A stretch of DNA of 64,000 nucleotides from a virus (IMGVR_UViG_3300014204_000140:1-64000); one strand, 5' to 3'. Numbered from the stretch's first letter, positions 1-64,000 are shown. A program made the numbers and translations. The notes: generated from the letters alone by a model not told the origin.

Positions 1-289
1 CACTTTCTATACTAAAGATTTTATATAACCATTTTGTTTTTATTTCTTGTCTCTCACAGATTTCTCTGATTTTTGTTTGTTCTTCTTTGGTAAATTTATT
101 AATCATTTTAAGTGATTTTAGAGTGATTGAATCTTCATAGATTTTCTTCTCTTCAATCATTTGATACTTTCTAAGAGATTCTATTTTAACTTGTTCTTTT
201 GCTACTTTTTGTTGGTATTCAATTGGAAAACTTGGTGCAAAAACATTGTTAAATAGAGATAACAAGAACATTATTAAATAGTTTTTCAT
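1..289 (-). CDS. Partial ORF (runs off window): exported protein, probable lytic transglycosylase/SLT-like
   Basis: Not in ORF track; manual translation from ATG 289: MKNYLIMFLLSLFNNVFAPSF...KIREICERQEIKTKWLYKIFSIES. Signal-peptide-like N-terminus; ends in a helix with the Glu-Ser motif typical of SLT domains. Confidence 0.5.
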   Translation of the reverse strand, partial: MKNYLIMFLLSLFNNVFAPSFPIEYQQKVAKEQVKIESLRKYQMIEEKKIYEDSITLKSLKMINKFTKEEQTKIREICERQEIKTKWLYKIFSIES

Positions 290-304
290 GTTAAGAAATT
301 TCGT

Positions 305-545
305 TAATACTATGGATTTGTTATTCTAAATCCGATTGTAGTTTACGTAATTCCCTTTGATTGGTTACTTTTTGACTTATAAACTAACTTTACCGCTTCT
401 GTTTCTATGTTTTGATTATAGCTTTATTAGTATCTTTTTGATTTGATACTATTACGAAGACACCATCGTGAAGGTAGCAGTATTGTCTTCAGACCGAGAC
501 TAATAATCTCAGTCTAATTCGTGATTGGCTAACACAACAATATCC
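305..545 (-). ncRNA. Structured intergenic RNA / leader, family unknown
   Basis: ORF-free, several hairpins, e.g. minus-strand AGACUGAGAU-UAUUA-GUCUCGGUCU (two G-U pairs on minus strand), GAAGACA/UGUCUUC, UAGUAUC/GAUACUA, GGAUUU/AAAUCC. Confidence 0.45.
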
Positions 546-548
546 CTA

Positions 549-1094
549 TTATTGATGTATCAGGTATTTAGCTCTTTCAAATTTGTCAATAATTGACTCT
601 TTTAATAGAGTTTCATATAAATTTTGTATTATTCTAATTTTTTTAGAATTAATATAATAAATTGGTCTTTTCTTGATTTGTTTCTCTTGAGTTATTATTG
701 AACCAATTGTTTCATATTCGGTAGCTACAGGTAGTAATAGTTTAGCATTCTCAACTAATATTGTAAGTCTTGAATCTTTTTTTACCTTTAAAAATTCTGA
801 GTATAGATAATCAATTACATTTTTTATTTTGTAATGAATTATATACTCAAGATATTGGTTATAGACTGGAGTATACTCTTTATCTCCTTGTCTAAAATTT
901 GATAATCTTTCAGGTATTTCAGTAATAGATAGTTCACTTATATGTATAGATTTATAAGTAAAGAACCAATACTTTCTAAATATTATTACTCCATTATTTT
1001 TTACAAAGATATATTTGTACTCTGGAAATAGTGTTTTTAGTATTTCTTTAAGTTTTTTTCTTCGTAATTTGTTAATTTTAAATATAGAATTCAT
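549..1094 (-). CDS. Hypothetical protein
   Basis: 181-aa ORF in the co-oriented left-arm cluster; no motif recognised. Confidence 0.7.
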   Translation of the reverse strand: MNSIFKINKLRRKKLKEILKTLFPEYKYIFVKNNGVIIFRKYWFFTYKSIHISELSITEIPERLSNFRQGDKEYTPVYNQYLEYIIHYKIKNVIDYLYSEFLKVKKDSRLTILVENAKLLLPVATEYETIGSIITQEKQIKKRPIYYINSKKIRIIQNLYETLLKESIIDKFERAKYLIHQ

Positions 1095-1175
1095 TTATTC
1101 ATTCTTTTGACTTTTTAATTGTTTGAAAAATTTGTTTTATTCAACAATCCTTCGTCTTTGTTGAATGAAATAGGA

Positions 1176-1748
1176 TTAAATTAATAAATTAATAAGTTCT
1201 TTCATTGTTAAGAACTCGTTATTAAATATATATGAAAGAATATAGTATGATACTATATAAGATATAGCTAAGGATATAAATATAAAAAATCCTTTTGTTA
1301 ATACTAATCTCCAATCGTCAGTACTTTTCTTCATTCGTTTTATTACCAAAAATACGGATAACCCCATACATAGTATGCTTAGAACTTTAATTAAAGTATC
1401 GTTTCTTATTCTTTTAACTATAAACTTCTCATTTCCAAGTCCATACTTTTGAAGTATTATTTCTTGTGTTGTTGGAAGATATTCTTTTTCTACTATTGGT
1501 TCTTTTTCTAAACTCTTTAACACAATAAGTTTATGTTTATTAACTTCAATAGTAGATTCAAGAGCTTCCATAAATTTTGCATTTGTCTCTAATTTATATG
1601 GTCCAATATTTTTAGCAGTTACATTAATATTAACTGATTTAGTAGAATCAGTAACTTGATATTTAGTTCTACTATTATTAGGATACATAAAAGACGATAA
1701 AATAAATGCAAAAATAATTGTTGCAATTGAATATATGATTTTTTTCAT
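1176..1748 (-). CDS. Membrane protein (N-terminal signal/TM plus two C-terminal TM helices)
   Basis: MKKIIYSIATIIFAFILSSF N-terminus; hydrophobic VLSILCMGLSVFLVI and GFFIFISLAISYIVSYYILSYIF. Confidence 0.7.
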   Translation of the reverse strand: MKKIIYSIATIIFAFILSSFMYPNNSRTKYQVTDSTKSVNINVTAKNIGPYKLETNAKFMEALESTIEVNKHKLIVLKSLEKEPIVEKEYLPTTQEIILQKYGLGNEKFIVKRIRNDTLIKVLSILCMGLSVFLVIKRMKKSTDDWRLVLTKGFFIFISLAISYIVSYYILSYIFNNEFLTMKELINLLI

Positions 1749-1776
1749 TATATATTAATAGATAATTTGATTTATA

Positions 1777-2301
1777 TTAATATTGTTCTTTATCAAGTAC
1801 TCTTTTTATATAAGAAACTGCTGCATCTGAAGTTTTTGCAATTTCTCTAGCTAATGAGAGTTCGATTTCACTAAGTCTTTTCCATTCTTTAATAGCTTCA
1901 TTTCTATCATAGAAGTATTTAGAAGAATTTCCTTCTAAGTTAGCTAATGGTATATCAAAACCTGATGTTCCATTAATATGTACATACCCTGGTTTTGATC
2001 TTGCATCAATTTCTAAAACTTGGATATCTTCCATAGTATATCCTGTTAAAGATTCTACTGCAATAAGTTCTTTACGTTCTTTACGTTTTAAAGAATCTTC
2101 TTTATCTTTAACTAAATAGACACCTATTCGATATACCATACCTCCATTGCGACCGAGTTGGGTATAAAATTTAGCAAGATCATCTTTTTCTCTTGCCATA
2201 CTAGGTTTTTTTTCTTCATTTAAAAGACATTCTTTTTTTGAATTATCTTTATTATACTCATCTCCTATTAATAAGAGATCATCTTTTTCTTTTTCTGACA
2301 T
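1777..2301 (-). CDS. Hypothetical protein
   Basis: 174-aa ORF with ATG 1 nt from the upstream stop. Confidence 0.75.
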   Translation of the reverse strand: MSEKEKDDLLLIGDEYNKDNSKKECLLNEEKKPSMAREKDDLAKFYTQLGRNGGMVYRIGVYLVKDKEDSLKRKERKELIAVESLTGYTMEDIQVLEIDARSKPGYVHINGTSGFDIPLANLEGNSSKYFYDRNEAIKEWKRLSEIELSLAREIAKTSDAAVSYIKRVLDKEQY

Positions 2302-2302
2302 T

Positions 2303-3049
2303 TTATTTTGATTTTTGATTAATTAATATTCTATTTATTATTGAATACCAGATCATTTTAAGTGTTATAATAATCCACTTTTTAAATCCATTTTTAGTCT
2401 TTTCTTTCTGATCACCAATACTAAACTTCTTTGACTGAAGATTTAAATTTTTGATTAATTTTGGATTAGTTACTACGATATAAGGAAATATAGCAGTATC
2501 ACGTTCTTTTTCATAGTCTGTATAGTCACTAGGTATTTGTAACCATACATTTGTAAATGGAGATCTAGCATTTCCCCATTCTCCTTTTTTACAACTTTTT
2601 TTATCTGTTGTCCAGTATTTTTTAAAAGGTTTCCAGAAAACAATTTCTTTATTATCTATTTCTGTTATAGGATACTCTTTTGAAGATACAGAGTACACTA
2701 ATTTAATTCCACCTATTTCTAAGTCTGTTACTGGTACTCCTAATACAATACTAGGAGATCTTACAGATTGTAGTGTGTATTTTGTCATTTTACTATGTTT
2801 TTGAGTTTTTGAATATTTAAATCCAATTATATTTTTTAGCTTTTTATTATATTTTAATGGCCATAATATATTGTATTTTATTGGATTAAATATAGTTTTG
2901 TAATATAATCTGCAAATTAATGGATATTTCTGTAATATATAAAATATTTTTGAGTGTGTTAATATATTATATATTTCTCTATCTGTAATTTTTTTAATTG
3001 GTCTTATACAGAATATATTTAATAATTTATTTATTATTTTTTTTATCAT
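2303..3049 (-). CDS. Hypothetical protein (start likely MIKKIINK at 3049 rather than GTG 3094)
   Basis: Long ORF; C-terminal half looks globular (FWKPFKKYW, WGNARSPFTNVW). Confidence 0.6.
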   Translation of the reverse strand: MIKKIINKLLNIFCIRPIKKITDREIYNILTHSKIFYILQKYPLICRLYYKTIFNPIKYNILWPLKYNKKLKNIIGFKYSKTQKHSKMTKYTLQSVRSPSIVLGVPVTDLEIGGIKLVYSVSSKEYPITEIDNKEIVFWKPFKKYWTTDKKSCKKGEWGNARSPFTNVWLQIPSDYTDYEKERDTAIFPYIVVTNPKLIKNLNLQSKKFSIGDQKEKTKNGFKKWIIITLKMIWYSIINRILINQKSK

Positions 3050-3309
3050 AAAAAGTAAGTAGTAAAATACCACATTGTTATAAGTCAAATTCACTTCAGT
3101 TCGAAAACACTAAATTTACGATTTAGTTATGATTCATTATTTAACTTATTACTTATATAGTTTAGTAAAGTATAGACTTTATTAAAATCTGATATATTTG
3201 TGAGATATACTCTACTACTTACTATAATGTGATAGTTTATATTCTTTATAGAATGTTTATTGTATTTTAGTGTATATTTTGTTATTATTAGACCATTAGT
3301 ATTTTTCAA

Positions 3310-4535
3310 CCTAATCCCTTTCTAATAACTACATACATACTTATACATTTATATGCAAAATTACTCTCAAATGAATTTTTATTCAGTCTATGGTATTAGA
3401 CTAACAGAGCTTATATGATGCGTAAGACTCACGCCCATTATAATTAGAATTAATTTTACTTTTCCAGAGTAAAACCTATTGTATATTAAATGTACCACGA
3501 CCATATTTCAATTTGAAATCCAGTATGGCTTACTTTCGCCGTTTATGTCATTTTGGTTCTCTTACGACTTTTACGCCCAGGTAAGATATAATATTTAAAT
3601 AATAGAATCTAATATCTAACGTCAGTATGTAAAAATAATTATTTAAAAAGATTCAGATGTTCCTTCTGGGAATCAACTTATTATACAAGTTTCATTCAAT
3701 TTGGACTTGAGGACTTTATATAACTCTTACATCATTTCATTATTATGTTAGTTGGACTTAGCACAATGTCAGCTAGTTTTTTCCATAATAACTTTCTATC
3801 AACCTTATCTTATTGGATTGTATATACTTATAATATCGAATTCTTTCAGGTTCCCTAAGTTTTTATACAAAAGGATTACTGTTCTTAATAATATTAACCT
3901 AAAGGTATAGTGTCAATCGCAGATCACCTAATTATAAGTCATAGCTTATAAGATTAAGTAGATGGGCTAATATTATTTAGGAATTAGTCAATCCCCACTA
4001 CTTGTTTCTTAAATAATAGCGAGACAAGCTATATCTAAAATTTATATTTATCTAAATATGTCGATAAATACTTTAGAGATATGTTTTACTCTAAATAGTA
4101 GTCCGATAAGGCCTTTTCCATCACTCCTCTCTATCGGTTTTCTTCGACAACCTTAGTAAAGTACAATTTCGGGAATTTCACCCTATCGTTGTCATAATGT
4201 TATATATAGAAGATAATTTTAAAATATAAAATAGATAAACTTGGAGCTATAAAGTTAAACTTTATAAGAGATCTTCCGGATCTCAAATAATATTAGATAC
4301 CTAATCTAGTTTTATAATCACCTGTGATCAACTATATTGATTAGAGTGAAGAATATTAATACTCCAAGCCTATTTTATATTTTACTTGTACCGTTTAGAT
4401 CTTTTATAGGTACTAGTTTTGAATTATAAATATTATAAATAATAATACCCCAAATTTGTATAATCAAAGTATTACTATAGTATTATATAGCTACTAATTA
4501 TTTATAACATCGTTCTATAATACTTTACCGTCCAA
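3310..4535 (-). ncRNA. Large (~1.2 kb) highly structured non-coding region, candidate large ncRNA
   Basis: No ORF >=60 aa on either strand. 15-bp perfect stem 4220-4234/4370-4384 enclosing further stems; T-loop-like GGGUGAAAUUCCC (4171-4183) and GNRA hairpin GGGC-GUGA-GUCU (3425-3436) on minus strand. Some stems show G-T pairs on plus, so strand is not certain. Confidence 0.6.
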
Positions 4536-4536
4536 T

Positions 4537-6078
4537 TTAAAATTTTTGAATTCTTTCGTAACTATCCCTTGGAAATTCTGATTTCCAAATTATTACTTTT
4601 GAGATAGGTATAGATAATTTTTTGATAAAATTGTTGATAATATCTAGTACTTCTCTACTATCTGTTAATTCTGCATTTTCAACTTGGTCATAATCTATAT
4701 TTATTAACAGATATGGATTTTCATTTGGAATTAAAGATTTATATAGTACACATTCTGAAATAAAAGGAATATGTCTTAATACTTCTTCTATTCTTTTAGA
4801 TTGTGTATTATAATCAGATGTTCTGCATATAAAGTATATATTTCCATCTTTATCTTTTATTCCTAAATCGTCTAATGAAATATCTAATGGAGTATTAAAT
4901 TTTATAAGTATTCTATGTAGAATTATAATATTATCAATTACTGTAACATTTCCAGTAATTGATTTTCCAACTGATTCTAATTTAAAATTAGATGGATCAG
5001 AATAAGTTGCTATTCCACAAGTTTCTACTGTTCCGTAAGTTACAGTATATGGAAAATTTATTTTCTTTAAAAGTTTTTCCATATACAATCCTATAGAAGA
5101 ATTAAGAATTATTAATTTCTCTATATTAGGAAATAGTATAGATAATCTCTCTTTTATAATAAGATTATTTATAGATGGAATATTCTTCTGTGTAAATGGA
5201 AAATAGTATAGAAATTTCCATAATGATCTTAAATATTCTTTAGTTTTAAATGGTTCAGATTTTACAAAGTTAAAGTACAATTGAAGAAATCTATATGCAT
5301 TTAATATTATAACTGGTGGTTTATACTTTTCAATATTATATTGTATATTGTAATGTGATATAATACTTGAATTAATTATAATTCTTGTATTACTAATTAA
5401 TGGTAGTAATAATCCAATTACATAATTATATGTGAAAGTTGGATAAGAAAGATATTCAGTTTTTGATTCGAATATTTCTTTGTTTTTTAATTCCTTTAAT
5501 AAGATAAGTATTTCACTGAATGAAATTTTAATCTTTTTTAAATCATTAGGGGAATATATTATTATATCAGGTCCTATTCTCTTCATTTGGAAGTTTTTAA
5601 TAATCATTCTGTATATTTGTCGAATACTTATTTTATCTTTTACTTCTTTAGGAATTAGAGTTTGTTCTGTATTATAAGATCTAAGGTATTTAGTAGGTAT
5701 AACAATACCTCTAAATTTTAAAGATTTTATTTCTTCATCTTTTAAATCTGTTATTAAAATATTACAATTACTAACAGATAAAATATGTGATATTCTTGAA
5801 TGTGATTGTAATGAAGGTATAAGAATTATAGTACTATTATTAAATATACTACCTAAAAATGCTATTATCCATTCTATAGAATTACTAGCACATATTGCTA
5901 TATTGTTTTTTTCGAAGTTAGTATTAGTATAGTTATCATAGTTATTTAATTCTATTGATAACATAGTAGCACTTTTTATTAAATCATTATATTTAATTGA
6001 TTTTTCTTCTTGAACTGCTGCTATATCATTCCAGAAATTTCTGATATTTATTATTAGATATTTTACTAGTTTTTTCAT
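4537..6078 (-). CDS. AMP-binding (long-chain acyl-CoA synthetase-like) protein, divergent
   Basis: IAICASNSIEWIIAFLG, PYTVTYGTVETCG (YGxTE-like), SVGK, DDLGIKDKDGNIYFICR (GDLG...GR-like); P-loop replaced by IIIYSPNDLKK. Confidence 0.75.
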   Translation of the reverse strand: MKKLVKYLIINIRNFWNDIAAVQEEKSIKYNDLIKSATMLSIELNNYDNYTNTNFEKNNIAICASNSIEWIIAFLGSIFNNSTIILIPSLQSHSRISHILSVSNCNILITDLKDEEIKSLKFRGIVIPTKYLRSYNTEQTLIPKEVKDKISIRQIYRMIIKNFQMKRIGPDIIIYSPNDLKKIKISFSEILILLKELKNKEIFESKTEYLSYPTFTYNYVIGLLLPLISNTRIIINSSIISHYNIQYNIEKYKPPVIILNAYRFLQLYFNFVKSEPFKTKEYLRSLWKFLYYFPFTQKNIPSINNLIIKERLSILFPNIEKLIILNSSIGLYMEKLLKKINFPYTVTYGTVETCGIATYSDPSNFKLESVGKSITGNVTVIDNIIILHRILIKFNTPLDISLDDLGIKDKDGNIYFICRTSDYNTQSKRIEEVLRHIPFISECVLYKSLIPNENPYLLINIDYDQVENAELTDSREVLDIINNFIKKLSIPISKVIIWKSEFPRDSYERIQKF

Positions 6079-6455
6079 TATAGTCTTGATTTTTCAAATT
6101 CTTTGATTATTTGAATATTTTTTCGAATTTCAGAATCTACACATCCAAGTTGTCTTGTAACTTTAAATGTTTCACAAGATTCTGATATTGTTATAGTATA
6201 TTCCTTTAAATGGTCGTTTTTTTCTTCAATATTTTCTATAACTAAAGACATTGTTGATTTTTTGTCTTCTGTATTATTGATTAAAAATATTGAATTAGGA
6301 TGAGATTCTATGAAGATTATTATTTCTTCTTTACACTCGTTAAGACGAGCATATTTACATGCTGTTCCAATAGTTTCTCCTTGTATAAACTTTTCAAGTT
6401 CTATATCGAAGAAATATTCTAATAATTTTAAACTATCTTTTGATATATATTTCAT
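6078..6455 (-). CDS. Hypothetical protein (start likely MKYISK)
   Basis: ATGA overlap with the upstream stop at 6452-6455; its stop overlaps the next start at 6078. Confidence 0.7.
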   Translation of the reverse strand: MKYISKDSLKLLEYFFDIELEKFIQGETIGTACKYARLNECKEEIIIFIESHPNSIFLINNTEDKKSTMSLVIENIEEKNDHLKEYTITISESCETFKVTRQLGCVDSEIRKNIQIIKEFEKSRL

Positions 6456-7018
6456 ATTTTTATTTGTATTTTTGTTGATATTGAACAAGTTTTATATCTC
6501 GGACAGATATCACTATTCAAATATCTATTAATATCTATGTAATTTCCAAATACATCTTTTTGATTTAAAAGTATTGGACTTACGTTACTTTCTAAGTATA
6601 AAGACCCTTCTTTAATATTATATACTTTATCTTGATAATCTGATAAAAATAGTATATAATATATTGGATTTCCTACGTATTCTCCAAGGAGATTTCTATA
6701 TCTTTCAAGTTCAAGTCGAATAAACCCTTGCTGCATTTCTCTTTGTGAAAGTGCCCATTGGTTCCATTCAATATATCCAAAATTATGATCTTGAAATAAA
6801 GGAAGTAAAAGATTTTTTATTTGATTATTTACTTCTCTTTGTCTACTTTCGATTTCTTCTATCATTGAATAATAAAATTCTCTTGTAGTTAATCTTATAT
6901 CTGTTCTTGAAGATATTTCTTTAGATTTAATTAAATATCTTTTGTTTAATTTTAGTGATAGAATTATTTTTGATAATTGAATTATTCTTGATATCACTGT
7001 AATTTCTTTTTTTTCCAT
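6452..7018 (-). CDS. Hypothetical protein
   Basis: 188-aa ORF coupled to the next gene. Confidence 0.75.
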   Translation of the reverse strand: MEKKEITVISRIIQLSKIILSLKLNKRYLIKSKEISSRTDIRLTTREFYYSMIEEIESRQREVNNQIKNLLLPLFQDHNFGYIEWNQWALSQREMQQGFIRLELERYRNLLGEYVGNPIYYILFLSDYQDKVYNIKEGSLYLESNVSPILLNQKDVFGNYIDINRYLNSDICPRYKTCSISTKIQIKI

Positions 7019-7121
7019 AGTCGTAGTATTTTAAAGTTAATAAAAAGATAGAGAATTACTTATATTCAATTATATTGATATGTTCATTCTCTATCAAAAT
7101 TAAATCACTATAAGACTTAAT

Positions 7122-9875
7122 TTATTTCTTATTCTTCTCTTTAGCTTTAGCATCAGCTAATTTCTTAGCTTCAAATTCTGCATCTGCTTTAGCTTTAATA
7201 TCTGCTAAGTAAGCTTTTGTTTCTTCTAATTCTTTAAGCTTGTCACTTTTCTTAATAGTTGATATGACAAAGTTTAACATTTCAGCTCTTCCTCCAGCAC
7301 TATTTGGACATTTATGCCATTTTTTGTTTAATGGTAAATATTGACTTGCAAATTCATTTACTCTTTCTGGAAAAGTTTTATAATCCTTTTCAAGAAGAAA
7401 ATCTTCTATAATAGCCTTTATTCGATTAGTATCCTTTTCTTTAGCTACTATATTATATTTTTTTTGAATATCAGTCAATTCTTCTTTTTCCTTGGTGCCA
7501 TTTTCTTGAGATGTTACAGTTGTAACAGTTTCTGAAGGAGTAACAATTTGTTGACCATTTTGGGTCTCCTTTGTAACAGATATGGGTTGGTTTGTGATAA
7601 CATTTTTCTCTTCCCCCAGTTTGGAGTCTCCTTCTTTATTCTCTATAGTTTTCACAACATCCTCTGTAACCACATTCTTTACATCCTCTTTCTTTATAGA
7701 AGAGGTAGTAGGTACAGAATCTTCCCCCGTTACACCAGTAGCCTTTCCATTATCAACAATCTTTACATCTTTTACTACTTCCGCAGTTTTGTTCTCCGTT
7801 GTAAGAACGATATTCTGTCCAGTTTTTTCTACAGAAGTAACTTTTGACTCCCCCGATTTACCATCTTTTGTATCTATTTTTGTATTCGCAGATGGTACAG
7901 TAGGAGTAACTGTTGATATAGTATCCCCAGCAGGTTTGTTTTGTACATTGTTCTGCCCAGCATTCTTCCCAGTAGCAGTTTGTTGTGTTGCAGTTTGAGA
8001 TGCAGGGCCTTTGTCTTCCCCCGGTTTATCGGTATTTGCATTCTTTTTTGAAAAAGAAGAGATCTTTACATTCTGTACATTTGAAGATACAACAGCTGAA
8101 GAGTTTGTATTCTGGGTTTGCTTTGTAGATTGCTTCCCATTTTTCTCTTCCCCCAATTTACCACCTTTCTTCTCTGATGAGTCTTCTGCCTTTGGTGTAC
8201 CAGAGGACTCTTTTACGTTTGGGCTTTTTACAACTTTATCTTCTTTTTCAAATTCTTTTTTGTAATTATCTCGAACCTCAATAAACCAGTTAACAACTTT
8301 TTCTCTATTCCAATCTTTACTTTCTGTAATTTTGTTAACAAATTGGATAGCTAAGAAAGATGCAATCATGTATTTTGTCCTAAATTTTCCAGATGTAGAT
8401 TTGATATCTTTTTCTTTATTGGATAATATCATTATAATTATATCTTTAAAATCTTTTAAAGTCGTACAAATACATGCAGTTTCCCATATTTCTGGATATT
8501 CTTTTTGAATATCTACTGATTCGTTCAATGGTGGAATAGAAGAAATGTTATTAGATTTATCCTCTTTTGTTTTAGATTCTTCTTTTTGTTGAAGTTCAAT
8601 TGCTTTGTTTTCAGCCTCTTCGACTATTTTTTCTTTATCTGTAGAAGAAGCAGTTTCAGTTAATTCAGGTTTTGAACCTCCTAAAGTATTTTTGTACTCT
8701 TCTTTAATTAAATTCCAAATTACAGATGTTTTTTCTTTATCGTCTTTTGATGGATAATCAGTAACTAATTTTATTCCATCTTCAAAACATTTATGTGCAG
8801 TTAAAAATCTATCGCCTTTAAAATTTTTATCTTTAAGAATTTCAAGACATTTTTTTCTAAGTTCTGCAAGATTACAGGTTTTAGACTCTTCAATTATTAC
8901 AGCATCTTCAATTTTTCCAGTAATAATGAATTTTCTATTAATTTCGGTAAGAAGTTTAGCATCGGTATTATTAACTGCTTCATAAACCAAATCTTCTGGT
9001 TTAGATTTAACTTCTTTGGCAATTGTAAGTATTACATCATCTTCAACTGATGTATCAATACTATTAAATTTATTTAATTCAATTTGAGTCTTGAATGAAA
9101 TAAACTTATTCTTTTTGATATCTGTAATTGCCATATTAACAATGCTACTTTTTGATTTTATCAATTCTTTAGCATCTTTAAGAAATTCAATCCATTTAAC
9201 TAGAGTTAACTTTTCTAATCCCTTATTTTCACTTAACTTAACTCCATAATAAAGCGGAAGAACTTCAAATATGAATCTTTCTTCTACTTTTTCTCTACTC
9301 ATTAGATTGAACTTTTCAAATAAATCTATAGAAAGATTTAGTGCATCTTCATATCGATTTTCATCTACAAGTAATTTAGCAATTTCATCAATTTTAGTTT
9401 CAGTATCAGCAAGTGGTATAAGAATTTGTAATTTCTTAGATATTTCTGTTGGAGTTCCAAAAATTACTTTTCTTGTATATCCTTCAAAATATTTAATTTT
9501 GTTTTCTTCTATTACTTTTTCTTTTCTTGCTGGAATCTTGGGATTCATTTGAATTACTTTATTTCCTTCATTAGGAAATATAAGTTTTTGTTGAGGATTT
9601 GTGATATCTTCATTTGAATTTACAAACATATTATCTGTTTGTAAGATCTCTTTTGTAAGTTTTACTTTCTTTTCAAAAATATTAAAAAGATCCATTTCAA
9701 GTTCTGCTAGTCTAGTTTTACTAGCTGTAGGACTAGCTTTTAATTGAGAGATTAAATCGAAACCATTCTTAATATCTTCTACTGAAGTTACTAATGAATT
9801 AGTTAAGATATTACGATCTACTTCTTGAATCTCTTTAATAATTTCGTTATTTATTTTCTTTACTGCTGAATTCAT
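7122..9875 (-). CDS. Large hypothetical protein with long low-complexity (K/E/T/S/N/Q) linker
   Basis: 917-aa ORF; helical-looking N- and C-terminal regions flank a ~250-aa disordered-looking segment containing KLGEEKN twice. Confidence 0.85.
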   Translation of the reverse strand: MNSAVKKINNEIIKEIQEVDRNILTNSLVTSVEDIKNGFDLISQLKASPTASKTRLAELEMDLFNIFEKKVKLTKEILQTDNMFVNSNEDITNPQQKLIFPNEGNKVIQMNPKIPARKEKVIEENKIKYFEGYTRKVIFGTPTEISKKLQILIPLADTETKIDEIAKLLVDENRYEDALNLSIDLFEKFNLMSREKVEERFIFEVLPLYYGVKLSENKGLEKLTLVKWIEFLKDAKELIKSKSSIVNMAITDIKKNKFISFKTQIELNKFNSIDTSVEDDVILTIAKEVKSKPEDLVYEAVNNTDAKLLTEINRKFIITGKIEDAVIIEESKTCNLAELRKKCLEILKDKNFKGDRFLTAHKCFEDGIKLVTDYPSKDDKEKTSVIWNLIKEEYKNTLGGSKPELTETASSTDKEKIVEEAENKAIELQQKEESKTKEDKSNNISSIPPLNESVDIQKEYPEIWETACICTTLKDFKDIIIMILSNKEKDIKSTSGKFRTKYMIASFLAIQFVNKITESKDWNREKVVNWFIEVRDNYKKEFEKEDKVVKSPNVKESSGTPKAEDSSEKKGGKLGEEKNGKQSTKQTQNTNSSAVVSSNVQNVKISSFSKKNANTDKPGEDKGPASQTATQQTATGKNAGQNNVQNKPAGDTISTVTPTVPSANTKIDTKDGKSGESKVTSVEKTGQNIVLTTENKTAEVVKDVKIVDNGKATGVTGEDSVPTTSSIKKEDVKNVVTEDVVKTIENKEGDSKLGEEKNVITNQPISVTKETQNGQQIVTPSETVTTVTSQENGTKEKEELTDIQKKYNIVAKEKDTNRIKAIIEDFLLEKDYKTFPERVNEFASQYLPLNKKWHKCPNSAGGRAEMLNFVISTIKKSDKLKELEETKAYLADIKAKADAEFEAKKLADAKAKEKNKK

Positions 9876-10069
9876 TTATTTGATTTTATTAGTTTGATTT
9901 ATAACCTGATAAAACCAATCACGTTTTTGTTTATTTAGTAATCAATCGTAGTAGGGACTACGTTTATTTTATTAGATTTTGAAAATTAAGAGATATGCTG
10001 TCGTTACACCATCAATTAATCATTATTGATTAATATATTGTCAGTTTTTAACTGACTCCTTCTCTTGAA

Positions 10070-17230: not shown

Positions 17231-17372
17231 TAATATGAGAGTAAAAGTAATAGGTAAATATCCAAATTGTGAAATAATTTATACAGTTGGTAATAGTTAT
17301 AGTAAAACTTTTATTTGTAATAATGGATTAAAAATAACATATAATTTATAGTAATATGAGAGTAAAAGTAAT
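17231..17372 (+). repeat. 21-bp direct repeat TAATATGAGAGTAAAAGTAAT bracketing a 38-aa ORF
   Basis: Identical copies at 17231-17251 and 17352-17372, each containing a start codon (MRVKVI). Confidence 0.85.
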
Positions 17373-17808
17373 TAAAGAGATTAAAGGATTAGTTCCTGGA
17401 GATATACTATATTATAACGATAAGACTGGTATGTATGAAATAACTAAAACAGATTATGACTTTGGAGATAAATCTGAATCAGTAAAATCTGTTAGAGTTA
17501 GTATTGAAAGTTATATAGTTGAAGAACATGAAAACTATTTTGTTTATTTAGATGATGAGGATAATGATATAGAAATTAATAAAATTTGTTGGGATGACTT
17601 TCCTGAAAACAGTAATGAGTTGGAAACTTCAAAAGAAGTTGAACCAGAAACTAAGAACGAAACAGTTAAAACTGATGAGGTTTCTAACTTGCAAGAACAA
17701 CTTAAAGAATTACAGAAGAAGTTGGAAGACATTGAAAACCCTTCAGTAAAATATTATACTCCTAGTTATTATACAGTTAATCCATTTAGGCATTTTTGGT
17801 ATATTTAA
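17356..17808 (+). CDS. Hypothetical protein with acidic/coiled-coil C-terminus
   Basis: 150-aa ORF. Confidence 0.75.
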   Translation: MRVKVIKEIKGLVPGDILYYNDKTGMYEITKTDYDFGDKSESVKSVRVSIESYIVEEHENYFVYLDDEDNDIEINKICWDDFPENSNELETSKEVEPETKNETVKTDEVSNLQEQLKELQKKLEDIENPSVKYYTPSYYTVNPFRHFWYI

Positions 17809-17819
17809 ATAATAAGATA

Positions 17820-18188
17820 ATGAAAGAAAATAAAGAAATTAGTCAAACTCCAGAAGTTTCTGGAGAACAGAAAGTAGAAGTAAAGAATTATGATTATGGA
17901 CATTTAGTATTATTCTGTGGTAAATGTAAAAGCAAATATATATTAGAAGAGAATGTACCTAATGGACAAGCAGTAAGAATTGTATTACCACCTACTAATA
18001 CAGCAGAGATGAGATTAGTATGCAGAGATTGTGGTAATGAAATGGCTTTATTTTATGTTGAATCTAATAAGAAAAAAGAAGAGAATGAAGTTACAAAAAT
18101 TGATCAATCAACTGACAAAGATAGTCAGAAAGGAGAAGCAAATGAATCAATTTCAGAAGAAAGTATTACAGAGGCAACAATTGTATAA
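17820..18188 (+). CDS. Zinc-ribbon protein (start likely MKENKE)
   Basis: CGKC...CRDC pairs. Confidence 0.7.
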   Translation: MKENKEISQTPEVSGEQKVEVKNYDYGHLVLFCGKCKSKYILEENVPNGQAVRIVLPPTNTAEMRLVCRDCGNEMALFYVESNKKKEENEVTKIDQSTDKDSQKGEANESISEESITEATIV

Positions 18189-18495
18189 TGAGTATACTAA
18201 ATTATTAAATAGTTTATTAGGATTAACTGATAAACAAACTTTAGTGTTATCTAAACTATTTGAATTAAATGATATTACTCCTATTAATAAATCTTTGTTA
18301 AATAGAGATAATAGACATGAGATTATAGAAAGTTGTAATATTAATGAATGTAATCTTTCTACTTATTTAACTCTATTTAAGAATAAAAATGTATTAGTTC
18401 AAGAAGGATCTGTATGGAAATTATATCAAGGATTAAAACCATTGATATATGATAATGGATTACAAGTTACATTTAAAATAGGATTAGATGGATAA
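18142..18495 (+). CDS. Putative winged-helix DNA-binding protein (start likely MNQFQK)
   Basis: GLTDKQTLVLSKL...IIESCNINECNLSTYLTLFKNKNVLVQ resembles a wHTH pattern. Confidence 0.5.
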   Translation: MNQFQKKVLQRQQLYNEYTKLLNSLLGLTDKQTLVLSKLFELNDITPINKSLLNRDNRHEIIESCNINECNLSTYLTLFKNKNVLVQEGSVWKLYQGLKPLIYDNGLQVTFKIGLDG

Positions 18496-18799
18496 TATAC
18501 CAACATCTTTTAGTTTAGGAGGAACTACTTATTCTGTTAAGTTATCTAATGTTAGACCAGAGGGAATACGAAATGATACTACAGGGCATGTTTGTTATCC
18601 TACTAATACTATAGAAATATTTACTAATCATACTGGATTTACTTGTACAGAAAGTTATAAAGAGTTATCATTTTATCATGAATTAGTTCATGTGATATTT
18701 AGTACTATGGGTAAAGAAGATTTAAGTGGTAATGAGGAATTAATTGAAGGATTTGCTAATTTATTACATCAATTTATTAAAACATCTAAATATGAATGA
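18488..18799 (+). CDS. Small zincin-like (HExxH) metallopeptidase-domain protein
   Basis: SFYHELVHVIF plus downstream NEELIEGFA. Confidence 0.75.
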   Translation: MDNIPTSFSLGGTTYSVKLSNVRPEGIRNDTTGHVCYPTNTIEIFTNHTGFTCTESYKELSFYHELVHVIFSTMGKEDLSGNEELIEGFANLLHQFIKTSKYE

Positions 18800-19238
18800 T
18801 AAATATTACACACCTAATATTGATGAATTTCATGTTGGATTTGAATTTGAGTTTAATGGAAGTGATTGTAATTGGAATAGAACTGGATTTGAGAAACAAG
18901 TTATATTACCAACTAAAGATGAATATTTTGATTTATTTACATTAGGTTGGGTTCAACGTATATATTATAAACCAGATGATCCTTTAGAAAATTGGATTAG
19001 AGTTAAATACTTAGATAAATCTGATATAGAAGATTTAGGATTTAACTCTAATCTAGAACTTAAACAACACTATTATAAAGATAAATATGAAATTGCTTAT
19101 AGAGAAGATAGTCATTATACACAAGTATGGTATGATCCTAAACTTAAAGGTGCTATGTTGATATTTGATGGTTATATAAAGAATATTAGTGAATTAAAAG
19201 TATTATTAAAACAATTAGGAATAGATGTTAATGTATAA
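18792..19238 (+). CDS. Hypothetical protein (start likely MNDKYY)
   Basis: YYTPNIDEFHVGFEFE...IRVKYLDKSDIEDLGF...IKNISELKVLLKQL. Confidence 0.75.
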   Translation: MNDKYYTPNIDEFHVGFEFEFNGSDCNWNRTGFEKQVILPTKDEYFDLFTLGWVQRIYYKPDDPLENWIRVKYLDKSDIEDLGFNSNLELKQHYYKDKYEIAYREDSHYTQVWYDPKLKGAMLIFDGYIKNISELKVLLKQLGIDVNV

Positions 19239-19413
19239 AAGAATAATAACTGAAACAGTTAATATTAAAGATAAAGAGAATAAGATTAGTAATGTTGATT
19301 ATAACAAGAAGATATATTTATTTAATTGGTTAGTTTATGATCATACTCTTACTAGTAAACAGAATGATATTGAAAACAATAAGAATAAAGTTGTAGGATT
19401 TAAACATAAATAA
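19225..19413 (+). CDS. Small hypothetical protein
   Basis: 62-aa ORF tightly packed between neighbours. Confidence 0.55.
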   Translation: MLMYKRIITETVNIKDKENKISNVDYNKKIYLFNWLVYDHTLTSKQNDIENNKNKVVGFKHK

Positions 19414-19414
19414 T

Positions 19415-19687
19415 ATGACTAAATCTACATTTGATAAATTTAAGAAAATAGTATTTCAAGAGGATCTTATTGGATACTGTGATAAATGTGGAGAGTACGT
19501 AGGTACTGATAGTAATGATCAGTATGGACATACTTTTACTTGTATAGGTACTCCTGAAGGATTAAAAAGACTGAAGATAAATGAAGAGAATAGAAATAAA
19601 ACTATTAACAGGTTTGATCATATATTAGAATATCAAAGTAGTAAAGTTTGTGAGTTAATTAAACAGTTATCAGATGATATTAAATAA
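19415..19687 (+). CDS. Small protein with CxxC
   Basis: GYCDKCG...GHTFTC. Confidence 0.6.
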   Translation: MTKSTFDKFKKIVFQEDLIGYCDKCGEYVGTDSNDQYGHTFTCIGTPEGLKRLKINEENRNKTINRFDHILEYQSSKVCELIKQLSDDIK

Positions 19688-19689
19688 TT

Positions 19690-19929
19690 ATGGAAGAAAT
19701 AATTAAAGAACTGTCTTTGAAGTATAATAAAGATAAGAGGGTGATCAAACTAATCTGTGAGCACCCTTTACTCTTTGCTAAGTATCGAATGAAAGATCCT
19801 AATGATATTAGACCTATAATGATACCATACTTTGCTAAATTTGTATTTAAACTTGGTAGGACTATAGAAGATAAAAAACGTAATACTGAGAAAAATTTCT
19901 ATCAGAGAATCATAGCTAAAGAGGGGTAA
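19690..19929 (+). CDS. Short HU/IHF-like protein
   Basis: IIKELSLKY...VIKLI...PIMIPYFAKF resembles the HU/IHF helix-helix-strand start; position before the terminase. Confidence 0.5.
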   Translation: MEEIIKELSLKYNKDKRVIKLICEHPLLFAKYRMKDPNDIRPIMIPYFAKFVFKLGRTIEDKKRNTEKNFYQRIIAKEG

Positions 19930-19950
19930 CAAATAATATAATTAAACGTA
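19926..19950 (+). promoter_or_regulatory. Promoter-like motif GTAAC-N16-CGTA
   Basis: GTAAC 19926-19930, CGTA 19947-19950, directly upstream of the packaging/head genes. Confidence 0.7.
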
Positions 19951-19958
19951 ACGTTGAT

Positions 19959-20531
19959 ATGAAGTTATTTGATATAATAGATGGTAAAGTAGTTCTTAAT
20001 GCAGATGAATTATCTATTCCATTATTCAAAAAGATATATGAATCTGATAAATCAAAAGGTAAACAAGATTCATTTAATAAGATATCTTATATAATATTTA
20101 TGTATAAATGGGATTCTCCTTATATGTCTTATATAGATGAAGATGTTAGGGATAGAGTCATAAAGAATGATATATTTAGTAAGGAAGATTACGAATTAGA
20201 TAATCTTACTAAACAAGCAATTGAAAGATATAAAGATTTTAGGCATACTTTTTCTTTACAATTTCTTGAAGAAAATATAGAAGGTGCTAAAAAATTAATG
20301 GATTTTTATAAGAGAGTTAATTGGGATGAAGTAGATAAATCTGGTCGTCCAATTTATTCATCTAGGGATTTAGCTGCTAATTTAGAAAAGTCTGGAGGCA
20401 TACTTAAATCCTTACATTCTCTTAGAGAACAAGTTAGAAAAGAAGAATTAGAAACTAGTAGAGTTAAAGGTGGTACTCAAGTTGATTTATATGAAGATGC
20501 TAGTTCTTTTAAATCATTTCAACAGAATTAA
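19959..20531 (+). CDS. Protein preceding TerL (candidate small terminase subunit)
   Basis: 190 aa, helical, 3 nt before terL; synteny only. Confidence 0.5.
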   Translation: MKLFDIIDGKVVLNADELSIPLFKKIYESDKSKGKQDSFNKISYIIFMYKWDSPYMSYIDEDVRDRVIKNDIFSKEDYELDNLTKQAIERYKDFRHTFSLQFLEENIEGAKKLMDFYKRVNWDEVDKSGRPIYSSRDLAANLEKSGGILKSLHSLREQVRKEELETSRVKGGTQVDLYEDASSFKSFQQN

Positions 20532-20534
20532 TAA

Positions 20535-22535
20535 ATGATTAAAAATACTGACAAATTTAGACAAGCTTCAATACATTTTCAAAAATATGGATATTATACA
20601 GTATCTCCAAAAGGAACAACAGGATATAAAGAGTATTGGGATGAAGAAACTAGACGTTGTTTATTTGGATGGACTGCTGATGATGGAGATTTTATTTCAG
20701 GTTATAATTATTTTTATTTAAATTATTCTCCTATACTAATTGTTGAAGAAAGAGAAATTAAGATTGGTGAGAATTTAACTAAGAAGATAGTTGAAAGAAA
20801 AAGGGATTTTCCTAAGTTTTATGATTATGATTATCAGTATTTTAATTATATAGAAGAAGCAGAACATTTAGGCAAACATGCTGTAGTTATCAAAGCTAGA
20901 CGTAAAGGTTATTCATATAAAGGAAGTTCGATGTTATGTCGAAATTTTTATTTAATACCACAATCTAAATCTTATGCAATTGCTTCTGAAAATGAATATC
21001 TTACTAAAGACGGATTATTAACAAAGGCTTGGGATTTAATGTCTTGGATAGATGCTAATACAGCATGGACTAAGAAGAGACAGAAAGTTGATACTAAGAT
21101 GCATAAGAGAGCATCTTATGTAGTTAATAACGAAGGTACTATGATTGAGGCAGGTATTATGTCTGAGATTATAGGAGTCACTTTAAAAAATGATATTCAA
21201 AAGGCTAGAGGTAAAGCTGCTAAATTAATCTTATGGGAAGAAGGAGGTAAATTTCCAGGTCTTAAAGATGCTTGGCAAATAGCTAGACCATCAGTAGAAC
21301 AAGGTTCAAATGTATTTGGTCTTATGATAGCTTATGGTACAGGAGGTACTAATGAAGCAGATTATACTGGATTAAAGGATTTATTTTATGAACCTGATGG
21401 TTATAATGTATTATCAGTAGATAATATATGGGATGAAGGATCTATTAAAAAATGTGGATTTTTTGTTCCTGATTATGCTAATATGGAAGGTTATGATGAT
21501 CAAGGTAGATCTTTCATGGATATTGATGGTAATACTAATATAAAAGTTGCTATAGAGTATTCATTAAAAGAACGTCAGAAGATTATAGATAATGCTACTG
21601 ATAGAAATGCAATTGATAGATATATAGCAGAACATCCATTTAATCCTATGGAAGCCACTCTTCAATTAAGTGGTAATATATTTCCTAAGAAAGATTTAAT
21701 TAGGCATCTTGCTCATATAAGAAATAATGAAGATATAAAAAATTTCAAACAAGTTGGTGAACTATATACTGATGAAGTTGGATTACTTAAATGGAGACAA
21801 TCTAAAGATTTAAAGGATTTAACGAAGTATAAATTAGATAAAACTACTAATAGAGAGGGAGCAATAGTTATATGGGAACATCCAATGGATAATCCTCCTT
21901 GGGGTTTATATATAGGTTCTTGTGATTCTTATGATTATGATAAGTCTGGAACAGATTCTTTAGGATCTGTATTTATATATAAAAGATTTCAAACATTTGA
22001 ATATTCATATGATACCATAGTTGCTGAATATACCGGTAGACCGGATACAGCTGATGATTTTTATGAGATAGTTAGAAAATTATTAGTATATTATCATGCC
22101 AATGTTTTATATGAAAATCAAAATCCTGGATTAAGTGTATACTTTAAAAACAAACATATTGATTATTTATTAGCTGATCAACCTGGAATTATATCAAAGA
22201 TAATTAAAGATAGTAAAGTTGCTAGAGTAAAAGGAACTCATATGGTAACTGCACTTAAAGATTGGGCAGAAGGTAGATTAAGAGATTGGTTGATAGAAGA
22301 GTATGAACCTGGTAAAAAGAATTTAACTAAGATATATTCAGAACCATTATTAGAAGAACTTATTGCTTATAATGATAAAGGTAATTTTGATAGAGTATCT
22401 GCAATGTTTATCTTAATGATATATATAGAGGAGCTTCACGAGCTTCACGTAAAGAAAAAAGAAGAAATAGAAAAAGTTAATTTACTATTCGAATTTCCAT
22501 TATTTGGAAAGATGGAGTTTGAAAGTTTTAAATAA
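20535..22535 (+). CDS. terL: Terminase large subunit
   Basis: Walker A-like KARRKGYS, Walker B LILWEEGG, motif GTGG, nuclease acidic residues IGSCDSYDYD and NFDRVSA. Confidence 0.95.
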   Translation: MIKNTDKFRQASIHFQKYGYYTVSPKGTTGYKEYWDEETRRCLFGWTADDGDFISGYNYFYLNYSPILIVEEREIKIGENLTKKIVERKRDFPKFYDYDYQYFNYIEEAEHLGKHAVVIKARRKGYSYKGSSMLCRNFYLIPQSKSYAIASENEYLTKDGLLTKAWDLMSWIDANTAWTKKRQKVDTKMHKRASYVVNNEGTMIEAGIMSEIIGVTLKNDIQKARGKAAKLILWEEGGKFPGLKDAWQIARPSVEQGSNVFGLMIAYGTGGTNEADYTGLKDLFYEPDGYNVLSVDNIWDEGSIKKCGFFVPDYANMEGYDDQGRSFMDIDGNTNIKVAIEYSLKERQKIIDNATDRNAIDRYIAEHPFNPMEATLQLSGNIFPKKDLIRHLAHIRNNEDIKNFKQVGELYTDEVGLLKWRQSKDLKDLTKYKLDKTTNREGAIVIWEHPMDNPPWGLYIGSCDSYDYDKSGTDSLGSVFIYKRFQTFEYSYDTIVAEYTGRPDTADDFYEIVRKLLVYYHANVLYENQNPGLSVYFKNKHIDYLLADQPGIISKIIKDSKVARVKGTHMVTALKDWAEGRLRDWLIEEYEPGKKNLTKIYSEPLLEELIAYNDKGNFDRVSAMFILMIYIEELHELHVKKKEEIEKVNLLFEFPLFGKMEFESFK

Positions 22536-22541
22536 AAAGGA

Positions 22542-24923
22542 ATGGATTTATATTATAAAAGATCAGAATTTCCAGCACAAAAATTACCATTAGTTAAGAA
22601 GACAGAACCATGGAGAAAAGCATGTGTTGATGTACTTATATCTAGAGAAGGAAGTTCATTTGTAAATGGCAGATCAAGAAAAGACATACTAAAAATAGAT
22701 TATGATCTATATAATAGTGTCTTTAGTGAAGATGACTTTAAGTATGTAATTGACCCATTTAATGTTGGTGATTCATTTCCTGCTCATCCTCAGAATATGA
22801 ATATTATCAAACCTAAGATAGATTTATTACTAGGGGAAGAAACTAAACGACCGTTTAATTTTAGAGTATTTTCTACTAATGATGAGTCAGTATCTCAAAT
22901 TCAAGATTATAAGAAACAATTGTTAATAAAAGAGTATCTTGGAGCATTAGTTGAAGGTCAAGATGATGATGAAATAGATAAGAGATTATCTGAGATTGAT
23001 ACATACATAAAAAATAAGTATAATACTGTTGCTGAACAAACTGCTTATAATTCTTTGAAATATCTTAGGGAACAACTTAGTATAGATCATGAGTTTCTTA
23101 AAGGATGGAAAGATGCATTAATAGCTGGAGAAGAGCTATACTATACTGGTATAGTTAATGGGGAAGCATCATTAGAAAGAGTTAATCCATATCATTGTAC
23201 TTATGATAATGATCCAGATTTAGATTATATAGAAGATGGAGATTGGTTTGTTAGACGATTTCTTATGTCTCCAGGTGCTATATATGATAGATTTCAATCT
23301 ACAATGATAGAAGAAGATCTTGATAAACTTCTTAAAATGATTGATGGTGGACAATCAATGGTTAGTCGTCCAGGAGATGTAAATTATAATAGTATAATGT
23401 ATAGAGATAAAATAATCTCTGATATACAACAAGATGAATTTTTTAAAGGACAATTAGTACCAGTATGGCATACATGTTGGAAATCATTTAAGAAATTTGG
23501 TACTCTTAGATATAATGATCTAGAAACTGGACAAGAAGTAGAAGAGATTGTAGATGAGACTTATCGACTTACCGAAGAAGATAAAGTTAAAGGGATAACT
23601 ATTGAATGGGATTGGATGACTGAAATATGGGAAGGATATAGAGTTGGAACTGATATTCATTTAGATATGGGTCCAGTTCAATATCAATATCAGTCATTAG
23701 AACATCCTAAAGTTACCAAATTACCATATATAGGTTGTAAATATAATTCTACTAATACTAGAAATAAATCATTGGTTGATTTAATGAAACCATTACAATA
23801 TATGTATATTGTAGTATGGTATCGTTTAGAACTTGCTTTAGCTAGAGATAAAGGTAGAATTATTAATATGGATATTACACAGATTCCTAAATCTATGGGA
23901 ATTGATGTAAAACAATGGATGCATTATCTATCTGCTTTAGGAGTAAATCTTATTAATCCTTATGAGGAAGGATGGGATATTCCTGGACGTGAAGGAGGTA
24001 GACCAGCTGTTTATAACCAAATGTCTGCTCAAGATCTTACAATGTCAGCTGTTATTGCTGATTATATAGGATTACTTGATAAGATAGAGGATATGGCTGG
24101 AGAAATATCTGGAGTATCTAGACAAAGACAAGGACAGATTAGTTCTAATGAATTAGTTGGTAATGTTCAAAGAGCTACTATTCAATCTAGTCATATTACA
24201 GAACCTCTATTTGAAATGCATAATCATGTTAAAAAAAGAGCGTATACATCTTTATTAAATGTTGCTAAGTATGCATGGTCTACTAATAATAAAAAGAAAT
24301 TAACTTTTATAGTTGATGATTTTTCTAGAATGTTTTTAGAATTAAATGATGAATTTTTATATTCAGATTTTGATATATTTGTATCTGATTCTAGTAAAGA
24401 AAATCAGAATCTTGAAGCTCTTAGAAGTTTAATGCAACCTGCTATTCAAAACGGTGCTACATTATCAGATGTTGTTACTCTTCTTACTAGTGATAGTTTA
24501 TCTGAAATTAAACGTAAGTTAAAAGAAATAGAAGATAATAGGGCAAAAGCTGAACAAGAGATGCAGAAACAACAAGCACAAATGCAACAACAGCAACAAC
24601 AATTTGAGTTGCAAGATAAAGCAGAGGAACGTAGAATTAAAGAAGAAGATTCTATTAGAAAAGCTGAGACTGCAATTACAGTTGCTGAAATTCAAGTAGC
24701 ATCTAAACAACAACCTGAAGGTCCAGATAATATTAATATTGAGACTGATGGAAGTGAAGAAATGAAATTAGAATTACAAAGAGATAAAAATTTAGCAGAT
24801 GAAAGATATAAACAAGCTATAATTTCTGAGACTGTTAGAAAAAATAAAGTTGATGAACAGTTGAAAAAACAAGAGTTAGAAATTAAAAGAAAGGTGGCAA
24901 TGAAACGTCCATCTAGTAAATAA
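22542..24923 (+). CDS. Portal protein (crAss-like)
   Basis: 793 aa after TerL; NIIKPKIDLLLGEE, EIWEGY, SLVDLMKPLQY, ISGVSRQRQG; Q-rich coiled-coil C-terminus. Confidence 0.9.
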   Translation: MDLYYKRSEFPAQKLPLVKKTEPWRKACVDVLISREGSSFVNGRSRKDILKIDYDLYNSVFSEDDFKYVIDPFNVGDSFPAHPQNMNIIKPKIDLLLGEETKRPFNFRVFSTNDESVSQIQDYKKQLLIKEYLGALVEGQDDDEIDKRLSEIDTYIKNKYNTVAEQTAYNSLKYLREQLSIDHEFLKGWKDALIAGEELYYTGIVNGEASLERVNPYHCTYDNDPDLDYIEDGDWFVRRFLMSPGAIYDRFQSTMIEEDLDKLLKMIDGGQSMVSRPGDVNYNSIMYRDKIISDIQQDEFFKGQLVPVWHTCWKSFKKFGTLRYNDLETGQEVEEIVDETYRLTEEDKVKGITIEWDWMTEIWEGYRVGTDIHLDMGPVQYQYQSLEHPKVTKLPYIGCKYNSTNTRNKSLVDLMKPLQYMYIVVWYRLELALARDKGRIINMDITQIPKSMGIDVKQWMHYLSALGVNLINPYEEGWDIPGREGGRPAVYNQMSAQDLTMSAVIADYIGLLDKIEDMAGEISGVSRQRQGQISSNELVGNVQRATIQSSHITEPLFEMHNHVKKRAYTSLLNVAKYAWSTNNKKKLTFIVDDFSRMFLELNDEFLYSDFDIFVSDSSKENQNLEALRSLMQPAIQNGATLSDVVTLLTSDSLSEIKRKLKEIEDNRAKAEQEMQKQQAQMQQQQQQFELQDKAEERRIKEEDSIRKAETAITVAEIQVASKQQPEGPDNINIETDGSEEMKLELQRDKNLADERYKQAIISETVRKNKVDEQLKKQELEIKRKVAMKRPSSK

Positions 24924-24940
24924 TAAATAATAAATATAGT

Positions 24941-26161
24941 ATGGCAGATGAAGTAAAAAATCTATTTGGAGGATTTGATGCAGTAATGGATCAACTCATA
25001 CCATCTGGTGGAAATAGAAATATTGAAGATGATGATCTTCCAGAGGTAAATCCAGAAGATGTTAAAAAAAGCATGGAGTCTCTTGATACCAAGAAAAAGG
25101 TTCAGGATGATGATTCCGAGAAAGTTCCTGCTGATAAGAAAATAAAAAAAGAGGAACCTATTATTAAACCCAAAAAAGTAATAGAAGAAACTGAAGAGGA
25201 AGAATCTGATGAAGAAATTGAAGAAGAGGAAGTTGAAGAAACTATTACTTCTAAAAAGAAAAAATCAGATATAAAGGAAGAAGAGAGTGAAGAAATAGAT
25301 CTCGAAGAGAAAGAAATAGTTGAAGCTTTTTCTGATTTATTTGCAGAAGAATTAGGATGGAAATACGAAAAGGATGAAAAACCAACTAATATAAAAGATC
25401 TTGTCAAACATATGCAAAGTATTGTTGATGAGGCTTCTCAACCTAGATATGCAAATGATGAAGTTAGGGAATTAGATGAATTTGTTAAAGATGGTGGACG
25501 AGTAGCAGATTTTTATAAAACTGTATATCGTTCAGATGTAAATACTGAAGGAATAGATCTTACAAAGGAATATAATCAAAAAGCAGTCATTAAAGAAAAT
25601 CTTCGTAATCGAGGATACTCTGAACAACGTATAGAAAAGCTTATTAGTAGATATGAAGAGACTGAGTCTTTAGAAGAAGAAGCTAAAGATTCTTTGGAAG
25701 AAGTCAAAGAATTTAAAGAAAAAACTAAGAAAGAGCTATTAGAAACTCAGAAAAATCGTCAGGAAACTGAGATTAAGGAGCAACTAAACTTTGTTCGGAA
25801 CGTAGAGAAAATTGTAAAAGATAAAGAAAATATTAGAGGTATTCCAATCTCAGATAAGCAAAAGAAAGAATTATTAGAGTATATTTTCAAACCTGAAAGA
25901 GATGGATCAACTAGATATCAAAAAGATTATTCTGATTCTTTAGAAAATCTTGTTGAATCTGCTTATTTTACAAAGAATAGGAATACTATAGTAAAAGAAA
26001 TTCAAAGAAAAGCCTCTAGCGATGCTGTTAAAAATCTTAAACTAAAACTTAAAACTCAAGGAAAGAGTACAAAGAATACTCATTCTGATATGGAAGAACA
26101 AGGAGAAAGTAAAGTATCACAGCTTTGGGAAATTGCTAGTAAAGAGCTTGTATCTTTTTAA
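24941..26161 (+). CDS. Acidic scaffold-like protein
   Basis: E/D-rich, coiled-coil, between portal and MCP as in crAss-like capsid modules. Confidence 0.7.
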   Translation: MADEVKNLFGGFDAVMDQLIPSGGNRNIEDDDLPEVNPEDVKKSMESLDTKKKVQDDDSEKVPADKKIKKEEPIIKPKKVIEETEEEESDEEIEEEEVEETITSKKKKSDIKEEESEEIDLEEKEIVEAFSDLFAEELGWKYEKDEKPTNIKDLVKHMQSIVDEASQPRYANDEVRELDEFVKDGGRVADFYKTVYRSDVNTEGIDLTKEYNQKAVIKENLRNRGYSEQRIEKLISRYEETESLEEEAKDSLEEVKEFKEKTKKELLETQKNRQETEIKEQLNFVRNVEKIVKDKENIRGIPISDKQKKELLEYIFKPERDGSTRYQKDYSDSLENLVESAYFTKNRNTIVKEIQRKASSDAVKNLKLKLKTQGKSTKNTHSDMEEQGESKVSQLWEIASKELVSF

Positions 26162-26185
26162 ATAATTTAAAATTTAAAATTTAAA

Positions 26186-27649
26186 ATGCAAGATAGTGTA
26201 TTAAATGATCTTCAACTATTTAAGACCAGATGGTTTTCTGATCTAGTAGATGAGAACATGCTTTCAAACGCGTTAATGACTGAACCTCATAAGGTGTTTA
26301 CAGTATTGTCTTACATTTTTGGTCGTTATGAGAATAGTTCAATTGACTTCTTAACAAGTGGTATGGGTAAAACTATTATCACTGAAAATCGTCAATATGA
26401 ATGGCCTGTAATGATTGAAAGTGACAAAGCAATTTCGATTAAACAAGCTAAGTGGCAAGGTGCTACTATAACTTCTGATTTAACTCCTGGTATTAACGGA
26501 ACTCCTATTCAATTGTGGTTAGGAGAAAAATGGTTTGGTCCTGGTGCCATTCTCGAATTCGATGATAAAGAATTCCAAGTAAGAGTAATGGGTACTCCTT
26601 ATCAAGATGGTAATGATTATGTTTATACAGTAGTTTGTGCTGATGGACAACCGTCTTCTTTTATACCACCTACATTGTTAGTAGCTGGTGCTCAAGTCAG
26701 TAGGTTAGGTTCTGCTTATGAAGAGTATTCAGAAGAAGCAGATATTGTCAATTATCAAGCTCCATTTAAACTTAGAAATCATCTAACAACTATGCGTCTT
26801 TCTTATGATATAACTGGATCTGCTGTTGCTTCTGTAATGGTTATTGCAACGCGTGATCCTAAAAGTAAGAAGACTTCATATTTATGGTCAGATTATCAAG
26901 AATGGATTGCTTTACGGCAATGGTATCGGAGTCTTGATCGTCAATTAGTTTATTCTAAGTTTAATGCTAACGCTGATGGTACGACTGATTTAATTGGTAC
27001 AAGCGGACGTCCTGTGTATATTGGTGCTGGTCTATTACAACAGATTGCTCCATCCAATCGTAAGACTTATACTACTCTTACTATTGATATATTAGAAGAT
27101 TTCTTATTTGATCTTTCCTATAATGTCCTTGGTACTAACGATCGTAAGTTCGTAGCACTAGTTGGTGAAATGGGAATGAAAGAATTAGATAGAGTTCTTA
27201 GAGCAAAAGCAACGGGATATCAATTAGTTGATACTCATTTTGTCAGTGGAACTGGTCAGAATCTTACCTTACAAGGTCAGTTTACGACTTATAAAATGCT
27301 CAATGGTATTGAATTAACATTGAAACATTTTCCATTATATGACAATATAGTATATAATCGTAAGTTGCATCCTGTAACTGGTAAACCGTTAGAATCCTAT
27401 CGTTTTACCTTCCTTGATTTTGGTAACCGTGATGGTGAATCCAATGTTATGAAGGTTGTCCGTAAAGGACGTGAAATGGTACAGTGGTATACTGGTGGTT
27501 CAGTTGCTCCTGGACAAGGATTTGCTACATCAAAGAATACTCTTCGTTCTAATGCAAAAGATGGATATTCAGTTCATTTCTTGTCAGAACAAGGTATTAT
27601 GATTAAGGACCCAACTAGTTCCGGTGAGCTCATTTGCGATGCTCAATAG
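26186..27649 (+). CDS. Major capsid protein (crAss-like)
   Basis: 487 aa; SDLVDENMLSNAL, YEW, LRNHLTTMRLSYDITGSA, IGAGLLQQI; synteny. Confidence 0.9.
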   Translation: MQDSVLNDLQLFKTRWFSDLVDENMLSNALMTEPHKVFTVLSYIFGRYENSSIDFLTSGMGKTIITENRQYEWPVMIESDKAISIKQAKWQGATITSDLTPGINGTPIQLWLGEKWFGPGAILEFDDKEFQVRVMGTPYQDGNDYVYTVVCADGQPSSFIPPTLLVAGAQVSRLGSAYEEYSEEADIVNYQAPFKLRNHLTTMRLSYDITGSAVASVMVIATRDPKSKKTSYLWSDYQEWIALRQWYRSLDRQLVYSKFNANADGTTDLIGTSGRPVYIGAGLLQQIAPSNRKTYTTLTIDILEDFLFDLSYNVLGTNDRKFVALVGEMGMKELDRVLRAKATGYQLVDTHFVSGTGQNLTLQGQFTTYKMLNGIELTLKHFPLYDNIVYNRKLHPVTGKPLESYRFTFLDFGNRDGESNVMKVVRKGREMVQWYTGGSVAPGQGFATSKNTLRSNAKDGYSVHFLSEQGIMIKDPTSSGELICDAQ

Positions 27650-27665
27650 TTAAAATAATTAAGTT

Positions 27666-27703
27666 AATATGAGATGTGGGATCTTAGTATCCCCTCTCAT
27701 ATT
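27666..27703 (+). terminator. Stem-loop after MCP (terminator/stabiliser)
   Basis: AATATGAGA...GGGA-N8-TCCC...TCTCATATT. Confidence 0.5.
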
Positions 27704-27732
27704 ATAATGTTTAACTCTTAATAATTAAATTA

Positions 27733-28476
27733 ATGGAAGTTATATTACGACCCCTACGCAAAAGTTCGTGGGCAGGAGTATACAATTATAAAAATTGTTC
27801 TAATTATATTGGAACATATTTAACACGTTCTGGTGCAATCTATACAGGATTAACTGATGAAGATGCCAAACGTTTAGGAGAAAAGATAGGAAAAGGATTA
27901 CATCCTTCATCTGAGTTCTGGCTTAATTTCTATATTAGAACTTCAAGTAAGGATATATATTTACATTTAGATGATCCTTGGGATGAACTTAGATATTTAT
28001 TCCTTAAAAGTCATAAAAGAGTAAAAGATGGATTTTCCGATAGAAATCCATATGCTGATTTTGTTTTAATAAATAAAGAGATAGAAGCTACAGAATCTAA
28101 TAAGATTAATCAAATTAAACGTAAAGCAATGAAAGAGTTTGATAAACTTTCATTGTCAGATATGAGAAAAGTATTGCGTTTATTTGGTCATAAATCTGAT
28201 AATTTAAGTGCAGATTTAGTTGAAAGTAAGTTATTTGATATTGTAGAAAAAGATCCATCAAAGTTCTTTGAAAAATGGATTGATAATAGTCAAAGAGAAA
28301 CTGATTATTTGATTCAAGAAGCTGTATCAAAAAATGTTATTAGACGAAACAAATCAGAATATAAATATGGAACTGATGTAATTGGACATAATCTTGAAGA
28401 TGCTATTTCATACTTAGATTCTCCTCAAAATAGAGATTTAAAAGCTATAATTATAAATGAAGTTAATAGTAAGTAA
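27733..28476 (+). CDS. Conserved crAss-like protein following MCP
   Basis: 247 aa; synteny with the crAss-like capsid module. Confidence 0.7.
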   Translation: MEVILRPLRKSSWAGVYNYKNCSNYIGTYLTRSGAIYTGLTDEDAKRLGEKIGKGLHPSSEFWLNFYIRTSSKDIYLHLDDPWDELRYLFLKSHKRVKDGFSDRNPYADFVLINKEIEATESNKINQIKRKAMKEFDKLSLSDMRKVLRLFGHKSDNLSADLVESKLFDIVEKDPSKFFEKWIDNSQRETDYLIQEAVSKNVIRRNKSEYKYGTDVIGHNLEDAISYLDSPQNRDLKAIIINEVNSK

Positions 28477-29168
28477 TGACTGTTACTGAAATGCATACAG
28501 CCTTTAGGCTACATTTAGATAAATCTACTTCTTTGGTTGGAAGTCCTGACTTCCTTCCAGAGGAGATTGATTTTTGGCTTAATGAAGCACAAGATAGATT
28601 TATTAAACAAAGAGTATTTGGAAATAACTATAGACAGGAATCATTTGAACAAGGTCAGAAAAGAATAGATGATATTAGGAATATATTAATTAATTCTACA
28701 ACTATTGTTTTGACTCAAAGTGGATTAGCAAGTAATGTAAAGGAATGTAATCTTCCAGTTAGTGATGCAACTTCTCCATATATGTTCTATATAAGTTCCT
28801 TTTTAAGTGGATCAGGTGCAATTACTATGCAAGTTAAGAATGTAGTTCAATATGAATATATAACTGAGTATCTTAAAGATACTATGAATAATCCATATAT
28901 ACGTAGACCTCTGGTTACATTTTATGGAGATAAAATAGCATTTATACATGGAGATGAATTTATTCCTACTACTTGTAATATAAGATATGTAAAAAGACCT
29001 AAGAAATTAGTATTAGGAACTCCTGGAACTTATGAAACTAATACTTGTGAATTAGCATTACATACTCATTCTGAAATAGTTATTATAGCTGTATCGTTAG
29101 TAGTAGAAAATACTGAAAGTCTTAGAGTACAAACATTTGAACAACTTAATGCCTCTAAAGTAGAATAA
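28476..29168 (+). CDS. Tail ring (tubular) protein
   Basis: EIDFWLNEAQ...FEQGQKRIDDIR...YVKRP...HSEIV; paralog of the next gene. Confidence 0.75.
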   Translation: MTVTEMHTAFRLHLDKSTSLVGSPDFLPEEIDFWLNEAQDRFIKQRVFGNNYRQESFEQGQKRIDDIRNILINSTTIVLTQSGLASNVKECNLPVSDATSPYMFYISSFLSGSGAITMQVKNVVQYEYITEYLKDTMNNPYIRRPLVTFYGDKIAFIHGDEFIPTTCNIRYVKRPKKLVLGTPGTYETNTCELALHTHSEIVIIAVSLVVENTESLRVQTFEQLNASKVE

Positions 29169-29169
29169 T

Positions 29170-29874
29170 ATGACATCTAGAGAAATGCAAATATCATTTG
29201 TTACAGAACTAACAAATAATGGTGATTTCATAACACGTAGTAAAGATTCTGGATCTTCACCTATGCCTGGATCGGATATTATATTTTACTGGATAAATAG
29301 AGCTATAGATAAATTTATAAAGACTAGATATAGTGGATTGAATATTAAGGGTGAATCATTTGAACAAAGTCAAAAACGTACAAATGATCTTAGAACTATT
29401 GTAACAGAATCTACTATTAGTACATCTAGTGCTAGTACTATAAAACCAAATGCTTATCAAGCTACTTTACCTGTTGATTATTTTTTAACAGTTGGAGAAG
29501 AAGTAGATATTCAATTTACAAAAAATACTGTATTAACAACTGTTAGAGAAGGAGTTAAACAGACCACATCGGATAGATATAGAGAAGACATAGATAATCC
29601 TTTAAGTTCTCACATTTTACATTATTATGAAGCAAGACCTTTAAGGATGTATCAAGGATCAATTGTATTATTAATATCTGATGGAAATTATACTATACCA
29701 ACTTATTATTTAAGATATATCAAAAATCCAATAACTGTAACTTCTATAGTTGCTTGTGATTTACCATTACAAACCCATTATGAAATTGTAAAATTAGCAG
29801 TGGGAATGTATTTGGAAAATACACTTAGTGACAGGTATAGTACTTATTCTAATGAAATTAATACCATGGAATAA
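29170..29874 (+). CDS. Tail ring (tubular) protein paralog
   Basis: IFYWINRA...FEQSQKRTNDLR...YIKNP...HYEIV. Confidence 0.75.
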   Translation: MTSREMQISFVTELTNNGDFITRSKDSGSSPMPGSDIIFYWINRAIDKFIKTRYSGLNIKGESFEQSQKRTNDLRTIVTESTISTSSASTIKPNAYQATLPVDYFLTVGEEVDIQFTKNTVLTTVREGVKQTTSDRYREDIDNPLSSHILHYYEARPLRMYQGSIVLLISDGNYTIPTYYLRYIKNPITVTSIVACDLPLQTHYEIVKLAVGMYLENTLSDRYSTYSNEINTME

Positions 29875-29882
29875 GTTAAGAA

Positions 29883-29995
29883 ATACACTCAGGTTCAACG
29901 TAGAAACGCCATAGTTTACTATGATAACCAAGAGCGGAGTAGAAGAGCCTGTACATTAATACAATGTACATTCCTTCAATCCACCGAAGTGTATA
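29883..29995 (+). ncRNA. Structured RNA element before the auxiliary capsid gene
   Basis: TACACT/AGTGTA, CAGGTTC/GAGCCTG (G-U on plus), GTAGAA on both sides of an internal loop, CATAGT/ACTATG, TGTACATT/AATGTACA. Confidence 0.6.
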
Positions 29996-30024
29996 TATGT
30001 ATTAATAAAATAAAATAAAATAAA

Positions 30025-31038
30025 ATGATTAATAGAGTAAATAAAGTTTTAATAGGGAAAGATATTTCCCGAACTGCTGCACTTACTGCTGCTACTCTTT
30101 ATACTGGTACAAATGGTCCAGCCGATGGAGAAGTTATAGTTCTTGATAAGAACAAGAAACTTCTTAGTTCGGGTGCGACTACAGCTGATACTGATACCAT
30201 TTATATAGCAGAAGCTATTGGAGATACTTATACTTATGTTACGGAAGGTACAGGTACTAGTGTTACTGGTGTTAGGAGATTGATTCTTTCTGATCTTATT
30301 GTTGGAACTGATGTAATTGGTTATAGAGGTAGAGCTTATTCTGCAATTGTAGAACAAGTTGTAACTGTTACACCTAGTCTTACAGTAGTTGCAGGAACAG
30401 AGTATGTTATTCGTATCGTGTTTACAGATACTAGAGAACATCCTGGTCAGGTAACTTCTACTTATAGGGTTATAGCAAATACGACTGCTACTGTAGCAGC
30501 TTTGATAGATCAGTTTGTTGCTAAGATTAATGCAGATACTCATAGACGAGTAAATGCAACTGATGGAACTACTTATCTGACACTTACTGCACGTGCTTTA
30601 CCATATGATACAACTGATAGTGTAAATGCACTTGATGCTTATCAGCAAGTTAATTTTAAAGTATTCTTGACTTCTAACAATTTTACTACTGCTACAACTA
30701 TAGTTTATACTACTGCTCCTTTCCCAGGAAATGGAACATGGCAGAAAGTACGTGATGCTGAACAAGCTCAGTTAGGTTATAGAGGTGTTCATAGTTTAAT
30801 TGCATTTCCGTATACTGCTCCTACAATGAGAGTAGTTAAGGATGAAACTTATGATTGCATAGTTATCGAACATAATGTACCTTATCAGTCCCCTGATAAT
30901 CAGTATGTTAAAAAAGCTCCGGTTACTACTGAAATTTATATTCCTAATACAATTAGTTCTAATCAGATGACTGATGTATTAACTGTATTAAATCCTTGGA
31001 TGGAATCTGCCGGAGGATTTAGTGCTATTTCTTTCTAA
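30025..31038 (+). CDS. Auxiliary capsid (decoration) protein, putative
   Basis: 337 aa, T/A/V-rich; position after the ring genes as in crAss-like phages. Confidence 0.65.
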   Translation: MINRVNKVLIGKDISRTAALTAATLYTGTNGPADGEVIVLDKNKKLLSSGATTADTDTIYIAEAIGDTYTYVTEGTGTSVTGVRRLILSDLIVGTDVIGYRGRAYSAIVEQVVTVTPSLTVVAGTEYVIRIVFTDTREHPGQVTSTYRVIANTTATVAALIDQFVAKINADTHRRVNATDGTTYLTLTARALPYDTTDSVNALDAYQQVNFKVFLTSNNFTTATTIVYTTAPFPGNGTWQKVRDAEQAQLGYRGVHSLIAFPYTAPTMRVVKDETYDCIVIEHNVPYQSPDNQYVKKAPVTTEIYIPNTISSNQMTDVLTVLNPWMESAGGFSAISF

Positions 31039-31055
31039 TTTAAAAATAATTAACT

Positions 31056-31445
31056 ATGAATAAGTTTAATGTTAAGAGAACTGGTGTTGGTCGTTTAACA
31101 CTTAGTAATGCAGCTACAACTATTAATACTGGTGTATATATTCCTAAAGGAGCTATTATAACTGGTATTACATGGTGTTCAGGTGATGCTGTAACTATTT
31201 CAGCTACGACTTTAGCAACTGGTCAATGGAGATGTGGTACTGTTGCATTATGTGCCACTCTTAACTTAAGTGTTATTGGTGCTGCTTCTGTACCTACTAC
31301 TACTGCATTAAGTGCTGGTAGATTAGTTGGTGACAATAGTCTAAATAACCAAATCAACTTCATTTGTGGTTCTAGTGTTAGCACTGGAGTAACTGGAAGT
31401 TATGATGTCTATGTAGATTATCTCTATGTAGCAGAACATGAATAA
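31056..31445 (+). CDS. Small beta-rich virion protein (head fibre/decoration-like)
   Basis: IPKGAIITG...G.YDVYVDY pattern. Confidence 0.55.
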   Translation: MNKFNVKRTGVGRLTLSNAATTINTGVYIPKGAIITGITWCSGDAVTISATTLATGQWRCGTVALCATLNLSVIGAASVPTTTALSAGRLVGDNSLNNQINFICGSSVSTGVTGSYDVYVDYLYVAEHE

Positions 31446-31451
31446 TGATTT

Positions 31452-31487
31452 AAAGGGTGGATCTAAAACATCCACCTTTTCTTTTTT
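31452..31487 (+). terminator. Intrinsic terminator
   Basis: AAAGGGTGGAT-CTAAAAC-ATCCACCTTTT followed by CTTTTTT. Confidence 0.85.
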
Positions 31488-31512
31488 AATATTAAATCTA
31501 GTCTAATAAACT

Positions 31513-32232
31513 ATGGAATTAAGAATATTAGGTGATAATACACCTGGTCTACATAATAGCGATCTCGGAAAGTCGATTGATCGAGTAGACAAATCAAAAA
31601 TGTATGAAGATTTATCAACAATTATAATTTGTCCAACTAGAGGTATATTTCCAACAAGGGTTGTTCAATCATGGATGAAGTTATTAAAACCAATGAATCA
31701 ACTTGTAGCTGGTCCTATTTTTGCAGAAACTATGAAGGTTGATGCAGCCTACAATGCGTTAATAAAATATATTTTAGATAATGATTATCTTAAAACTTTT
31801 AGATATATACTAACAATAGAAGAAGATAATTTACCACCAGTAGATGGTTTACTTAAGTTATATGAAAATATGGATAAGTATGATGTTATTGGTGGATTAT
31901 ATTGGTCTAAATCAGTAGACGGTTTTCCAATGATATTCGGAGATCCTGATGGTGATCCTTTAGATTCTAAACCAAGAGTTCCTAAACACGGAGAGTTAGT
32001 TCCAGCAAATGCATTAGGAATGGGATTTAATTTATTTAAGTTAGATATGTTTAGACATATTGAAGAACCTTGGTTTCAAACAGAAGAAGGTAGAGATGAA
32101 AATGGTGCAGTTAAACAAATGACTCAAGATTTTTATTTTTATAGGAAAGCTGCTAAATTAGGATTTCGGTTTGCATGTGATTGTAGAGTTCTTGTGGCTC
32201 ATTTGGATGTCAAAAATGATATATTATACTAG
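31513..32232 (+). CDS. GT-A fold (GT2-like) glycosyltransferase
   Basis: IIICPTRG, YILTIEEDN (DxD-like), DVIGGLY, GMGFNLFK, TQDFYF...GF...VAH. Confidence 0.75.
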   Translation: MELRILGDNTPGLHNSDLGKSIDRVDKSKMYEDLSTIIICPTRGIFPTRVVQSWMKLLKPMNQLVAGPIFAETMKVDAAYNALIKYILDNDYLKTFRYILTIEEDNLPPVDGLLKLYENMDKYDVIGGLYWSKSVDGFPMIFGDPDGDPLDSKPRVPKHGELVPANALGMGFNLFKLDMFRHIEEPWFQTEEGRDENGAVKQMTQDFYFYRKAAKLGFRFACDCRVLVAHLDVKNDILY

Positions 32233-32236
32233 GACA

Positions 32237-32812
32237 ATGGAACAAATTTTTAAGGAATATCAAGAGAAATATGGTAGGATTTGTATAGATCTTGCTTGTG
32301 GGAATAGTAAAAAAGATGGATATTTAGGAGTAGATAAAGTAGAAACAAGTAGTACAGATTATATATTTGATTTACAAACATATCCTTGGCCAATAGAAGA
32401 TAATAGTATTGATGAAATTCATTGTTCTCATTATGTAGAACATATACCTCACGATATTAAAAATCCTAATGATGATAGAGATGGGTTTATTCAATTTTTT
32501 GATGAAGTATATAGAATACTCAAAGTAGGTGGTAAGGCTACAATTATAACTCCATATTATACATCAATAAGAGCAATCCAAGATCCTACTCATTGTCGTT
32601 CGATTAGTGAAGCTACCTATTCTTACATCAATAAAGAATGGAGAGAAAAAGTTAATATGTCTCATTATGGAATGAAGTGTGATTTTGATATTAGATATTC
32701 ATTTTATGTAACTAACGAATTAATATTAAAATCAGAAGAAATTAGAAATCATGCATTCAAATATGATTGGAATACAGTTGATGATATTATAGCTGAAATT
32801 ATAAAAAGATAA
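32237..32812 (+). CDS. Class I SAM-dependent methyltransferase-like (start likely MEQIFK)
   Basis: IDLACG, GVD, WPIEDNSIDEIHCSHYVEHI, EVYRILKVGG, DPTH. Confidence 0.85.
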   Translation: MEQIFKEYQEKYGRICIDLACGNSKKDGYLGVDKVETSSTDYIFDLQTYPWPIEDNSIDEIHCSHYVEHIPHDIKNPNDDRDGFIQFFDEVYRILKVGGKATIITPYYTSIRAIQDPTHCRSISEATYSYINKEWREKVNMSHYGMKCDFDIRYSFYVTNELILKSEEIRNHAFKYDWNTVDDIIAEIIKR

Positions 32813-32897
32813 TAAAATACAAAATGAGTGGTAAAATTATTTATGGTGGTAGTACTCCTATAATAAATAAAGATATAATAATATAAAAATATAGAAT

Positions 32898-33530
32898 ATG
32901 GCATTAACATTAGATTTATCTACTATAGAACAAAATGATGGCAAATTAATAACTTTTACAGATACATCAACTGGTTGGGGAACTGGTGGAGATCCAAGTT
33001 ATACTATTATAGAAGCATATACTACTCAAACATATGCTTTAACATTAGATATAACTATAAATACTCCTACTGGAATAACTGTATATGATACTATAGATTT
33101 ATACGGAAAAGGATTAGCTACTCCTTTTACTGTTCAATCTGATTTAGTATTTGCATTAGATGCTAGTATGATATTTGATAGTGCAGTAGCTCTAGGAACA
33201 TCTGCTACTCTATTACCAGATGGTATATGGGATATAGTTTACAAAGTACAACATTATACAGGTTCTGCTTGGACTACTATTACTAGCAAAATTGAATCAT
33301 TATTAGTATATGGGCAGGTAAAGAAAGATGTATATGATAAATTAAGATTAGTTCCCAGGTGGACAGAATCGGATGTCAATAAATATAGAGATATTCAAGA
33401 GGCTGGTTACTATTATACTTATTTACAATCTATAGAAAAAAGTGCATTTATAGCACGAAAAGAAGAGTTGTTACAAATGTTAGAAACACTACAAAGACTA
33501 CTCATTAATGGAAGTAATTACCCTTGGTAA
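32898..33530 (+). CDS. Putative tail hub / fibre adaptor
   Basis: ITFTDTSTGW...LPDGIWDIVY; directly precedes the fibre genes. Confidence 0.5.
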   Translation: MALTLDLSTIEQNDGKLITFTDTSTGWGTGGDPSYTIIEAYTTQTYALTLDITINTPTGITVYDTIDLYGKGLATPFTVQSDLVFALDASMIFDSAVALGTSATLLPDGIWDIVYKVQHYTGSAWTTITSKIESLLVYGQVKKDVYDKLRLVPRWTESDVNKYRDIQEAGYYYTYLQSIEKSAFIARKEELLQMLETLQRLLINGSNYPW

Positions 33531-35430
33531 TCCTTTTTTGGAGGATTATGGAACACTAACACCAATAGTTGTTCCTTCATATGAAGCTGAAGAAGCTGTT
33601 ATTGAGTTAACTACTGGATACAATCCATATATTATAAATGGATCTGGTGGTGATTCATATTGGACTAAATCAACAGTTACTACTTTAAATCCTATCTTAA
33701 CTACTGATAAAGTAGTTATCGGTGGGGTTTCTTTTTTAGGTACTGAAGTATTTAGAGTAGTAGGAGGAGCAAATATTACTAGATTAACATTTGGATCTGA
33801 GTCTACTTATATAACTAGTGTAAAAGATGAAGATACATTAGTATCTAATGATGCACATGCTATACCTACACAACAATCAGTTAAAGCATATGTAGATAAT
33901 GCAATAACTACTGGATTACAACCTGGAGATAATATATCTCTTTTAACAAATGATGTACCATACTTAATAACTGAAACTGATCCTATTTTTGTAGCATCTC
34001 CTGCTTATACTGTAACTAGTACTCAAATAACTCATTGGGATACTGCTTATGGTTGGGGAAATCATGCTTCTGCCGGATATTTAAGTATAGAAAATGATCC
34101 TATATTTACAGCTTCTGAAGCTTATTTAATTACTACTACAGATACTACTAATTGGGATACAGCATATACTAATAATCACACCCATGTTAATAAAACATTA
34201 TTAGATTCATTAATTTCTTCTGGAGCAGGAACTTCTGCATTAATGAATGATGGTACGTATAAATCTATTGCTATTATAGCAGGATCAGATACATACGTAC
34301 AATTTAATGATGGTGGAATATTTGGAGGAGATTCAACATTTATATTTAATAAGACTACAAATAGATTAAGTGTTGAAAATATAACAGTTACAACTAATTT
34401 AGATTTTAATGTTACACCATCTACAACTTATATATATGAAGATGGTAGTTCTAATTTAACATTTGTAGATTCTGTTTCTGGATCTGCTACATTAGCGGAT
34501 CTATTAGGAGCTGGAACATCTTTTACGTTTACGTCCCCAACAGGATGGATTGAAACTTCTTCTACAGTTGGTGGTATACCAGCAGGAACCCCGGTAGCTT
34601 CTTTAAATGGACAAACATTAGTTGCTATATTACGAATGATGTTATTTTCAACTCCATCTAATCCTATATTTGTCATTCCTACTGAAACTATAGTATTAAC
34701 AGAAGGAACTCCTGTTAATTTTAATGGATTATATGTAGAAAGAGGATCTACTTCAATAATGACTATAGTTGGAACATTTGTTAGTACGAATGGTCCTGGT
34801 GGAAAAGCATATGCATTATTTGATGGTGCTGCTACATATGAATTAAATGATACTGCATTTACTAATCCTAGTAGTGTTACCTTTACTTCCGGAACTTATA
34901 AATTTGAAGTAAATCAAGTATTTAAATCTAATGGGTTGGGAGAGGCAGATCCTGAGTTTGTTGTTTTATCAAATGGAGCAACTGTATACGCAAATGATTA
35001 TACTGGATATGCTCCAGGAACTGCCACTAATACAAAAACATATACTGCTGTTGATCCTATATATTATGGAGCATTTACAGCAGGTACATCAGATTACAAT
35101 ACAGTACCTACTTGGAGTGAAATTACAACTGGTTGTACTAAACTTATATCAATAGAACCTACAATTCTTACAGTAAATATTACTACTTATTCTGGAACTG
35201 TAAATACTCATGAATATATTTGTGTTGCTTATCCTGATTCATATGGATTATTATCACATATATATTATGTAGAAGGAGGTAATAATGATGTCATTAGTTC
35301 TTTCTTAAATACTACAGAAACTTATACTAGAACTGATTCTACTACAGTTACTTATAGAGTATATTATGCGTTAAATAGTTATTCTGGAGAAACTACTCCT
35401 AGAACATTACATTATACAATTACATTTTAG
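33508..35430 (+). CDS. Tail fibre-like protein
   Basis: T/G/S-rich; IPTQQSVKAYVD, repeated ETDPIF/ENDPIF...WDTAY, GSDTYVQFNDGG. Confidence 0.75.
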   Translation: MEVITLGNPFLEDYGTLTPIVVPSYEAEEAVIELTTGYNPYIINGSGGDSYWTKSTVTTLNPILTTDKVVIGGVSFLGTEVFRVVGGANITRLTFGSESTYITSVKDEDTLVSNDAHAIPTQQSVKAYVDNAITTGLQPGDNISLLTNDVPYLITETDPIFVASPAYTVTSTQITHWDTAYGWGNHASAGYLSIENDPIFTASEAYLITTTDTTNWDTAYTNNHTHVNKTLLDSLISSGAGTSALMNDGTYKSIAIIAGSDTYVQFNDGGIFGGDSTFIFNKTTNRLSVENITVTTNLDFNVTPSTTYIYEDGSSNLTFVDSVSGSATLADLLGAGTSFTFTSPTGWIETSSTVGGIPAGTPVASLNGQTLVAILRMMLFSTPSNPIFVIPTETIVLTEGTPVNFNGLYVERGSTSIMTIVGTFVSTNGPGGKAYALFDGAATYELNDTAFTNPSSVTFTSGTYKFEVNQVFKSNGLGEADPEFVVLSNGATVYANDYTGYAPGTATNTKTYTAVDPIYYGAFTAGTSDYNTVPTWSEITTGCTKLISIEPTILTVNITTYSGTVNTHEYICVAYPDSYGLLSHIYYVEGGNNDVISSFLNTTETYTRTDSTTVTYRVYYALNSYSGETTPRTLHYTITF

Positions 35431-35432
35431 TT

Positions 35433-38114
35433 ATGACTAGAATACCATTTCCTTTAGGATTTAAAATAGTTGAAACATCAGGAACTACAAATACTGGAAT
35501 TGCAATAGACGATAGACAAGTATTTGCTTCTAGTAGTGATAGAACAGCTTATGATAGTAATTTTTTCTATGAAGGATTATTATCTTATACTATAGGATTA
35601 CCTTATCATGTTTCTGGAGTTACTAGTGATGCAGGATTTTATTATAGAAATAGTGCTAATACATGGACTGGTTTTAATTCTGATACTATAGATGATAAAC
35701 ATGCAAATGGTACTATGGATAGTACTAGTGTTGCTGAATCTGATCCTACTACTGGAACAAATATAGTAAATCATATTAATTACTTATATACATTAAATTC
35801 TGCGTTGAGTACTGGACGTACTTGGAAAGAACCAGTATTAAATGTTACAACCACTATTCCAGGATCTCCAACTGCTGGAGATAGATATGCTATTAATGGT
35901 GTTGGAACTGGAGATTGGACTGGACATGATGGAGATATTGCTATTTTTACTACTATATGGACATTTGAAGATCCATCAGTTGGTTGGGCAGTATTAAATC
36001 TTACAGATGGTAAGATTTATAGTTATGTAGCCTCAACTTCTTATTGGATTCAAACTAGTTCAGATTTACCGATTTTATCTGGATCTGTAGATGGTATTGT
36101 GAGTCATACATGGTATACAGATTTGTATGATGTAGTTACAAACACATCTAATTATTTAAATAAAAGTGTATTTGGTTATGTAGTTGTAGAAAATGATGGA
36201 AGTCCTACAACTGGATCTCCAGTTACAGCTACCATACAACAAGATTCTTTTACTATAAATACAGTTGGTGGATTAACATCTACTATTTCTGGAAAGATAA
36301 TTACAATAGATGGATCAGGATTAGGAACTCCGAGTAATGCTAGTTTTTGGACATCAAAGTCTGAATCTGGATTATCTAATGAAGTTAATATTGGAGCATT
36401 AACTACTGGATTAGTTAAAATAACTGTATCAGGTGGAATTGCTACTCCTACTACTGCTATAGCAGGGACTGATTATCAATCACCTATTACTGTAATTAAT
36501 GGATTAAATTCTCCATATCCAGGTACTATAATTAGATTAGGTGGAAACTTAACTGAAAATACAAGTATAACTCTTGGATCATATAATGCTGTATTTATAG
36601 TTGATAGTACTGGTATATTTTCAGTTGGAAGTTTACGTACAGGAGGAATAGTAGTTACTACCACTGGTGGATTTACAACTGAAACAATTGGTAGTTCTGG
36701 TGGAGGATATTTTGCATTTAGTAGTACAGGAGTTAGTTTTATTAGTAGTATTGCATTAGGTGGAATAAAATATTCTGGAGATTATTCATCTGGATTTACA
36801 GATAGATCTTTAGTTGATAAAGCATATGTTGACAATAGAGTGGGAGGAAGTGATGGTTATGTTCAATATAATAATACAGGAATATTAGATGGAGATAGTA
36901 CATTTTTCTTTAATAATTCTAGTAAGATATTGTATGTAGATTATTTAACTATGCAATATAGTTTAACTTTAGGAAGTTCTGTAATTTATACTAACACTGG
37001 AAATTTAACATTTTACGATACAGTAATAGGAACTGTAACATTATCAGATTTACTTAATAGTGGAGGAGTTACACCAGTTGATGATATACTAGACTGGTCT
37101 ACAGATAAATATATTCCATATACATCACAGACTGCTGGATGTTTTGATAATAGTTCTACTAATCCAATTCATACTAATAGACTTAATTATGATGGAAACT
37201 TTTATGCTCATGAAATACATGGATTTACATCCACTACATTTGGAGTATTTGGGTTTGCGTCATCTTCTGGTGCTGGCGTAAGTGGAGCATCAATTACAGG
37301 TGCAGGTATATCTGGTAGTAGTGGAAGTGGATATTTAGGAGAGTTTGTTCATTCTGTAAATACAACAAGATCAAATCCATATATATATATAAGTAAGGAA
37401 ACCACAGGAACTGTAGATGATACTAGTAATATTATATATATAAATGATAATCCTGCAACTTCTGGAACTATATCTGGATCAGTTTTAAAAGTAACAGTTG
37501 TATCAACTGTAAGAATAGATATGAATCCTCGTGTTGCAGCAACTGGAGAAAGTGCTTACATTTTAGATACTCATAATGCTCTCACAACTTCTAATATACT
37601 AAGTTTAAGAAATCAAGGAGTGGCTAAAAACTATATAACAAGTTCTGGTAAAAATCTTTATACTGCTGGAACATCTAGTACATTTGTTATAACTCCTGGA
37701 ATAATAAAAGATTTCTATACTGATGCTTCTACAAGTGGAACTGGAGAAACTGATTTATATAGTTATACAGTTCCGGCAAATATATTAGCAACTAATGGAG
37801 ATAAACTGTTAGGTTATTATATAATTAATTCTTCAGCAAATAATTCTATAGAAGTATATTTTGCAACTTCATCTATAGGTTTATTAGATATAGGTACAAA
37901 TACGTATAAAGTAAATTTTGAAATAATAAGAGTTAGTTCTACTGTTGCTAGATGCAGTGTTTCTATGGGAAATTATCAAAATGTATTTTATACAGAACTT
38001 ACATCTAAAGATTGGACAACCACTAATATTTTAAAAGTTACAGGAACAGCATTAACTGGAACTGTAACAGCAAGATTCGGATCAATTGAATACAAACCAG
38101 CAGCAATAAATTAA
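35433..38114 (+). CDS. Mosaic tail fibre protein with DUF2793-like module
   Basis: PGSPTAGDRYAI..GTGDWTGHDGDIA..WTFEDPSVGW; T/G/S-rich; shares fibre motifs with the previous gene. Confidence 0.75.
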   Translation: MTRIPFPLGFKIVETSGTTNTGIAIDDRQVFASSSDRTAYDSNFFYEGLLSYTIGLPYHVSGVTSDAGFYYRNSANTWTGFNSDTIDDKHANGTMDSTSVAESDPTTGTNIVNHINYLYTLNSALSTGRTWKEPVLNVTTTIPGSPTAGDRYAINGVGTGDWTGHDGDIAIFTTIWTFEDPSVGWAVLNLTDGKIYSYVASTSYWIQTSSDLPILSGSVDGIVSHTWYTDLYDVVTNTSNYLNKSVFGYVVVENDGSPTTGSPVTATIQQDSFTINTVGGLTSTISGKIITIDGSGLGTPSNASFWTSKSESGLSNEVNIGALTTGLVKITVSGGIATPTTAIAGTDYQSPITVINGLNSPYPGTIIRLGGNLTENTSITLGSYNAVFIVDSTGIFSVGSLRTGGIVVTTTGGFTTETIGSSGGGYFAFSSTGVSFISSIALGGIKYSGDYSSGFTDRSLVDKAYVDNRVGGSDGYVQYNNTGILDGDSTFFFNNSSKILYVDYLTMQYSLTLGSSVIYTNTGNLTFYDTVIGTVTLSDLLNSGGVTPVDDILDWSTDKYIPYTSQTAGCFDNSSTNPIHTNRLNYDGNFYAHEIHGFTSTTFGVFGFASSSGAGVSGASITGAGISGSSGSGYLGEFVHSVNTTRSNPYIYISKETTGTVDDTSNIIYINDNPATSGTISGSVLKVTVVSTVRIDMNPRVAATGESAYILDTHNALTTSNILSLRNQGVAKNYITSSGKNLYTAGTSSTFVITPGIIKDFYTDASTSGTGETDLYSYTVPANILATNGDKLLGYYIINSSANNSIEVYFATSSIGLLDIGTNTYKVNFEIIRVSSTVARCSVSMGNYQNVFYTELTSKDWTTTNILKVTGTALTGTVTARFGSIEYKPAAIN

Positions 38115-38118
38115 TTAT

Positions 38119-39081
38119 ATGGCAGCAACACTAACAGAGATTAATGATTTTAAAGTCACTGTGATGGCTAAACAGGTAGAGATATGTAATATATTAACTA
38201 ATATATTAAGTATTGGTGGAAGATTTGATAATGAAGTTTATCTTATTAAATTACAAGGTATCAATGAATATTGTAATATTATCATAGATTATCTTAGTGA
38301 ATCAGATTATGAAAATGACAATTTCTTTACTTTAGTTGAATTTCAAGATATTATAGAACACTTTAATGATTTATGTAATACAGATTATTGGTTTCCGATT
38401 TCTGTTGTAGAAGTTATTCCAACAGTTTTCTATAATACTGTACAATCTGGAAACTTTACTAGAAATAATTGTGGTGGAGGATACTATGGAAGTTTAGTAA
38501 CATATACTGTTCCAGCTGGTACATATATGTCTAGTGTTTCTCAAGCAGATGCTGATAGTCAAGCTTTAACTGAAATTACAGCAAATGGACAAACTTATGC
38601 TAATACTTATGGAACATGTACAATAATTCCTACTGTTTTGTTTGAATCTGATTTTGCAACACCATGGGTTGGAGGTCTTCCAGTTAGTTGGTCAAGACAT
38701 GTTGGATTTCCAGATATTGGAACTATTACTGAAGATCCAACTGATCATGTTAAAATGTCTTATACTGGGAATGTGTATACTAATAATCATATAGTATATG
38801 CTGGAGCTATTTCTAATACTCCTAGAAATGTAAGAATAGAAGTTAAGATAGATTCAATGTCTGCTGATACTGATATACTAATAGGATTTATACAAAGTAT
38901 GACATTACCATATGGTGGAGGTTACAGAACTATACAACCATTTCCAACAATAGCAGGAACTTATTCTCAAGTTATATGGACTAATGGATATACTGATATA
39001 GCAATAATAACTAGAAAGACGATTTCTGGACCAAGGACTATAGAAGCTGTAATAGAATATGTGAAAATTTATCCTGTTTAA
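38119..39081 (+). CDS. Virion protein: helical N-domain, DUF5977-like domain, C-terminal beta-sandwich
   Basis: FYNTVQSGNFTRNNC...YTVPAGTY.S.VSQADADSQA...GQTYAN..GTC. Confidence 0.7.
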   Translation: MAATLTEINDFKVTVMAKQVEICNILTNILSIGGRFDNEVYLIKLQGINEYCNIIIDYLSESDYENDNFFTLVEFQDIIEHFNDLCNTDYWFPISVVEVIPTVFYNTVQSGNFTRNNCGGGYYGSLVTYTVPAGTYMSSVSQADADSQALTEITANGQTYANTYGTCTIIPTVLFESDFATPWVGGLPVSWSRHVGFPDIGTITEDPTDHVKMSYTGNVYTNNHIVYAGAISNTPRNVRIEVKIDSMSADTDILIGFIQSMTLPYGGGYRTIQPFPTIAGTYSQVIWTNGYTDIAIITRKTISGPRTIEAVIEYVKIYPV

Positions 39082-39089
39082 ATACAAAC

Positions 39090-39114
39090 GTAACATATAT
39101 TATAATTTAACGTA
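39090..39114 (+). promoter_or_regulatory. Promoter-like motif GTAAC-N16-CGTA
   Basis: GTAAC 39090-39094, CGTA 39111-39114, before the endolysin. Confidence 0.7.
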
Positions 39115-39141
39115 CGATAGATTATATAATATAAATTATTT

Positions 39142-39621
39142 ATGAAACAATTTAATGATTATTTAAAAGTAATATTGAAACATGAAGGTGGTTATGTAAA
39201 TAATTCTTCTGATCCAGGTGGAGAAACTAATTATGGTATTAGTAAGAGGTCTTATCCTGGTTTAGATATTAAAAATATAACTACAGAAGATGCTTCTAAT
39301 ATATATTATAATGATTATTGGGTTAAATTAAATATAGATAAAATATCAAATGAAGACTTAAAACTTCATATATTTGATATGTCTGTAAATGCAGGAATTA
39401 AAGTTGCTGTTAAACTTTTACAATCTATAGTAAAAACTACTCAAGATGGAATAGTTGGTTCTATTACATTATCTAAAGTTAATAATGAAGATTTAGTAGA
39501 TAAATATAAAGAGTCTAGAATTAATTACTACAATAATTTGGTAGACAAGAATCCTAAATTAAGTATATTTCTTAAAGGGTGGATATCTAGAGTAAATACA
39601 ACAAAATTTAATAATGAATAA
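39142..39621 (+). CDS. Endolysin, glycoside hydrolase family 108 with peptidoglycan-binding C-terminus
   Basis: HEGGYVNNSSDPGGETNYGIS, FDMSVNAG, DGIVGSITL, FLKGWISRV. Confidence 0.95.
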   Translation: MKQFNDYLKVILKHEGGYVNNSSDPGGETNYGISKRSYPGLDIKNITTEDASNIYYNDYWVKLNIDKISNEDLKLHIFDMSVNAGIKVAVKLLQSIVKTTQDGIVGSITLSKVNNEDLVDKYKESRINYYNNLVDKNPKLSIFLKGWISRVNTTKFNNE

Positions 39622-40456
39622 TAGATCTGAAAGTTTAATTAAATCTTGGAAAAATAGACCAAATTATATTGGAGATATTAAACATCCTAAATTATATAAT
39701 ATTTGGAGATCTTTCATGTTTACTAAGAAAGGTCAAGAAATAGGTTGTTCAGAGGAATGGAAAGATTATAGAACTTTTTATAACGATATTAAAGATTTAT
39801 ATTCTGAAGGACTTAGACTAATCAGAAAAGATAAAAATTTAAATTTTAATAAAGATAATTGTGTATTTGTATCAGATATAGAAAGTGCTAATTTAAAAGG
39901 TAATAATATATTATTAACTTATAAAGAAGAAACTAAAACACTTTTAGAATGGTCTATAGATTTAAATATTAGTCTCAAAGGTCTTAGAATAAGATATCAT
40001 AGATATAAAGATATTTTACCAATAGATCAGATATTATTTGGTAGAATTAAGACAAAGAAAAGAAATATAACAGATTATAAATTATTAGAATATCAACAAC
40101 AAAAGAATAAGATCTCTAAAATGTTATCCTCTTATAAAGTTAAAGATAACAATAAAAGATTAGAATTTGATTTAGATTATGATTTTATGATCAATAATAT
40201 AGTTAGTAAAAATTGTATATATTGTAATAATAATTTGAATATTGGTTGTGATAGAATAGATAATAATATTGGACATATAAAGACAAATGTAGTTCCGTGT
40301 TGTTATATTTGTAATATTGTTAGAAGTAATAATTTTACAATTGAAGAAATGAAATTACTTGGTAAAGTTATAGAAGAAATAAGAATAAATAAAAGCAATC
40401 CTATATTGAAAGAAACATTTGATAAAGGAGAAGAAATAATAATTGAAATAGTATAA
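39614..40456 (+). CDS. HNH-like (His-Me) homing-type endonuclease
   Basis: CIYC...IGCDRIDNNIGHIKTNVVPCCYICNIVRSN; N-terminal half looks like a degenerate second copy. Confidence 0.8.
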   Translation: MNNRSESLIKSWKNRPNYIGDIKHPKLYNIWRSFMFTKKGQEIGCSEEWKDYRTFYNDIKDLYSEGLRLIRKDKNLNFNKDNCVFVSDIESANLKGNNILLTYKEETKTLLEWSIDLNISLKGLRIRYHRYKDILPIDQILFGRIKTKKRNITDYKLLEYQQQKNKISKMLSSYKVKDNNKRLEFDLDYDFMINNIVSKNCIYCNNNLNIGCDRIDNNIGHIKTNVVPCCYICNIVRSNNFTIEEMKLLGKVIEEIRINKSNPILKETFDKGEEIIIEIV

Positions 40457-40457
40457 A

Positions 40458-42641
40458 ATGGAAGAGGTAAATGATTTATTATATCAATTAAGATCTATTA
40501 GATTTAATGAAGATGAAATTACGGAATTTTTAACATTGATTTATAATAGTTTAATTGTATATAATCAGGATGTAGAATCTCAAATTGCTCAATTTGGAAA
40601 TTATAAATATATAGATGCTTTTTCATTATTACAGGATATTTTATTAGATGAAAATATTGTAAGAAATTGGATGATGCAAGGAAGTTCAATTGTTTGGGAT
40701 GCTAATGCATTAAATTATATCAATTTTTTAGAATTACAAAGTGTTGTTTTAACATATGGAGAAAAATCAGCAATAAACACATTATTTATTGATTTGAAAT
40801 CTTTGAATAGTACCTGGGATGGTTTTTTCACCCCCAATGACCCAGCTAATTCTAAATTAAAATGTTTATGGATTTCTAAGGTAGGAGATGGGTTTAAATA
40901 TAACTTAGTAGATCCAAGAGATGTGGATGACGCATATAGATTATCTTATGGGGGGAATCCGACAATCACAGAGAATGGTATGGTTTTAAATGGAACAACG
41001 CAATATGCAAATACTCATTATAATACATTAAATAAAACTTCTATATGTACTGGTGTGTGGTTAAAAGATAATAATTTGCCACTAGTTTCAAATCAAGGAT
41101 ATGCTTTGATAGCAAATACAGTTTCTAACAATTCTTCTCGACAATCATTGCAATTATTAAACAATGCAGGAACTAATTATTTACTGCTTTCAGATAACTT
41201 TAATGCAACGAGTGGTCAAGGAAGATCCACATTTGTGATCACAAGAGGGGATGGGTTTTTTGCAAGTAGTGTTTCTGGTAGTGCATATAATATTTTTAAA
41301 GATGGATTGGTTGTTTCGTCTGGAACTCGTAGTACATACGGGTCTCCTCCTAATTTAGTATTATATTTAGGGGCACAAAATAAAGAAGGAACAGGAGCAG
41401 TCAATTTTTTGAATAACACAGTAAAATATGCATTTATCGCGGAAGATATTTCACCAGAAATTATAGTATTGTTTTATTCTTATTTGTATAAATATGATCT
41501 TGGTGTTTTTTCTTTAAATTTTTCACAAACAATTTTGCAAGATACTTCTCTTGCTACGGTACTATATTCTCCAATTACAGTATTGGAACAAAGACATGGA
41601 TGCACATTAGCTTGGTATGCAGGAATTAATTTTATATTTTTTTCAGAAGATGATGGGGTTACTTATCCTTATTCACATGCAATTATTATAGATGAATTAA
41701 CATTTGCATATATTTTTTCAAATAAAAACATATATTTTGCTACAAGATACCATCTTTATTTTTCTTATGATAAATTAAATACAATTAATGAGGTGGATGT
41801 TCTTGATTTGGATGGAATAAATATATATAATTCTGTGCAATACACAGGTTGCTCTTTTAAACAAGCATTTACTTCTAAAACTATATCTTATTTGGGGGAA
41901 GAAATTGTATTGTGGGGAAATTACACAAATATAGATTGCAATGGTGATGGAATATCAGATAATTCACCAGTCAATTTATATTGGGGGGATAATGTCGGGA
42001 ATGTTAAAATAATATATCAGTGGGGACGAAATGCTGGATATAAAAAGCCAAATGGGGACCTGATAGGCAATTCAGATAACCCATTATATTGCAGGCATAT
42101 TCATTTTGCAATATATGATTCTATATCGGGTTATTTTTATATGAATACAGGAGACGAAAACCAAGAATGTCATTTTATGAGAGGAAATTTAGTTGAGGGA
42201 GTGTGGACTTGGGTTGAAGTATTTAGTGATTGGAATTGGGGAATGGCACAAATGATATTGGATTCGGATGCTGGGTATATCACAGGAGATCAAAGCACAT
42301 CCGCACCTATACAACATCCTGGAGTTTGGAAGTTTGCATTATCTGATGTAGAAGATACAGATAATTGGGTACAAGTTTACGATCCAGGAAAAGCGTTTGC
42401 ACCATTAATGACAGACAATGCCGGTGAAGTCGTTGCTCATGGGGGAGGAACATTTGCTTTATCTAAAAACTATGGATCTACTTTTAATACTATTGATATT
42501 GGTGGGACTATAGCAGGAAAATTCAAGATTTCTGAAAAAAACTCATTTGGGTACTATCGAATCTCACCAGTAATTGTGTCTTTAAATGGATATACGGTAA
42601 GGAATTATGGAAATGGGACGGTTTGGATTAAAATAAAATAA
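40458..42641 (+). CDS. Chimeric receptor-binding/glycan-binding protein (lectin-like plus propeller-like)
   Basis: LNGTTQYANT...LYLGA; Asp-box-like SEDDGVTY and SKNYGSTF; RHIH motif. Confidence 0.55.
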   Translation: MEEVNDLLYQLRSIRFNEDEITEFLTLIYNSLIVYNQDVESQIAQFGNYKYIDAFSLLQDILLDENIVRNWMMQGSSIVWDANALNYINFLELQSVVLTYGEKSAINTLFIDLKSLNSTWDGFFTPNDPANSKLKCLWISKVGDGFKYNLVDPRDVDDAYRLSYGGNPTITENGMVLNGTTQYANTHYNTLNKTSICTGVWLKDNNLPLVSNQGYALIANTVSNNSSRQSLQLLNNAGTNYLLLSDNFNATSGQGRSTFVITRGDGFFASSVSGSAYNIFKDGLVVSSGTRSTYGSPPNLVLYLGAQNKEGTGAVNFLNNTVKYAFIAEDISPEIIVLFYSYLYKYDLGVFSLNFSQTILQDTSLATVLYSPITVLEQRHGCTLAWYAGINFIFFSEDDGVTYPYSHAIIIDELTFAYIFSNKNIYFATRYHLYFSYDKLNTINEVDVLDLDGINIYNSVQYTGCSFKQAFTSKTISYLGEEIVLWGNYTNIDCNGDGISDNSPVNLYWGDNVGNVKIIYQWGRNAGYKKPNGDLIGNSDNPLYCRHIHFAIYDSISGYFYMNTGDENQECHFMRGNLVEGVWTWVEVFSDWNWGMAQMILDSDAGYITGDQSTSAPIQHPGVWKFALSDVEDTDNWVQVYDPGKAFAPLMTDNAGEVVAHGGGTFALSKNYGSTFNTIDIGGTIAGKFKISEKNSFGYYRISPVIVSLNGYTVRNYGNGTVWIKIK

Positions 42642-42643
42642 TT

Positions 42644-42952
42644 ATGCAATTAGAAGATATAAAAACCGGTGATGATTTATTCAGAAAGGACAAAAGTTTT
42701 TTAAGTTTTAGCAATTATAATAAACCATCTAATCCTTTATTTAAAAGAATTGGAGATATATGTTTATTTACAATACCATTATACATTCCTATATTAACAA
42801 GTATTCCTATATTAGAAAATACTAAGTTATGGATAATTGGAATATTATCTATTGTATTAGCAACAGTGAAGATAATAAGTAAGTTTAGTTTAAATCCTAA
42901 TTTTAAAGATAATGTGGACAGTAATATTGAGTTGGGGAAAGAAAATTCTTAA
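42644..42952 (+). CDS. Holin-like protein (2 TM)
   Basis: Two hydrophobic helices with charged termini, near the endolysin. Confidence 0.55.
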   Translation: MQLEDIKTGDDLFRKDKSFLSFSNYNKPSNPLFKRIGDICLFTIPLYIPILTSIPILENTKLWIIGILSIVLATVKIISKFSLNPNFKDNVDSNIELGKENS

Positions 42953-43490
42953 TAGTAAATTATTCTTATATACAGTAATTGTAGGATGTATATATCTATG
43001 GATAGTAGATAGAAAGAATCTTGCAGAAAATGTAGATAGATTAGGAAGAAATCAAACTGCATTAGTTCTTAAGAATAGTGAACAGATAGAACTTACTAAG
43101 AGAGAATTTACAAGACTTTATCATAAAGAAGATTCTATAGCACAATTTATTGGTATTAAACCAAAACAGTTACAAAATGTAATAGTTAATAACTATCATT
43201 ATAAAGATACTAGTATAGTCAAATTTCCTCTTATTCCTACTAATACTGGAGATACGGTAAAGTTTATTAAACCTACAGGATGTGTTAGAGTTGAAGGATA
43301 TGTATTAAATAAAGATATAATATTTAATAAAGTAGAGGTATTTGATACTTTTACTACTTATTTATATGGTAAGAGACCTCATAAATTTTTATTTATTAAA
43401 TGGGGTAAATGGATTATAGATGCTAAAACGTATTCAGAATGTAAAAAAGATACTATACAAGTTGAAAAGAATTTAAAAATTAATAATTAA
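42912..43490 (+). CDS. Spanin-like membrane-anchored protein
   Basis: N-terminal TM, coiled coil, KFLFIKWG motif. Confidence 0.5.
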   Translation: MWTVILSWGKKILNSKLFLYTVIVGCIYLWIVDRKNLAENVDRLGRNQTALVLKNSEQIELTKREFTRLYHKEDSIAQFIGIKPKQLQNVIVNNYHYKDTSIVKFPLIPTNTGDTVKFIKPTGCVRVEGYVLNKDIIFNKVEVFDTFTTYLYGKRPHKFLFIKWGKWIIDAKTYSECKKDTIQVEKNLKINN

Positions 43491-43502
43491 AAATTAGAAA
43501 TT

Positions 43503-43652
43503 ATGCCAGTTGATCCGCCACAATTACCTAGACCACGAAGTTTAGTAATTAAAGATATTAATGAAGTAAATATATTAGATATAAAGAATATAAGTAAAGA
43601 AAACGTACTATTTAGAATGTTAGTATGGACAATAATAAAGTTGATGTCTTAG
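43503..43652 (+). CDS. 49-aa peptide with Pro-rich N-terminus
   Basis: MPVDPPQLPRPRSLVIKD...; A-rich leader; fills the gap between genes. Confidence 0.45.
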   Translation: MPVDPPQLPRPRSLVIKDINEVNILDIKNISKENVLFRMLVWTIIKLMS

Positions 43653-44056
43653 AAATTTCTGCAATTACTCTTTCTCTATTATTTATACTAGTTATTAGTC
43701 AATATCATATATCATATGAAGGATTTAGAGGGTTAACAGAAAATCAATGGAATAGAGTATGGGTAATTGCAGAAAATTCTTTAAATTTAACTATGTCTAC
43801 ACTAATTACTATTCTTGCGGGAAGTGGATTAATACGTTTAATGTTTAAGTATATATTTATTCCATATTTTATTGTAAAGTTAATTTATCAATGTAGTATG
43901 TTTTTTCAAATATATATAGTATCTAAAGAATGGTGGGAAAGTATATGGAGTTTTATATGTGTATCTTTATTAACTATAGGGGTATTTTATTGTTTAAGAT
44001 TAATTAGAAAATATAGAAAAAATGTGGCCAAAATTTTTAAATTCAAAGTGGTTTGA
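43625..44056 (+). CDS. Polytopic membrane protein (~4 TM)
   Basis: Four hydrophobic segments. Confidence 0.7.
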   Translation: MDNNKVDVLEISAITLSLLFILVISQYHISYEGFRGLTENQWNRVWVIAENSLNLTMSTLITILAGSGLIRLMFKYIFIPYFIVKLIYQCSMFFQIYIVSKEWWESIWSFICVSLLTIGVFYCLRLIRKYRKNVAKIFKFKVV

Positions 44057-44471
44057 GAGATTATTTACAGCTACTCTAAGTATAATGTTATTACTTATAA
44101 CACAACGATTTACTATTATTCGTGAAGATAAGATTAAGGCAGCTGAAGAAAAAGCCAAGATAGAAGAGAAAATAAATGAAAGAGCTCTTACTGTATATGT
44201 TGATTCAAAAGATAAAGAATTAAAAGATGAAATTAGCAAGAAATCTGATGAATTAAGAGTATATGTAGATAGAACAGTTATATCATTTGGGAATGATGTA
44301 CGTGAACTTAGAAACTATTTCTTTTCATTACATAGTACTAATAGAAATAAAATAATTAATCATTTGAAAAGTAATATAACAAAAGATACTATAAAATCTA
44401 TTCCTACTATTAAACCAATAGAATATGCAAGAATTGGAGAATGTGCGTTGAACAATGTAAAAATTAATTAA
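44022..44471 (+). CDS. TM-anchored coiled-coil protein
   Basis: LFTATLSIMLLLIT then a charged coiled coil. Confidence 0.65.
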   Translation: MWPKFLNSKWFERLFTATLSIMLLLITQRFTIIREDKIKAAEEKAKIEEKINERALTVYVDSKDKELKDEISKKSDELRVYVDRTVISFGNDVRELRNYFFSLHSTNRNKIINHLKSNITKDTIKSIPTIKPIEYARIGECALNNVKIN

Positions 44472-44472
44472 A

Positions 44473-45174
44473 ATGGCAATTGAATTTGTATCATTAGATA
44501 CTATCATATATGATCTTTTATATATCATAGAAGGTTCTCAAGTATCTCAAAGTATATCTATTACAACTAATCAAATAGAAAATTGGATTCATCAATACAG
44601 AGCTTTATTAATTAAACAAGATCTTGATAAAGGTAAAATTGTTAATCCAGACTATGTACAAGAGATACAATGTATGAAACTTATAGTTGTAGATAAATCT
44701 GAAGATTCAACTATACAAACTGGTAGACTTTTAGTTAGATCTGAATTACAAGTTCCTAAAACTATTGATTTAAACTTTAGATCTGGATTTACTTATATAG
44801 GTACATTAGATGGTAGAGAATTAGATTTTGTTCCACAATCTAGAGTTAAATGGCAGAAAGAAAAATACTATACTCAAAATTCTCCATTAGTATACTTAAA
44901 AAATGGATATTTATTTGTTGATAATGATCATGTTATAGAATGGTTATGTGTTAGAGGTGTATTTGAATTACCACCAGAAGTTGGTAATTTTGTTAATCCT
45001 TATACTAATACTCCGGAATTTACTATTAGTAGTAAATATCCTATTCCTATTAATATGTTACCAACTCTTAAAGAAATGATATTAAAAAAAGAATTAGCAA
45101 TAACAGTTGGTTCTCCTTCTGATACTAAAAACGATGCTTCTAATATAGTTACTCCAAATGAGAGGGAAAAATAA
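44473..45174 (+). CDS. Tail ring/connector protein (crAss-like)
   Basis: QIENWIHQYRALLIKQ...VRGVFE...YPIP; synteny before the IHF-like and tubular genes. Confidence 0.7.
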   Translation: MAIEFVSLDTIIYDLLYIIEGSQVSQSISITTNQIENWIHQYRALLIKQDLDKGKIVNPDYVQEIQCMKLIVVDKSEDSTIQTGRLLVRSELQVPKTIDLNFRSGFTYIGTLDGRELDFVPQSRVKWQKEKYYTQNSPLVYLKNGYLFVDNDHVIEWLCVRGVFELPPEVGNFVNPYTNTPEFTISSKYPIPINMLPTLKEMILKKELAITVGSPSDTKNDASNIVTPNEREK

Positions 45175-45646
45175 GATAAAGAATTGTTATACAAGTAGGG
45201 ATTTATATAGTGATTATATAAAAGATAAGATTCCTGGAGATCCATATTATATATCATTTAAAGAATACTATAGTATATGTGGAGATTATTATAAGTGGAT
45301 TGTTAGTCAAATGATAGATGAATCAAAGACGATTAAATTACCATTTCGTTTAGGATATATTTATGTAGGTAAAAGAAAACCTGCTATATTATCTGGAGCA
45401 ACATTACCATTTGATAAACGTCCAATGAATAGTTTAAGTATAGATTGGAAAGAAACTAAGAAGTTTGGTAAATGGATTCATCATATAAATGATCATACTG
45501 GTGGATATAAGTATAGATTTATTTGGTCAAAGATAGAATGTTTTGTACTTAATAGAGAGTTTTATAGATTAGTTTTTACTAGAACCAATAAAAGATATTT
45601 AGCTAAAATGATTAAATCTGGAGAACATGATTATTCAGAGATTTAA
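45158..45646 (+). CDS. IHF/HU-like protein of the crAss tail module
   Basis: IKLPFRLGYIYV, IDWKETKK, NDHTGGYKYRFIWSK; synteny. Confidence 0.7.
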   Translation: MRGKNKIKNCYTSRDLYSDYIKDKIPGDPYYISFKEYYSICGDYYKWIVSQMIDESKTIKLPFRLGYIYVGKRKPAILSGATLPFDKRPMNSLSIDWKETKKFGKWIHHINDHTGGYKYRFIWSKIECFVLNREFYRLVFTRTNKRYLAKMIKSGEHDYSEI

Positions 45647-45661
45647 AAATAATAAAGTAAT

Positions 45662-46534
45662 ATGATATATAATTTAGTTTCAGTTAAAAAAGTTATAGCA
45701 AAAGTCTTTGCTGATTTAGATTTACAAGAACAACCTCATAGAATTAGTGATATGATCGAATATGCTGGTGAAGCTCTTAAAAAGATAGGAGCATTTCCAG
45801 CAATGGTAACTAGAGTAACTGGTAAGGAAGATCTTCCATTATTACTTATTAGTAATTATCAAGCTAAACTTCCTGCCGATCTCAATACTATTAATCAAGT
45901 ATCTTACTCTGTTGGTAGCACTGGACCATTTTATCCTATGAGATATGCCACCGGAAGTTATTCATCTAATCATGTAGTTAAAGGAACAGAAGGGACAAAT
46001 ACTACATCTCATGTTCCATTTTATCCATCTCAGTATTCTACAACTACTAGTAATATTCCAAGTAGTGAAAAAGATACTATATTCTCTTTAGATTATTCTT
46101 ATATTATAGTCGGAGGATATATAAAAACTAATATTAAAGATGGATATTTACTTATATCATATCAAGCTATTCCAACAGATCGAGATAATTATCCATTAAT
46201 ACCAGATGATGAATCATTTTTTGAAGCCATATATTGGTATATTAATATGAAATTAACTTATCCAGAATGGAAGAACGGACGTATAAGAGATGCTGTATAT
46301 TATGATGCAAAAAGTTCTTGGAATTTCTATCGTAAACAATCATATGCTAATGCTATGATGCCTAATTCAGATCAACTTGAATCTATTAAAAATACTTGGA
46401 TTAGACTTATTCCTGAGATTAATGCTCATGATACATTCTATTCTACACTTGGAGAACAAGAAACAGTATATAATAACGATTTAACTCCTACTGTTTTATT
46501 TCCATTTACTGAAACTAATATTAGTCCTAGTTAA
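45662..46534 (+). CDS. Tail tubular/ring protein
   Basis: IAKVFADL...EALKKIG...ISYQAIPTD...YPLIPDD..F.EAIYWYI; directly upstream of the muzzle gene. Confidence 0.75.
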   Translation: MIYNLVSVKKVIAKVFADLDLQEQPHRISDMIEYAGEALKKIGAFPAMVTRVTGKEDLPLLLISNYQAKLPADLNTINQVSYSVGSTGPFYPMRYATGSYSSNHVVKGTEGTNTTSHVPFYPSQYSTTTSNIPSSEKDTIFSLDYSYIIVGGYIKTNIKDGYLLISYQAIPTDRDNYPLIPDDESFFEAIYWYINMKLTYPEWKNGRIRDAVYYDAKSSWNFYRKQSYANAMMPNSDQLESIKNTWIRLIPEINAHDTFYSTLGEQETVYNNDLTPTVLFPFTETNISPS

Positions 46535-46536
46535 CA

Positions 46537-49500
46537 ATGGCAGAAACTAACAGATATCAAGTCATAAATACTTTTTCTGGAGGTATGAATACTGATGCTG
46601 ACAAATCAGTAATACCTAAGAATCAATATTTATATGCAGAAAACTATAGAATTTTTGGTGATTCTACTAATACTGTAGGATCTTTAGAGAATATATTAGG
46701 AAATACTTTATTAACTAGTGTTATAACTCCTGGATATTACCCTATAGGGTATTGTAATATAAGGGATGAATTATATATATGTACCACTCAAAATCAACAT
46801 CCCACAGATGGATTATATAGTGAGTTAATAAAAGTTATATTTACTGCGGATGGAGAAAGTATATCGTCTCATACTCATATATATAATGATCAATATTCAT
46901 CTGATGGATCTAGACTTAATTGGAGTAGGGATTATTTGATAAAAGCAATAGGTAGATATGAGTCTGATACGATTAAGAAAATATATTTTGTAGATGGATA
47001 CAACATATTTAGAAGTATGAATGTTGTTAGTATATCTACTACTTCTCCAGTTAATAAATTTGATGTTATTCCAAATTTTAATTTAAGTTCTCCAGTATTC
47101 GATAGATTTGTTTCAGGTAGATTAACTTCTGGTAAAATACAATATGCTTATCAAATGTATAATTTGTATGGAGCAGAAACTCTATTTTCTCCAGTATCTC
47201 AATTAATACCTATATCAGAGACATCTGGACAAACTGGAAGTAATAAAACATTTAAAGGATCTGAGATAGATGAAAATACTGGAAAAGGTATTAGATTTTC
47301 TATATTTCCTCCTACAGGATTTGATAGAATTAGAATAGTATCAATAAAATATAATTCAATAAATTCAATACCTGTTATTAAAATTATAGTTGATCAGAAT
47401 ATTTCAACTAATCCTATTACTACTTATTTCTATGATTTTGGAACAACTGCTTTAGGAGAATATACTTATGAAGAATTTGCAGTTATAGGAAGAGAAGTAT
47501 TTGTAGCTTCTGAATTAGAAACTAAGAATAATTATTTATTTGTTGCTAATATTACAGATAATGATTGGGATGTAGATTTTGATGCTAGAGCTTATAGATT
47601 TGTTTCTAGTACTGCTAGTGGATCTCTAACTACTGGACATACTGCTATATTTGATGCAGGAGAATGGGGAACCAATAATTGGTATGATATTAATAGTAAT
47701 TTTCTAATAGGAGGAACTACATCAGTTCCAGAAACATATGATTGTTTAAATCCTTATAATGATATATCTTTAGACAAAAGTAGAACTGATACAACTCCTT
47801 CATGGATTCATTTATATAATTTTATTTATCAAGTTAATGGTACTACAATAGGAGGTGAAGGTCTTAATGTTTCTTATTCTTTTATACAACACCAATTTAT
47901 TATAAGTAATACAGGAACTAATTATGGAGAAGATTATTGTTATAATACTGATTATAGTAATGTAAATGTAGAATTAAATTATAAAGGATATCAGAGGGAT
48001 GAAATATATAGATTTGGAATAGTATTCTTTGATGATAAAGGAAGATCATCTACAGTAAAATGGATTGGTGATATTAGAATGCCTTATTATACTGATATTA
48101 TTGGTGGGTATGATAATTTTCCGTTTACATGGGATGTTGATGAAATTTCTTACGGAATGTCTCTAGGAATAAGTTTTACAGTAGATACTAGTAGTGCTTA
48201 TTCACAAGGAGCTAAATATTTTAAAATAGTTAGAGTTAAACGTGAATCTGCTGATAGAACAATATTAGCTCAGGGTATTATTCCAACAATGTTGCTTTAT
48301 AATGATGGTTCTGGATTGAGTTATAGGGGATATACTATTCCATATACAGCAACTGGTACAGTATCAGGCATAACAAAGTACACTTCTCCTTTAGAATTTA
48401 TATCTCCTGAAATTAATTTTAATAAGAACTTATCTTATACAATTGGAGATAGTCTTGAATTAATAGCAACTAGTACAGTTGCTAAACAATGGGATAATTT
48501 TTCAAATGTTAGTATGACTATTGGAACATTACCAACTACTAGTAACTATTCACAGACAGTTAAATACAGTGGTTTTGATACTTCTCTTCCTATATCAACT
48601 AGAAGTTCAAAAATAAAGAATGTTAATAATTTTCAAATATTAGGTCCATTAACAAAAATAAATAATCTTACTTATAGTGATGGAATTTTCATGACTGGAG
48701 TTGATTATAGAATTTTAAATATAACAGAATGTGCAAGTGTAGGTAGTGGAAGTAGTAGTATGCATCTTAGTGCTGGAGGTACTAAAGGAATTGTAGAATC
48801 TGATTCTTTTGCAGGTAATATAGCTGGTACATCATTTAATTGTTACTATTGTAACTATAAAAGAAATGTGTTTAGTAGTCAATATGGAGGTAATACATAC
48901 ACCGCTAGACAGAATAATTCATATATAAGTTGTAGTTCATTACAAATATGTATAGATGACACTACAGTTAATGTATATGAAGGAGATACTTATATATCTA
49001 TGTTTGATTATCTTCGTAATATAGTTTATGGAGATATTATAAATGATCGTAGATCACAATTAATAGTATACTTTCCAGTTGAAACTTCTATCAATCTTAG
49101 ATATAGAAGTGACGATTGTTTTAGTAAAACTACTGATGATCCAAATCATAGTAGAAGATATATGCAGGAATTAGCTGGAATTTATACATCTGGTAGTATA
49201 ACTTATAATCAACTTACTGATTTATATAAATATAATTCTGTATATTCTCAAGAAAATACAACTATAGGATATTATCCAGAATCTAATATTGCCGATAATA
49301 GTAATGAAGTACATGATAATAGAATATTAGTTTCAGATCTTAAAATAGATAGAGAAACATCTGATAGTTGGACAATGTTTAGAATGGATAATTTTTTAGA
49401 TGTAGATTCTAAATACGGTAAGATAACATCTCTATTAGTTAAAGACAATTATTTATATTTTTGGCAACCTAAAGCATTTGGAGTATTATCTGTTAATCAG

Positions 49501-51444
49501 CGTTCTGTTATACAAGATAATAATCCTGGAGCATTAGTCCTTGGTACTGGAGGGGTATTGGATAGATATGATTATTTATCTACTAGTTATGGATCTACTT
49601 GTAGATTTTCTCCAGTTAATGGAATAAATGGATTATATTGGATTGATAACATTAATAGAACTATTTGTAGATATAATGGAGAAGGCGTTGAACCAATATC
49701 TAAAAGTAAAGGAATAAATTCCCTTATATCTAGTTCCATAAGTTTAGATACAGAAACTATATCATGTTCAGATAGAAAGTATAATGAAGTATTATTTACT
49801 ATTCCTTATACTTATACTACTATCTCTGGAGATTCAATGCAACCAAGTACCTATAAACTAGAAGCTACTAGTATACCAAGTTATTATTATACAGATTGGA
49901 GATATAATACATCTCTATTTACTACTATTAAAAATTTTAAACTTGTAGTTGAGGTAATTGAAGTATCAGCAAATGAAAGTACATTTACAGATGGATTTGT
50001 ATCAATATCTGATGAATTTAGTGTTACTAATTATAAAAAGTATTTAAGAAATGGTACTAATACATTTGATATTAATAGTTCTATTACAAATACTTTAACT
50101 TGGTTAAATTTTGGATTAGGTAATGATAATGAATATACTAATCCTCATAATTATAAATTATTATTAAGTTCTATAAATTGTTATGAAATCGTAGATTCAT
50201 TATATTTAGATGAAGAATTTGTTTATTCAGATGGAGATATAGAAACTGTTACTACTGGTATTTGGACTATGAATGTTTATCCTCCAACACTTAGTATGAC
50301 TAGGGAAATAACTTCTGGTAAATTACATATGGCAGTTACTGGTTTTGCTGGATTATATTCTACTCAAGCATCTTATAATAATGCAATTCCTGCTGGAAAT
50401 GGAACAGAATTTAAAATAGAAATTAAAGTTGATGAGGCAATAGGATACCATGCGTTTCCATCTTGGAATAGTTGCGGATTATGGATTATGAATGCTGACA
50501 CTGGAGCATCAGTTTATTATCTTAATTTTGCTACAACTGGAACATATACATATGTTGGAGGAATAGATTTTCCTGTATTAGATGATACAGTTAATTATAG
50601 TTTACAAGTAGCTTTAGTTGATTTTGGTAATCCTTCAGTAACCATGTCTATAATAGTAGATTATATAAAAGTATATAAAAGAGTAAGTAGTCCTACTGCA
50701 TTCTTTACTGAAGATTTTGATTCATTTTATTCACTTCCTATTGGAGATGTACCTACTAATTGGATTGCTAATTATAATATAAATTGGGATGTTGTAGGTT
50801 CAGGATATCATGCTGGTGGAACATCAGTTAGTACAGTAGCTCCTATAGTATACAATGAATTAATGGAGTCATTTAATGGAGTATATACATTTAATACAGA
50901 TGCTATATCTTTATTCATAGTTCCATCTAGTACTAATTATATAACTAATTCTGGATCTTCTCTATATATGCATAACATAGGAAATAGAAATACATTCTAT
51001 GGAGTTAAGTATCCATCTACATTAAAATTTATTGCTAATGATAATTTCGAGGAAGTTAAGACTTTTGATAGTTTTAAATTTAATTCTACTTGTAGAACAG
51101 AGATTGATGATATAGATCAATATGATAAGACATTTGTAACTATACGTTGTTATAATGATTATCAAAATTCTAATTTTCAAACTATTTATACTTCTGGAGT
51201 TAATACTAATATTACTCGTAAAGAAAGAGAATTTGTATTAAATGTTCCAAGAAGTAGAGTTAGTATATCACAACCTAATTATCCAAATATATTTGATCCA
51301 GCTAATCTATCAAATGAAACAAGATTATTTAAAGAACGTATGAGAGATAAATATCTTATTACAGAATTATTATATAATGATACAGGAAATAATAGATTTA
51401 ATGTTCCTTATATAACCACTAATTATAGAATATCTAAACGATAA
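46537..51444 (+). CDS. Tail stabilisation / muzzle protein
   Basis: 1635 aa; NTFSGGMNTD..YLYAEN, YQRDEIYRFGIVF, FLDVDSKYGKI, RMRDKY; carries an extra insertion at ~49.8-50.8 kb. Confidence 0.85.
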   Translation: MAETNRYQVINTFSGGMNTDADKSVIPKNQYLYAENYRIFGDSTNTVGSLENILGNTLLTSVITPGYYPIGYCNIRDELYICTTQNQHPTDGLYSELIKVIFTADGESISSHTHIYNDQYSSDGSRLNWSRDYLIKAIGRYESDTIKKIYFVDGYNIFRSMNVVSISTTSPVNKFDVIPNFNLSSPVFDRFVSGRLTSGKIQYAYQMYNLYGAETLFSPVSQLIPISETSGQTGSNKTFKGSEIDENTGKGIRFSIFPPTGFDRIRIVSIKYNSINSIPVIKIIVDQNISTNPITTYFYDFGTTALGEYTYEEFAVIGREVFVASELETKNNYLFVANITDNDWDVDFDARAYRFVSSTASGSLTTGHTAIFDAGEWGTNNWYDINSNFLIGGTTSVPETYDCLNPYNDISLDKSRTDTTPSWIHLYNFIYQVNGTTIGGEGLNVSYSFIQHQFIISNTGTNYGEDYCYNTDYSNVNVELNYKGYQRDEIYRFGIVFFDDKGRSSTVKWIGDIRMPYYTDIIGGYDNFPFTWDVDEISYGMSLGISFTVDTSSAYSQGAKYFKIVRVKRESADRTILAQGIIPTMLLYNDGSGLSYRGYTIPYTATGTVSGITKYTSPLEFISPEINFNKNLSYTIGDSLELIATSTVAKQWDNFSNVSMTIGTLPTTSNYSQTVKYSGFDTSLPISTRSSKIKNVNNFQILGPLTKINNLTYSDGIFMTGVDYRILNITECASVGSGSSSMHLSAGGTKGIVESDSFAGNIAGTSFNCYYCNYKRNVFSSQYGGNTYTARQNNSYISCSSLQICIDDTTVNVYEGDTYISMFDYLRNIVYGDIINDRRSQLIVYFPVETSINLRYRSDDCFSKTTDDPNHSRRYMQELAGIYTSGSITYNQLTDLYKYNSVYSQENTTIGYYPESNIADNSNEVHDNRILVSDLKIDRETSDSWTMFRMDNFLDVDSKYGKITSLLVKDNYLYFWQPKAFGVLSVNQRSVIQDNNPGALVLGTGGVLDRYDYLSTSYGSTCRFSPVNGINGLYWIDNINRTICRYNGEGVEPISKSKGINSLISSSISLDTETISCSDRKYNEVLFTIPYTYTTISGDSMQPSTYKLEATSIPSYYYTDWRYNTSLFTTIKNFKLVVEVIEVSANESTFTDGFVSISDEFSVTNYKKYLRNGTNTFDINSSITNTLTWLNFGLGNDNEYTNPHNYKLLLSSINCYEIVDSLYLDEEFVYSDGDIETVTTGIWTMNVYPPTLSMTREITSGKLHMAVTGFAGLYSTQASYNNAIPAGNGTEFKIEIKVDEAIGYHAFPSWNSCGLWIMNADTGASVYYLNFATTGTYTYVGGIDFPVLDDTVNYSLQVALVDFGNPSVTMSIIVDYIKVYKRVSSPTAFFTEDFDSFYSLPIGDVPTNWIANYNINWDVVGSGYHAGGTSVSTVAPIVYNELMESFNGVYTFNTDAISLFIVPSSTNYITNSGSSLYMHNIGNRNTFYGVKYPSTLKFIANDNFEEVKTFDSFKFNSTCRTEIDDIDQYDKTFVTIRCYNDYQNSNFQTIYTSGVNTNITRKEREFVLNVPRSRVSISQPNYPNIFDPANLSNETRLFKERMRDKYLITELLYNDTGNNRFNVPYITTNYRISKR

Positions 51445-54245
51445 TGAAAAGAAGATTAAAAATAAAAAGATATAAGTATCAAACTGGAGGGTTAAGTTAT
51501 ATGGATACTACTCCTAAATTACTAACTCCAAGAGGTACTAGCGGGGTTGGACAGAACTTACAATTACAAAGTAGTCAAATACCTAGTATTCCAGTGGGAG
51601 ATATGCAACAACATTTTAATCAACAAATTCCACAACAGTCATTTCCTCAACAACAATCTCCTCAATTTGGTCAGAGTATGAGAACTGCTGGATCAGTTGG
51701 AAGGATGCTTGGATCTGGATATTACGGTAGTCAAATGGCCAGTAATCAAGGAGAACAGGCTTATAATGCAACTATGGGAGTTGTATCTCAAGCTGGTCCT
51801 ATAGGTGGGGTAATTGGTGGAATAACTGCAATAGGAGATGCTATAGGTAAACCTATTAGAGCTAAAGCTGAAGAAGTTGATCCTAATACTGGTGGATATG
51901 CTGATATAGGAAAAGCTAGACGTACAGCAGTTATAGGAGGACTTACTAATCCTTTAAAAGCGTTAATAGAACATCCTAATTATAAGAAAAAAGATAAAGA
52001 GATGAGATGGCAAAAACAACTTACAGATTGGAATAGTTCTTTACAAAAAAGTTCTGTATATAGGCAACAAAATCCTCAATATAATTATAATCCTACTTTT
52101 GCTACTGGAGGAGATTATAAAGGAGTATCTATGAGGTTATTACCTAATAAATATCCTAATGGAGGTAATGTTTTAGATCCGTATGCAGAAATTGAAGAAA
52201 AATATGCAGATGATCCTAGATTAAGAGATCTTGACTATAAAGATTGGTTGTCTGCCGTAGAAGGAGGGAATAAAAAGAATTATCCTAATTTAGTTAGTGA
52301 AGGTGAATTAAAAGATAAAGCTAGATTATATTATTATTCTCAACAATTAAATAAGAAACTTAGAGAAAAGAATCCAGACGTATATACTAATTTACAAGAA
52401 CGTTACGGATGGAAAGGAAATAAAAGTACTTGGGATGATTCTAGTGATTTATCGAATATGACTAGAGTTGAAGGAGCTGAATCTTACGCTAAACAACATC
52501 CTGATTTCTATCTTTCTCCAGAAGAACAAAGAAGTACATTAGATAAATATTGGGATGATTACAATACTCTTAGAGGTAAATACGGTAAATCTTTAAATTT
52601 ATTAGGATCAGATGAAGATCCTAATAAACCAGAAACTTGGAAAGTTGGAGCAAGACATTCAGTAGCATTTAATCCTTCTAGATATGGATTAGTTATTCAA
52701 CCTGAGAATGAAAAGGCTGCTAAACAAAGAGGATATGAAGCTAAAAGATTTGATTACAATGTAGAATATGATCCTAGTAGATATTCAGATGATGAAGGAT
52801 ATAATATTAGTATAAATAGAGCTATAAAGAAATTATATCAACCTGAATACCAAATGTATGCTAGAGGAGGATATAATACAAATGGTATGATAGGTAATGC
52901 TGAATTAGAAGATGAAGAGATATTTAGAGTACCTGATGGTACAATAGAAAAAGTTAATGGACGTACTCATGCTCAAGGAGGAGAAGTATATAATCTTCCA
53001 GAGAATACTGAAATACTTGGTAAAAATATAGCTCCTAACGGAAAGTCTTATAAAGAGAATGGAGATAAGTTAATAAGACAATTTAATAAATATACTAATA
53101 TATTAGAAGACAAACCTACAGCATTAGCTAGAAATACTGCTGCTATGATGTTGGATAAAATACAGAATAAGTATACCGATTTAATGAATATGCAAGAAAT
53201 GGAGAAAGGTTATTATTTAAGTCCAGATGAAGAAATGGAATATGCTTGTGGGGGAATTACTCCAGAATATAAAAGTGGCGGTTGGATTCAAAAAGCTACT
53301 GCTTCTATAAAACGTAGAGGTACTAAAAGTAGAGGATTAATTGATTTTCCAATGTATGAAGATGGAGATATAACTAGTAGATATGATAGAAGGATTCCAA
53401 CAAATAGAAATTCTTATTCTCCAACTGGATATAGTGGGTCAGATTTTCTTAGATATTTAAGACCAACTGGTACTGATCAAAGAACGGGTATGCCTAATCC
53501 TATAAAGTATAATGATCCAGCTGGACGTGTAGGGCCTGGATATTTTGTTGGTAATATCAATCAACCTGAAAAATATGATTTATCTTATGATATTGAAACC
53601 TCTCCTAGATATGAACGTACTAGATTTATAGATGAACCTCAAGATAAATGGTATAATAAAGCTATTGAAGGAGCAGGTCAATATGCTCCAATTGCATATA
53701 ATTTATATCAAGGATTATTTGGTAAAGCAGAACAAGAAGATCCTTCTACTAATCCTTATGAACCCGAAATTAGAAGTTTAATGAGAAGTAGAAGATATAA
53801 TGTTGATCCTGAATTAGAAGCTAATAGATTGGCTACTGCTAATTACTATAGAAACTTAAGACAAGCAGCTCCTTCACAAGGACGATTACTATCTGGATTA
53901 CAATCAGGACAAATCGGTAGACAAAGATCTGATGCAGAAGCTTATGCTAGAAAACAAAATATGGATAATCAATATATTGGAGAAGAAGCTCAGACATTGA
54001 TGGGTCTTTCTGATATAGATGCTAGATCTAATGAAGCTATTGATGAAAGAAATGAAAGAGCAAGAGCTGCACAAAAGAGGTTCTTACCTACTGCTTTAAG
54101 TCAATTACAACAACAAACTCAGGTTAATAAAATAATGAGAGAGAAAGAAAAACTAATGAGAAATAAAGCTCTTAGAGATGAAGAACGTCAGAGAATTATG
54201 GAAGAATATTTCAAAGGATATAATTTTAATTTAGGAGGAGTATAA
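51444..54245 (+). CDS. Virion cargo/ejection protein
   Basis: Gly-zipper AGPIGGVIGGITAIG, repeated [YF]xxGG motifs, AELEDEE...GRTHAQGG; position after the muzzle. Confidence 0.7.
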   Translation: MKRRLKIKRYKYQTGGLSYMDTTPKLLTPRGTSGVGQNLQLQSSQIPSIPVGDMQQHFNQQIPQQSFPQQQSPQFGQSMRTAGSVGRMLGSGYYGSQMASNQGEQAYNATMGVVSQAGPIGGVIGGITAIGDAIGKPIRAKAEEVDPNTGGYADIGKARRTAVIGGLTNPLKALIEHPNYKKKDKEMRWQKQLTDWNSSLQKSSVYRQQNPQYNYNPTFATGGDYKGVSMRLLPNKYPNGGNVLDPYAEIEEKYADDPRLRDLDYKDWLSAVEGGNKKNYPNLVSEGELKDKARLYYYSQQLNKKLREKNPDVYTNLQERYGWKGNKSTWDDSSDLSNMTRVEGAESYAKQHPDFYLSPEEQRSTLDKYWDDYNTLRGKYGKSLNLLGSDEDPNKPETWKVGARHSVAFNPSRYGLVIQPENEKAAKQRGYEAKRFDYNVEYDPSRYSDDEGYNISINRAIKKLYQPEYQMYARGGYNTNGMIGNAELEDEEIFRVPDGTIEKVNGRTHAQGGEVYNLPENTEILGKNIAPNGKSYKENGDKLIRQFNKYTNILEDKPTALARNTAAMMLDKIQNKYTDLMNMQEMEKGYYLSPDEEMEYACGGITPEYKSGGWIQKATASIKRRGTKSRGLIDFPMYEDGDITSRYDRRIPTNRNSYSPTGYSGSDFLRYLRPTGTDQRTGMPNPIKYNDPAGRVGPGYFVGNINQPEKYDLSYDIETSPRYERTRFIDEPQDKWYNKAIEGAGQYAPIAYNLYQGLFGKAEQEDPSTNPYEPEIRSLMRSRRYNVDPELEANRLATANYYRNLRQAAPSQGRLLSGLQSGQIGRQRSDAEAYARKQNMDNQYIGEEAQTLMGLSDIDARSNEAIDERNERARAAQKRFLPTALSQLQQQTQVNKIMREKEKLMRNKALRDEERQRIMEEYFKGYNFNLGGV

Positions 54246-54246
54246 T

Positions 54247-56094
54247 ATGCCTACTATAGGTCAATACGATGTTCCAGCTGAGAGTAACGCATATGATACT
54301 TTTGTAGATACATATGTTCCAATCCCATTTGATGAAATGATGAAAGTTGGAATGATGAAGCAACAACAGCAGGAACAAACTTATGATGCTTTGTCTAAGA
54401 CATATGAAGATGTTTATAATTTAAAATATATACCAAATTCTAAAGATGAACAGTATGTTAAAAGTGTAGTTATTCCTACAGCTAAAGAAATATTTGATAA
54501 GTATTCTACATCTGATCTTAGTCCAATCACATTACGTCAAATACGTAGAGATTTTAATACTAAAATTGATAAGAATTTAGTTAAAGATATTCAAGATTCA
54601 TATTTAGGATGGAAACAACATGAAGTTCAGAAACAGAAGTTAGCTTCTGAAGATAGATTAGATCCATATGAAGAAGATAGATCTAGTGGATATAATACTG
54701 CTGTTCATGGAGTATACAATAACTTTTCTGTTGCATATAGTGATCCTATTGCAGATTTACAAAAGAAATTCTTTGTACCATTAAAGGAGTCTCTTCTTAG
54801 AGATAGTAAAGGTAATTTACGTACTACTAGTAGAGGATTTAATGTAGAAGGAGTTACTCCTGAAATTATTCAAAATGTTGTAGAAAAGAATCTTGATACT
54901 GAAGTGGCTACTAGAGAAGGACGTAGAGCAATTAGCCTATACAGAGATAGATATGGTCTTACTAAAGATCAAGCTAGTGATAAAGAAGTATTAAGAAAAG
55001 CATTTACAGAAGCCGGAGAACCATTTATTAGGGAAAACTTAACTGGATCTCAATATCCAGAATGGATGTTTAGAGATAAAGGTGAGAAGGAAAAGTCTAT
55101 ACCACTACAACCTGTATCTATGTCTCCTCAGTTTAACCTAGCTGGTATAAAAGAAGGAGATGTACCAAGTATAGAAGATATTACAGGAGTTAAACAGAAA
55201 GGATTTTTTGGAAAAGTATTAGCTGCTGCTAAAGAAGGATTTACTATGGGATTCGGAACTCATGAAGAAAAACAAAGTTTTAAAACTCAACATGAAGATG
55301 CTTTAGATAAACTATTTTCTGGAAATTATATAAGACCTGAAGATAAGACTCCACAATATAAACAAGTTGAACAACAAGCTAAGAATTTCTTTAATTATAA
55401 AGGAAAAGATGAAAATCAATTATCTGATTTAACTAAAAAGTATATAGAACATTTTTATACTAAAGGTCATTCCACTCCAGTTTTTGAAATACCTACAGAT
55501 GAAGCTGCTAAACAATCTAACGATTTAATGTTTAATAAAAATAATATAGCTACTAATAGAGAATTCTATGATACAGATAAACCGTTAACTCCTACTAATA
55601 GAATGCAATATTCTGAGTTAGTAGATGAATATCCCCAGAGTAAATATTTATATAATATAGTTGGTGCTATAGGTGCTAATAATCCAATGTTTCCATCTGG
55701 TAGACAGGTTAATATTTACAAGAAGGATAAGAATGATCAACCTACAGAATTAGTTAAAACATTCTTTATGGGACCAGGGGAAGGAGAAAAGGATTTAGGT
55801 AGATTTCCTCATAATTTTCATCAAATAAATTACAACGTTCAAGGAAATAGAAAATACAATGATACTTTTTGGGATGGTAAATTAGGTAAAACAGTACCTA
55901 TGGAGATATCTCAAGAACGAATAGATTTTCCTCAAGGTGATGAATTTAAAGTAGATATTAAATTTAAAGTTGATGGAAAGAGTTATACGTTTCCACCAAA
56001 AGATACATCTGAAGATAGAAAATATTTTCCAGATACAGAATCAGCATTAGCTACCTTTACAAATTATTATAGATCTATTACAAGAAGTAAGTAA
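54247..56094 (+). CDS. Virion cargo/ejection protein
   Basis: 615 aa; FVDTYVPIPF start; between cargo 1 and the giant gene. Confidence 0.65.
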   Translation: MPTIGQYDVPAESNAYDTFVDTYVPIPFDEMMKVGMMKQQQQEQTYDALSKTYEDVYNLKYIPNSKDEQYVKSVVIPTAKEIFDKYSTSDLSPITLRQIRRDFNTKIDKNLVKDIQDSYLGWKQHEVQKQKLASEDRLDPYEEDRSSGYNTAVHGVYNNFSVAYSDPIADLQKKFFVPLKESLLRDSKGNLRTTSRGFNVEGVTPEIIQNVVEKNLDTEVATREGRRAISLYRDRYGLTKDQASDKEVLRKAFTEAGEPFIRENLTGSQYPEWMFRDKGEKEKSIPLQPVSMSPQFNLAGIKEGDVPSIEDITGVKQKGFFGKVLAAAKEGFTMGFGTHEEKQSFKTQHEDALDKLFSGNYIRPEDKTPQYKQVEQQAKNFFNYKGKDENQLSDLTKKYIEHFYTKGHSTPVFEIPTDEAAKQSNDLMFNKNNIATNREFYDTDKPLTPTNRMQYSELVDEYPQSKYLYNIVGAIGANNPMFPSGRQVNIYKKDKNDQPTELVKTFFMGPGEGEKDLGRFPHNFHQINYNVQGNRKYNDTFWDGKLGKTVPMEISQERIDFPQGDEFKVDIKFKVDGKSYTFPPKDTSEDRKYFPDTESALATFTNYYRSITRSK

Positions 56095-56099
56095 TAAAC

Positions 56100-59000
56100 A
56101 TGCCCGATAAGACTTTTAGAGATACAGATTATTATAGTGGTCAAATAGATCCTATGACTGGGTTACAACTTGCCCAAGGAATTCCAGAGAGTAGTTCGTA
56201 TGATCCTATGTTAGGAGTATGGAATACTCCACATCCTACCATACAAGATACTGGAGCAGAATTAACTTCTAAATATGATACATCTGTACAACCATTTGTA
56301 GACATAAACAGACTACGTGGAGAGAGACAGTCTGGATTTGCTCAACTAGGATCTGCTATTAATCAAGCTGTAGTTGGACAGGTTGTTGGGGGTACTGTAG
56401 AAGGAATAGGATATTTACTTGATTTTGAACAATATGCTAATCTTGCTAAAGGTACTGAACAAGAATTTGGAAACTGGTTTTCAGATATAGGTAAGTCTTT
56501 ACAAACTTGGACTCAAGAAGAAACTCCTGTATATACAACTTATGAACCTGGATCTTTTAGTCCTGATCATTGGAGTTGGTGGATGAATAATGTTCCATCT
56601 GTAGCATCTACATTATCATTATTAATTCCTGCCGCTGGTGCAACTAGAGGATTAAGTATGTTAGGTAAAGCTGCTAAGATTGGAAGAGAGTTAGGAGTTG
56701 CAGAAAGATGGGCAGCTAAAGGAATTACTCAAGCTATTGTATCTCGTCATATGGAAAGTATGATGGATTCTAATCAAACTTATAACGATGTTCTTAATAA
56801 ATCATTAAGTTCTGGAATGTCTGATGAAGAATCTAAAAAGAAAGCTTCTATAGCCGCATCTAGTGTATATAAAATGGAATGGGCCTCACTAGCTCAAGAT
56901 ATACCACAATACTTATTATTGAATAGATCATTTAGTACTGCTTCTTTAGAAAATACAATTGGTATTGCTAGAAAGATGGGTAAGACTATCACTCCAGTCA
57001 TTGGGAAGAAAACTGCTGCGATTGGATGGGATATGTTGACAGAAGGTGGAGAAGAAGCATTTCAATATATAGCTCAAAAGGAAGGTGAATATTTAGCTAA
57101 TACTACTTATGATCCATCTCTAAAAAGATTATTCTCCGATAGATTAGATTCATATCTTGCAGATGGAGATTTATGGACACAAGGTTTTTTTGGTGCTGTA
57201 GGAGCTGGGGTTGTACAGACTACTGGACATGCAATCAATAAAGCTATAATGGGTAATAAAGATCCTAGGATAGAAGATATTCAATCTTGGGGTAGTCAAT
57301 TCTCTTACTGGAATCAAAGGATGAAAGAAGCTCAAACTGATGGAGATACTAATGCTGAGAGATTCACTAAGGATGCATTATGGTCTACATTAGGTACTAA
57401 AGCTGCTACTGTTGGGAATGCTAGGAATGCTATGGATTTTTTAGAAGCAATGAAGAGTCCTACTCAAGAAGAATTAGATAGATTTGGAGTTGATGAAAAT
57501 GATCTTAAAGTATTTCAATCTGAACTTCCTAAAGGAATAGAGAAGATTAAAAGAATTGAAAAGATATATAACGATAATTCTAAACTATATAATCCTGACA
57601 AAGCTCAGTTAGTTACATATCATCAAGCTTTATTAGAAGATCAAATTAATAATAGAAATAGATTAGAATCATTAAGTAATCAAGATAGGTCTATGATTCC
57701 TAATCTTGATATACTACCTCCACATGTTAAAGATTATTTATTTCATGAAGTAGATTCTAGGTTAATAAATAAAAGAATTAAATTCTTTGAAAAAGCTTTA
57801 AATAGATCTGAAACTGAATCAGAAGAAGCTCAATATCAAAAGAACATTGATAAACTTAAAACTCAACTAAGTACTGTAGAAGCTGCAAAGAAAGATATAG
57901 AGTCTATTGGTGGATTTACTAAAACTACTATTAATAATTACTTACCACAATTAGAGTCTAAAGCTTTTGAAGATTATAGGAGACACACTCAAGAATTAGA
58001 ATATAGCAGACATGCTATATCTGATCTACAGAGTGATCTTGAACGTATCAAGAGAGATGATTTTATATCTACTCCTGAAGAACGTACTAAGTATACTCAA
58101 CAGGCAAAAGAAGAACAAGAAGAGAATAAAGTATATCAACCATCTATTGATGATATGGTTGTTTATACTGCTCCTGATGAATCTATTAGTTTACATAAGA
58201 TAAATGAAATAGATGAAGAAGAAAATGCTACTATAACTCCTGTTGATGAAACTGGTAATCCTACTGGAGATCCAGATATAATAGTAGATAGAAATAATCT
58301 TACTTTGTTTCATAAAGAAGGAGCTGAAGAGTTAGATCAGCCTGAAACTATTAATTGGGATGAAACTCCAGAAGTAGAGAAAACTTTATACGATGAACCT
58401 GGAAGAGGCTTAAGAGATGTATCTGCATCTATATCACATTCTCATTGGGAACCATCTCAAAGAAAAACTATAGTTAGAAATAAAGCATTTGATATACACG
58501 TTAGTACACCTAGTAATGACTTAAAAGGAGATAATGTCAGTTTTAGTATTGATACTAATGTTGCTAATGTAGCCACTGATGAGAGGTATAGGAAGGCTTT
58601 AGAGAAAACAACTAAGACTGTTAATGATAAGATTAATAATGGTGAGAAGTTTACTAAAGTAGAAATTAACAATATAGTAAACACTATAAGATTAACTAAT
58701 AATGAAGATAGATTTAATTCATTAGTTGATATTATACCTATTAAAATATCTTATAAAACTAAAGATAATCAAATATTCGATACAGGATTATATTATCATG
58801 ATACTAATTTTATTCATAGATTATCAGGTGGTGGATGGAATATAGTTATTCCTTCTGATGTAGAAGATGTTGAGGTATATATTCAATCTGAGAGAGAAAA
58901 GGTAAGGAAGAATAGAAAGATATTATTGACAGCATTATTATCTGGAAAAGAAGTTATCCTTTACAATATTGGAAAGACAATGGGTATTCCTAATAATACT

Positions 59001-62000
59001 GGAGTTAATAGACGTATTGACGAAGTATTAAAACAAGATGCTAATGAAATAAAATTAGGAGTAGTAGACAGTACTGAAAGAGCATGGACTGGGCAGGGTA
59101 ATGAGGATATGAAAGGTAAAGGAACCCCTGGTAATGTACTATTTGAAACTAACAAAACTTGCAACGGAGAAACTGGTACTATCAAATGTAATATATCTAA
59201 GTTATCTCCCGAACATGCTGCAATATTATGGGATGTATTAATTACTAGGTCTCATAGAGGAAGTGGTGGTAATCAAGCTGTATATAAAACTGAAGATGTT
59301 GAAGGATTAACTATTGGACAAGTATTAAAGTTATTAACTAATTTTGGTCCTAAAACTAATATTAATCATCCTAATAAAGTTGGTAAAGAATATCTTAAAA
59401 ATAAACAACTATTTATAGATAATAAACTTATTCTTCATTATGGAGAGAATACTGTAGATATACATGATATATTCAAGAATAGAATTAATATAACTCAGGA
59501 AAGAGAGAATTTTATTAATTGGGCTACTAAGAATAAAAATTATACTATTACTAAAGAGATTCCAGAATTAGGAATTGAACTTAATAAACCTATGAAGAAG
59601 AAATTTAAATTAGGTTCATGGGTTAGTGAAGGTAATGATAACTATAGTGGATTCTTAATTAAGAATGGGATAGTTCAAACTGATGTAGATGAATTTGAAA
59701 ATACAGGATCATTATATCATGCTCCTGTAACTATAATTGATATATCTGAATCAGGATATGAAGTTATTCCTGCTAAACCAATTATAAAGAAAGCTAAAGC
59801 TACTGCTAAAGAAATTGAAACTCAAAGTAACAAACCTTCTACAAATCCTAAGAATACCGGAACTACTAAAGTTACTTCTACTAAAACTGGAGAACTTACA
59901 GTATCTCCTACAGAAATAAATAAGTTAAAATCATTACCAATAGGAACTGATATATATCTTAATATACATAGTAAACTTGGAGTTGATGAAGATAAAGATA
60001 TAATTACTCCAGTATTAGTATTATCAGTTGTAGATAGTGGAGGAATTAAATCTTATCGACTTAAAGGTGCTAGATTAAGAACTGCATTTGGAATATCTAT
60101 TGAATCATTTCAACAAGATCCTGAGCCTATAATTGAAATTAGTGATCAATCTGTTAGTAAGATTAGTACTGTATTAACTAACTATAAAGACTATAGTATC
60201 AATGTACCTAAAGAAATTGAAACTAAGGAACCTGATATTAAGGAAGAATCTACAATTGAAGAATTTACTCCAGATATTAAAAAGTCTGATGTTATTACTG
60301 GGTATAGTGCTGATCCTATCACTGATATTAATTCTGGTAATGAAGCTCCGTTCAAGTTGGCTTATACAATTCCTCCTCATTATGAGATAATTGATATACA
60401 AAAAGAAACTAGATGGTTACGAGATAAATTAGGTAATATTCCAGTTGAGATAGTAAACGGATTAATATATATGTCCAAAGGTAATAGAATAGCTATTGGA
60501 CAAATGAAGAGAGATTCAATTGCATTATCTAATGTAGCAATGTCTAGTACTAGTTATCATGAAGCTTTTCATAGAGTATCATTATTATATTTAGATGAAG
60601 AAACTAGAGGTTCTATATATAACGAAGCTAGAAAAAGATATACACTTACTAACCAAACAGATAGTCAAGTTGAAGAAGTATTAGCTGAGAAGTTTAGAGA
60701 GTATGTAATTGATAGAGAAAGTGAATCTCCAAGACTTACATTTTTTGGTAAGATTGCAGAGTTCTTTAAAAACTTATATTTATTAGTTAAACATGTATTT
60801 ACTGGATCTAATAGATTAACTGATTTAGATATTGATAAATTATTTCAATCTATTCAAAGTGGTAAATTTAGATATAATAAACCATCTAAAGAAAACTTAG
60901 ATAGATTAGGATTTGGTACATATGAATTAGAATACAAAGATAGACAATTAAATAATGTTGTTAACTTTAAGATGTTTAGATCTTTAGTTAGAGGATTATC
61001 TAGTATTGTAATGAAAGATGTTAGTACTAAGTTATTTAGAGAATATACTCCGGATAATATAAATACTCTCAATCCTAATGAAGTGTTTGTATTTGGTAGT
61101 AATGCTGAAGGAGTTCATGGTAAAGGTGCAGCTTTGTTAGCTAAACAGAAGTTTGGAGCTGTACAAGGACAATCTGAAGGATTACAAGGACAATCTTATG
61201 CTATAATTACTAAAAAAGATTGGAGAGTTGAAAAATCATCTACTTTGCAAGAAATTCAAAGTGGATTAGAAAAGATGTTAAAGTTTGCAAGTAATAATCC
61301 AAGTAAGAAATTTTTAGTAACTAAATTAGGATCTTCTTTAGCAGGATATACAATAAATGAAATAAGACAAATATTTGAAAATCTTAAAACTCAAATTCCT
61401 AATAATGTAATATTACCAAAAGAATATGAACTTAGAGATCAAATATCTAAGTATACAGCAGTTGATGTAATTGATTCTATTCAGTCTATTAACTTTAACA
61501 GCTTAAAGAATAGAATTGAGAAATTAGTTGATGATTATAGTAAACATGCAGAGTATAGTAGTTGGATATTAAAGACAGTTGAGAAAGGGCAACTAACCCC
61601 TAAATTAGCCTCACAGTTGAAAGATATGTGCAAGGTGGACTCTATATCCAATCTTACATTAAAAGTTAACCACGGGCTTGAAAATGCCCTTAGATTGGCT
61701 GATTTATATCAGGAGGTTGTAGATAACTATGAAAACATATATAAAGATGCAATTGAGGAGTATATCTATAATGAGTTAGGAATTAGAAAGGTAAATAAAG
61801 AAGGAGAAGATAGAAAAGTAGATAATAGAGAGATAGCTAGATTTGATGAAGAATCTTACGAAAGATCTGCAAAAGATAGTATATCTAACTCTATTAAATT
61901 TTTAATATCAAATTTACATGAATCTACAGAAGTAGATCAATTAACTGGACTTTACAAATTTGTAGAGTTTGATGAGATATGGAGTAGATTAATGAATGAT

Positions 62001-62531
62001 ATTCATAGTCGAGATAATATTGAAGATATGATGAAAATTCTTGAATCTAAAGATTACTTTCCATATCAACAATTAGTTAAGAAATTAAAGAATGGTAGTG
62101 AACTTCTTAGAACTCAATTCTATACTTCTATTCATAGACATAGACATTCTTTTATCAATGTAATGTTTAGTGAGTTTAAAGAGAAAGGTAAATTACCAAA
62201 CTTTAATATGTATTTTACTGATGCGGATATTCAAAATGCTGCTAAGAATACAGTTAATACTTGGGGTGAAATATTTGCTTTATCTAATCTATTTGATGAG
62301 GATAAACTTGATCAAAAGAAATTAAATAAAATATTTGATAACTATAATCAATTAAAGAAAGATTATAAGACAGCTAATGATAACAATCCATTAGTTAATA
62401 CAACTGAATTTAAAGATAAATTAATATCTATTCTTAATGATATTCATATAGAAGTAGATAGTAAGACTATAGATGATCTTATATTTGATATTATAAAATC
62501 TGGTAAAACTGGTACAGAAGAAAAGCTTTAG
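56100..62531 (+). CDS. Giant virion protein, N-terminal part of the virion RNA polymerase polyprotein
   Basis: 2143 aa; Gly/Ala-rich hydrophobic N-region, zincin YHEAFH...EEVLAEKF, FVFGSN..G.HG.GAA domain. Confidence 0.8.
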   Translation: MPDKTFRDTDYYSGQIDPMTGLQLAQGIPESSSYDPMLGVWNTPHPTIQDTGAELTSKYDTSVQPFVDINRLRGERQSGFAQLGSAINQAVVGQVVGGTVEGIGYLLDFEQYANLAKGTEQEFGNWFSDIGKSLQTWTQEETPVYTTYEPGSFSPDHWSWWMNNVPSVASTLSLLIPAAGATRGLSMLGKAAKIGRELGVAERWAAKGITQAIVSRHMESMMDSNQTYNDVLNKSLSSGMSDEESKKKASIAASSVYKMEWASLAQDIPQYLLLNRSFSTASLENTIGIARKMGKTITPVIGKKTAAIGWDMLTEGGEEAFQYIAQKEGEYLANTTYDPSLKRLFSDRLDSYLADGDLWTQGFFGAVGAGVVQTTGHAINKAIMGNKDPRIEDIQSWGSQFSYWNQRMKEAQTDGDTNAERFTKDALWSTLGTKAATVGNARNAMDFLEAMKSPTQEELDRFGVDENDLKVFQSELPKGIEKIKRIEKIYNDNSKLYNPDKAQLVTYHQALLEDQINNRNRLESLSNQDRSMIPNLDILPPHVKDYLFHEVDSRLINKRIKFFEKALNRSETESEEAQYQKNIDKLKTQLSTVEAAKKDIESIGGFTKTTINNYLPQLESKAFEDYRRHTQELEYSRHAISDLQSDLERIKRDDFISTPEERTKYTQQAKEEQEENKVYQPSIDDMVVYTAPDESISLHKINEIDEEENATITPVDETGNPTGDPDIIVDRNNLTLFHKEGAEELDQPETINWDETPEVEKTLYDEPGRGLRDVSASISHSHWEPSQRKTIVRNKAFDIHVSTPSNDLKGDNVSFSIDTNVANVATDERYRKALEKTTKTVNDKINNGEKFTKVEINNIVNTIRLTNNEDRFNSLVDIIPIKISYKTKDNQIFDTGLYYHDTNFIHRLSGGGWNIVIPSDVEDVEVYIQSEREKVRKNRKILLTALLSGKEVILYNIGKTMGIPNNTGVNRRIDEVLKQDANEIKLGVVDSTERAWTGQGNEDMKGKGTPGNVLFETNKTCNGETGTIKCNISKLSPEHAAILWDVLITRSHRGSGGNQAVYKTEDVEGLTIGQVLKLLTNFGPKTNINHPNKVGKEYLKNKQLFIDNKLILHYGENTVDIHDIFKNRINITQERENFINWATKNKNYTITKEIPELGIELNKPMKKKFKLGSWVSEGNDNYSGFLIKNGIVQTDVDEFENTGSLYHAPVTIIDISESGYEVIPAKPIIKKAKATAKEIETQSNKPSTNPKNTGTTKVTSTKTGELTVSPTEINKLKSLPIGTDIYLNIHSKLGVDEDKDIITPVLVLSVVDSGGIKSYRLKGARLRTAFGISIESFQQDPEPIIEISDQSVSKISTVLTNYKDYSINVPKEIETKEPDIKEESTIEEFTPDIKKSDVITGYSADPITDINSGNEAPFKLAYTIPPHYEIIDIQKETRWLRDKLGNIPVEIVNGLIYMSKGNRIAIGQMKRDSIALSNVAMSSTSYHEAFHRVSLLYLDEETRGSIYNEARKRYTLTNQTDSQVEEVLAEKFREYVIDRESESPRLTFFGKIAEFFKNLYLLVKHVFTGSNRLTDLDIDKLFQSIQSGKFRYNKPSKENLDRLGFGTYELEYKDRQLNNVVNFKMFRSLVRGLSSIVMKDVSTKLFREYTPDNINTLNPNEVFVFGSNAEGVHGKGAALLAKQKFGAVQGQSEGLQGQSYAIITKKDWRVEKSSTLQEIQSGLEKMLKFASNNPSKKFLVTKLGSSLAGYTINEIRQIFENLKTQIPNNVILPKEYELRDQISKYTAVDVIDSIQSINFNSLKNRIEKLVDDYSKHAEYSSWILKTVEKGQLTPKLASQLKDMCKVDSISNLTLKVNHGLENALRLADLYQEVVDNYENIYKDAIEEYIYNELGIRKVNKEGEDRKVDNREIARFDEESYERSAKDSISNSIKFLISNLHESTEVDQLTGLYKFVEFDEIWSRLMNDIHSRDNIEDMMKILESKDYFPYQQLVKKLKNGSELLRTQFYTSIHRHRHSFINVMFSEFKEKGKLPNFNMYFTDADIQNAAKNTVNTWGEIFALSNLFDEDKLDQKKLNKIFDNYNQLKKDYKTANDNNPLVNTTEFKDKLISILNDIHIEVDSKTIDDLIFDIIKSGKTGTEEKL

Positions 62532-64000
62532 GAATTTTAATAGATAGAGATATATTCTATTTGTTTTCTAAGGATAGTACTTTATATAAATATGCTACTG
62601 GACAAAAGATAGAATCTAAGTCAAAAGGAGTACAATGGGAACCTAAAACTTTATTTAAAAATGAATCTGTAGTTAGTAAAATTGCTACATCATTTGCTAA
62701 GACTAATTATGAAAATATATCAGATAATGTTCCTGGAGCAGAGGGTAATAATCATCATGTATTTTCTGAAAATAGTTATGTTACTGATATAGTTCGTTAT
62801 TTAAAAACTAATGATAAATTTTTAGATGATAAATTTAAAGATGTTTATTCTAGATTTTCAGAATATCTTGATCAATTAAAAACTAATAAAGATATTAAAG
62901 ATGGTTTACAAGTTAAAACATTTAATGCTTTTATTAAGGATGGTACTCCTGATACAGGACGTAACTATATTGATATAACTCCAATTGAAGATTTTTTATA
63001 CAAACTTAATTTAATTAGATCTGGATATTTTGTATTCCCTACTATGGCTAGTAGAAGAACATACTACATGTTAAAAGGTCTTAAAAGGATAGAACTTAAG
63101 TATCAGAAAGAAGGAGATAATTTAGTAATACCAGATGAAATAATTGATGTATTTTATAAGTATGCATTAGCTGAGAAAAATAGAATATATAATGCATGGA
63201 GGACTCTTGAGAAGTATAGTGATCTTGATGAGAATGGTAATATTATAAAAGTAAACGATTTTACAAATCTTGTTGAAAATTATCATTATGTTACAGAAGG
63301 TAAGGTTAAGAACTGGCATAAAGGATTAGCTTATAAATATCAACATATGTTTAATTCTTTCAATAAGAAAGGATTTGTATTTGATGAAGTATCTGTTAAG
63401 AATAGTATAAGGAATATCTTACAAAATGATATTAATGAAACTATTGAATTTGCTAGAAATAATGATATAGTAAGATTTGATAAAGGTAAATTATCATCTG
63501 TTCTTGTTGACAATGGAATGGTAACTGAACTTGCTAAAGAATACGCTGGAGATAAAGATAATGCTTTAAGATCAATATTAGCTGATTATACTATTAATAC
63601 TAAGATATCATCTATTGAAACTATGATGATATTTATGGGTGATGTAGCTTTCTATAAACCAGATAACTCAGGTAATCCAGCAGAAGATTATGCAAAACGT
63701 TTATCAGTATTAACTTCTAGTGGATCTACTCCAAGGGAGATTATTCCTATTGAATACGAAAGTCCAGTATATAACGTAACTACATTAACTGAACAGAAAA
63801 TACCAAGTATATACTACGAAGCAATTAGAAAAGTACAAAAGAGGTTATTACTTCCTAAGTATAATAATGATGAAGTTTTAGTTGATAGGATACTTGATAA
63901 AGTTCTTAGAGACTATACTAAGGTTTCTCCTACTGATGCTCAGGTTTTAATAACTCCTGATATGTTTAAAGGAGATTCAATACGTAGAGGTAAATGGTCT
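62522..64000 (+). CDS. Continuation in the -1 frame: virion RNA polymerase domain (partial, open to window end)
   Basis: Manually translated, no stop from 62507 to 64000; contains FMGDVAFYK...DYAKR...SSG and TDAQVLIT...GKW, recalled as crAss-like/phi14:2 gp66-type RNAP motifs. Confidence 0.75.

What the first reader, a model, noticed from the sequence alone, without database searches (positions are those of the whole stretch)
3310..4535. ~1.2-kb ORF-free, densely base-paired region: candidate large phage ncRNA
Seen: the largest non-coding gap in an otherwise compact genome, filled with stems. Examples: 15-bp perfect 4220-34/4370-84 plus CTTGGAG/CTCCAAG enclosing GAGATC/GATCTC; GACAAC/GTTGTC enclosing a T-loop-like GGGUGAAAUUCCC; CCGATA/TATCGG; TATTTATC/GATAAATA; TTTTACT/AGTAAAA; AGTCTA/TAGACT; GNRA-capped GGGC-GUGA-GUCU and GC-GAAA-GU on the minus strand. 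Known: T-loops and GNRA loops mark tertiary-folded RNAs, and large phage ncRNAs of unknown function exist (GOLLD, ROOL). I could not recognise group I, group II, tmRNA or RNase P cores. Inference: a large structured RNA, possibly a new class.
Basis: partly seen in the sequence, partly recalled or inferred. Interest (0 to 1): 0.8.

Follow-up and report, generated by a model that had tools for sequence, protein, structure and literature searches.

The report
New giant structured RNA in crAss-like phages
The 1.5-kb gene-free stretch encodes a previously undescribed, very large folded RNA. It is shared by a small clade of environmental crAss-like phages and carries a sequence signature suggesting that two copies of the RNA pair with each other.

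Summary
The gap is real and larger than reported: window 3050-4536, 1,487 nt, the largest ORF-free stretch of this 95-kb crAss-like phage genome. It holds no ORF under any stop reassignment, shows no codon periodicity, and gives no Rfam hit even at E<=10.

Folding energy does not single it out. Its z of -4.5 lies within the range of equal-length coding controls (-3.5 to -6.1).

Comparison does. At least 12 divergent contigs carry a homologous 1.2-1.5 kb gap directly after a diverged ANL-fold gene (20-52% identity). Three domains tested with tools show strong compensatory covariation: 88-95% of cells paired, 37 of 46 pairs with double changes, and 0/500 shuffles reaching the observed covariation score.

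G-U versus A-C counts, A-rich conserved loops and gene orientation favour the minus strand as sense.

One 5' hairpin loop holds a hexamer that is a perfect palindrome in all 11 sequences aligned, with eight different hexamer sequences. Adjacent bases cannot pair in cis, so this points to a symmetric intermolecular kissing contact, as reported for OLE and GOLLD.

Verdict: a new family of very large structured phage RNA that probably self-pairs. No expression data exist, and its function is unknown.

The parts
3050..4536 (-). Whole structured-RNA locus, from the ANL-gene stop to 1 nt before the downstream ATG
   Evidence: Largest ORF-free gap. Homologous over its whole length to gaps in relatives by nhmmer (E down to 1e-229). 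Single copy in the genome.
4473..4522 (-). 5' terminal helix (UAUUAUAG / CUAUAGUA) within the conserved motif GCACAC.GUAAAGUAUUAUAG. Its 3' arm overlaps the next hairpin, so the two may be alternatives or a pseudoknot; this is unresolved.
   Evidence: RNAalifold on 10 sequences: 8 pairs, 5 with compensatory changes, 64/77 cells paired.
4439..4478 (-). Hairpin with a 13-15 nt loop. The last six loop bases (4452-4457, AAAUUU) form a palindrome that covaries as a palindrome; proposed kissing-loop dimerisation site.
   Evidence: All 11 sequences aligned have a perfect palindromic hexamer at this position, with 8 different sequences. 33/33 cells are Watson-Crick, with 14 double changes against 3.9 in shuffles (0/500).
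4212..4430 (-). 5' multi-helix junction closed by the long-range helix UAUAAUU (4421-4430) / AAAUUAU (4212-4222)
   Evidence: 7 pairs, 4 compensatory, 63/68 cells paired. Coordinates.
4220..4384 (-). Long arm D1. It comprises the 15-bp outer stem, CUUGGAG/CUCCAAG, and two covarying inner helices (4352-4358/4288-4294 and 4339-4347/4299-4306). Two small hairpins are present in the window's subgroup only.
   Evidence: 13 of 15 pairs compensatory, 92% of cells paired against 71% in shuffles (0/500), slid controls 24-38%.
4145..4194 (-). T-loop domain. Stem UGACAAC/GUUGUCG encloses the hairpin GGG-UGAAAUU-CCC (4171-4183) and is followed by the invariant GAAGAAAA.
   Evidence: 7 of 10 pairs compensatory, 95% paired against 81% in shuffles. 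The CM R1 built from it finds every family member.
4103..4137 (-). Hairpin CCGAUAG...CUUAUCGG with the conserved loop GGAGUGAUGGAAAA
   Evidence: Compensatory changes are visible in the alignment (CUACCG/CGGUAG, CUAGG/CCUAG, UACCA/UGGUA).
3809..3955 (-). Insertion of about 150 nt found only in the window, L002 and L006. It is highly conserved among them, including CUUAGGGAACCUGAAAGAA at 3841-3859.
   Evidence: Alignments. Absent from L007-L012 and L039.
3669..3806 (-). Central domain. GGUUGAUAGAAAG, then helix GUUAUUAUG/CAUAAUAAU (3784-3792/3739-3747) with loop AACUAAC, UAAUGAAAUG, helices 3712-3721/3683-3691 and 3707-3709/3697-3699, and loop AGUCCAAAU.
   Evidence: 17 of 21 pairs compensatory, 88% paired against 69% in shuffles (0/500), slid controls 26-50%.
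3527..3586 (-). Helix UCUUAC-CU-GGGCG ... CGGCG-AAA-GUAAG.
   Evidence: Alignment and RNAalifold (CUUAC/GUAAG, CUUAG/CUAAG, CUUGC/GCAAG, CCUAUC/AAUAGG).
3364..3436 (-). Hairpin GGCGU...ACGC (3418-3436) and the conserved segment AAAAUUCAUUUGAGAG (3364-3379)
3054..3223 (-). 3' domain. The outer stem AGUAAGUAGUAGAGUAU (3207-3223) / GUAUUUUACUACUUACU (3054-3070) encloses the inner stem 3206-3216/3164-3174 and the loop CAAAUAUAUCAGAU. It ends 5 nt before the downstream ATG.
   Evidence: The stem covaries: GUAAGUAGUA/UACUACUUAC in the window's subgroup becomes GUAAGCAGUA/UACUGCUUAC in L009-L012.
4537..6078 (-). Upstream ANL-fold (AMP-binding superfamily) gene, 513 aa, always directly 5' of the RNA
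   Evidence: Pfam PF00501. PDB profile hits. AlphaFold2 pLDDT 79; Foldseek top hits MenE, luciferase, DltA and NRPS A domains. Synteny.
2303..3049 (-). Downstream ORFan gene (248 aa from ATG 3049)
   Evidence: ORF list, sequence. No family hit.

Best explanation
Window 3050-4536 encodes, on the minus strand, one member of a previously undescribed family of very large structured non-coding RNAs, about 1.2-1.5 kb long. The family belongs to a clade of environmental crAss-like phages.

Shown: the region is non-coding, conserved about as well as its coding neighbours, and folds into many helices kept by compensatory substitutions. These include a T-loop hairpin domain, a long 5' arm, a central domain and a 3' domain. 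Highly conserved A-rich single-stranded segments lie between the helices.

Inferred, with my probabilities:
- It is transcribed with the leftward operon. The structure starts within about 15 nt of the ANL-gene stop codon and ends 5 nt before the next ATG, and no promoter or terminator is seen (about 0.7).
- It acts as a folded RNA rather than as a mere leader (about 0.75).
- Two molecules pair through a six-base palindromic loop, as in the HIV-1 DIS and the bridging loops of OLE and GOLLD. This would give a homodimer or the seed of a larger RNA assembly (about 0.6).
- It works together with the always-adjacent, highly diverged ANL-fold protein as an RNP (about 0.3).

The biological role during infection is unknown. 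My best guess is an architectural or scaffolding RNA of the GOLLD/ROOL type.
For: Non-coding:
- No ORF under any stop reassignment.
- Substitutions show no codon periodicity (p 0.27-0.99), against p 0.0009-0.019 in the ANL gene.
- Only 18 of 88 indels are multiples of three.

Conserved:
- Every homologue of the ANL protein (29-52% identity) has a 1.0-1.5 kb gene-free gap right after it.
- The gaps align over their full length at 59-72% nucleotide identity, about the same as the flanking genes.
- Members found by an RNA motif alone (L020, L036, L039) include two whose upstream ORF could be tested. Both (L036, L039) again have an ANL homologue upstream.

Structured:
- D1 arm: 13/15 pairs compensatory, 92% of cells paired.
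- T-loop domain: 7/10 pairs, 95% paired.
- Central domain: 17/21 pairs, 88% paired.
- In all three, 0/500 shuffles reach the observed percentage paired or covariation score, and slid controls give 24-59% paired.
- Further covarying helices appear.

Strand:
- G-U versus A-C cells in these helices are 35:11 overall and 14:3 at internal pairs.
- The flanking genes are on the minus strand.
- The conserved unpaired blocks are A-rich on that strand.

Self-pairing:
- Palindromic hexamer in all 11 sequences aligned, with 8 different sequences; 33/33 cells Watson-Crick.
- It is the only such six-base site in the whole alignment.
- The background rate of palindromic hexamers is 2.3% per position, giving P<=4e-8 even with +-3 nt of slop.
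- The same signature is used in PMC12286853 to argue for intermolecular loops in OLE and GOLLD.

New: no Rfam hit at E<=10, and no match among 50,697 GenBank phage records.
Against: - No transcript evidence. No RNA-seq run holds the sequence, so expression, the ends of the RNA and the strand are all inferred.
- The strand test is biased, because the structures were predicted on the minus strand. A whole-alignment RNAalifold only mildly favours minus (-101 against -93 kcal/mol).
- Folding energy is unexceptional for this genome.
- The palindrome is strictly Watson-Crick, which a DNA-level dyad would also be.
- The closing stem of the palindrome hairpin rests on single-sequence folds. The tool alignment made to test it failed.
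- The family is small, about 12-18 contigs, so covariation statistics rest on 9-12 sequences. No R-scape-type significance test was available.
- Linkage to the ANL gene may be plain synteny. The whole block of neighbouring ORFans is also conserved.
Confidence: 0.82

Rival explanations
1. The region is not an independent RNA. It is a giant structured intercistronic leader or UTR that acts in cis on the stability or translation of the ANL gene or of the downstream gene.
For: The structure begins about 15 nt after the ANL stop and its last stem ends 5 nt before the downstream ATG (5-35 nt in relatives). No terminator-like site was found, and promoter-like sites are no more frequent than in shuffles. 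No conserved Bacteroidota-type -7 box lies upstream on the sense strand.
Against: At 1.2-1.5 kb with more than 15 conserved helices, a T-loop and an intermolecular palindromic loop, it is far beyond any known bacterial cis-regulator (my knowledge). Conservation is strongest far from either gene. Only the 3' domain is positioned to affect translation. Partly compatible with the main explanation.
Confidence: 0.12
2. The functional RNA is transcribed from the plus strand, antisense to the operon.
For: Watson-Crick covariation is strand-symmetric. The plus-strand fold also has z -3.6 and an alifold energy of -93 against -101. A Bacteroidota-type -7 box (TAnnTTTG) lies on the plus strand at 3193-3200 and is kept in the window's subgroup.
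Against: G-U exceeds A-C 35:11 on the minus strand, and 14:3 at internal pairs. The -7 box is absent from the second subgroup. The conserved single-stranded blocks would be U-rich rather than A-rich. The T-loop consensus reads only on the minus strand.
Confidence: 0.04
3. A DNA-level element (replication origin, packaging site or an array of protein-binding dyads) rather than an RNA.
For: It is the largest non-coding stretch of the genome. It holds a strictly Watson-Crick palindrome and several inverted repeats.
Against: Dozens of nested helices are kept by compensatory changes with frequent G-U pairs. That is not expected of duplex DNA sites. No iterons or direct repeats were noticed in the alignments. 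A dyad bound by a protein would keep its sequence, whereas this hexamer takes eight different sequences.
Confidence: 0.02
4. A known RNA class (group I or II intron, RNase P RNA, tmRNA, GOLLD, ROOL, OLE, FMN riboswitch) too diverged for its covariance model, or a decayed protein gene.
For: GGUGAAAUUCC...UAAGG...GAAGAAAA resembles the 3' half of FMN riboswitches, which the same DNA pattern pulled out of metagenomes. T-loops also occur in RNase P (my knowledge).
Against: Zero Rfam matches at E<=10 with permissive filters. ARAGORN finds nothing here. The element does not interrupt a gene and holds no RT or homing-endonuclease ORF. There is no codon periodicity, and no ORF is called in the gap of any relative except one 61-aa antisense call.
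Confidence: 0.02

Closest known systems
GOLLD RNA (Rfam RF01998)
   Same: A very large, ornate, phage-borne non-coding RNA defined by covariation and of unknown function. GOLLD forms homo-oligomers through kissing loops, one of which covaries as a palindrome (PMC12286853). That is the same signature seen here at 4452-4457.
   Different: No sequence or structure match. GOLLD is about 800 nt, lies near tRNA islands, and occurs in Lactobacillales phages and aquatic metagenomes (my knowledge). This RNA is 1.2-1.5 kb, sits 6.3 kb from the only tRNA gene, always follows an ANL-fold gene, and occurs in crAss-like phages. Only one palindromic contact was found, which predicts a dimer rather than a cage.
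ROOL RNA (Rfam RF03087)
   Same: A large phage or prophage RNA with no known protein partner. It assembles into an RNA-only complex.
   Different: No Rfam match. ROOL is roughly 580 nt (my knowledge), with a different host range and genomic context.
OLE RNA (Rfam RF01071)
   Same: A large structured RNA that dimerises through a symmetric palindromic loop and works with dedicated partner proteins.
   Different: OLE is cellular (extremophilic Bacillota), about 610 nt, and linked to the oap genes (my knowledge). No match here.
HIV-1 dimerisation initiation site (DIS) kissing loop
   Same: A six-base self-complementary sequence in a hairpin loop. GUGCAC, the very hexamer of L039, is one of the two natural HIV-1 DIS variants (my knowledge). 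This is resemblance of mechanism only.
   Different: Unrelated RNA and biology. The loop here is 13-15 nt with the palindrome at its 3' end. Dimerisation is untested.
FMN riboswitch (RF00050), T-loop hairpin motif only
   Same: GGUGAAAUUCC hairpin followed by UAAAG and GAUGAAA-like segments. The same search pattern retrieved true FMN riboswitches.
   Different: No Rfam hit. The surrounding helices differ. There are no flavin genes nearby. This is a shared structural motif, not homology.

Membership tests
GOLLD / ROOL / OLE (Rfam families) | Significant match to the family covariance model | tested here: not met
   cmscan at gathering thresholds over the window and at E<=10 over 3000-4700: no match.
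GOLLD / ROOL | Location next to tRNA genes or tRNA islands in phages and prophages (typical, not obligatory) | tested here: not met
   The only tRNA gene in the window (tRNA-Lys, 10889-10962) is 6.3 kb away. In all relatives the neighbour is an ANL-fold gene.
Group I / group II self-splicing introns | Match to the intron models; insertion within a host gene; for many members an intron-encoded ORF | tested here: not met
   No Rfam hit. The flanking ANL gene is full-length, with the two-domain ANL fold. No ORF in the gap.
RNase P RNA / tmRNA | Match to Rfam models or ARAGORN; a tag ORF with tRNA-like ends for tmRNA | tested here: not met
FMN riboswitch | Six-helix junction model RF00050; position upstream of flavin genes | tested here: not met
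   No hit. Only the T-loop hairpin and two short segments resemble it.
Large ornate structured ncRNA (operational class: over 500 nt, many covarying helices, conserved unpaired bases, non-coding) | Length, absence of coding signal, multiple helices supported by compensatory changes | tested here: met
   1,487 nt. Non-coding. Covariation.
Homo-oligomerising RNAs with symmetric kissing loops | A loop sequence that stays self-complementary while its bases change | tested here: met
Homo-oligomerising RNAs with symmetric kissing loops | Physical dimer or multimer formation | not testable with these tools
   Needs native gel, SEC-MALS or cryo-EM.
Any expressed ncRNA | A transcript of defined strand and ends | tested here: inconclusive
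   No RNA run holds the sequence. The holders are landfill and groundwater DNA metagenomes, plus one sediment run with only a 5% share.

The most novel reading that the evidence does not exclude
The RNA is the core of a new phage ribonucleoprotein. It is a dimeric RNA larger than 1.2 kb, either a ribozyme or the substrate or cofactor of the adjacent ANL-fold protein, whose adenylation motifs are degenerate. It would carry out a chemistry or a host-takeover function not known for any phage RNA. It would also be the largest non-ribosomal, non-intron structured RNA class in the bacterial and phage world.
Probability: 0.2. Interest if true: 0.92.

Novelty: new variant of a known kind. Interest (0 to 1): 0.82.

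Why it matters
New classes of very large structured RNA are rare; as far as I know only a handful have been described (GOLLD, ROOL, OLE, HEARO, raiA). Each has opened new RNA biology, most recently RNA-only nanocages.

This family is about 1.5 times the size of GOLLD. It lies in Crassvirales, an abundant and poorly understood phage order. It has a fixed protein neighbour of a fold never linked to RNA, as far as I know. It also carries a computational signature of self-association that can be tested directly on a native gel or by cryo-EM.

The finding also shows that folding z-scores are useless in AT-rich phage genomes, whereas synteny-guided covariation works.

Tried and rejected
- Rfam at gathering thresholds and at E<=10: nothing in the gap.
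- blastn of the gap and tblastn of the ANL protein against 50,697 GenBank phage records: no match.
- Folding z-scores against dinucleotide shuffles do not discriminate the gap from coding controls. One run timed out.
- Pattern CTTAGGGAACCTGAAAGAA in IMG/VR gave one chance hit inside an ORF (L003).
- The T-loop pattern in metagenomes gave 31 stretches. The new family members among them are L020, L036 and L039. L026 is another record of L002's phage. The rest are FMN riboswitches or chance.
- The same pattern in 185,579 species genomes gave 33 stretches, none confirmed by CM R1.
- A second motif pattern in IMG/VR found only a known contig.
- CM R1 on the three nearest GenBank crAss-like phages (Suoliviridae cr118_1, cr52_1, cr114_1) gave only noise-level hits. 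The positive control scored E=1e-15.
- Sequencing-run search: no RNA holder listed.
- GTAAAGTAT as a repeated phage promoter: rejected, with only 7 scattered copies in the genome.
- Bacteroidota -33/-7 promoter scan: no conserved sense-strand promoter.
- ESM Atlas for the 917-aa upstream protein: no usable hit. PHROGs, Pfam and NCBIfam for the neighbours: none, apart from weak sub-threshold NCBIfam matches and the Pfam hit on the ANL protein itself.
- mafft-qinsi was unavailable.
- fold_alignment of the palindrome hairpin failed because of misalignment.
- Earlier-findings look-ups returned nothing.
- Literature searches found no description of this RNA.

Full report
WHAT IS THERE

The window is the first 64 kb of a single 95,073-bp contig with about 27% G+C. 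Terminase, portal and major capsid proteins match the crAss-type PHROGs. The capsid protein is 66% identical to that of crAss-like phage cr118_1, which belongs to Suoliviridae, Crassvirales.

Genes from 1 to about 14,400 run on the minus strand. Between the 513-aa gene at 4537-6078 and the next gene lies the largest ORF-free stretch of the genome. No reading frame opens when TAG, TGA or TAA is read as a residue.

The ORF finder starts the downstream gene at GTG 3094. However, a conserved stem (3054-3070) ends 5 nt before ATG 3049, and relatives have their start codon 5-35 nt after the same stem. I therefore take the non-coding stretch as 3050-4536, which is 1,487 nt.

Base-pair density as such is not exceptional, though.
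- The MFE z-score of 3310-4535 is -4.5 on the minus strand and -3.6 on the plus strand.
- Three coding stretches of the same length give -6.1, -3.5 and -5.7.
- 150-nt windows in the gap are no more stable than flanking coding windows (mean z -0.93 against -1.25, p=0.81).

In this AT-rich genome, dinucleotide-shuffle z-scores say nothing either way.

COMPARATIVE EVIDENCE

The upstream protein has 17 homologues at 29-52% identity among 5.8 billion proteins. In all 12 contigs looked up, a gene-free gap of 1.0-1.5 kb follows it directly. One contig ends inside the gap. IMG/VR adds a near-identical contig and a 47%-identity relative.

The gaps are homologous along their whole length. nhmmer gives E from 1e-152 to 1e-229 for the full-length relatives. 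Blocks of 15-25 invariant bases are separated by variable or inserted segments. Overall nucleotide identity of the gap to four relatives is 59-72%, about the same as for the flanking coding genes.

Substitutions show no three-base periodicity in the gap (p 0.27-0.99), while they do in the ANL gene (p 0.0009-0.019). Only 18 of 88 indels are multiples of three. The region is therefore under selection, but not as a protein.

A degenerate pattern taken from the most conserved RNA motif was scanned through metagenome contigs. nhmmer and a covariance model (R1) confirmed three new members: L020, L036 and L039. The other hits are FMN riboswitches, which share the GGUGAAAUUCC T-loop hairpin, or chance matches. 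L036 and L039 were found without reference to any protein. Both again have an ANL homologue immediately upstream (hhalign probabilities 98.9 and 99.9), in L036 at only about 20% identity.

The RNA was not found in the following places:
- 185,579 species-representative genomes.
- 50,697 GenBank phage records.
- The three closest described crAss-like phages, while the positive control scored E=1e-15.

Holders of the window's own sequence are landfill and groundwater DNA metagenomes.

STRUCTURE

| Domain | Alignment | Sequences | Pairs with compensatory change | Cells paired: observed / shuffled | Slid controls |
|---|---|---|---|---|---|
| Long 5' arm D1 | A4 | 10 | 13 of 15 | 92% / 71% | 24-38% |
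| T-loop domain | A5 | 12 | 7 of 10 | 95% / 81% | 31-53% |
| Central domain | A6 | 9 | 17 of 21 | 88% / 69% | 26-50% |

In each domain, 0 of 500 shuffles reached the observed percentage paired or covariation score.

RNAalifold on the whole alignment and on further segments adds several more helices:
- A 5' terminal helix.
- A long-range helix closing a 5' junction.
- The CUUAC/GUAAG helix.
- A GCG/CGC hairpin.
- A 3' domain whose closing stem switches from GUAAGUAGUA/UACUACUUAC to GUAAGCAGUA/UACUGCUUAC in the second subgroup.

Between the helices lie nearly invariant, mostly A-rich segments: GAAGAAAA, GGUUGAUAGAAAG, AACUAAC, UAAUGAAAUG and AGUCCAAAU. A segment of about 150 nt (3809-3955) is an insertion specific to the window, L002 and L006. 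It is itself highly conserved among those three.

STRAND

Watson-Crick covariation cannot tell the strands apart. In the three validated domains, G-U cells outnumber A-C cells 35 to 11, and 14 to 3 at internal pairs. The caveat is that these structures were predicted on the minus strand. The unbiased whole-alignment comparison favours minus only mildly.

Three things favour the minus strand: the gene orientation, the A-rich conserved loops and the T-loop consensus. A Bacteroidota-type -7 box on the plus strand (3193-3200) is kept in the window's subgroup only and remains unexplained.

A SELF-COMPLEMENTARY LOOP

In the 5' region a hairpin (about 4439-4478) carries a 13-15 nt loop. The last six loop bases are:

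| Hexamer | Found in |
|---|---|
| AAAUUU | window, L006, L013 |
| GAAUUC | L002, L008 |
| GAGCUC | L007 |
| GCAUGC | L009 |
| AAGCUU | L010 |
| GUCGAC | L011 |
| AGUACU | L012 |
| GUGCAC | L039 |

These are eight different hexamers at the same position, and every one is a perfect palindrome. Counted as (()), 33 of 33 cells are Watson-Crick. There are 14 double changes against 3.9 +- 1.6 in shuffles (0/500), and slid controls give 18-59% paired.

Palindromic hexamers start at 2.3% of positions in these RNAs. Taking nine lineages as independent, the chance that all of them have one here is at most 4e-8, even allowing +-3 nt of slop. An unbiased scan of the whole alignment finds no other such six-base site.

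The two central bases are neighbours and cannot pair within one chain. The simplest reading is therefore a symmetric duplex between two RNA molecules. This is the same argument used for loops of OLE and GOLLD, which cryo-EM showed to be intermolecular (PMC12286853). It is also the principle of the HIV-1 DIS (my knowledge).

Two caveats apply. The closing stem rests on single-sequence folds, because the alignment made to test it failed. A DNA dyad would also be strictly Watson-Crick, although a protein-bound dyad would be expected to keep its sequence.

THE NEIGHBOUR

The 513-aa protein has the full two-domain ANL fold. AlphaFold2 gives pLDDT 79 and pTM 0.74. The Foldseek top hits are MenE, luciferases, DltA and NRPS adenylation domains, at TM 0.55-0.67 and 11-14% identity. 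Profile hits to PDB and Pfam agree.

In the family alignment the YGxTE-like motif is invariant. The glycine-rich phosphate loop is not recognisable (consensus IIYTPNxL), and the C-terminal GK(I/V) lysine reads R. The motif definitions come from my own knowledge. This suggests an altered or lost adenylation activity, but it was not tested.

All other neighbours are ORFans. The whole block is syntenic, so adjacency alone does not prove a functional link.

CONCLUSION

This is a large structured RNA of a new family, with about 12 members held as DNA and up to 18 contigs counting those known only from gene calls. It is confined, as far as can be seen, to one clade of environmental crAss-like phages. 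It most resembles GOLLD, ROOL and OLE in kind, but is not a member of any of them.

The most concrete mechanistic prediction is homodimerisation through the palindromic loop. Expression, RNA ends, partners and biological role remain open.

Noticed in passing
window 4537-6078 (-): The ANL-fold protein family next to the RNA lacks a recognisable glycine-rich P-loop (consensus IIYTPNxL where ANL enzymes have TSGTTGxPKG). It also has R instead of the catalytic lysine in the C-terminal GK motif. It may be a pseudo-enzyme or have a changed activity.
   Followed up: partly
window 3193-3200 (+), inside the 3' domain loop CAAAUAUAUCAGAU: A perfect Bacteroidota-type -7 box (TAnnTTTG) lies on the strand antisense to the RNA. 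It is conserved in the five members of the window's subgroup but not in the second subgroup. It could be an antisense promoter or a coincidence of a conserved RNA loop.
   Followed up: partly
window 3049 versus 3094 (-): The downstream gene probably starts at ATG 3049, not at the GTG 3094 given by the ORF finder. The stretch 3054-3070 is the 3' strand of a conserved, covarying RNA stem.
   Followed up: yes
window 10889-10962 (-): A tRNA-Lys(UUU) gene, the only Rfam or ARAGORN hit in the window. It lies in a 540-nt ORF-free gap.
   Followed up: no
window 11453-11978, 12669-13165, 13430-14033, 15245-15663, 16252-16695: Several further ORF-free gaps of 420-600 nt lie around the divergent switch between the leftward and rightward gene blocks. 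They were not examined for RNAs or promoters.
   Followed up: no
L035 (Ga0228711_1002498), L021, L043: Three related metagenome contigs were pulled in by chance. Only 7-14% of their length lies in open frames of 100 codons or more, and no single stop reassignment rescues them. They are not members of this RNA family. Unexplained ORF-poor DNA.
   Followed up: partly
L079 (NC_055872.1, cr118_1) 501-2327: The major head protein of the closest GenBank phage is annotated as two CDS separated by about 480 nt. This looks like an intron or similar insertion in the capsid gene. The window's own capsid gene (26186-27649) is uninterrupted.
   Followed up: no
window 3809-3955 (-): A lineage-specific insertion of about 150 nt within the RNA. 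It is nearly invariant between phages whose ANL proteins are only 47-52% identical, and it includes the 19-nt CUUAGGGAACCUGAAAGAA. It looks like an added functional module.
   Followed up: partly
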